DNA of 44,297 nt. Origin: Bacteroidota bacterium (GTDB lineage: Bacteria; Bacteroidota; Bacteroidia; Chitinophagales; JADIYW01). Positions within the stretch are counted from its first letter, which is position 1; each line of letters opens with the position of its first letter. The position numbers and the translations under genes were made by a program. Of the stretch, positions 1 through 44,297 are shown in pieces. The stretch is from assembly GCA_020436175.1 (NCBI GenBank), contig JAGQYH010000002.1:1-44297 (forward strand). The letters are read 5' to 3'. The notes under the pieces were generated by a model. It searched no databases. It was not told where the DNA came from and saw only the letters and a list, made by a program, of their open reading frames with translations.

Positions 1-133
1 ACTCTTTGAGTTGTTTATCTAATAACTGCAACTTAGGGCCGTTGTTGGTTAGCCAAGCCGATTCAAATACGTCTCTAGCGTGTTCAATGAAATCCTCAAA
101 AGAGGGTATATAAGGCTTGGTTACTTGAATCAT
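1..133 (-). CDS. DegT/DnrJ/EryC1/StrS-family sugar aminotransferase, N-terminal fragment (gene continues past the left edge)
   Basis: Too short for the ORF track. The reverse complement starts with ATG at 133 and reads MIQVTKPYIPSFEDFIEHARDVFESAWLTNNGPKLQLLDKQLKE. The KPY.P...W.TNNGP pattern is the usual N-terminus of this PLP aminotransferase family. It starts 5 nt after the stop of the upstream GT10-like gene. Confidence 0.55.
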   Translation of the reverse strand, partial: MIQVTKPYIPSFEDFIEHARDVFESAWLTNNGPKLQLLDKQLKE

Positions 134-138
134 TTGTT

Positions 139-1155
139 TTAGTTTGCCTTTTTAATTCGTTTAATCATATACTGTCTTGCTAAGTACAATTGATCTCTAA
201 AAAGTTTTTTTTCTAAGTAATGAGATTGTGGCTTTAATGTTCTTGTTACTGATTGTTTAAAATTGGGATGAACATTTGCTCTTAAAAGAGTGGTAATCCA
301 AGGAAAGAACTGATACTCATCCAAAATTTTATGTTTGGACATAATTACGGCATCTATCATTTTTTCATAAGGATCTTCCGCTAGTAATGTTTCTATGGTA
401 GCAATCGCTTTTTCGGGATTATTAATGTCAATTTTAATAAAGCTATTGGGATCAAAGAAATCATCAATATTCGGCGCTCCATGATAGATAGGAACGCAAT
501 TGGCTAAATAGCAGTCTGTCAATTTCTCAGTGAAATAACCTTTTGCTTGTTCATTTTCAATAGCAATAGAGTATTTGTAAGGAAGTAGACCCTCATTTTT
601 ATTAGGGATAGGATTAAAACCAATTCCAAAAACATCTAATCGATCTTTAAAATGTCCAATTAATTGATTAACAAAGGCAAATCTTAATTTATGCCCTTCT
701 TTTTTTACTCTATCAGAAGAAATTACACTAATCGTTTTTGATTTTTCAAAAGTTGTGGACTTTAAAGTATCGTAGTTGTTTTGCAAGTGCCAGCCATTAA
801 CATAATAGGTTGGTATGATAGAGGGGTGTTTCTTTCCTTTTAATTCAATATCGGTTCTTGAAGTAATCACATAGTCGAATTGAGATAAAAAACTTGCTTC
901 CGGTTTTTTTTGAGGATCAATTTCCATAGTTACATAAACCAATCCGTTTTTTGGTGTTGAATTTCCTCTAATTTTATTGGCACCTTCAATAATAACTTGA
1001 ATAGCATCACCACTCATAGGCTTGTTAAATGTAAAGTTGAATTCCTCCCAAGCGTTAGTTTGTTGTTCAGGGAGCTGTTTCAACCACCCCATTTGATCAA
1101 GGTGATCTCCTTCAAATGAAATGATATTTACTTTTAGAGATGTTTTTTTATTCAT
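139..1155 (-). CDS. Glycosyltransferase family 10-like (putative alpha-1,3/4-fucosyltransferase)
   Basis: ORF 139..1170; TTG at 1170, first ATG at 1155 (MNKKTSLK). YKYSIAIENEQAKGYFTEKLTDCYLANCVPIY resembles the FENS...Y.TEK block of GT10 fucosyltransferases. gmd and fcl (GDP-fucose synthesis) lie in the same locus. Confidence 0.65.
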   Translation of the reverse strand: MNKKTSLKVNIISFEGDHLDQMGWLKQLPEQQTNAWEEFNFTFNKPMSGDAIQVIIEGANKIRGNSTPKNGLVYVTMEIDPQKKPEASFLSQFDYVITSRTDIELKGKKHPSIIPTYYVNGWHLQNNYDTLKSTTFEKSKTISVISSDRVKKEGHKLRFAFVNQLIGHFKDRLDVFGIGFNPIPNKNEGLLPYKYSIAIENEQAKGYFTEKLTDCYLANCVPIYHGAPNIDDFFDPNSFIKIDINNPEKAIATIETLLAEDPYEKMIDAVIMSKHKILDEYQFFPWITTLLRANVHPNFKQSVTRTLKPQSHYLEKKLFRDQLYLARQYMIKRIKKAN

Positions 1156-1392
1156 AGCTGTAATCTGCAACTCACAAATAGTATTTGAAATCTAGGGGAG
1201 TGAAGAAATTCTTATCTCTTGGGCATATCAGTGTGATATTGTCATGATATCGTGTTTTACTTCAATGTTGGCATTTGGCATCAAATTATTAATAAAGGAG
1301 CGCAGTTCTTTCATTGTTGGGTAATCATTTTATTTATAATTAGAATCATAATGTCTTTGTAATCTATTCTATGTTTTTAAAGAAGTGTGACT

Positions 1393-2079
1393 TTAAATTT
1401 TAAGATCTTTAAGAATAAAAATTTCATCGGCACCAGCATCAAATATCTTTTTATACCCTTTCTTCTTTAGATATCCACTAACTGTATTTTGCTTAAAGTC
1501 GGCTATAAATCGACGCCATTTTTTTGCAATTCTAAAATTATTTTCAATACTAAAAGATTTAATAGTAATTCTATCTAAATCTATTGTTTTCAATATAGAA
1601 AGTTCACCACCTTCCGTGTCAATATTACAATAGTCAATAGTATCGTATCCTAGGCTTAATAATTTATCGGTTATATTAATTGTATCCACTTCAATAACTT
1701 CCTTTTCGGTTAGTCCTTCTTTTTTCATATCTCTGTCAATTCGTGCCATATGTCTAACGTCATATTTATCTATAAGACCGTTCAATGGTTCAAGACCTGG
1801 AATATTTAGATAATCCATTTTGCCATCTTTTTCAGAAACAGCGGCATTAAGACAAATGCAATTTCTATTTTCAGCTAGTTGCTTGTATATTTTTGGATTT
1901 GGTTCAACACATACACCGGTCCAATTTTTATACTTTTCAAAGTAATAAGAGTTGCTAAGATGGACACCATCATATGCCCCTATATCTAAGAATGTTCCAT
2001 TTGATTTACCTTTAAAAACAATCTCGTTGATATATTTATCTTGACCGTATTGACTTTTATAATCTTTTTCTGTACTCAT
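1393..2079 (-). CDS. FkbM-family SAM-dependent methyltransferase
   Basis: 228 aa. FLDIGAYDG (SAM-binding glycine-rich motif) and NIDTEGGELSILK are typical of the FkbM family. Its start overlaps the wzt stop by 1 nt (TAATG at 2077-2081). Confidence 0.8.
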   Translation of the reverse strand: MSTEKDYKSQYGQDKYINEIVFKGKSNGTFLDIGAYDGVHLSNSYYFEKYKNWTGVCVEPNPKIYKQLAENRNCICLNAAVSEKDGKMDYLNIPGLEPLNGLIDKYDVRHMARIDRDMKKEGLTEKEVIEVDTINITDKLLSLGYDTIDYCNIDTEGGELSILKTIDLDRITIKSFSIENNFRIAKKWRRFIADFKQNTVSGYLKKKGYKKIFDAGADEIFILKDLKI

Positions 2080-3398
2080 TATTTCTTATACCATTTAATG
2101 TTAGGATTGATTTGCATTTTTCTTTTATGTGAATGAAGACCACTATATCCTCTTAGCCCGACTAGTGAAAAACTTATTCCAATATTTGGTGCGGTTGTCC
2201 TATTATATATCATCCGATCATCTAAAAGTCCAATAAAGCTATATATTTTATAATCACCCTCGTTTAATATATTGGTTGGTAATTCTATAATAAAATGTAC
2301 TTTTCCTAAGCTCAGTTCTGTAAAACTAGGCTCATTAGAATCGGTATTGCAACCAAAATATATCAATTGATCAGCATCATTATATAATTCAAAACCAATG
2401 TTTAATCTTTTATCCTTGTTGTTTAATGTGCCGATTAGATGAAGAAAAGTAGTTTCTTGTTCCGCAAAGATATTGGCTATACCTATAGGCTCACTATCCT
2501 TAGAAAGGCTTATGTACATGCTTTCTAATTCAAAACATTCATTTTGAAATTTTACATCATCTTCTTTTTTATTCCAAAATGGTACTTGTGATATATTTTT
2601 ATGGGTATCGTATAAATACTTTTGAATTACTTTTTGAGATTCTCCTTGAAAAACTATTTGTCCAGCATCAAGTAAGATAGATTTTGGACACAATTGCATT
2701 ATACTGGTCATATTATGGCTCACAAAAAGTACAGTACGCTTACCTCCTTTACTGATGTCTTGCATTTTTCCAATAGCTCTTTTTTGGAATTCAGCATCAC
2801 CCACTGCGAGTACTTCATCTACAATTAGTATTTCGGGTTCTAAAAAAGCAGCAACTGCAAACCCTAAACGTACCTTCATACCTGAAGAATATCTTTTAAT
2901 GGGTGTGTCAACATATTTGGCACAACCGCTAAAATCAATAATTTCATCAAAGCTTGCCTTTACTTCACTTTTAGTCATTCCAAGTATAGCGCCATTGAGC
3001 ATTACATTTTCACGCCCAGTTAATTCGGGGTGCATACCAGTGCCAATTTCAAGTAACGAGGCAACTCTGCCTCGCATTATAACTTCACCTTTCGTTGGGG
3101 CTGTAATTCTAGATAAAATTTTCAATAGTGTGCTTTTGCCTGCGCCGTTTTTACCAATAATTCCTAAGATTTCACCTTTCTCAACCTTAAAATTAATGTC
3201 TTTGAGTGCCCAAGCATAATCTGAATTGCTTACAACGCTTCTATCGTTGACTTGACCAACTTTAGCATAAGGGTCTTCTTTTCCACGAACTTTATGCCAC
3301 CATCTATTTAAATCGTGCGATAATGTTCCTGTTCCAACTTCTCCTAACCTATAAAGTTTAGACATTTTGTTAACCTCAATTGCGTAATTATCTTTCAT
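2079..3398 (-). CDS. wzt: Polysaccharide/O-antigen ABC exporter ATP-binding protein Wzt with extended C-terminal domain
   Basis: Walker A GKNGAGKSTLLK, ABC signature YSSGMKVRL, Walker B ILIVDEVLAVGD. About 190 extra C-terminal residues beyond the nucleotide-binding domain, as in Wzt proteins with a glycan-binding C-domain. Adjacent to an ABC-2 permease. Confidence 0.9.
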   Translation of the reverse strand: MKDNYAIEVNKMSKLYRLGEVGTGTLSHDLNRWWHKVRGKEDPYAKVGQVNDRSVVSNSDYAWALKDINFKVEKGEILGIIGKNGAGKSTLLKILSRITAPTKGEVIMRGRVASLLEIGTGMHPELTGRENVMLNGAILGMTKSEVKASFDEIIDFSGCAKYVDTPIKRYSSGMKVRLGFAVAAFLEPEILIVDEVLAVGDAEFQKRAIGKMQDISKGGKRTVLFVSHNMTSIMQLCPKSILLDAGQIVFQGESQKVIQKYLYDTHKNISQVPFWNKKEDDVKFQNECFELESMYISLSKDSEPIGIANIFAEQETTFLHLIGTLNNKDKRLNIGFELYNDADQLIYFGCNTDSNEPSFTELSLGKVHFIIELPTNILNEGDYKIYSFIGLLDDRMIYNRTTAPNIGISFSLVGLRGYSGLHSHKRKMQINPNIKWYKK

Positions 3399-3424
3399 TT
3401 ATATCTAGTGTGATTAAGTTAAAA

Positions 3425-4288
3425 TTATACTGTATCCATAAAGTTTTTCTCTGTTTTGTTAAAAACAATTATTCCGAGGAATAAAATAATTGTCATAAAA
3501 ACGAATGAATAACCTAAATGCCACCAATTAAATGTGCCAGCCCCTAAAAACCCAACTTTAAAAGTCTCAATAATTGAAGTCATAGGGTTTAAAACGGCAA
3601 ATGTTCTGTATTTTTCAGGAATAGTAGAAAGAGGGTATATAACTGGTGTAGCATACATAAACAATTGTATGCCGAACTCTAATAAAAATGATAAATCTCT
3701 ATATTTAGTAGTTAAAGATGTTACTATAATTCCTAAACCCAAACCTAGTCCCGAAATCATTATTACTAAAAGAGGTACTAGAAATATTTGCCATTGCGGT
3801 TGGATATTAGTACCAATAGAAATGAAATAGAAATAAAACATTAAGAATAGTAGGAACTGTATTGTAAATTTTAATAAATTAGAAATAACCACTGAAATAG
3901 GACTTACTAACCTTGGGAAATATACTTTTCCGAAAATATGTTGATTATCTCTAAATGTAGTGGAAGTTTTTAGAATTGAATCTTTGAAATAGTTCCATAA
4001 AGTTGTTCCGGCTAAATAAAACAACATTGGTGGGACTCCATCTGTAGATATTTGTGCCAATCGGCCAAAAATAACCGTAAAAATAAGAGAGGTAAAGATG
4101 GGTTGGATAAAAAACCATAATGGCCCCAAAACAGTTTGCTTATAAACGGCAACAAAATCTCTTCTTACAAGCAGATATAATAAGTCGCGATAAGCCCAAA
4201 CTTCGTTTAAGTTTAATGAAAAGGCACTTCTATCCTTAGAAAAAACATGAGTTTTCTCCTTTACATTATTAAATGTAGAATCACTCAT
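3425..4288 (-). CDS. wzm: ABC-2 type polysaccharide exporter permease Wzm
   Basis: 287 aa polytopic membrane protein with an ABC-2 (Wzm/TagG/KpsM-like) N-terminus (RDLLYLLVRRDFVAVYKQTVLGPLWFFIQP). Immediately upstream of wzt. Confidence 0.9.
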   Translation of the reverse strand: MSDSTFNNVKEKTHVFSKDRSAFSLNLNEVWAYRDLLYLLVRRDFVAVYKQTVLGPLWFFIQPIFTSLIFTVIFGRLAQISTDGVPPMLFYLAGTTLWNYFKDSILKTSTTFRDNQHIFGKVYFPRLVSPISVVISNLLKFTIQFLLFLMFYFYFISIGTNIQPQWQIFLVPLLVIMISGLGLGLGIIVTSLTTKYRDLSFLLEFGIQLFMYATPVIYPLSTIPEKYRTFAVLNPMTSIIETFKVGFLGAGTFNWWHLGYSFVFMTIILFLGIIVFNKTEKNFMDTV

Positions 4289-4314
4289 TATTAATAATTA
4301 TTTTAGTTTCTAAA

Positions 4315-4839
4315 TTATCCATTGTAAATCAGTAAAAATTCTTTTGAGTTAAAGCTTAGTTTCAATGCTTCTTCATTAGTATAGATAATATATTTAATTT
4401 TTTTACCGGAGGCTTTTTCCGCTTTACTAACGGTTTCCAATAAATAACTTTTATTGATGTCTCCCACTAATATTAAATCAATTATATCCCCATTTTTACC
4501 CTTTGCTAAATCACCTGTTAAATAAGCTTTTTCGAGGTTACCTAAACCTTTGACAATATTATCTACAATTTGGTCAATACCTGCGTATTTTCTAACAATT
4601 TGTTGAATTGAATTATATAAAGAGTGTTTTTTGTTTACCTGAAACACCTTTTTATTGCCTTCCGAAACAGATTTAATCATACCCGCTTCTTCTAATCGAT
4701 TTAATTCCAATCGAACCGAATTGCTGGATTCGTCAAATTCTGTCGCTAGGCCCCTTAAGTAGGCAGAAGTATTGGGGTTCAAAAAGAACTTGAGGAGTAG
4801 TTTAATTCTGGTTTTAGATGTAATTAATGCCTCGAGCAT
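4315..4839 (-). CDS. Winged-helix (ArsR-like) transcriptional regulator with C-terminal uncharacterised domain
   Basis: The N-terminal KTRIKLLLKFFLNPNTSAYLRGLATEFDESSNSVRLELNRLEEAGMI is a typical wHTH. Function inferred from this motif only. Confidence 0.55.
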   Translation of the reverse strand: MLEALITSKTRIKLLLKFFLNPNTSAYLRGLATEFDESSNSVRLELNRLEEAGMIKSVSEGNKKVFQVNKKHSLYNSIQQIVRKYAGIDQIVDNIVKGLGNLEKAYLTGDLAKGKNGDIIDLILVGDINKSYLLETVSKAEKASGKKIKYIIYTNEEALKLSFNSKEFLLIYNG

Positions 4840-5059
4840 TTTTTTGTTAAAATGATGAGTTGATAATCTGTAAAGTTGTTGAGATGCTTTACTATTAAGC
4901 TGGTTGTTGTAAGTAATGTTTTGGTCTTGCGTCTTATGTCTTACTTCTAGAGTAGATATAGCTTCGCCACGTCAGTCACAGGCAAAAGTACATAAATTTT
5001 ATAGATTGAGTAAAAATTTTACTCGCTTGTTAAGTATAAATGTTTTGAATAGAGTTTTA

Positions 5060-6016
5060 TTACTCAAATGGATGTTTAACTAAAGGCAACGAAGCTAAAG
5101 GATGATAGTTACCGCTTAAACCAATTGCTTGCTGCGTTCTAATGGCATGTGCTACTTCAATCGATCTTTTGGAGATATTTAAATCAAAACCTTGATTTTT
5201 TAAAATTTCTTGGTAGCTTTTGGTATGTAGCTCCGCAAAGCCGCTGCTAAACTCTATGCTCTCTCCGTTTACATCAATCGCTCTAAAAGGAGATCGATCT
5301 TTGGAATTAGTAGGTAAAGTAATGGCGTTTATGCTTAGAAACCATCTGACAATTGCTCGTTCAAATTTCAAAGAACCAGCTGCTCTGTCGTGCGTATGTA
5401 GATGAACAGTATTTTCTTTTACATCACCAAAAAGCCAAATCAACATATCGAAAAAATGAATGCCAATATTGGTGGCAATGCCACCGGACTTTTGGATGTC
5501 GCCTTTCCAACTGGCATAATACCAAAGGCCGCGAGGGGCAATATAAGTTAAATCAACTTTGTAAAATTCTTCTTTTGCACCGCTATCAATTTTTTGTTTG
5601 AGTGCGAAAATGCTAGGATGGTAGCGTAATTGTAAAATGGTATAGATTTTTTTACCTGTCTCTCTTTCTACCAGTTTTAATCCATCAATGTTCCACGGAT
5701 TAAGTACTATCGGTTTCTCACAGATAACATCTGCACCATGTTTAAGCCCAAACCTAATATGCGCATCGTGCAAATAATTCGGACTGCAAACCACAACATA
5801 ATCTATTGAAATGCCTTTTCTTTTTAACTTTTCAAGATGGCGGTCAAATCTTTCAAATTCAGTAAAAAATGCAGCTTCGGGGAAATAACTATCCATTATG
5901 CCTACTGAATCATTCTTATCATAGGCTGCCAATAAGTTTCCATTGTTCTCATGAATGGCTTTCATGTGCTTTGGGGCAATGTAGCCCGCTGCTCCTATAA
6001 GAACGAAGTTTTTCAA
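5060..6016 (-). CDS. Gfo/Idh/MocA-family oxidoreductase, WbpB-like (UDP-GlcNAcA 3-dehydrogenase type)
   Basis: N-terminal Rossmann motif VLIGAAGYIAPKH. 318 aa. Clustered with WbpE-like aminotransferase and WbpD-like acetyltransferase genes. Confidence 0.75.
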   Translation of the reverse strand: MKNFVLIGAAGYIAPKHMKAIHENNGNLLAAYDKNDSVGIMDSYFPEAAFFTEFERFDRHLEKLKRKGISIDYVVVCSPNYLHDAHIRFGLKHGADVICEKPIVLNPWNIDGLKLVERETGKKIYTILQLRYHPSIFALKQKIDSGAKEEFYKVDLTYIAPRGLWYYASWKGDIQKSGGIATNIGIHFFDMLIWLFGDVKENTVHLHTHDRAAGSLKFERAIVRWFLSINAITLPTNSKDRSPFRAIDVNGESIEFSSGFAELHTKSYQEILKNQGFDLNISKRSIEVAHAIRTQQAIGLSGNYHPLASLPLVKHPFE

Positions 6017-6068
6017 TGATGTTCTGTTAAGTTGTTTTGTCGAAAAGTTGCTGATATGAAATAATGTG

Positions 6069-6425
6069 TCATTTTAATTTTTTATGATATGCGTTAAGCT
6101 TGTTTGAAAGCTCTTCAATTAGCTTTCTGGTATCATTTAGTTCGTTCAAAGTTAGAAAGCCTAGCCTATTACATACAATTGTAAAGCTAAGCACTTCCAT
6201 TAATGAACTGTAAGCTATTTGAAAAAATCTTGCCTTGTCTTTATTACTTAAACGTGAAGCCCCTTCAGCTATATTGGCCGTGACAGAATTTGAAGCCCTT
6301 CGAATTTGACTAACAATACCAAATTTTTCTTCTGATGGAAATGAAGCTGTTATTTCATAAATTTTCACTGTGATTGTTACACTTAACTCCCAAATTTCTA
6401 GTTTTTCAAATGGATATTGATGCAT
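6069..6425 (-). CDS. Four-helix-bundle protein (23S rRNA intervening-sequence protein family)
   Basis: 118 aa. FEKLEIWELS...IRRASNSVTANIAEGASR...ARFFQIAYSSLMEV is the characteristic pattern of this family. Confidence 0.8.
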   Translation of the reverse strand: MHQYPFEKLEIWELSVTITVKIYEITASFPSEEKFGIVSQIRRASNSVTANIAEGASRLSNKDKARFFQIAYSSLMEVLSFTIVCNRLGFLTLNELNDTRKLIEELSNKLNAYHKKLK

Positions 6426-6439
6426 ACTTCAAATTTAAA

Positions 6440-6479
6440 CAACTCAACAACTCAACAACTCAACAACTCAACAACTTCT
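6440..6479. repeat. Tandem octamer repeat (CAACTCAA)x4 plus a degenerate fifth unit
   Basis: Read directly: caactcaa caactcaa caactcaa caactcaa caacttct. It lies between the four-helix-bundle gene and the 3' end of the acetyltransferase gene, whose stop codon falls inside the repeat. Confidence 0.9.
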
Positions 6480-7052
6480 CACCTTCACAACTTTCCCATC
6501 GTTTAGTCTATATTCATCACCAGATGATTTACATTGTGCAGACCCCTTACCATTAAACTCTAACCGATTACCATATTCACTCATCCATCCGATTTGCTTT
6601 GCCGGGTTGCCCACTACCAATGCGTAGTTTGGCACATCAGTGGTAACAACCGCACCGGCTCCAATAAATGCGAACGCCCCAATGGTATTGCCGCAAACAA
6701 TAGTAGCATTGGCGCCAATTGTCGCACCTTTTTTTACCAAGGTTTTAGCATATTCATCTCTCCTGTTAACAGCACTTCTGGGATTGGTAACATTAGTAAA
6801 AACCATTGAAGGGCCAAGAAACACATCATCTTCGCAAATGACACCCGTATATATGGAAACATTGTTTTGAACTTTTACATTATTGCCGAGCACTACATTG
6901 TCCGAAATGAAAACATTTTGGCCTAAGTTGCAATTTTTACCGATAATAGCCTTTCCCATCAAATGCGAAAAATGCCATATTTGGGTGCCTTCTCCAATTT
7001 GACATCCGTCATCAATTACAGCCGATTCATGTGCAAAATAGTGAGCTGACAT
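6468..7052 (-). CDS. Hexapeptide-repeat N-acetyltransferase, WbpD-like
   Basis: Left-handed beta-helix hexapeptide repeats throughout ([39 protein letters not shown]). Start overlaps the upstream aminotransferase stop (TAATG). Confidence 0.8.
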
Positions 7053-8176
7053 TATCTATAAAATTCTTTAACTGAGCTACTAATATAATCCAAAATCTCA
7101 TTGTTCATTTCGGTATGAATGGGTAATGAAATGACGGTGTCACACAATTCATTGGTGTTCGGAAATTCATTTGCATCAATAGATGGATCGAAAAAAGCCT
7201 TTTGCCGATAGAGTGGCAATGGATAATAGATCATTGTAGGAATTTTCTTCTCACTTAAAAATGCTCTTAGTTCGTTCCTTGAATTCTTAGCAACCTTTAA
7301 CGTGTATTGATGAAATACATGGCTGGAATAGTCAGCTCTATTGGGCAAACATACCTCATTAACTTGGGCAAGAGTCTTGTCGTAGTAAGCGGCTACCTCT
7401 TGGCGGGCATTAATATATTTATCAAGATATTTTAATTTGACGCTCAGGATAGCAGCTTGTATGGCGTCTAATCTTGAGTTGATACCAATCCGCTCATGGT
7501 AATAGGTCTTAGACTGCCCATGATTACTGATCATTCTGATTTTTTGGGCTAAATCATCATCATTACAATTAATTGCTCCACCATCTCCATAACATCCCAA
7601 TGTTTTTGAAGGATAGAAAGAGGTTGTGCCGATAACACCTATTGTCCCGGTTTTCATGGTCTCATTGTTAGAAAATGTGTATTCGGCTCCAATGGCTTGT
7701 GCATTGTCTTCAATAATATAAAGTTGATTTTGCTGAGCCAATTTAACGATGGATTCCATATCGGCAGATTGACCAAACAAATGAACCGGAATGATGGCTT
7801 TAGTTGCAGGAGTAATTTTGTTTTTAATATGTTCAACACTTAGATTAAATGTATTTGGATCAACATCAACCATTACGGGTTTTAGCTTTAGGAGAGCAAT
7901 GACCTCGGCGGTAGCGACATAGGTAAAGGTGGGAACAATTACTTCATCTCCTTCTTTTAGGTCCAATGCCATCAAAGCAATCTGGAGAGCGTCAGTGCCG
8001 TTACCACAGCCGATTACATGCTTGGAATTCAGATAATCGGATAATTCTTGTTCGAATTGATGAACATAAGGTCCTTTAATATATTGAGAGGAATTTAATA
8101 CATTTTGAATGGCCTCATTAATTTCAGTTTTTATTTTTAAATACTGATTTTTTAAGTCCACCATCTGAATTTCCAT
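7052..8176 (-). CDS. DegT/DnrJ/EryC1/StrS-family aminotransferase, WbpE-like
   Basis: 374 aa. [11 protein letters not shown], the [14 protein letters not shown] region (PLP-lysine segment), and overall family-typical length and order. Confidence 0.85.
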
Positions 8177-8186
8177 ACAACTACAA

Positions 8187-8681
8187 TTATTTGCTGATAT
8201 AACTAATCTTGGTTTTCATTTTAACAACTACGCCAATAGAATCTACCAAAAGAGTGATGTGTGACTTATGTATGTCATCAATTTTTGCTTTATAATCTTT
8301 GAATGGGCCGGCAATGATATCTACTTTATCTCCTTTTTTATATTGATAAATGCTTACATCATCATAGAAATAATCGTTATCTAAAAATTGTTTAAGCATT
8401 TCAATCTCTATATCGCGAATGATTGCAGGTTTCCCAACGTAATAAACAAAATTTAAAACAGCAGGATCTTGCAAGATTATAGGGCGTTCAACTTCATTTA
8501 CATGGACAAAAATGTATGATGGAAAAATTGGCACTTGTACTTTCTTTTTTCTATCACTCCATTGTTTTATAGTGGTTTGCAATGGACAGTAAACTTCAAA
8601 GCCACTGTTTGTAAGCCTTTCAGCCACTTTCTTCTCACTTCTTGGCTTAGTATAAATAGCCATCCAATGCTTTTCTTTCAC
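8187..8681 (-). CDS. UpxY-family (NusG-like) transcription antiterminator
   Basis: 164 aa. The N-terminal WMAIYTKPRSEKKVAERL is NusG NGN-like and a KOW-like segment (GDKVDIIAGPFKDYKAKI) follows. It is the first gene of the polysaccharide operon, as in Bacteroidota capsule loci. Confidence 0.8.
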   Translation of the reverse strand: MKEKHWMAIYTKPRSEKKVAERLTNSGFEVYCPLQTTIKQWSDRKKKVQVPIFPSYIFVHVNEVERPIILQDPAVLNFVYYVGKPAIIRDIEIEMLKQFLDNDYFYDDVSIYQYKKGDKVDIIAGPFKDYKAKIDDIHKSHITLLVDSIGVVVKMKTKISYISK

Positions 8682-8695
8682 AAAACAAATTTAGT

Positions 8696-8703
8696 TACTT
8701 TTG
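8696..8703 (+). promoter_or_regulatory. Candidate Bacteroidota -7 promoter element (TAnnTTTG) for ugd
   Basis: TACTTTTG read at 8696-8703, 17 nt upstream of the ugd ATG. No clean -33 TTTG was seen. Confidence 0.3.
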
Positions 8704-8719
8704 CGGAAAATTAATATAA

Positions 8720-10030
8720 ATGAATATTGCAGTTATAGGCACCGGATATGTTGGATTGGTTTCGGGGACTTGTTTCGCTGAGACAGGAAATAATGTAATT
8801 TGTGTAGATATAGATCAACAAAAGATTGAGCGTATGCGCGCAGGGGAAATCCCCATATATGAGCCCGGCCTTAGAACTATTTTTGAAAGAAACATAAGAG
8901 AAGAGAGATTAAAATTTACAACAGATGCTGAAATGGCTGTTAACGCCTCAGAAATAGTGTTTCTGGCATTACCTACACCGCCGGGAGCTGATGGAGCGGC
9001 CGATCTTTCATTTGTCCTAAATTTTGCCGATAAAATGGCCGGATGGCTAACGGAATATAAAGTTGTAGTAGATAAAAGCACAGTGCCTGTCGGAACAGCA
9101 GAAAAGGTAGCGGCAGTTATTAAATCTAAAACGGATACCCCTTTTGATGTCGTATCCAATCCTGAATTTTTAAGAGAAGGGTCTGCGGTGGAAGATTTTT
9201 TGAAGCCTGATAGGGTGGTTATAGGTACTCGTTCCGACCGAGCTAGAAAGGTAATGGAAAGACTCTATGAACCATTTGTGAGACAAGGAAATCCAATTGT
9301 ATTTATGGATGAGCGTTCAGCAGAAATGACAAAATATGCAGCTAATTCTTACTTAGCAGCACGAATCAGTTTTATGAATGAGATTGCCAATCTATGTGAA
9401 GAAGTAGGTGCCAACGTCGACAATGTAAGATTAGGTATTGGTAGTGATACTAGAATAGGGAAAAGATTTTTATTTCCTGGAGTTGGTTACGGAGGAAGTT
9501 GTTTTCCAAAAGATGTTCAGGCATTAGCGAAAACAGCATGTGAGTATGAATATGATTTTAAAATTTTGAATGCTGTAATGGAAGTGAATGCCTTACAGAA
9601 AAAAGTACTTTCAAAAAAAATATTAGAGTATTACAAAGGGAATCTTAACGGATTAAAGTTTGCCATGTGGGGGTTGGCATTTAAACCCAACACGGATGAT
9701 ATTAGAGAGGCGCCGGCATTGGCAATAGTGGATGAATTGACCCGCAAAGGAGCATCAATCAAAGCCTTTGACCCGGAAGCGATGGAGAATGTTAAAAGCA
9801 CTATAGGAGACAAAATTGAGTATGCAGATAATATGTATGATGCTTTAAAAGATGCTGATGCCCTTTTAATCGTTACAGAATGGAGTGAGTTTAGAAATCC
9901 GGATTTTGTTAAAATTGGCGGGCTATTAAAGAAAAAAGTAATTTTTGATGGGAGGAATGTCTTTGATGTAGTATCAATGAGTGAAAAAGGATATTATTAC
10001 AACAGCATAGGGAGACCAATTAGAAATTAA
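8720..10030 (+). CDS. ugd: UDP-glucose 6-dehydrogenase
   Basis: 436 aa. [16 protein letters not shown] Rossmann start and the catalytic region GGSCFPKD. Confidence 0.9.
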
Positions 10031-10034
10031 AAGT

Positions 10035-10976
10035 ATGTCAAAAAGGATTTTAATTACCGGAGCGGCCGGTTTTTTAGGTTCGCATTTATGCGATAAGTTT
10101 GTGAGTGAAGGATATGATGTGATTGGTATGGATAACTTGATTACCGGTTCTTTAGACAATATCAAGCATCATTTTCCTAAGGCAAATTTTCAGTTCTATC
10201 ATCATGATGTAAGTAAATTTGTACATGTCCCGGATCAATTAGATTACATATTGCATTTCGCATCACCTGCAAGTCCTATTGACTATTTGAGAATACCAAT
10301 CCAAACTTTAAAAGTGGGTTCTTTGGGTACTCATAATTTGTTGGGTTTAGCGAGAGTTAAGAATGCTCGAATGTTGATAGCCTCTACTTCTGAGGTGTAT
10401 GGAGACCCCTTAGTTCATCCTCAAAGTGAAGATTATTGGGGCAATGTCAATCCTGTCGGTCCCAGAGGAGTGTATGATGAAGCCAAAAGGTTTCAGGAGG
10501 CAATGACTATGGCCTATCATACTTATCATGGACTGGAAACTAGAATAGTAAGAATTTTTAATACTTATGGTCCAAGAATGCGATTAGATGATGGCAGAGT
10601 GTTACCGGCATTTATGTGTCAAGCTTTAAGAGGGGAGGATTTAACAGCATTCGGAGATGGTACACAAACAAGATCTTTCTGCTATGTAGATGATTTGGTG
10701 GAAGGCATATATAGATTGCTACATTCAGATTATGTGCAGCCTGTGAATATTGGTAATCCTGATGAAGTAACCATCAACGAGTTTGGAAACGAGATTATTG
10801 AATTAACCAACTCGAAGAGCAAGATCATTTATAAGCCATTGCCCATAGACGATCCAATGCGCAGAAGGCCGGATATTTCTTTAGCTAAAAAAATATTGGG
10901 CTGGCAACCGCAAGTAGATAGGAAAGAGGGATTAGCTAAAACCCTAGAAGACTTTAAAGACAGATTAGGGCTGTAA
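10035..10976 (+). CDS. UDP-glucuronate decarboxylase (UDP-xylose synthase), SDR family
   Basis: [14 protein letters not shown], the YDEAKR catalytic motif, and high overall resemblance to UXS enzymes. Directly follows ugd. Confidence 0.85.
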
Positions 10977-11020
10977 AGTATTGGATTAAAAGAGTTAAAA
11001 GAATGCCAATAAGCATTTTT

Positions 11021-11974
11021 TTAATGGGCTACCTTCGCTACAATCTCATCATATTTTGAAGCAAATTCCTCATAAACCATTGAAATACCTTCTTTCAAAT
11101 TGATTTTATGATGATAGCCTAAAGAATGTAATCTGGATACATCGGTCAACTTTCTAGGTGTGCCATCAGGTTTAGTAGCATCAAATGTCAGTTCTCCTTC
11201 ATAACCAACCACTTCTTGAATAGTTTCTGCTAATTCTCTGATGGTGACATCCACACCGGTTCCAATATTCACCAATTGATCCCCGGAATAGGTTTGCATC
11301 AGATGAAAGCAAGCTGCTGCCAAATCATCCACATGTAGAAATTCCCTCATGGGAGTGCCTGATCCCCAAATAGTAACGGTAGGTTCATTATTGATCTTGG
11401 CTTCGTGAAACTTTCTGATTAACGCCGGCAATACGTGAGAATTCTCTAAATCGTAATTGTCATTAGGGCCATACAAATTAGTAGGCATTACTGAAATGAA
11501 ATCTACACCATATTGTCTGTTATAAGATTCACAAGTTTTAATGCCGGCAATTTTAGCAATAGCGTAGGGCTCATTGGTAGGTTCCAGATATCCTGAAAGC
11601 AAATATTCTTCCTTTAAAGGTTGCGGCGCCATTTTTGGATAAATACAAGTACTCCCCAAAAATAAAAGTTTTTTGACGTTGTTTAAATAAGAAGAATGGA
11701 TAACATTGTTCTGGATCATCAAATTCTCATAAATAAACTGACCTCTGTATACATTATTGGCATGAATGCCACCTACTCTGGCAGCGGCCATGAAAACATA
11801 ATCCGGTTTTTCCTCTGCAAAAAAGGCTTCCGTATCGGCTTGTCTTGTTAAATTCAATTCAGATGAAGTTCTGAAAACAATATTAGTATATCCTTCAGAT
11901 TTTAATTTTCTGATTATGGCAGAACCAACCATACCTCTGTGTCCGGCAACATATATTTTTGCGTCTTTATTCAT
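11021..11974 (-). CDS. fcl: GDP-L-fucose synthase
   Basis: 317 aa. [22 protein letters not shown]. Downstream of gmd on the same strand. Confidence 0.9.
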
Positions 11975-12061
11975 TTTTTGAGTTATGAGAAATCAGAAAT
12001 CAGTGAACTGTTGTTTTGTACATTATCAAATCGGATATCCTTATAAACTGAACTCCAAAGT

Positions 12062-13174
12062 CTATTCATGATAATTCATCACCTTATGTCCGCCCTCTTT
12101 AAGGTAAACATCTTTTTCAAACAACTTCAAATCTTCTCTCATCATATCTTCTACTAATGCTTGTAGATCATATTTTGGTTCCCAACCTAATTTGGTTTTA
12201 GACTTGGTAGGATCGCCAATTAAAAGATCCACTTCTGTTGGTCTGAAATATCGCGGATCAACTGCCACTACTTCAGTTCCCAAAGGCAATTGGAATTTTT
12301 CATCTTTACAAGCAGTAACATAACCAATCTCATCAACACCTTCTCCTTTGAAACCTACTTCTATACCCACTTCACCAAAAGCCATTTTTACAAAATCTCT
12401 GATTTCTGTTGTAATGCCGGTAGCAATCACATAATCATCCGGCGCATCTTGTTGTAAGATTAAATACATCGCTTCTACATAATCTTTGGCGTGTCCCCAA
12501 TCTCTCTTGGCATTCAGGTTGCCTAAATAAACTTTTTCTTGAAGACCTAACGCAATTCTCGCTACTGCTCTTGTAATTTTTCTGGTTACGAATGTTTCAC
12601 CTCTTAGCGGACTTTCGTGGTTGAACAAAATTCCGTTACAAGCATAAATACCATAAGCTTCTCTATAGTTAACCGTGATCCAATAGCCATACATTTTTGC
12701 TACGGCGTATGGAGATCTCGGATAGAAAGGTGTGGTTTCTGATTGTGGTATTTCTTGTACTTTACCATATAATTCAGAAGTAGAAGCTTGATAGATCTTA
12801 GTTTTCTTTGTTAAGCCCAATAATCTGATCGCTTCCAACAATCTTAAAGAACCTAACGCATCTACATTGGCAGTGTATTCAGGAGAATCAAAACTTACCG
12901 CCACATGTGATTGTGCACCTAAGTTGTAGATCTCATCCGGTTGAACTTCTTGTATGATCCTGATCAAATTGGTAGCATCCGTAAGATCACCGAAGTGAAG
13001 TTTAAATTTTCTATTGGTTACATGAGGATCTTGGTATAGATGATCAATTCTGTCGGTATTGAACAATGAACTTCTTCTTTTAATACCGTGAACTTCGTAT
13101 CCTTTCTTTAACAATAATTCTGCTAAATAAGCGCCATCCTGTCCTGTTACTCCTGTGATTAATGCTTTTTTCAT
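12062..13174 (-). CDS. gmd: GDP-mannose 4,6-dehydratase
   Basis: 370 aa. [48 protein letters not shown] are all characteristic. Confidence 0.95.
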
Positions 13175-13277
13175 TTTGATTCTTATTTGTATTTATCCTC
13201 TTAATCAATGAGGTGTTATTCTTTTTTTAATCGTTGGTGCGCAAAATTACAAGTATTTTTCATAAATCGCAGTCAGA

Positions 13278-13874
13278 ATGGCATCAAACAGGCGATTTTA
13301 CCATATAGCAATAATAGCTTCGGGTACAGGAAGTAATGCAAAGGCTATTGTCAATTACTTTAAAAATCATGATAAGGTTAAAGTTTCGATGCTTTTATCC
13401 AATAGACATTCTTCCGGAGTCGTCGCTATTGCTGAAGAAAATGACATTCCTTGTGTAGTTTTTAACAAAGAGGAGTTTAATTCTCCGGAAGCATTTTTAC
13501 CGTTGTTGAAAAGCAATAGCATTGATTTTATCATTCTGGCCGGCTTCTTATGGTTGGTTCCCATTTATTTAGTAGATGCATTTGAAAACAGAATCATCAA
13601 TATTCATCCTTCGCTACTCCCAAAATACGGAGGAAAGGGGATGTTTGGTATGAATGTCCACCGATCCGTTTTTGAAAATCATGAAAAAAAATCAGGCTTA
13701 ACCATCCATTTGGTCAATAAAGAATACGACAAAGGAGAAGTATTGTTTCAGCAAAAAGTAGATATTTCTGATTGTAGTTCACCCAACGAGATTGCCGATC
13801 GAATTTTAGAAAAAGAACATCATTTTTATCCTGCTGTAATTGAGAAATATATCCTAAGTTGTAAAGAAATTTAA
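13278..13874 (+). CDS. purN: Phosphoribosylglycinamide formyltransferase
   Basis: 198 aa. IASGTGSNAKAI, INIHPSLLPKYGGKGM. Confidence 0.9.
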   Translation: MASNRRFYHIAIIASGTGSNAKAIVNYFKNHDKVKVSMLLSNRHSSGVVAIAEENDIPCVVFNKEEFNSPEAFLPLLKSNSIDFIILAGFLWLVPIYLVDAFENRIINIHPSLLPKYGGKGMFGMNVHRSVFENHEKKSGLTIHLVNKEYDKGEVLFQQKVDISDCSSPNEIADRILEKEHHFYPAVIEKYILSCKEI

Positions 13875-13972
13875 TACTTGTGGAAATGCTTATAAAATAC
13901 CAACGACAACTTAAATTTGATGATATATTTCTTTAATTTTGCCCCATTGAATTACCACGAAACAACCAACCA

Positions 13973-15490
13973 TTGAAAAAAATTAAGTCTGCCCTAATTT
14001 CAGTATTTCATAAAGATGGACTGGAATCAATACTTGATGTGCTTAATAAAAATAATGTTGTCATTTATTCAACCGGCGGAACCTACCAATTTATTGAAGA
14101 AAAAGGTTATGATGTAAAGGCTGTTGAGGATCTTACTACTTATCCGTCAATACTCGGAGGCAGGGTAAAAACATTACATCCGAAGATTTTTGGAGGGATT
14201 TTATCCAGAAGAGCATTGGATTCGGATGTAGCACAATTAGACGAATATGATATTCCGGAAATTGATTTAGTTATTGTCGATCTATATCCATTTGAAGAAA
14301 CAGTAAAGAATACCAATGACGAAGCTGCGATTATAGAAAAGATAGATATTGGAGGAATTGCTTTGATTAGAGCCGCTGCCAAAAATTATAAAGATGTTGC
14401 TATTGTATCTCACAGAGGTCAATACCAATATTTGGTAGAGATTCTTAATGAAAAAGAGGGATGCACAAGCTTAAGCGACAGAAAACAATTAGCGGCTGCA
14501 GCGTTCAACACCTCTTCTCATTATGATACCGCCATCTTCAATTATTTCAATCAGACAGAAGATATAAATGCATTGAAAACCAGTTTTCAAAATGGTGAAG
14601 TGTTGAGATACGGTGAAAATCCGCACCAATCGGCCAAATATTTTGGTGATCTCGATGCCATTTTTGAAAAACTGAACGGCAAGGCATTATCATATAATAA
14701 TTTGGTGGATATTGATGCTGCCGTGCATTTGATAGGCGAATTTACTGACACCACTTTTGTGGTGATCAAGCATACCAATTCATGTGGTGTCGCTAGCCGA
14801 CCAACGGTTTTGGAAGCATGGAAAGCGGCATTAGCCGGCGATCCTGTCTCTGCTTTTGGAGGGATATTGATTACCAATGCAAAAATTGATTTGGCCACTG
14901 CCCAGGAGATTAACAAGATCTTCTACGAAGTATTGATAGCGCCGGAATTTGATGGCGATGCTTTGGCATTATTGCAGTCTAAAAAGAACACTAGAATTTT
15001 AAAGCAAAAGAGCAAGGAATTCCCTTCTAAACTATTTAAGACGCTTTTGAATGGTGTAATTGAACAAGATGCAGATAAGCAAATCGAGTCCAAAAAGGAT
15101 TGGAAGAAAGCCACTGAAAAAGCACCTTCCGGTCAAGAGGAAAACGATTTGGAATTTGCTTTGAAAGTATGTAAACACTTAAAGTCCAATACCATCGTTC
15201 TTGCAAAGGATAATCAGTTGCTGGGCATGGGTTGTGGACAAACATCGAGGGTGGATGCTTTGAGGCAAGCCATTGAGAAGGCAGGGAATATGGGATTTGA
15301 TCTCAAAGGTGCAGTGATGGCATCAGATGCTTTTTTTCCGTTTCCGGATTGTGTGGATATAGCGGGAGACGCCGGTATAACAGCAGTTGTTCAACCCGGT
15401 GGATCTATTAAGGATCAAGATTCTATTGATTGTTGTAACCAAAAAGGTATGTCCATGGTTTTAACCGGCATACGTCATTTTAAACATTAA
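13973..15490 (+). CDS. purH: Bifunctional AICAR transformylase / IMP cyclohydrolase
   Basis: 505 aa with a TTG start. ALISVFHKDGL, GGRVKTLHPKIFGGIL, the C-terminal QPGGSIKDQ, and RHFKH at the end. Confidence 0.95.
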   Translation: MKKIKSALISVFHKDGLESILDVLNKNNVVIYSTGGTYQFIEEKGYDVKAVEDLTTYPSILGGRVKTLHPKIFGGILSRRALDSDVAQLDEYDIPEIDLVIVDLYPFEETVKNTNDEAAIIEKIDIGGIALIRAAAKNYKDVAIVSHRGQYQYLVEILNEKEGCTSLSDRKQLAAAAFNTSSHYDTAIFNYFNQTEDINALKTSFQNGEVLRYGENPHQSAKYFGDLDAIFEKLNGKALSYNNLVDIDAAVHLIGEFTDTTFVVIKHTNSCGVASRPTVLEAWKAALAGDPVSAFGGILITNAKIDLATAQEINKIFYEVLIAPEFDGDALALLQSKKNTRILKQKSKEFPSKLFKTLLNGVIEQDADKQIESKKDWKKATEKAPSGQEENDLEFALKVCKHLKSNTIVLAKDNQLLGMGCGQTSRVDALRQAIEKAGNMGFDLKGAVMASDAFFPFPDCVDIAGDAGITAVVQPGGSIKDQDSIDCCNQKGMSMVLTGIRHFKH

Positions 15491-15508
15491 TAAACAGGAA
15501 AAGTAGAG

Positions 15509-16531
15509 ATGGGTTTGTTTAACTTTTTTTCTAAGGAAATAGCCATTGACCTCGGAACGGCCAATACGCTAATCATATATAAAGACAAAGTAATTGTAGA
15601 TCAGCCATCTATTGTGGCAATCGATATCAAAACGGAACAAGTGATTGCAGTTGGTGAAAAGGCACTGCAAATGCAAGGTAAAACCCATGACAAGGTGGAA
15701 ACCATCCGGCCGTTGAAAGATGGAGTAATCGCTGATTTTAGAGCGGCCGAAGCCATGATACGAGGTTTCATTGCCATGATGAATGAAAGTAACCGATGGT
15801 TCAAGCCTTCCTTGACCATGGTAATTTGTATTCCTTCAGGTATAACAGAAGTAGAGAAAAGAGCGGTTTTTGATTCGGCTGAACATGCCAATGCCAGAGA
15901 ACGTTATCTGATCTACGAACCAATGGCAGCAGCTTTAGGGATTGGTTTGGATGTGGAACAACCACAGGGAAATATGATCATTGATATTGGAGGTGGAACT
16001 ACCGAAATTGCTGTGATCTCTCTATCAGGCATCGTTTCGGATCAGTCCATTCGAGTAGCCGGAGATGAGTTTACTTATGATATTATTGAATATGTCAAAC
16101 GACAGCACAATATTTTGATTGGTGAGCGCACAGCGGAAGCCATAAAGATAAATGCAGGATCTGCGCTACAGAATTTAGATGAGCCACCGGAAGATTATGC
16201 CGTTCACGGACGAGATTTGATCACCGGAATACCGAAACAAATCATTGTATCTTATTCTGAAATTGCCGGAGCATTGGATAAGTCTATTTCTAAAATAGAA
16301 GAAGCTATCATGAAATCTCTGGAAGGTACACCGCCGGAGTTAGCATCCGATATTTATCAAAGAGGTTTGCATTTAACCGGAGGAGGAGCTTTATTGAGAG
16401 GATTGGATCAACGGATCAGTGCGAAAACAAAGCTGCCTGTTAAGGTAGCTGAAGACCCATTGAGGGCAGTGGTTCGGGGAACAGGCTTGGCATTGAAGAA
16501 CAGACATAAATATACTTTCTTAATGAGTTAG
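15509..16531 (+). CDS. mreB: Rod shape-determining protein MreB
   Basis: 340 aa actin-like ATPase. IAIDLGTANTLI, IDIGGGTTEIAVISL, LTGGGALLRGLD. Confidence 0.95.
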   Translation: MGLFNFFSKEIAIDLGTANTLIIYKDKVIVDQPSIVAIDIKTEQVIAVGEKALQMQGKTHDKVETIRPLKDGVIADFRAAEAMIRGFIAMMNESNRWFKPSLTMVICIPSGITEVEKRAVFDSAEHANARERYLIYEPMAAALGIGLDVEQPQGNMIIDIGGGTTEIAVISLSGIVSDQSIRVAGDEFTYDIIEYVKRQHNILIGERTAEAIKINAGSALQNLDEPPEDYAVHGRDLITGIPKQIIVSYSEIAGALDKSISKIEEAIMKSLEGTPPELASDIYQRGLHLTGGGALLRGLDQRISAKTKLPVKVAEDPLRAVVRGTGLALKNRHKYTFLMS

Positions 16532-16700
16532 CAATTGGAACTTTGAAAGGCGTAAAACAAATTTCAATTGGTAAGAGAAACAGAATATTAAATGTTGAAC
16601 CCAATTGTGGATGAAGTGATTGAAAATAAATACAATCATAAAACAAATAGCACCATTTTAATTGGCTTACAGCGCATAGCTTATAGCGAAAAGCTAAAGT

Positions 16701-17516
16701 ATGCGTAACCTATTTCTATTCATAAAGCAATTCTATCCATTATTTCTTTTTCTTTTTTTAGAGATCATAGCCTTCATTTTAATTTCCGGATCGAATGCGT
16801 ATCACCACACCACTTTTGTCAATTCTTCACATAAGGTAACCGGTGTGTTTTATGAAAAACAAGATAATATTACCGAGTATTTCGAATTGAAACAGGTGAA
16901 CGAAGTACTGGAAGCCGAAAATGCCATGCTGCGCAACAAAATTTCCAGATTCAAAACACTGGCAGATTCAGGTAAAGTGGATACGGTTGGTAAAGTGGTG
17001 TATGAGTTTTGGCCGGCCAATGTTATCAACCATACCACACAAAAGAAGTATAACTACTTTACTTTAGATAAAGGGAAGAAGGATGGCATGGTAGAAGGAA
17101 TGGGTGTAATTGACTCCAAAGGAATTGTTGGAATGGTAACCAATGTTTCAAACAATTATTCTGTTGGTCTATCCATGCTAAACAATAATGCCAGAACTAG
17201 TGTGAAGCATAAAAAGTCAGGTGCTATCGGCTTAATGCGATGGACGGGAAATGATGTTTTAACTCATTACGTAGAAGACATTACCAAAACTGCTAAAGTT
17301 GTCATTGGAGATACCATGGTTACCAGCGGATATTCTACTTTTTATCCGGAAGGTATTGCGGTAGGGATAGTAACCAAATCAGAATTGAGAGAAGGAAGCA
17401 ATTTCTACGATATTGAAGTGAGGCTGACAAGCAACATATTGTCGTTAGAAAAGGTTTATGTCGTAAATCATCATGATAAAATTGAATTGGATAGTTTAGA
17501 AAACATACCCGAATGA
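16701..17516 (+). CDS. mreC: Rod shape-determining protein MreC
   Basis: N-terminal TM, a coiled segment (LEAENAMLRNKI) and a beta-rich C-domain. Lies between mreB and mreD. Confidence 0.8.
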   Translation: MRNLFLFIKQFYPLFLFLFLEIIAFILISGSNAYHHTTFVNSSHKVTGVFYEKQDNITEYFELKQVNEVLEAENAMLRNKISRFKTLADSGKVDTVGKVVYEFWPANVINHTTQKKYNYFTLDKGKKDGMVEGMGVIDSKGIVGMVTNVSNNYSVGLSMLNNNARTSVKHKKSGAIGLMRWTGNDVLTHYVEDITKTAKVVIGDTMVTSGYSTFYPEGIAVGIVTKSELREGSNFYDIEVRLTSNILSLEKVYVVNHHDKIELDSLENIPE

Positions 17517-18022
17517 CATTTAAATACACATTGAATAATTTATTGGTGCTGATAGTCGTATTACTACTGCAAATATTTGTATTCAATAATGTGAATGTCT
17601 ATAATCTGGGATTTCCTATGATTTATCCACTTGTAATCTTGTTGATCCCTGTCAAACAACCGGCGTATTGGGTAATGTTAGCCGCCTTTTTTACAGGATT
17701 AATACTCGACTTTTTTACCAATAGCGGAGGTTTGCACGCGGCCTCATTGACGGCCATGGCCTTTGCCAGAATTTTAGTGATCAATAAATTGGAACCACAA
17801 GCTAATTATGGAAAAGATGATCGTCCCGGTATTGTCAAATTTGGCTTGCAATGGACAGTCATCTACTTTTCTATTTTGATCTTAGTGCATCACTTCTTTT
17901 ATTTTTTGGTGGAAGAGAGTTCTGTTAGGCATTTTGGAGAAGTGTTATTGAAAACAGGCATCAGTGGCATCTTGTCTTTTATTTTAATGATCGCTTTAAA
18001 CGCCTTTATTTTTAGGAGTTAA
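17513..18022 (+). CDS. mreD: Rod shape-determining protein MreD (assigned by position and polytopic membrane character)
   Basis: 169 aa hydrophobic protein. ATGA overlap with mreC. Directly followed by mrdA. Confidence 0.65.
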   Translation: MTFKYTLNNLLVLIVVLLLQIFVFNNVNVYNLGFPMIYPLVILLIPVKQPAYWVMLAAFFTGLILDFFTNSGGLHAASLTAMAFARILVINKLEPQANYGKDDRPGIVKFGLQWTVIYFSILILVHHFFYFLVEESSVRHFGEVLLKTGISGILSFILMIALNAFIFRS

Positions 18023-19858
18023 ATGATAGAAAAGGAGCAGCAGTACGGAATCTTAAGAACAATGACCATTGTTATTGGCTTAATATTATTGGCTAAACTC
18101 TTTATGATTCAGGTGATCAATCCCAGTTATAAATTAAGAGCTAGAAACAATGTCGTAAAAATGAGGACAGAATTTCCGTCAAGAGGTTTGATCTTTGACC
18201 GTAACGGAAAGGTGATTGTCTATAATGATCCTGTTTATGACATCATGGTAACGGCAAAGCAGTTGAAAGACATCGATACTGTAAAGCTTTGCCAATTGTT
18301 AGAGCTTACGCAAGCCGATTTTGAAGAAAGAATGGGAAAGGTGATAGAGGCAAAAAGTCCCAGAAAGCCGGTTATTTTTTTGAGAAACATTACGCCGGTC
18401 AAGTTTGCCAAATTTCATGAGCATCTTTATGAATTCAAGGGTTTTTCATTCGATAAGAAGAGTATCCGAAGATACCCGAATGGCGGAGCGGCTCATGTCT
18501 TGGGATATATCAGTGAAGTAAACGATAGAGAGATTGAAGCCAGTGATGGTTATTATAAGCCCGGCGATTATGCCGGAACCATTGGTTTGGAAAAAGCCTA
18601 TGAGGAAAAGTTGAGAGGCATAAAGGGCATACGATACGAAGTGGTGGATGTGTTTAATAACTTGCAAGGCTCATTTAATAATGGTGCCGAAGATATTATT
18701 CCTGAGGCCGGCACCGACTTAATGAGTTCGTTAGATATTGATCTTCAGATCTACGGAGAAGCATTGATGAAGAACAAATTGGGTTCAGTAGTAGCCATTG
18801 AGCCATCCACCGGAGAAGTGTTGGCGTATGTCAGTAGTCCGGGGTATGATCCGAATTTGTTAAGTGGAAGGTATCGTGGGCACAATTACAGTATACTTAG
18901 TCAGGATACTTTAAAACCACTTTACAACCGACCGGTCTCTGCGGCTTATCCTCCGGGAAGTACCTTTAAACCAATGATGTCATTAATTGCTTATCAAGAA
19001 GGGATAAAAAAGCCTACGGATGGATATGTGTGTAATGGCGGATATAGAATTCCCGGTCATACTGTAGGTTGCCATGCTCATGTTCCGTTGCAATCCGGAA
19101 GAGATGCTATTCGATTTTCTTGTAACGCTTATTATTGCGACATTTTATCGAAGATGCTTTCAGGCAAACAATATGGCAGTGTGGAAGAAGCCTACAAAGT
19201 CTGGGCAGATTATCTGGATCAGTTTGGCTTTGGGAAACGTTTGAATATTGATGTGCTTTCCGAAAATACAGGTAATGTTCCTTCAGTAGAATATTATAAT
19301 AAGATATATGGCAAGAATAGGTGGAAGGCCAGTACGGTAATTTCATTGGCCATTGGTCAGGGTGAAATTTTGGCTACTCCACTGCAAATGGCTAATGAGG
19401 TGGCCATCATTGCCAATCGGGGATATTATTATGAACCACATTTAGTGAAAGCAGAGGTGAAGAATGATACGGCACGAACCACTCGATTTGAAAAGCATAT
19501 CATAAAAATTGATGCATCCCTTTTTGAAGAGGTTGTTTTAGGAATGGAGGATGTGTTCATTAGCGGTACAGGAAGAGGGGTGTTCAAAGAAGGCTTTTCT
19601 CAATGCGGAAAAACCGGAACGGCAGAGAATCCTCATGGCAAGGATCATTCCTTGTTTGTAGCCTTTGCACCGAAAGATGATCCGAAAATTGCCATTGCGG
19701 TGATTGTTGAAAATGCAGGTTTTGGTTCTACTTATGCGGCGCCAATTGCTTCCTTAATGATGGAAAAGTATGTAAACGACAGCATTTCGTCGGATAGGAT
19801 TTGGATAGAAGAAAAGATGTTAAAAGCAAATTTAATCAGCCATGAGGACGCGAAGTAA
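18023..19858 (+). CDS. mrdA: Penicillin-binding protein 2 (elongasome transpeptidase)
   Basis: 611 aa. STFKP (SxxK), SCNAYY (SxN), GKTGTA (KTG). Confidence 0.9.
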   Translation: MIEKEQQYGILRTMTIVIGLILLAKLFMIQVINPSYKLRARNNVVKMRTEFPSRGLIFDRNGKVIVYNDPVYDIMVTAKQLKDIDTVKLCQLLELTQADFEERMGKVIEAKSPRKPVIFLRNITPVKFAKFHEHLYEFKGFSFDKKSIRRYPNGGAAHVLGYISEVNDREIEASDGYYKPGDYAGTIGLEKAYEEKLRGIKGIRYEVVDVFNNLQGSFNNGAEDIIPEAGTDLMSSLDIDLQIYGEALMKNKLGSVVAIEPSTGEVLAYVSSPGYDPNLLSGRYRGHNYSILSQDTLKPLYNRPVSAAYPPGSTFKPMMSLIAYQEGIKKPTDGYVCNGGYRIPGHTVGCHAHVPLQSGRDAIRFSCNAYYCDILSKMLSGKQYGSVEEAYKVWADYLDQFGFGKRLNIDVLSENTGNVPSVEYYNKIYGKNRWKASTVISLAIGQGEILATPLQMANEVAIIANRGYYYEPHLVKAEVKNDTARTTRFEKHIIKIDASLFEEVVLGMEDVFISGTGRGVFKEGFSQCGKTGTAENPHGKDHSLFVAFAPKDDPKIAIAVIVENAGFGSTYAAPIASLMMEKYVNDSISSDRIWIEEKMLKANLISHEDAK

Positions 19859-21104
19859 TTTGTTCGGACCGATTGATGAGGTGCTGGTATTTATATTGCT
19901 GGCACTGATGTTGATTGGATTCGGAGCTATTTTTACATCACAATATGAGCCACAAAACTGGCACTTGTTTGATATGAGTAAGAACTATGGCAAGCAATTA
20001 CTATGGATTGGCATCTCACTATCCATGTTTATTTTTGTTCAGCTGATTGATGCCAGATTGATTGTTTCACTTTCCTATCTAATATATGGATTGATGATCG
20101 GCCTGCTGCTCATCGTCTTTGTGAAGGGGCAGTCCGTAGGGGGTAATCAGAACTGGATCAATTTTGGATTTTTCAAATTACAACCCTCTGAATTCGTAAA
20201 ATATGGCACAGCGTTGGCATTATCCCGGTTTTTAAGTAGGCCGCTCGTGCGATTTAGCCGATTAAAGGATCGAATGATCGTTGGCGCCATTATTGGTTTG
20301 CCATTGCTGTTGATCCTTAAGCAAGGCGATGTAGGCTCAGCTCTAGTGTACGTAGGGTTTGTATTTGTTTTGAATAGAGTCGGTTTGCCCAATGGATTAA
20401 TATACCTAGGGCTGTATATTATTACCATTTCTGTGCTTTCCTTATTGATCAATGAGTATTTTTTAATGGGCGGATTGGTTTTGATCAGTTTGATCATCAT
20501 TTATTTCAATAGGAAATCCAGACAACTGGTTTACTTCGTGGGTATTGTCGCTTTGGTTTCTTGTTTATATATAAAAGGTGTGGATCTGATCTTTAATAAT
20601 GTTTTGAAAGATTACCATCGAGAGCGAATAAATGTGATGTTGGGCAAGGTTTCCGATAATGCCGGAGCTGCATATAATCTTAACCAATCCAAAATTGCCA
20701 TCGGTTCCGGTGGTGTTTTTGGTAAAGGTTATTTGAACGGAACACAAACCAGATATGATTTCGTGCCGGAATTAAGTACGGATTTTATTTTTTGTACCAT
20801 CGGGGAGGAATTGGGATTTTTAGGTTCTATTATAGTGATCAGCCTATTTGTGTCGCTGATCTTACGCATCATTTATTTGGCAGAACGACAGCGTTCGGTG
20901 TTCAATCAACTATTCATGTACTGCGTTGCATCCATTATTTTTATGCATTTCATCATTAACATTGGTATGACCATCGGATTGGCTCCTGTAATCGGTATCC
21001 CATTGCCATTTATCAGCTATGGCGGGTCTTCTTTAATATCATTTACATTGATGATCGCCACCGTAATCAAATTAGATAGCGATAGGTTATTGCATTTCAG
21101 ATAA
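19842..21104 (+). CDS. rodA: Rod shape-determining SEDS protein RodA
   Basis: 420 aa polytopic protein. FKLQPSEFVKYG, TDFIFCTIGEELGFLG, PLPFISYGGSS. Confidence 0.9.
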   Translation: MRTRSNLFGPIDEVLVFILLALMLIGFGAIFTSQYEPQNWHLFDMSKNYGKQLLWIGISLSMFIFVQLIDARLIVSLSYLIYGLMIGLLLIVFVKGQSVGGNQNWINFGFFKLQPSEFVKYGTALALSRFLSRPLVRFSRLKDRMIVGAIIGLPLLLILKQGDVGSALVYVGFVFVLNRVGLPNGLIYLGLYIITISVLSLLINEYFLMGGLVLISLIIIYFNRKSRQLVYFVGIVALVSCLYIKGVDLIFNNVLKDYHRERINVMLGKVSDNAGAAYNLNQSKIAIGSGGVFGKGYLNGTQTRYDFVPELSTDFIFCTIGEELGFLGSIIVISLFVSLILRIIYLAERQRSVFNQLFMYCVASIIFMHFIINIGMTIGLAPVIGIPLPFISYGGSSLISFTLMIATVIKLDSDRLLHFR

Positions 21105-21167
21105 GATAATGGAAGAGTTGTTTGAACGGACTCAGCTAAGCGCTGGAGACGATTTCAGCACTTTGAT

Positions 21168-21521
21168 TTATGCAGAAAATGAACTGCCGCAGCCACAGGT
21201 TTCACCGGCATTCGGATTGTTGAACACAAAACCTCTGTTGTCTAATCCTTCAGTATAATCTAATTCGGTGCCATCCAAATATAACTCGTGCGCTTTTTCT
21301 ATGATTACAGTAATACCGTCAACTTGATAGGCATTGTCTTTTTCAGAAGGTTTATCAAAACCTAAAATATAACTAAACCCGGCACATCCACCACCTTTAA
21401 CACCAACTCTCAAGCCATAACCTTCTGGCACTTCTTTTTCACTCAAAAGATTTTTTACTTCTTTGATGGCACCTTCACTAAGTTTAATGGGGGCTTTATC
21501 TATAATTTCTACAGTACTCAT
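21168..21521 (-). CDS. HesB/IscA/ErpA-family iron-sulfur cluster insertion protein
   Basis: 117 aa. GGGCAGFSY and the C-terminal CGCGSSF cysteine motif. Confidence 0.85.
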   Translation of the reverse strand: MSTVEIIDKAPIKLSEGAIKEVKNLLSEKEVPEGYGLRVGVKGGGCAGFSYILGFDKPSEKDNAYQVDGITVIIEKAHELYLDGTELDYTEGLDNRGFVFNNPNAGETCGCGSSFSA

Positions 21522-21652
21522 TTAATATTTTTTAATCAGAATAACAAAAATGCTATCAATACAGTTCTATATATTTGAAGTGAATTGAATCGTTTAGTCT
21601 AATTGACCATAAAAATAATAAGAATTAACAACAAATTTTAAACGCTATCTCA

Positions 21653-22219
21653 ATGGATACATCTGATATATTCGAATTGTTAAAGTACATCATCCCTTCT
21701 GTGGTGATCTTTATCGGAACCTATTTTATCATGCAGAACTTTTTTGAAAATCAATGGAAAGAAAGAGGATATGAAGTAAAAGCCAAGGAATTGGAATTAA
21801 AGAACAAAGAGATTACCGAAAGAAATAGGATTGTTTTGCCCATAAAATTACAGGCTTATGAACGATTGATCATATTTTTAGAGAGGATTAGTCCGAATAG
21901 CAGCCTGCAAAGAGTCCGACTCCCGGGAATGTCGGCAAGTGATCTACAATTGGCCTTAATTACCAATATTAGAGCGGAGTTTGAACACAATACTGCCCAA
22001 CAGTTATATATATCTAAGGATGCTTGGCAGTTGGTAAAAACCGTTAAAGAAGAAATGATCAAACTCTATAACCTGATAGGTGCCAATATTGCAAAGGAAG
22101 CTTCGGGATTAGATTACAGTAAGGCGATCTTGGAATATCTGTTGAACAGCGAGAAAGATCTTCCGACAGATACTGCCATCAAGTTTTTAAAACAGGATGC
22201 TGCCAAATACTTGGATTAA
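21653..22219 (+). CDS. Hypothetical membrane-anchored protein
   Basis: 188 aa ORF with one N-terminal TM helix. No motif recognised. Confidence 0.45.
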   Translation: MDTSDIFELLKYIIPSVVIFIGTYFIMQNFFENQWKERGYEVKAKELELKNKEITERNRIVLPIKLQAYERLIIFLERISPNSSLQRVRLPGMSASDLQLALITNIRAEFEHNTAQQLYISKDAWQLVKTVKEEMIKLYNLIGANIAKEASGLDYSKAILEYLLNSEKDLPTDTAIKFLKQDAAKYLD

Positions 22220-22962
22220 TGTATATGCGTAAAATATTCGGTTTCGTTCTTCTCATTTCTATGGTGTTGTCTTGCAAGCCTTTGCAAGTGGTAAAAACGG
22301 ATTCGGAAGAAATAAAAACGTCTGTATCTACTGAACAATCCGATGAAATAAATGCTTTGATTGCTCCTTATAAAGCACAGTTGGAAGGCGCGATGGGTGA
22401 TACAGTGGTCTATTTAAAGGAAGATCTTACGTTGGAAAAACCCGAAAGCACTTTAGGCAATCATGTTGCGGAAGTGATTTATTGGGCGGCACAAAGCAAG
22501 TCTAATGAAAAGATCGATTTTTCCATTTCTAATTTTGGGGGCATTCGAGTGCCGTATGTAGGTAAAGGTCCGTTGTTGGTAAAGGATGCATATCAGATCA
22601 TGCCATTTGATAATTATGTGGTGAGCATAAAAATTCCCGGTAGAGTAGTGCTTACTTTGATTAACCATATGGCAGAACAAGGCGGATGGCCGGTTCATTT
22701 ATTACGCTATGATATTCAGGATAGCCAACCGATAAATATTCAAGTTCAAGGAGAATCCTTTGATATCAGTAAAGAATATGTGGTGGCCTTAACGGATTAT
22801 TTGGCTACAGGGGGCGACCATTTGAGTTTTCTAAAGGATTATGAGTATATCAACACCAATTTTTATGTGCGGGATGCCATAATCAAGTTTTGGGAAACCA
22901 AATCTGGTAGTAATGAGAAAATAGAAGCCATTAAAGATGGTAGAGTTAAAATAATTGATTAA
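22219..22962 (+). CDS. 5'-nucleotidase C-terminal (substrate-binding) domain lipoprotein
   Basis: Lipobox LSC. GGIRVPY, QIMPFDNYVV, TDYLATGGD resemble the UshA C-domain. Confidence 0.7.
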   Translation: MYMRKIFGFVLLISMVLSCKPLQVVKTDSEEIKTSVSTEQSDEINALIAPYKAQLEGAMGDTVVYLKEDLTLEKPESTLGNHVAEVIYWAAQSKSNEKIDFSISNFGGIRVPYVGKGPLLVKDAYQIMPFDNYVVSIKIPGRVVLTLINHMAEQGGWPVHLLRYDIQDSQPINIQVQGESFDISKEYVVALTDYLATGGDHLSFLKDYEYINTNFYVRDAIIKFWETKSGSNEKIEAIKDGRVKIID

Positions 22963-22975
22963 CTTCTTCCCGCTC

Positions 22976-23905
22976 ATGAATAGACGTGATTTTATCAGAT
23001 TAAGTGCTTTAACAGGAGCATTGTCGGTTAGTCCATGGCCGCTGCATGCCATTGGTAAGGAAGAGATGATCAAACTGACCATTCTTCATACAAATGATGT
23101 TCACAGCAGAATTGAGCCTTTTCCAATAGATCATAAACGGTATCCAGGAATGGGTGGTGCTGCGGCAAGAGCCTCCATTATCAAAGATATTCGCGCCAAA
23201 GAAGAACACGTACTTTTATTGGATGCCGGAGATATGTTTCAAGGAACGCCTTATTTCAATTTTTTTAATGGGGAGCTGGAGTTTAAGCTGATGAGCGAAA
23301 TGGGATATGATGCGGCCACCATCGGAAATCATGATTTCGATGCCGGCATGGATAGTCTTTATCAACAGCTTGAAAATGCCAATTTTCCACTTTTAAATTG
23401 TAATTACGATTTCAGAGATACAATAATGGAAGGTCAAACAGCGCCCTATAAGATTTTTAAAAAAGGGAAATTAAATATTGGCGTCTTTGGTGTAGGTATT
23501 GAATTAGATGGTTTGGTACCTTCAAAACTATATGGTAAAACGAAATATTTAAACCCTGTTAACATTGCAAATGAGACAGCAAAATTTTTAAAGGAGGAAA
23601 TGAAGTGCGATTATGTGGTGGTTTTATCACATTTGGGTTTCGAGTATGACCACAATAAAGTGTCGGATAAAGTGCTGGCATCCAACTCAAGTAATATTGA
23701 TTTAATATTAGGTGGACATACCCATACCTTTCTCGATCAACCGGTTTGGCAACGAAATGTGGAGGGAGAATTAGTCATGATTAACCAAGTAGGTTGGGCG
23801 GGTTTAATTTTAGGTAAAATCGAAATTTATTTCCAAAAAAGTTTCAACAAAAAATGGGCGTATGGGGAAACTGTTATTGTGGATAAAAATCCAATAGGAA
23901 TTTGA
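22976..23905 (+). CDS. Metallophosphoesterase (UshA/5'-nucleotidase N-terminal domain type) with Tat-like signal
   Basis: ORF from TTG at 22955; ATG at 22976 gives MNRRDFIRLSAL (twin-arginine-like). Metallophosphatase motifs HTNDVHS, DAGDMFQG, GNHDFD, GGHTH. Confidence 0.8.
   Translation: MNRRDFIRLSALTGALSVSPWPLHAIGKEEMIKLTILHTNDVHSRIEPFPIDHKRYPGMGGAAARASIIKDIRAKEEHVLLLDAGDMFQGTPYFNFFNGELEFKLMSEMGYDAATIGNHDFDAGMDSLYQQLENANFPLLNCNYDFRDTIMEGQTAPYKIFKKGKLNIGVFGVGIELDGLVPSKLYGKTKYLNPVNIANETAKFLKEEMKCDYVVVLSHLGFEYDHNKVSDKVLASNSSNIDLILGGHTHTFLDQPVWQRNVEGELVMINQVGWAGLILGKIEIYFQKSFNKKWAYGETVIVDKNPIGI
23878..23886. promoter_or_regulatory. Consensus DnaA box (TGTGGATAA / TTATCCACA)
   Basis: Perfect 9-mer read at 23878-23886, about 95 nt upstream of the dnaA start, inside the 3' end of the preceding CDS. 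Confidence 0.5.
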
Positions 23906-23980
23906 TTTTTTTTAAAAGTTTTTTTTCTTCAAATTTACAGTCCCGTCATTAGATAACCATTTAAAACCTGATTACTAACT

Positions 23981-25423
23981 ATGAAGAACAAGTGCGAACT
24001 TGTATGGGAGAAGTGTTTGCTTATCATTAAGGATAACATTAACCTCCAAAGCTACAAGACATGGTTCGAGCCAATTAAACCGGTAAACCTAGAGAAGGAT
24101 GTTATAACCATCCAAGTGCCTTCTCAATTTTTTTACGAATGGTTGGAAGAACACTATGTTACGCTATTAAGAAAAACGATAAAAAGAATTATAGGAGAAA
24201 CTGCTAAACTTGAATATCAAATAGTAATGGATAACAATTCACAAAACGGGAAATCAGGTAAACCCGCCGTGATCAAATATCCGAACTACAGCGAAGGGGC
24301 AAAAAAATACAATGAGATGAATACGGCATATGGTTTTGAAAGCCCGATGATCAAAAATCCATTTGTTATCCCGGGATTGAAAAAAATCAGTGTTGATTCG
24401 CAATTGAACCCTAACTATACTTTTGAATCTTACATTGAAGGCGATTGTAACAGATTGGCAAGATCTGCTGGTATCGCGGTTTCCAAAGCTCCGGGTGCAA
24501 CGGCATTTAATCCGTTGGTGTTGTATGGAGGTGTAGGTTTAGGAAAAACGCATTTGGCACAAGCCATCGGCAACTATGTGAAAGCCCACAACTCTAATAA
24601 GGTAGTTTTATATGTATCCTCTGAGAAATTCACGAATCAGTTTATCGATGCGCTTAAAAATAACAGCGTTAATGATTTTGTTCATTTCTATCAAGTAATT
24701 GATGTATTGATCATTGACGACATCCAGTTCTTTTCCAATAAGGCAAAGACACAAGATATCTTCTTCCATATATTTAACCATCTTCACCAAAGCGGTAAAC
24801 AATTGATCTTAACTTCCGATCGACCACCGAAAGATTTGGAAGGCATGGAAGAGAGATTGTTGTCGAGATTTAAATGGGGATTATCAGCTGATCTGTCAAT
24901 GCCTGATTTCGAGACCCGAATTGCCATCCTTGAGAATAAGATGAATGCAGATGGTATTTTAATACCGAAGGAAGTAGTGGAATTTGTGGCCTATAACATC
25001 AAATCTAATATCAGAGAATTAGAAGGGGTATTGATATCGCTTTTGGCTCAATCCTCCTTAACCAAACAGGACATCACTATTGATTTAGCTAAGAAGATCG
25101 TAGCCAATTTTGTAAAGAGTGTGTCGAAAGAAATTTCAATTGATACCATCCAGAAGGTGGTGTGTGAGCATTTGGAAATTCCTTTGGATAAATTGAAAGC
25201 GAAAACAAGGAAAAGAGAGGTGGTACAAGCCAGACAACTATCTATGTTCTTTGCCAAGGAATTTACCAATAGCAGCTTAAAAGCCATTGGAGGTCATTTT
25301 GGAGGTAGAGATCACAGTACAGTGATCCATTCTTGCCAAGCCGTAAAGAATTTGGTAGATACCGATGAGGACTTTAGAGATACGGTAGAAGAATTAAAAA
25401 AGAGAATACAGCTTACCGTATAG
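23981..25423 (+). CDS. dnaA: Chromosomal replication initiator protein DnaA
   Basis: 480 aa. GGVGLGKTHL (Walker A), LIIDDIQF (Walker B), C-terminal DNA-binding helix GGRDHSTVIHSC. Confidence 0.95.
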   Translation: MKNKCELVWEKCLLIIKDNINLQSYKTWFEPIKPVNLEKDVITIQVPSQFFYEWLEEHYVTLLRKTIKRIIGETAKLEYQIVMDNNSQNGKSGKPAVIKYPNYSEGAKKYNEMNTAYGFESPMIKNPFVIPGLKKISVDSQLNPNYTFESYIEGDCNRLARSAGIAVSKAPGATAFNPLVLYGGVGLGKTHLAQAIGNYVKAHNSNKVVLYVSSEKFTNQFIDALKNNSVNDFVHFYQVIDVLIIDDIQFFSNKAKTQDIFFHIFNHLHQSGKQLILTSDRPPKDLEGMEERLLSRFKWGLSADLSMPDFETRIAILENKMNADGILIPKEVVEFVAYNIKSNIRELEGVLISLLAQSSLTKQDITIDLAKKIVANFVKSVSKEISIDTIQKVVCEHLEIPLDKLKAKTRKREVVQARQLSMFFAKEFTNSSLKAIGGHFGGRDHSTVIHSCQAVKNLVDTDEDFRDTVEELKKRIQLTV

Positions 25424-25450
25424 AACTGAAAGGAGTACAAAAGAAAATGA

Positions 25451-25483
25451 AAAAGGGTTGGCAATTAGCTAACCCTTTTTTTT
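25451..25483 (+). terminator. Intrinsic terminator after dnaA (possibly bidirectional)
   Basis: AAGGGTT-ggcaattagct-AACCCTT followed by a T8 run. A-rich on the 5' side, so it could also serve the convergent gene. Confidence 0.6.
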
Positions 25484-25526
25484 ATTTCAAGCGGAAATCA
25501 AATGACCAGTTATATCTTTTGTATCG

Positions 25527-25964
25527 TTAGTTAAAAATGATTTTTATTTCAACTCGCCTGTTTTTCTGACGACCTTCGGTAGTACTTTGATCATCATCAG
25601 CCTTAAAAACCAATTGATAGCTGCCATTCGGATGTCCGCTAACGGTGAATCGGCCTAATTCATTCTTATTCTGGATTCTATTGGGCACAATAACGGGTTC
25701 ATACCTAACATCATAGGCTCCGGTGATCACTTCAATTTCTTCAATTGCACTGATGTCTTCATTGGCAATAATTACTAGATCCGCATCAATTGATGGCGTG
25801 CTATGCACGGATTTTCCCTTACATACATTGATAAAAAGTGGAGGACTTTGATGATCAGAGACAGTGCCGGTAATAGTTCCGGTTTGTGCTTGGCTTTGCG
25901 CAGATAAAGGCATAGTAAAAAATAAACTTAATGTAAGTAGGCTAAATGTGATAATTGCTTTCAT
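25527..25964 (-). CDS. Small secreted hypothetical protein ending in an OmpA-C-like tail motif
   Basis: Signal peptide (MKAIITFSLLTLSLFFTMPLSAQ). The C-terminus EGRQKNRRVEIKIIF resembles only the last strand of OmpA_C domains. Confidence 0.5.
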   Translation of the reverse strand: MKAIITFSLLTLSLFFTMPLSAQSQAQTGTITGTVSDHQSPPLFINVCKGKSVHSTPSIDADLVIIANEDISAIEEIEVITGAYDVRYEPVIVPNRIQNKNELGRFTVSGHPNGSYQLVFKADDDQSTTEGRQKNRRVEIKIIFN

Positions 25965-26338
25965 CTTTTCAATATTTACGTATGAATAAAAATAATAATT
26001 TAATTCGCTTGTTATTGTCGAATCTGAATATGAATTACATCGAACGACTAAATGTTACCCTCGAACAACTTGATTACTTGTGTCATGATCAGCCATAATG
26101 AGAAAAACAAGACATAAAGTTTTATGTCGCTCGAATCCAATTTGCTGGACAATGCAGAAAATTCTTACTCGTTGATGTAAATTTTATGAATTAAATAAAA
26201 GTAACTACTTGCGCAGTACCGAATAACTTTATACCTTCGCCATCCCTTTTAAAAGACGGGTAAAAGGGCGCGTTCTTACAAGTACCACAGCTAGAAAATA
26301 ATTATTGTTCTTTAAGAACAATAAACTATACCTATACA

Positions 26339-26425
26339 GGTGACATGGGTGAGTGGCTAAAACCAGTAGTTTGCTAAACTGCCGTACTCGAAAGGGTACC
26401 GAGGGTTCGAATCCCTCTGTCACCG
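26339..26425 (+). tRNA. tRNA-Ser(GCT)
   Basis: Hand-folded. Acceptor GGTGACA/TGTCACC. Anticodon arm GTAGT-TTGCTAA-ACTGC. Long variable arm CGTACTCGAAAGGGTACC. T arm GAGGG-TTCGAAT-CCCTC. Discriminator G. Confidence 0.9.
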
Positions 26426-26426
26426 C

Positions 26427-26460
26427 AAGCAACCAATAGTTTAGCTGTTGGTTGCTTTTT
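26427..26460 (+). terminator. Intrinsic terminator after tRNA-Ser
   Basis: GCAACCAA...TTGGTTGC 8-bp stem followed by TTTTT. Confidence 0.7.
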
Positions 26461-26546
26461 ATTATAAATGATTTATTAAAGTGTGCTGCTTTATAATTGA
26501 TAAGATAAAGCTATCTTTGCAGCCGCTTTAAAAGTGAATAATGCTT

Positions 26547-26621
26547 CGGGGTGTAGCGCAGTCCGGTTAGCGCACCTGGTTTGGGACCAGGGGGTCGCAG
26601 GTTCGAATCCTGCCACCCCGA
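26547..26621 (+). tRNA. tRNA-Pro(TGG)
   Basis: Acceptor CGGGGTG/CACCCCG. Anticodon arm CCTGG-TTTGGGA-CCAGG. T arm GCAGG-TTCGAAT-CCTGC. Discriminator A. Confidence 0.9.
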
Positions 26622-26630
26622 CGAAGCAAG

Positions 26631-26666
26631 AAAAAGTCTTTCCAAAAATTGGAAAGACTTTTTTGT
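26631..26666 (+). terminator. Intrinsic terminator after tRNA-Pro
   Basis: AAAAGTCTTTCC-aaaaatt-GGAAAGACTTTT 12-bp stem followed by a T run. Confidence 0.7.
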
Positions 26667-26687
26667 TTGAGCAAAACTCAAGCTTGC

Positions 26688-26943
26688 TTGGTGTTTTGTG
26701 AAAACAAAAAAGTAAGCAAACGAAGTTTGCAAGAATTTTACTTGCTTCGTCAACTCCATTTACAGGAATGCCAAGCGCAAGCGACGGCAATCCTGCTGCA
26801 AAAACCATCTTAAAACTTTTATCCAAACATGTTTGAGATTTGGTGAGGACAAAAAAGTAAAGAGCGATAACTCTTAAGACTTTACTTACTTTAATATATC
26901 CAATTACTAGAAAATCAAGCGATAGTGCTGGCAATCCTGCCAC
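26688..26943 (+). repeat. Two degenerate tandem units (26688-26799, 26840-26943), each ending in a copy of the tRNA-Pro T-arm/acceptor segment
   Basis: Shared ordered blocks: TTGGTG, ACAAAAAAGTAA, TTTACTT, CAAGCG, GGCAATCCTGC. Unit 2 ends AATCCTGCCAC (26933-26943), identical to tRNA-Pro 26606-26616. Unit 1 ends GGCAATCCTGCTGC. Confidence 0.55.
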
Positions 26944-27112
26944 GGGAAGATGTGTTACTATTGAACTAGTTTTTGAGGATTTTTTTAGTTGTATATTGAG
27001 TAACTATTTGCCATTGTAAATTCCTATTTTTAACCATAGGTTTAATGTTATATTTAAATTAGAATTAAAAACAATCAACTAAAATAGAAACTAAACTAAA
27101 GTCACATTTCAA

Positions 27113-28492
27113 TTGAATAAAAAAGGAGAGATATCTAAACAATATTATCATATTTACATAAGGATTATTCTTGTTGTATTGGCTTTTATAAGTATGTCAA
27201 TTTTTAATCTATGCTTTGCAAGCAATAGTGAATTAAAAAGTGATGAGAATAATTTAGGAATTGGGAACCAAACACAATTTGGGGTAGTAGTCGAAAACAG
27301 TATCTTACCGTCATCTGATAAAATAGTTGGGACAGGTAGTCATGTAAAAGGTGGATATATCCTCACATGTGCTCATTTGATTACGACTGCACCTAGTATC
27401 AATAATATACGTGTAAAATCCTTATTTGGAGAATTTGATTGTCATGATTTGCTTTTTATCGACTATTTCCTTGATGTTGCTATCTTAATAATAGATGACA
27501 TTGATGCTAATATAGGGTTAGAATTAAGTACCGAAGAGTATTTATCATTCAATTCTAAGGATTTAGAGGTTCTTATTGCCGAAAGAATTGGAGATGTATC
27601 CTCTTTTAATAAGAAATCAATTGATGTTAAAGTTGAGAGCGAAGAAGAAAACCTGATAATGAAGTTTCCTCAAAACATGATGCTTAGTTTCTATCATACC
27701 AGCTATGAGTTTGTACCTGGCAACAGTGGTTCAGTTGTTATAAATCCAGTAAGTAATGAAATAATGGGACTGGTTATGGGAACTGCAAGTATTCATGGCG
27801 AATATCAGTTTGGTACAATTTTGCCTGTTGATGACTTCGGACATTTATTTGCAGATTCAGAAAAAATTAAGGGAATTCCAGTAAATGAAATTCCTAGTGT
27901 TTCAGTTGTAAAATTGAAAAATGGTCAAATATTGGCACAATCAAATCTTTCAGCGCAAGAACCAATGAAGATTAGTGGGAAAATAAAATACTATATTTCT
28001 GACCATTATATTATGGAGTTCCCTATAAAGGACAATTCTCTTTATGGAGATTTGGAGTTCTCTCTTTCTGATTTTTTAATTTGGAAAATGAGATTTGACC
28101 ACGATTCAAGAAAGTCAATATCTATATATTCATTTAGTGGCTTTGAAAGAATTAGAGGAGTTTATAAAGATGGAATGCCATATGGGAATTGGAAAATCTA
28201 TAACGCTTATGGCGAGTTAGAAATAGAGAAACCCTTCAATGAGATTTCAACCTTTCTTTATTTTGAAGAAATGATAATCAAACTATCTGTAGAGAGTATA
28301 TTTGATTATAAGAGAAAAGGATTTAACTTTCAACCCTCAAAATTTCATTCTTATTTTTTGAGCTATTTTAAGGATAGATTGGATAACGAATTGCTGATTG
28401 AAAGTCTCTTTGACTATACTTTATTTAATCAATTTTCTGAAGAAAGGATTGAGAAGTTATGTAATGAAGCGTACCAATTCAGTAAAAACTAA
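27113..28492 (+). CDS. Membrane-anchored trypsin-like (S1-type) serine protease with C-terminal uncharacterised repeat region
   Basis: Putative catalytic triad read in order: LTCAHLI (His), LDVAILII (Asp), PGNSGSVV (Ser). N-terminal TM/signal. The C-terminal segment YKDGMPYGNWKIYNAYGELE is MORN-like. TTG start is uncertain. Confidence 0.6.
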   Translation: MNKKGEISKQYYHIYIRIILVVLAFISMSIFNLCFASNSELKSDENNLGIGNQTQFGVVVENSILPSSDKIVGTGSHVKGGYILTCAHLITTAPSINNIRVKSLFGEFDCHDLLFIDYFLDVAILIIDDIDANIGLELSTEEYLSFNSKDLEVLIAERIGDVSSFNKKSIDVKVESEEENLIMKFPQNMMLSFYHTSYEFVPGNSGSVVINPVSNEIMGLVMGTASIHGEYQFGTILPVDDFGHLFADSEKIKGIPVNEIPSVSVVKLKNGQILAQSNLSAQEPMKISGKIKYYISDHYIMEFPIKDNSLYGDLEFSLSDFLIWKMRFDHDSRKSISIYSFSGFERIRGVYKDGMPYGNWKIYNAYGELEIEKPFNEISTFLYFEEMIIKLSVESIFDYKRKGFNFQPSKFHSYFLSYFKDRLDNELLIESLFDYTLFNQFSEERIEKLCNEAYQFSKN

Positions 28493-28496
28493 AACT

Positions 28497-29090
28497 ATGT
28501 ATAAAATAATAATTACGCTGCTACTCACATTATGTGCTGATTCGATGATTGCTCAATCTAGCAATGCATATGTTACATTAAAGGATGGCTACAAAATGCC
28601 AAAAGCAGAGTTTGTTAATTCATGTGTGACAGGTGTGGAGGCTATGAGTGGCAACATCTTTGATACAGAGAGCTACTGTGAGTGTTCTTTAGATTTAATT
28701 GCTAGATACTTTACACAAAGTGATTTAATGCAATTAATGAATGGTGATAAAAGCTCAATGGAAAACGCATATAACGTGATTTTTAAAGGTCTACCTGAGC
28801 AGGGGATGATTGAACTTCAACAATGCATGATTGGCCACTTGAAGGATGAAAACAAAGTAGTCGGCTCTTTTACTCCTGAAGCAAAGAAAGCAGCAATCTA
28901 TAGTTGCGAACAAGAGGCTAGATTAGATTCTGAATTTGAACAATTGGTTGATGTGGAAGGATTCTGTAGTTGCTATATCGGTGAATTCATCAAGTACTTT
29001 AGTTATGCTGATATGTTAAGTCCAAAAGAAAAGGATTCTCCACGAATTGAGAAATTAATGAATGAATGTATAATGACAAATTTTAAGTAA
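28497..29090 (+). CDS. Secreted hypothetical protein with two copies of a Cys-motif module
   Basis: The track ORF starts at 28398, inside the upstream gene. ATG at 28497 gives the signal peptide MYKIIITLLLTLCADSMIAQ. Two internal modules: C...YCECSLDLIARYFTQSDLM and C...FCSCYIGEFIKYFSYADML. Starts 5 nt after the protease stop. Confidence 0.6.
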   Translation: MYKIIITLLLTLCADSMIAQSSNAYVTLKDGYKMPKAEFVNSCVTGVEAMSGNIFDTESYCECSLDLIARYFTQSDLMQLMNGDKSSMENAYNVIFKGLPEQGMIELQQCMIGHLKDENKVVGSFTPEAKKAAIYSCEQEARLDSEFEQLVDVEGFCSCYIGEFIKYFSYADMLSPKEKDSPRIEKLMNECIMTNFK

Positions 29091-29560
29091 TTCCTGATGA
29101 CTGATGTGTTGTGAGGTAACATCATCAAAAATTATTCATTGTCTTTTTGTTCTTCATCAGAATTAGCCAAGTCATCTAAAGGCTTGCTTAAAATTGATTT
29201 TACAATGAAATAATTAAAACCCTTCCTTAAACCCTTCTCCAAATGCTCCTAATAGAAATAATTAACCATAGTAATAGCAGCTTTTAGATAAAGGATTTCT
29301 CATCTTAATCTTTTTATAATTAAATAAAATCATTGTTGTCCGATAAAAATTGATATTTAGCTTTAGATTCGATATAGCTCAATAAATTAGCAGAAAATCG
29401 CACTATGTATTTATAGCTTTCTTAACCTTCATCAAGGTTGTTGTACTCTTCCCTGTAAGTCTATCTATATCTTTTACACTTAAAGCTTCTTTTAAAGACT
29501 TTGTCTTGCATAATTATCCATTTTTAAAGAATGTCTAAAAGGTAATCCGACTTTTAAATA

Positions 29561-29854
29561 TTACGGTAAATGGCTCAGATAATCTCTGCTATGGTGCAAT
29601 ATGCGCACAATTAGAATGTCATTGCCTTCTGATTGGTAAAAAATGATATGAGATTTAAAGGTAAATTTGTGTAAGCCTGATGAAAATTCAGAAGCATCTC
29701 GACCAATTGATTGATTATCTAGTAATATCTCAAAACATTCATATAAGCCTACTAAATATTCTTTTGATTGTTTTATGCCCCAATTTTCAATAGTGTAATC
29801 AGCAATATCTTCTACATCACTTTTGGCTTTCTTTGATAGCTCGTATTTAGCCAT
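29561..29854 (-). CDS. parE: Type II toxin, ParE/RelE superfamily
   Basis: An internal ATG at 29854 gives MAKYELSKKAKSDVEDIADYTIENWG... (97 aa), typical ParE length and N-terminus. 8-nt overlap (ATGGCTAA) with the antitoxin stop. Confidence 0.75.
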   Translation of the reverse strand: MAKYELSKKAKSDVEDIADYTIENWGIKQSKEYLVGLYECFEILLDNQSIGRDASEFSSGLHKFTFKSHIIFYQSEGNDILIVRILHHSRDYLSHLP

Positions 29855-30104
29855 GCTTTGCGTTATGTCTTTTTTTAGCTTCTGCCCAAATGTCATCAAA
29901 AGAGCTATTTTCACTAATTCCGCTGTCTAAACCTTCTTGTATAGCAGCCTTTAATGCAACAAATTTTGCATTTTGTGCCTGATCACGGCGCACTAAATCT
30001 CGCAAATATTCACTATCATTTGTATAGAGTCCATTTTCAATCTGCGACTTGATCCAGTGATCTTGTTGATCTGTAAATGTGACTGTTTTTCTTATCGTTC
30101 CCAT
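29847..30104 (-). CDS. parD: Type II antitoxin, ParD (CC2985/COG3609-like, RHH)
   Basis: 85 aa. KTVTFTDQQDHWIKSQIENGLYTNDSEYLRDLVRRDQ matches the ParD-type antitoxin pattern. Lies upstream of and overlaps the toxin. Confidence 0.8.
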   Translation of the reverse strand: MGTIRKTVTFTDQQDHWIKSQIENGLYTNDSEYLRDLVRRDQAQNAKFVALKAAIQEGLDSGISENSSFDDIWAEAKKRHNAKHG

Positions 30105-30627
30105 AGTTGTGTTATCATACTATTGGTGTAATATAATGTAATTTTGATGCATTTCAAAATTTAAGATTTAGTCTATAAAGAAAGTAGTTCTATCAAAGTG
30201 TCTATTCGAAGTGTGATTTTATGGCTGTTTGATACAAGTAAATTATAAAATGTTTGTTGTTTCAATCAAAAGCATTAAAATGTTTGAAATAGTAAACACT
30301 ATATGTATTGGATAATTAAAAGCAAATACAAATTCCTAAGCATTTGGAAATTCTCAAACAAGAGGAAATAATATAAAACAATTTACTTCTAAAAAGATAA
30401 GCTTTAAAAAAGCCGCACACCTATTCTTTCTAAATTATTAAACTGATGAATAGTAAGAAACGATTTGTTTTGATAGGGTTTAAGAATTAGTTATCATGTG
30501 AATGGCTATATCTTTAGAAAAGCAGAACAGTTTCAATTGTATTTACATTTTGTATCTTAATTTTCAAGAGGGTTCAGAATTTGTAGTGAAGCAAGTTCTT
30601 ATCCAAACCCATCATTAAATATTGAAA

Positions 30628-32520
30628 ATGAAAGTTTCTAAAACATACAGCATTAAAATTGCGCTACTGATATTTTTCCTATTAATAACCACTGTTTCTC
30701 GGGCAACATCAGTTTTTGAACTAGCACCCTTATCGGCCAATCAAAAGGTTATCGAAGAAGACCTTAAGGCCATCTTGCGCAAAGCTGCTTTACCTGAAAA
30801 TGCCATTACTTTTTCCTGGCAGGAAAATAATGAAAACTATGCCGAGATAACTTGTGAGAACAATACGATGCAGATTCAAATATATGCTTCTCCCGGTGAA
30901 TGGTCGGCCGTTTTTTATATGGCACTGCAAAAATTAGGCTTTCTTTTTCCGCATCCCCGTTGGCAAATTTCACCTTCATCATTAGATGCATCGCTTTGCG
31001 GTCAGGTCTATGAATGGAATCCCACTTTAAAGTACAGAGGCTTTCACTTTCATACCATGCATCCTAATGAATGGGTGCACGCCTTTATGACCAATCAACC
31101 GGAAATTGCTTATGAAAGTATTCGTTGGTTGGCACGTAATCAGCAAAACATTTTCGACTTTAGTATGCTTCGAAATGATCTGATCGATTGGTTCGACTAT
31201 TTACAACCGATTTATACTTATGCTCGAGAAATGGGCCTTCATACAGGAGTTGCCTTTGGGGTAGCACTTCAGCAGCAAAACAGTTGGAAACTGGTGTCTT
31301 TACTGGGCACTTTTTTCAATAATAAAAGTGAAAAAGAGATTGAGAAAAAGTTGGTTCCATTGTTGGAATTGCTACCATTAAGCTTTATCAATGTGGAAGC
31401 GGGGACAAGCGAATTTACTGCTGTAAATTATGAAAGATCGCTCAATTGGATGAACAAAGTAGCTGAAATTGCCGCAAGATATAATGTGGCCATGCTAACA
31501 AAAGTGCATGTGTCCAGTAATCAACAACACGAGGAATATGGGAACTACAATTTTCTGCCGCAGTATGCTGATTCGACAGTGGGCGTACTTCCACACACTG
31601 TATTTTATTATGCATTGGAAGATTCAGTAGCCCCGATGTATGGCAATAAGAATTTTCACGATATCAAAGATTTTATGTTGAAGATGCGAGGGCAACGCAT
31701 GAATTGGTATTATCCCGAAACAAGCTATTACATCAGTATGGATATCGATGTGCCGCTGTTGTTGCTGGAATATTTACGCGGCAGAGCGGAAGACATGCGA
31801 TTTTTATATGAGCATAACATCAATGGCCAATTAAATTTTACTACCGGACATGAGTTGGGCTATTGGTTGTTTGATTGGACACTGGCACTTTTGACCAATC
31901 TGGAGTATGATTTCGATCCAAAGATTGCCCTAAAATTGTTAGGCGAAGATCCAACCGTTTGGCAAGAGCATCTGGATTTTCAATATCAATATCTTACAGT
32001 TGAACAATTAATAGCCATTGTATCGTTTTCTAATGGAGGAGATGAATTGATGCCCAAGCATAAGATACATCAACGTAATTTAATGCGTGAGTTGTCCAAA
32101 TCGCCCGAGAAAACCAATGAGGAGATTCAAAAGTTGGAATCAGCCATCGATCATATTCCTTCAACAGAACAAATTAAAAATGAAGAACTCAGAACCATGC
32201 TGGACGTGACATATCTTAGGTTTCATCATGCATTAGCCACCAGAAAAGCATTGTTGGAAGAAAACAAGACATCTTTGAAAGATGCCGAGCAAATAAGGAA
32301 CGAAGGAATCGAAAAAATGAGCCTAATAGTGCAGCAATACAATCGCTATCCGGAGGCCAATATTTTTGACTATTATTCAAACGTAACCGCTTATAGTTAT
32401 GGTTATGGAGCTTTTGCCAAGGAACTATATTATTGGTATCGGGAGGAAGAAATGGTGCGAAGAAATAAATTCGGTGCCTTTTTTATGAAAGTATATGATT
32501 ATACCGATATCTTGTTTTAG
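30628..32520 (+). CDS. Secreted hypothetical protein (about 630 aa)
   Basis: ORF from TTG at 30622; ATG at 30628 (MKVSKTYSIKIALLIFFLLITTVSRA signal). No catalytic motif recognised with confidence. Confidence 0.55.
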   Translation: MKVSKTYSIKIALLIFFLLITTVSRATSVFELAPLSANQKVIEEDLKAILRKAALPENAITFSWQENNENYAEITCENNTMQIQIYASPGEWSAVFYMALQKLGFLFPHPRWQISPSSLDASLCGQVYEWNPTLKYRGFHFHTMHPNEWVHAFMTNQPEIAYESIRWLARNQQNIFDFSMLRNDLIDWFDYLQPIYTYAREMGLHTGVAFGVALQQQNSWKLVSLLGTFFNNKSEKEIEKKLVPLLELLPLSFINVEAGTSEFTAVNYERSLNWMNKVAEIAARYNVAMLTKVHVSSNQQHEEYGNYNFLPQYADSTVGVLPHTVFYYALEDSVAPMYGNKNFHDIKDFMLKMRGQRMNWYYPETSYYISMDIDVPLLLLEYLRGRAEDMRFLYEHNINGQLNFTTGHELGYWLFDWTLALLTNLEYDFDPKIALKLLGEDPTVWQEHLDFQYQYLTVEQLIAIVSFSNGGDELMPKHKIHQRNLMRELSKSPEKTNEEIQKLESAIDHIPSTEQIKNEELRTMLDVTYLRFHHALATRKALLEENKTSLKDAEQIRNEGIEKMSLIVQQYNRYPEANIFDYYSNVTAYSYGYGAFAKELYYWYREEEMVRRNKFGAFFMKVYDYTDILF

Positions 32521-32634
32521 TGGGTAAGTATGATTAGTCTTTACTGGGCTTGTAAAGAATCAAATCTTTTTTCCGAAGTTTTAACAAGCAATCATAAAAT
32601 ATGAGATGTAATTTTCAACTTTACAAGTATTCAA

Positions 32635-33453
32635 ATGAAATTCATTCTTTTAGCGATTAACTGGAACGTACATCCTGAAATTTTCCCGCACAATGATTCC
32701 ATTGAATTGAGATGGTATGGTTTCTTTTTCTTTCTACTCTTGATATTTGGATACTTCTATATTAGAAGGTGCTTAAAAAAAGACAATAAGCCTTTATTTA
32801 TGGCTGATGAGATCTTTATTTGTCTTGCACTGTCGTTATTTATTGGGGCCAGATTAGCTTATGTATTCATCGACAAATGGGAGTATTTTCAATCACATTT
32901 AATTGAAATTCCAATGTTTTGGAAAGGCGGTTTAACCGGCCACGGCGCTTATTTGTTTGTTGTATTGACGGCCGTAATTTATACGCACTTCAGGAAGGGA
33001 ATTTCGTTTGGTTGGTTAGCAGATCGTTTAGTGGTGCCCGTTTGCTTAGCAGGTTTTTTAATTAGATTAGGCAATTTTTTTAATCATGAAATTGTAGGCA
33101 TTCCAAACTCCGGCTTAATAGGTGTGAACTTTAAATATTATACAGCAGATCCCGTCACTATAACAAGACTTCCCATACAGCTAATCGAAGGCATGGGTTA
33201 CTTGGTAATATTGGTTATTCTGTTGTTTACTATTCCTTCTAAGTACAAACAAAAAGAAGGGATGTTAATGGGATATGCCTTGATTTTCATCTTTTGTTGG
33301 CGATTGATGGTCGATTCGTTTAAGGAAGGTATAGTTTATCAATCTTTTATTGGTATTCAATTGCCCATGAGCTATTGGCTTAGCTTTCCTTTTATAATGA
33401 TTGGGATATTGATGGTGGCAACTAGATCAGGTCGTAAGCCACAAATTAAGTGA
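32635..33453 (+). CDS. lgt: Prolipoprotein diacylglyceryl transferase
   Basis: Polytopic, 272 aa. IELRWYGFFFFLLLIFGY and IRLGNFFNHEIVG resemble the conserved Lgt motifs. Confidence 0.8.
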   Translation: MKFILLAINWNVHPEIFPHNDSIELRWYGFFFFLLLIFGYFYIRRCLKKDNKPLFMADEIFICLALSLFIGARLAYVFIDKWEYFQSHLIEIPMFWKGGLTGHGAYLFVVLTAVIYTHFRKGISFGWLADRLVVPVCLAGFLIRLGNFFNHEIVGIPNSGLIGVNFKYYTADPVTITRLPIQLIEGMGYLVILVILLFTIPSKYKQKEGMLMGYALIFIFCWRLMVDSFKEGIVYQSFIGIQLPMSYWLSFPFIMIGILMVATRSGRKPQIK

Positions 33454-33654
33454 CTGGAGAAACGGTACTTTATGATATAAAAAGCCTTTTGTTGGGGTAT
33501 GATCTTGACCCAATCATCATTGCTTTTATTTCCAAAAGAGAGCATTTTGAAATGGGCTCTTTAATAGTCAAATGCTTTAAAGAGGAACAAGTAATAGGCT
33601 GTTAGGGCATTTCAGTAACATTATATATATTTGCTTATCAACTGATAACTGAAT

Positions 33655-34944
33655 ATGAAACAAATGGATGCGAGAAACATAATAAGTAAATTCATTGTAG
33701 TCACTATAGTGGTGGGAGCATGTTTTGCATTGTCGTGCAAAGAAGATACAGTTGGCGGCGATTGTCCAAGAGAAGACAATGGATCCGGTAGCGGCGTTCA
33801 AACATTTGTGGATTGCACGCCTGCTGTTTTAGGCAGCGATCCATCAGGTGCCGCAGGTGGAGTATTTAATACTACTGCCTTTCTTGACATGATTGAAGAT
33901 TCTTTAGATGGAGTTTTGGGTTATCAAATAGCTGTTGGATGGAATGGAAGTATTGTTGGAACGCGATCATTCGGTACGGCGAGAAGCACGGAAGATTGCA
34001 TTCTTGATTTTAACCAATGTAATAGAATGAATGGTGCCAGTATTGCTAAGAATCTGACAGCAGCAGCTACCTTAAAACTATTGGAGGCGAATAATTTAAC
34101 TGTTGATTCTTTAGTGGCTCCGCATCTTCCTGCCTCTTGGGATCCAACTACTTACGCCAAAGCTTTAAGTTTCAGACATTTTCTAGCGCATAGAAGTGCT
34201 CTCCCAAGTGCTAACAATAATTTTGGTACGACATTGAGTTATTCCGGGTTACAAACCTTTGTTCAATCAACGGAATTAGATGAAGAGATCAATGACCCTG
34301 CAGACCCGGATCAGAATACATATGTTTATAAGAACGCCAATTTTGCCTTGATGAGAATTGTGATACCTCAGTTATGGAAAAACTTACCGGATGCTCCTCA
34401 GGAATTAAAAGATGCAGTTGAAATTACGGATGAGTTGTCTAAAAAATACTATGAGCAATACATTAAAACCAAGTTGCTTGCCCCAAGCGGTGTTAATGAA
34501 GCTACTTTGAACATGGATGGAAATGATGAAGCCACTTTGTATTATGACTTTGCTGCCTCAGAAGCCGGTACTGGATATACCTTCGATTGGAGAGGGATTG
34601 CCGGTGGTGGCGGATGGTGGATCTCTGCTCGTGATCTTGTAAAATACATGCAAGGCATACAAAATAATGATGCTATTCTTTCTCCGGCCAACAGAACGCT
34701 TATGTACGGCCATCCCACATTAGGTTGGAGATTTGGTTTCAATAGGTCAATTGACACTTCACGGGGTACCGGACAAGGGCACGGCGGAAGTATTGGTAGC
34801 TATTTAAGTGGTGTGTTGTTTCATATGCCGGAGAATATTTCTATATGCATCATGGCCAATAGTGATCATCCTACTCAACCCAATTATGGAAACAATATGC
34901 TGCAATCCTGGATTGGTAATTGTTACGATGCAGCTTGGGAGTAA
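33655..34944 (+). CDS. Beta-lactamase-fold serine hydrolase lipoprotein
   Basis: Lipobox ALSC. Candidate SxxK nucleophile motif in NGASIAKNLTAAATLKLLE. 429 aa. Confidence 0.6.
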   Translation: MKQMDARNIISKFIVVTIVVGACFALSCKEDTVGGDCPREDNGSGSGVQTFVDCTPAVLGSDPSGAAGGVFNTTAFLDMIEDSLDGVLGYQIAVGWNGSIVGTRSFGTARSTEDCILDFNQCNRMNGASIAKNLTAAATLKLLEANNLTVDSLVAPHLPASWDPTTYAKALSFRHFLAHRSALPSANNNFGTTLSYSGLQTFVQSTELDEEINDPADPDQNTYVYKNANFALMRIVIPQLWKNLPDAPQELKDAVEITDELSKKYYEQYIKTKLLAPSGVNEATLNMDGNDEATLYYDFAASEAGTGYTFDWRGIAGGGGWWISARDLVKYMQGIQNNDAILSPANRTLMYGHPTLGWRFGFNRSIDTSRGTGQGHGGSIGSYLSGVLFHMPENISICIMANSDHPTQPNYGNNMLQSWIGNCYDAAWE

Positions 34945-35249
34945 ATAGGAATTTAAGATGTTATAATATAGGTGATACCTTTCCCAATGGTAGCATTTAC
35001 ATCTTTTGAAATTCATGGAAATGGCCGCTTCGAAACCGGAATAATTTAATCATTTTGGAACAGAAATTGTATATGTTTTACTAGTATTGGCTACAACAAG
35101 TATTTTGTTACTATATTTGTCCGCATAAATGAGAACATATTCTTACATATTAAATAGTTGCGACCATCGACCTCAGTTTTGGAACGAAGAAGACTGTAGA
35201 AGGACCTGGTATTTAATATGTTGATTGATATATAATTTGTATAGCTATT

Positions 35250-35287
35250 AAAGCCTGGTTCCGGATAAAAGAATCAGGCTTTTTTTA
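35250..35287 (+). terminator. Intrinsic terminator about 300 nt downstream of the serine hydrolase gene
   Basis: AGCCTGGTTC-cggataaaa-GAATCAGGCT 10-bp stem (one G:U pair) followed by T7. Confidence 0.65.
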
Positions 35288-35760
35288 TGCCCATATAGAA
35301 GCAGATAAGCTAGAAGAGTAGAAGAGTGTTGGCTTTAAGATCTAAAACAAAACCTTGATACCTCAACTTGTCACATTTTTGAAAAAAATTAAAAAAAATA
35401 TTGAAGTAAAATAAGACCATATAAAAATTGGGGAATGATCATTAAACAAATGAGAGACAGGCATTTATAACAATTCCGGTTTCTGTTTATTAAACAGCAG
35501 GGATTGTCATGTCTTTGAAACAACATAACTAATTGAAAATCAATGTAAAATAAATTATTAAAAGTTGTAATTGTAAAACATTTGACTTTACTTTGCAGTT
35601 GTAATTGAAACAACAATAAACAACAAGAAATGAATTTTAATCAGACAATATATAACCATCGATTCCCCAGTGAGCATCAAGGTGCTGATTGTGGTATTGA
35701 GGATTTTAGAATAAGGAAGAGGTGTATTTAATGGATATTTTCCAAGAGATAATCAATTAA

Positions 35761-35790
35761 AGCACCATCCGAAAGATGGTGTTTTTTTTT
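35761..35790 (+). terminator. Intrinsic terminator immediately upstream of the tRNA array
   Basis: CACCATC-cgaaa-GATGGTG stem followed by T9. Confidence 0.65.
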
Positions 35791-35819
35791 GCTCATTACA
35801 CTTCAGGATAGGATCATTT

Positions 35820-35909
35820 TGAGGTATGGTGTAACGGTAGCACAATGGGTTTTGAGCCCATGGGTTTAGGCCTGCCTGCGATAGGTAGGTTCGAATCCTG
35901 ATACCTTAA
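35820..35909 (+). tRNA. tRNA-Gln(TTG) carrying a 19-nt hairpin between the T-stem 5' strand and the T-loop
   Basis: Acceptor TGAGGTA/TACCTTA (U1:A72, as I recall for bacterial tRNA-Gln). D arm GTGT-AACGGTA-GCAC. Anticodon arm ATGGG-TTTTGAG-CCCAT. Variable loop GGGT. T stem TTAGG/CCTGA, with the insert at 35871-35889 before TTCGAAT. 71 nt without the insert. Confidence 0.7.
35871..35889 (+). repeat. 19-nt hairpin insert, copy 1 (CCTGCCT-GCGAT-AGGTAGG)
   Basis: 7-bp stem (one G:U pair) and a 5-nt loop. Located exactly between T-stem position 53 and T54 of tRNA-Gln. Confidence 0.75.
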
Positions 35910-35924
35910 CTGAATTTTAAATTT

Positions 35925-35997
35925 CTGGAGAGATAACGGTTGGTTGTTTACTCACCTTGATGATCAATAGGTCGTTCTTCGAATCCTGCTCTTCAGA
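35925..35997 (+). pseudogene. Degenerate tRNA-like element (3' half resembles tRNA-Lys), with no foldable anticodon loop
   Basis: 73 nt. Acceptor CTGGAGA/TCTTCAG pairs, and the T-loop TTCGAAT with 3' T-stem CCTGC are present. The 5' T-stem strand (CGTTC) is not complementary. The anticodon region collapses to TTGAT-G-ATCAA. Confidence 0.35.
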
Positions 35998-36009
35998 CGA
36001 AATGATTAC

Positions 36010-36081
36010 GGCTCATTGGGGTAAAGGCCATCCTACCCGACTGTCTCTCGGGAGATACGAGTTCGAGTCTCGTATGAGCCG
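36010..36081 (+). tRNA. tRNA-Asp(GTC), with pyrimidine at position 37
   Basis: Acceptor GGCTCAT/ATGAGCC, discriminator G. Anticodon arm CCCGA-CTGTCTC-TCGGG. T arm ACGAG-TTCGAGT-CTCGT. Confidence 0.7.
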
Positions 36082-36087
36082 CTGAAT

Positions 36088-36160
36088 GGTGTTTTTAGTT
36101 TATTAGGTAAAACGGCTCTCTGTGAAGGAGTAGAACAGGGTTCGATCCCCGAAAACACCC
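36088..36160 (+). tRNA. tRNA-His(GTG), with imperfect T stem
   Basis: GGTGTTT(T)/(A)AAACACC acceptor, compatible with a G-1:C73 His-type 8-bp stem. D arm GTTT/AAAC. Anticodon arm GCTCT-CTGTGAA-GGAGT. T stem CAGGG/CCCGA pairs only at 3 positions. Confidence 0.6.
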
Positions 36161-36172
36161 GAAAATGGAAAA

Positions 36173-36264
36173 GACAAGATGGCTGAATGGTTGAGGCAAC
36201 GGACTGCAAATCCGTATCATGTGGGCCTGCCTGCGGTAGGCAGGTTCGAATCTCACTCTTGTCT
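36173..36264 (+). tRNA. tRNA-Cys(GCA) carrying the same 19-nt hairpin between the T-stem 5' strand and the T-loop
   Basis: Acceptor GACAAGA/TCTTGTC. Discriminator T (U73 is the Cys identity base). Anticodon arm ACGGA-CTGCAAA-TCCGT. Variable loop ATCAT. T stem GTGGG/CTCAC, with the insert at 36226-36244 before TTCGAAT. Exactly 73 nt without the insert. Confidence 0.7.
36226..36244 (+). repeat. 19-nt hairpin insert, copy 2 (CCTGCCT-GCGGT-AGGCAGG)
   Basis: Perfect 7-bp stem and 5-nt loop. 17/19 identical to copy 1. Same structural position (53/54). Confidence 0.75.
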
Positions 36265-36277
36265 CTATGAAAGAAAT

Positions 36278-36354
36278 ACTCTGTTCGTCTAATGGTTTGA
36301 GGACGTCTGCCTTTCTAGCAGAAAAAAAGGGTTCGATTCCCTTACAGAGTACCA
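36278..36354 (+). tRNA. tRNA-Glu(TTC) with encoded CCA, pyrimidine at position 37
   Basis: Acceptor ACTCTGT/ACAGAGT, discriminator A, then CCA. D arm GTCT/GGAC. Anticodon arm TCTGC-CTTTCTA-GCAGA. T arm AAGGG-TTCGATT-CCCTT. Confidence 0.8.
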
Positions 36355-36356
36355 AA

Positions 36357-36409
36357 GGAGGTGTAATCAAATGATCGGTGTAGGCGTCATGTCTTAGCCT
36401 CCAATTTTT
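36357..36409 (+). other. Structured spacer: two-tier hairpin followed by AATTTTT (terminator-like or processing element) in the middle of the array
   Basis: Outer stem GGAGGT/GCCTCC (36357-62 / 36397-402). Inner stem ATGAT/GTCAT (36371-75 / 36386-90). Then a T5 run at 36405-09. No T-loop motif, so not a cloverleaf. Confidence 0.4.
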
Positions 36410-36482
36410 GGAACTGTGGTGTACTGGGTGTGCACATCCCCTTGAAGACGGGAAAGTATCTGTTCAACTCAGGTCGGTTCCA
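36410..36482 (+). tRNA. tRNA-Phe(GAA)
   Basis: Acceptor GGAACTG/CGGTTCC. D arm GTGT/GCAC. Anticodon arm TCCCC-TTGAAGA-CGGGA (C31:C39 mismatch). T arm ATCTG-TTCAACT-CAGGT. Discriminator A. 73 nt. Confidence 0.8.
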
Positions 36483-36499
36483 CAAATATTACGCTAACA

Positions 36500-36574
36500 T
36501 CCAAGGTAGCTCAGAGGCAGAGCAGGCGGCTGTTAACCGCCGGGTCGGGATTTCGAAATTCCCCCTTGGAGCCA
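36500..36574 (+). tRNA. tRNA-Asn(GTT) with encoded CCA, U53:U61 in place of the conserved G53:C61
   Basis: Acceptor TCCAAGG/CCTTGGA. D arm GCTC-AGAGGCA-GAGC. Anticodon arm GGCGG-CTGTTAA-CCGCC. T arm GGGAT-TTCGAAA-TTCCC. Discriminator G, then CCA. Confidence 0.75.
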
Positions 36575-36647
36575 TGTGATATAGCTTAACGGTGAAAGCA
36601 TTTGCCTTATACGCAAATAGATGAAGGTTCAAGTCCTTCTATCACAA
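36575..36647 (+). tRNA. tRNA-Ile(TAT)
   Basis: Fully canonical 73-nt cloverleaf. Acceptor TGTGATA/TATCACA. D arm GCTT-AACGGTGA-AAGC. Anticodon arm TTTGC-CTTATAC-GCAAA. T arm GAAGG-TTCAAGT-CCTTC. Starts on the base immediately after the CCA of tRNA-Asn. Confidence 0.85.
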
Positions 36648-36671
36648 CAATGAGAATTAAAAGTGTGCAAT

Positions 36672-44297: not shown

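Follow-up and report, generated by a model that had tools for sequence, protein, structure and literature searches.

The question raised by this locus is why two unrelated tRNA genes carry almost the same 19 nt at the same point of the T-arm. The window, i.e. the whole 44,297 nt stretch of DNA that was analyzed, is bacterial chromosome (it encodes DnaA, MreBC, PBP2, RodA and Lgt) and its nearest relatives are Chitinophagales MAGs. The tRNA-Gln(UUG) gene is at positions 35820–35910 of the + strand and is called by ARAGORN as a tRNA-Gln(ttg) of 91 nt; the tRNA-Cys(GCA) gene is at positions 36173–36265 of the + strand and is called as a tRNA-Cys(gca) of 93 nt. Palindrome copy 1, CCTGCCTGCGATAGGTAGG, is found at positions 35871–35889 (+ strand) between tRNA positions 53 and 54 of tRNA-Gln, and copy 2, CCTGCCTGCGGTAGGCAGG, at positions 36226–36244 (+ strand) between positions 53 and 54 of tRNA-Cys. 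Copy 1 is preceded by the T-stem strand TTAGG and followed by TTCGAAT and then the complementary CCTGA; the sequences that flank copy 2 are GTGGG, TTCGAAT and the complementary CTCAC. These coordinates and T-stem flanks agree with a preliminary description of the locus, which had placed the same 19 nt hairpin at 53/54 of both genes. The pattern is present twice in the window, where none is expected (100 shuffles), and a looser search of the 44 kb gave no further palindrome copies.

Folded alone, both copies display a stem of 7–8 bp, at −9.4 kcal/mol (z = −3.6) for copy 1 and −11.4 kcal/mol (z = −2.8) for copy 2. They differ at 2 of the 19 positions, an A/G change in the loop and a T/C change that gives G.U versus G-C, and the earlier account of a stem-loop in which two differences leave the pairing intact is borne out by folding. 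When the insert is deleted in silico, ARAGORN calls normal tRNAs of 72 nt for tRNA-Gln and 74 nt for tRNA-Cys (71–72 and 73–74 nt, depending on the end counted), which upholds the claim that removal restores canonical tRNA lengths. The arms of the insert had also been said to equal the T-stem of tRNA-Pro, and this is the case (GCAGG TTCGAAT CCTGC at positions 26547–26622). Local sequence folding back on itself is ruled out as the source of the palindrome, as the same arms are found beside many different T-stems.

With respect to the host genes, tRNA-Gln has U1-A72 and every stem intact, tRNA-Cys keeps the discriminator U73, and the T-loop is canonical in both. The scores with the Rfam tRNA model are 41.8 bits for tRNA-Gln and 40.3 bits for tRNA-Cys; those of neighbouring tRNAs are 46–75.6. 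Rfam matches in the window and 18 related loci are to tRNA only. In the alignment to the Rfam covariance model the insert falls in the variable region, which would make the 19 nt a class II-type long variable arm with the T-arm downstream. This placement, however, loses one T-stem pair in tRNA-Gln and two in tRNA-Cys, and the energy for tRNA-Gln is −16.4 kcal/mol, versus −26.4 kcal/mol with the insert at 53/54. A set of 80 distinct contexts, in which the palindrome is followed by TTCRAxT, is of further use here. Complementary T-stem flanks with 5/5 pairs, of many different sequences, are present in 28 of the 80 contexts versus 0.6 expected by chance, and a T-stem built from the 3′ arm of the hairpin itself fits only one. 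In addition, insert-free orthologs lack exactly 19–29 nt at 53/54. T-stem pairing counts and energies leave virtually no room for the class II refolding, which the preliminary description had raised against its own placement, and on these comparisons the correct position of the insert is 53/54.

The two genes are part of a putative accessory tRNA array of the L-array type at positions 35820–37266 (+ strand). The gene order is Gln, decayed Pro, Asp, His, Cys, Glu, Phe, Asn, Ile(UAU), ykuK and Tyr, where Gln and Cys carry the hairpin. Thus the array has nine called tRNAs and one pseudogene on one strand within 1.45 kb; relatives have up to 21. The pseudogene, a decayed tRNA-Pro(TGG)-like sequence at positions 35925–36003 (+ strand), is missed by ARAGORN and Rfam. 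Its ortholog in locus L248 is intact and has the T-arm GCAGG TTCGAAT CCTGC. A 33-codon leader open reading frame (positions 35630–35731, + strand) and an intrinsic terminator (positions 35759–35790, + strand) are located just 5′ of the array. Syntenic arrays are found in the Chitinophagales MAGs L247 and L248, and in L258. A phage origin of the array is ruled out: the window is chromosomal and there is no close phage DNA. Short inserts in the anticodon loop are present in other array tRNAs (L006, L083 and L103).

Inside the array, and of interest as the neighbourhood of the hairpin, ykuK (positions 36663–37157, + strand) encodes a YkuK-family RNase H-like protein (PF04308). This protein is strongly conserved in Bacteroidota, and it is encoded beside hairpin-free tRNA arrays as well as hairpin-bearing ones. 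The earlier proposal of this YkuK-like neighbour as a candidate for cleavage of the hairpin has therefore lost its specificity, and YkuK as a hairpin-specific enzyme was rejected. An Rnl2-type RNA ligase is encoded near the array in L249, and RtcB together with an AlkB-like oxygenase near the array in L252; both arrays are hairpin-free. No RNA ligase was found in the window or in the examined sequence of hairpin-bearing loci. Since ligase neighbours are found only at hairpin-free arrays in the sequence examined, a link between RNA ligase and hairpin was rejected as well.

The preliminary description had called for a search of other DNA for the 19-mer at the same tRNA position, and the palindrome does recur at 53/54 in at least nine further tRNA specificities. 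The full-length hosts are Gln, Cys, Lys, Ile-GAU, Ile-UAU, Arg-ACG, Leu-UAG, Leu-UAA and one tRNA-like gene, and these hairpin-bearing tRNAs lie in tRNA arrays wherever the flanking sequence is long enough to judge. The family consensus is CCTGCCTGCCGGCAGGCAGG and copies are 19–29 nt in length. The palindrome followed by TTCRAAT is present in 110 metagenome contigs and one Ferruginibacter MAG; the metagenome scan demanded TTCRAAT after the palindrome, and these counts therefore do not represent the share of T-loop copies overall. Across the loci examined there are 119 distinct palindrome sites. Exact 20-mers are shared by unrelated contigs, and distant taxa share the sequence of the arms, which recurs across families and even phyla. 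In the window-related Chitinophagales loci and Ferruginibacter, about 13 of 18 copies are at 53/54.

Palindromes are also found outside of T-loops. They are present, without the T box, in the D-loops of 5′ tRNA fragments (L259, L056), and identical palindromes are present in intergenic, non-tRNA DNA. The TTCAAAT flank of non-tRNA copies was considered as an opposite-strand Bacteroidetes −7 promoter box, but this fits one locus group only. In viral contigs, a looser scan for the palindrome alone gave 129 listed matches, many of which are chance matches in GC-rich DNA, and none of these adjoins the T-loop heptamer; the scan was a poor unbiased sample. Phage and plasmid collections gave no informative match to the palindrome with T-loop. 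It had been considered that the 19-mer might be a common repeat lacking any preference for tRNA T-loops; the repeat is indeed common, but the preference is strong (the 28 of 80 contexts versus 0.6). No published description came from full-text literature searches, which covered the palindrome sequence, bacterial tRNAs with T-loop inserts, and GIY-YIG genes with tRNA-Leu in Bacteroidetes.

Orthologs differ in the presence of the palindrome. In tRNA-Ile(UAU) it is present in L248 and L258 and absent from the window ortholog, in tRNA-Cys it is present in the window and absent from the L258 ortholog, and in an odd tRNA it is present in L083 and absent from L006. The boundaries are clean in all three cases. 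Loci L247 and L248 are 99.5% identical over 2.3 kb, yet the Arg-ACG hairpin is replaced by another variant, and the swapped-in variant is found at another place in the same genome. The tRNA-Gln genes of L247 and L248 have an orthologous hairpin, with the loop and T16 in common with copy 1 of the window. The L248 array has lost Asp, His and Cys through deletion; the Asp::Cys deletion chimera has its junction exactly at a hairpin, which is orthologous to copy 2 of the window. As in homing-type elements, the palindrome displays a clean presence/absence polymorphism and conversion tracts. Copies of the palindrome, as judged from these alignments, turn over fast.

In ten loci found with the hairpin as seed, the palindrome is part of a cassette with the order intact tRNA, GIY-YIG open reading frame of about 80 aa, and displaced tRNA 3′ fragment containing the palindrome. 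The same cassette is present in 6/6 loci chosen by GIY protein similarity alone, and thus without bias for the hairpin, i.e. in Mucilaginibacter, Flavobacterium, Algoriphagus, Antarcticibacterium, a Melioribacteraceae MAG and a metagenome. The insertion point in these six loci varies (53/54, 58/59 or 59/60) but never falls outside the GGTTCRANTCC box. Proteins of this type are encoded, e.g., in Flavobacterium azooxidireducens (CP096205.1) and Algoriphagus machipongonensis (CM001023.1). SegB, a free-standing GIY-YIG homing endonuclease of phage T4, recognizes tRNA genes through GGTTCRANTCC (PMC2330249). The proteins of the cassettes consist of the catalytic domain only (the Pfam match spans residues 1–70 of about 80), and the palindrome-linked GIY-YIG genes adjoin tRNA-Leu genes in Bacteroidota and Ignavibacteriota. 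The intact tRNA that adjoins the cassette has an unsplit box, thus a simple immunity model is incomplete. Neither the window nor any of the hairpin-bearing array loci examined has a GIY-YIG gene of this family by tblastn and HMM searches, and the link of the window to the nuclease is therefore one of family membership only.

If the insertion had been inactivating, both host genes would be pseudogenes in a decaying, dispensable array. Decay of arrays is evident in the dead tRNA-Pro of the window (35925–36003), in the Asp/His/Cys deletion of L248 and in further array members broken by other palindromes. All full-length palindrome tRNAs that were seen are members of accessory arrays, and no tRNA gene elsewhere was seen with the palindrome; a helix at 53/54 would be expected, from established tRNA structure, to upset the stacking of T54-A58 on G53-C61. 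Hairpin-bearing tRNA-Gln is also faster-evolving than its neighbours, with differences at 12 of 70 positions versus 4–8 of about 74–75 in the hairpin-free neighbours. However, the type of change argues for function. Among the 12 positions that differ between the tRNA-Gln genes of the window and L248, which have the orthologous hairpin, 7/7 stem changes keep pairing, with three double compensatory changes; such retention of stem pairing was matched by 8 of 135,530 random simulations. tRNA-Cys has two double compensatory changes relative to the hairpin-free L258 ortholog, and the T-stem of Ile-UAU covaries across the insert (GTTGG/CCAAC versus GAAGG/CCTTC). The identity elements U1-A72 in Gln and U73 in Cys, together with canonical T-loops, are retained. 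This pattern indicates that tRNA-Gln and tRNA-Cys are still under cloverleaf selection while carrying the hairpin, and it is improbable that both are pseudogenes. The preliminary description had offered, as one reading, a tiny palindromic element that inactivated both genes. The element stands, as a widespread and fast-moving family with a preference for the T-loop box; the compensatory substitutions contradict inactivation of tRNA-Gln and weaken the case for it in tRNA-Cys.

With cloverleaf selection on both hosts, each tRNA would have to tolerate the hairpin or lose it after transcription. Removal would make it a protein-dependent mini-intron, excised with rejoining of the halves, e.g. by a YkuK-type nuclease and an RNA ligase, to give tRNAs of 71 and 73 nt. 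The selection on insert-carrying tRNAs is consistent with this, as are the canonical tRNAs restored by removal of the insert, the conserved RNase H-like neighbour, the Rnl2-type ligase (L249) and RtcB with AlkB-like oxygenase (L252) in relatives, and the anticodon-loop inserts of other array tRNAs (L006, L083, L103). Nevertheless, the arrays that adjoin ligase genes are without hairpins, the hairpin loci examined are without ligase, and YkuK is beside arrays irrespective of hairpins. The hairpin also abuts the T-stem and T-loop with no bulges, i.e. there is no bulge-helix-bulge, and the same palindrome is present in dead gene fragments and non-tRNA DNA, where splicing would be meaningless. We know of no protein-spliced tRNA intron in bacteria, and literature searches found none. 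Excision by such a route is quite unlikely, and the insert belongs to no known intron class. There is only a slim chance that the hairpin is a selected extra arm, kept in the mature RNA either to flag array tRNAs to a protein partner or to sequester U54-U55-C56 in the manner of a folding switch. The outer 7 bp stem is kept in every live tRNA copy and has degenerated in the L248 Asp::Cys chimera, which is dead (GGCAGG to GCTGGG), several of the changes in live copies allow G.U pairing when read in the tRNA sense, the minimum-energy fold adds G53.U54 and G52.U55 to the hairpin and could mask the T-loop, and the arm sequence is conserved in distant taxa. Against this, presence/absence among close orthologs and the variant swaps argue against a fixed role in each tRNA, A.C mismatches occur (in L247 variants and at the closing pair in L248), and other Bacteroidota arrays manage without the hairpin. 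That identical palindromes are present in dead fragments and in intergenic DNA speaks for a constraint on the DNA itself, or one imposed by a trans-acting factor, and not for a tRNA function. Hairpin changes number about 4 G.U versus 2 A.C, and these are too few independent changes to gauge selection at the RNA level.

We therefore favor, with a rough probability of 0.55, the reading that the insert is a mobile DNA palindrome that targets the T-arm box, spreads in a manner coupled to GIY-YIG genes and is carried as a passenger hairpin in accessory tRNAs that are still in use. At the DNA level, the palindrome would be copied cleanly, with no target duplication, into the GGTTCRANTCC box of tRNA-derived DNA, usually between G53 and T54. 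We infer that T-arm DNA is broken and that the palindrome spreads in the ensuing repair or gene conversion; the breaks are probably made by a GIY-YIG nuclease, which is a candidate for this role. Splitting of the box would make a copy refractory to more cutting or recombination, as for a homing insertion whose enzyme acts in trans. Copies may be retained only at places where disruption of the T-arm does little harm, i.e. in dead 3′ tRNA fragments by GIY-YIG genes and in supernumerary tRNAs of arrays. At the RNA level the palindrome would be a passenger, and the transcript would gain a 7–8 bp hairpin at the T-stem/T-loop junction. A possible, though doubtful, reading is that of a minimal homing element, in which an insertion of about 20 bp splits the GIY-YIG-targeted box and is copied by repair, and the carrier tRNAs are used by way of an extra-arm architecture or an undescribed bacterial cut-and-rejoin process.

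Few parts of tRNA vary as little as the T-loop, and at the 53/54 junction T54 stacks on the last T-stem pair; yet many bacterial tRNAs continue to evolve like working cloverleaves with a helix of 19–29 nt at this point. If the hairpin is retained, the T-arm tolerates far more than has been thought, which could be of use in tRNA engineering; if it is removed, bacteria have an undescribed way of excising short tRNA inserts. The coupling of the palindrome to catalytic-domain-only GIY-YIG genes points to an uncharacterized selfish system that attacks or rearranges tRNA genes, and such a system would account for the fluidity of accessory tRNA arrays. One small nuclease and one 20 bp site are a simple testable pair. 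The hairpin-bearing tRNA genes are also scored too low, or overlooked, by present annotation pipelines.

Several known systems are comparable. Archaeal non-canonical tRNA introns have a 3 nt bulge, 4 bp helix and 3 nt bulge, are found at positions that include the T-arm, and have been proposed to transpose in Thermoproteales. The palindrome is similar in that short inserts off the anticodon are near-identical in unrelated tRNAs, which suggests mobility. Unlike these introns, it has a continuous 7–8 bp stem set against G53 and T54 with no bulge-helix-bulge, it is also present in dead fragments and non-tRNA DNA, and the host in the window is bacterial, where no splicing endonuclease is known. 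Group I introns of bacterial tRNAs are ribozymes of over 200 nt in the anticodon loop. They are likewise intervening sequences that leave the tRNA functional, whereas the insert of the window is a simple hairpin at 53/54, from a family of 19–29 nt, and has no Rfam match.

The L-arrays, e.g. the Anabaena trn operon, also consist of about 10–20 same-strand tRNA genes with frequent insertions, duplications and deletions, and adjoin RNA-repair (rtcB) and homing-endonuclease genes (PMC8421152). T-loop hairpins have not been reported for Anabaena-type arrays; the Bacteroidota arrays, in contrast, are tied to ykuK and have a terminator-containing leader at the 5′ side. In Anabaena, arrays of this kind are induced by translational stress.

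As in REP/REPIN sequences, Rickettsia palindromic elements and yeast mitochondrial GC clusters, there is a GC-rich palindrome of 20–30 nt with many copies and rapid turnover; insertions are tolerated in genes for structural RNA or protein, and copies recombine with each other. Like REP, the tRNA palindrome is short, imperfect and present in many dispersed copies. The hallmarks of REP/REPIN are a 5′ GTAG tetranucleotide and a cognate RAYT (Y1 transposase) gene. No GTAG is found beside any copy of the tRNA palindrome, left flanks vary, and no RAYT gene was noticed in the loci examined. In further contrast to REP, the palindrome is not species-specific (the same arms are found across families and phyla), it has an extreme preference for one T-arm-box junction, and it is associated with GIY-YIG genes.

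Phage T4 SegB has a DNA-binding domain besides its catalytic domain. The Bacteroidota proteins differ from it in being about 80 aa in length, with the catalytic domain only, and are known from sequence; and no palindrome insertion has been described for SegB. The similarities are in the setting and the target, i.e. a GIY-YIG gene among tRNA genes and a GGTTCRANTCC box that is the one split by the palindrome, and SegB drives gene conversion of the tRNA region (PMC2330249).

The window tRNA-Gln and tRNA-Cys genes (35820-35910 and 36173-36265) each contain a 19-nt palindrome between positions 53 and 54, at 35871-35889 in the context ...TTAGG[CCTGCCTGCGATAGGTAGG]TTCGAAT CCTGA... and at 36226-36244 in the context ...GTGGG[CCTGCCTGCGGTAGGCAGG]TTCGAAT CTCAC..., respectively. 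These are the only two copies of the motif in the 44-kb window, where none is expected by chance. ARAGORN reports tRNA-Gln(ttg) at 91 nt and tRNA-Cys(gca) at 93 nt, and in-silico removal of the insert leaves ordinary tRNAs of 72 and 74 nt. A stem of 7–8 bp is predicted for either 19-mer. The Rfam tRNA model scores the two hosts at 41.8 bits (Gln) and 40.3 bits (Cys), with neighboring tRNAs at 46–75.6, and aligns the insert into the variable region at the cost of broken T-stem pairs. The fold energy of tRNA-Gln is −26.4 kcal/mol with the insert at 53/54 vs −16.4 kcal/mol with the variable-region placement. Beyond energies, the 53/54 placement is settled because the comparative data (80 distinct contexts and orthologs) decide it. 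In 28 of the 80 contexts, 5/5 complementary bases surround the palindrome plus the 7-nt loop (0.6 by chance), and the T-stem flanks in these 28 are of many different sequences. A rival register, which takes the T-stem from the hairpin's own arm, fits 1 of 80. The insert thus fails as a class II variable arm, both by fold energy and by T-stem context counts, and the claim of the preliminary description that the same 19-nt hairpin is found at 53/54 of both genes is borne out by sequence, ARAGORN, folding and comparative data. The minimum-energy fold lengthens the hairpin by G53.U54 and G52.U55; a hairpin extended in this way would compete with T-loop formation.

The family consensus is a perfect palindrome, CCTGCCTGCCGGCAGGCAGG. 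A genome scan with one genome per species shows a similar array in a Ferruginibacter MAG (L006), with the insert at the same 53/54 junction in tRNA-Lys and tRNA-Cys. A metagenome scan found 110 contigs that match the palindrome followed by the T-loop heptamer TTCRAAT, which the scan required, so the family-wide T-loop share is not readable from this number. The insert lies at 53/54 in full-length tRNAs that include Gln, Cys, Lys, Ile-GAU, Ile-UAU, Arg-ACG, Leu-UAG, Leu-UAA and an odd tRNA-like gene, and all those with flanks long enough to judge sit in tRNA arrays. In window-related loci 53/54 is the site of about 13 of 18 copies. Since family copies are also found away from tRNAs, the palindrome is a dispersed repeat, although one that strongly prefers T-loops.

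Further short palindrome families are present in tRNA-derived DNA, i.e. in the Chitinophagales MAG L248 (8693-8775) and at comparison loci L097 (~495-515), L266 (upstream of its GIY gene), L083 (6352-6430) and L016 (5838-5853). TCCCGATAATTATCGGGA-type palindromes are located in D-loops, and ATCCGCC(N4)GGCGGAT-type palindromes stand in place of an anticodon arm or ahead of a T-arm fragment. Thus the CCTGCC family is not the only palindrome to have colonised tRNA loops in these genomes, but one of several. Some array members display short anticodon-loop inserts (L006 4853-4945; L083 6584-6697; L103 5099-5224, minus strand). A 17-nt hairpin (CCTCTTTTTCTAAGAGG-type) is in the anticodon loop of the odd tRNA-like gene, whose L083 copy also has the T-loop palindrome, and a 126-nt tRNA has an insert of ~52 nt between its anticodon-stem strands. 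Both types are far below group I intron size.

Some orthologous tRNAs have the palindrome and others lack it, with clean boundaries that coincide exactly with its ends. It is present in tRNA-Ile(UAU) of L248 and of a second relative, L258, and absent in that of the window; present in tRNA-Cys of the window and absent in L258; and present in the odd tRNA-like gene of L083 and absent in L006. The tRNA-Arg(ACG) hairpin is block-replaced between two MAGs whose identity over 2.3 kb is 99.5%, being 29 nt in one and 20 nt in the other, and each variant matches another hairpin of its own genome. L248 also shows a tRNA-Asp/tRNA-Cys fusion exactly at the hairpin, with the intervening genes deleted. No target-site duplication was found around the palindrome, where boundary ambiguity is at most 1–2 nt and comes from a shared G. 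This DNA palindrome is mobile or convertible.

Many palindrome T-arm contexts are not whole tRNAs, but 3′ fragments with a complete copy of the same tRNA a short way upstream. Between the two is an ORF of ~80 aa with a GIY-YIG catalytic domain (PF01541), an arrangement present in 10 hairpin-seeded loci; such an ORF lies ≤400 nt away from 9 of 48 T-arm sites vs 1 of 51 heptamer-only sites. Seeding bias was countered by choosing nuclease homologues by protein similarity alone and then inspecting their contigs. All six independent loci obtained in this way (Mucilaginibacter psychrotolerans, Flavobacterium azooxidireducens, Algoriphagus machipongonensis, Antarcticibacterium arcticum, a Melioribacteraceae MAG and a metagenome lineage) combine an intact tRNA-Leu and the GIY-YIG gene with one or more displaced fragments whose T-loop box, GGTTCRANTCC, contains the palindrome. 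The insert is at 53/54, 58/59 or 59/60, with one case of two tandem copies, and the Melioribacteraceae palindrome is the same sub-variant as the L248 Gln and Arg hairpins. As a family, the palindrome is coupled to GIY-YIG cassettes. The box of the intact tRNA adjoining each cassette is unsplit, and some 5′ fragments have the palindrome in the D-loop. No GIY-YIG gene of this family was found in the window or in the hairpin-bearing array loci examined, and no DNA-binding domain was seen in the ~80-aa proteins.

Direct repeats of 40–75 nt flank the cassettes (L259, L261, L102, L260, L266, L267, L268) and extend from the tRNA anticodon or T-arm region through the 3′ flank, including the terminator in some loci. 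Some loci have two to four tandem displaced fragments, and in L102 the ORF stop codon is within the fragment's anticodon loop.

The tRNA-Gln genes of the window and L248 have orthologous hairpins, with an unusual loop and T16 in common, and differ at 12 positions outside the hairpin. Seven of these are in stems and 7/7 keep pairing, three double compensatory changes among them; equal retention was seen in only 8 of 135,530 random simulations, counting those with at least seven stem changes. Two double compensatory changes separate tRNA-Cys of the window (with hairpin) from that of L258 (without), and the T-stem that spans the Ile-UAU insert covaries (GTTGG/CCAAC vs GAAGG/CCTTC). Identity marks are kept, i.e. 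U1-A72 in tRNA-Gln and U73 in tRNA-Cys, and the adjoining tRNA-His retains G-1. Given the compensatory changes and intact identity marks, the hairpin-bearing genes are not simple wrecks; selection on the host cloverleaf continues. tRNA-Gln diverges faster than its hairpin-free neighbors, and the arrays overall lose member genes.

The window is bacterial chromosome, encoding DnaA, MreB/MreC, PBP2, RodA, PurH, Lgt, an ECF sigma factor and OmpA-like proteins. Chitinophagales MAGs are its nearest relatives; they share 83% YkuK identity and the dnaA...ykuK...ompA synteny with it. The array (35820-37266) is on one strand and consists of Gln, decayed Pro, Asp, His, Cys, Glu, Phe, Asn, Ile(UAU), a YkuK-family gene and Tyr. 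It is probably of the same kind as the long accessory tRNA arrays known as L-arrays (PMC8421152). The decayed tRNA-Pro(TGG)-like pseudogene (35925-36003), between tRNA-Gln and tRNA-Asp, is uncalled by ARAGORN or Rfam and has 6 additional nt (TCGTTC) at the junction of the T-stem 5′ strand with TTCGAAT; its L248 ortholog (7144-7217) is intact. tRNA-Ile(UAU) at 36575-36648 is the top-scoring window tRNA (75.6 bits) and is also found in the arrays of L083, L248 and L258. In bacteria AUA is normally read by a lysidine-modified CAU tRNA, and a UAU anticodon is unusual. A 376-aa open reading frame (37117-38247) overlaps tRNA-Tyr (37182-37266); the protein at this position is annotated as 314 aa in relatives, so that translation probably starts beyond tRNA-Tyr.

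Every array examined (window, L248, L258, L006, L083, L255, L249) has an intrinsic terminator 25–60 nt ahead of its first tRNA. A leader ORF of 33–35 codons, conserved between the window and its two closest relatives, ends ~30 nt upstream of the terminator (leader plus terminator: window 35630-35790; L248 6846-7010; L258 110-275). The window leader, MNFNQTIYNHRFPSEHQGADCGIEDFRIRKRCI, has all ten array specificities and lacks Leu and Trp. The L258 leader has Trp twice and Leu four times, and its array has a Trp tRNA and two Leu tRNAs. Leader amino-acid content appears to track the tRNA repertoire of its array, and the arrangement may be attenuation by a leader peptide sensing shortage of the array's own tRNAs.

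Across Bacteroidota, long tRNA arrays have a YkuK-family RNase H-like gene as a conserved neighbor (window 36663-37157; L249 4931-6483; L252 787-6272; L255 3240-5486). YkuK identity is 65–83% across Flavobacteriaceae, Saprospiraceae and Chitinophagales, and the gene adjoins arrays of 9–21 normal-length tRNAs as well as hairpin-bearing arrays. Some relatives have an Rnl2-type RNA ligase directly upstream of ykuK, or an AlkB-like oxygenase and RtcB downstream, which suggests a tRNA array combined with an RNA-repair module. Such a module would suit excision of the hairpin from the transcript and rejoining of the halves. However, the arrays with Rnl2-type ligase or RtcB neighbors have no hairpins and no RNA ligase was seen within the hairpin loci examined, and the cut-and-rejoin explanation is therefore weakened.

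The palindrome prefers the T-arm box, and the only T-arm copies in which it persists are dispensable ones. When T-arm DNA is broken, probably by the GIY-YIG nuclease, a palindrome-bearing copy may serve as repair template, and the box, once split, would be protected from renewed cutting or recombination. Transcripts of accessory tRNAs would carry the hairpin along, and there is a substantial chance that its RNA-level outcome in these tRNAs is something new.

The insert fails the defining tests of an archaeal BHB intron, a group I intron and a classical REP/RAYT element. No description of the sequence, of bacterial tRNA T-loop inserts, or of GIY-YIG genes by Bacteroidetes tRNA-Leu was found in full-text literature. 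The insert is most like the short selfish palindromes, i.e. REP, Rickettsia palindromic elements and mitochondrial GC clusters. Its proposed homing-type logic resembles that of the T4 GIY-YIG enzyme SegB, which finds tRNA genes by the sequence GGTTCRANTCC and brings about conversion of the tRNA region (PMC2330249), a published precedent for a GIY-YIG enzyme aimed at the T-arm box.
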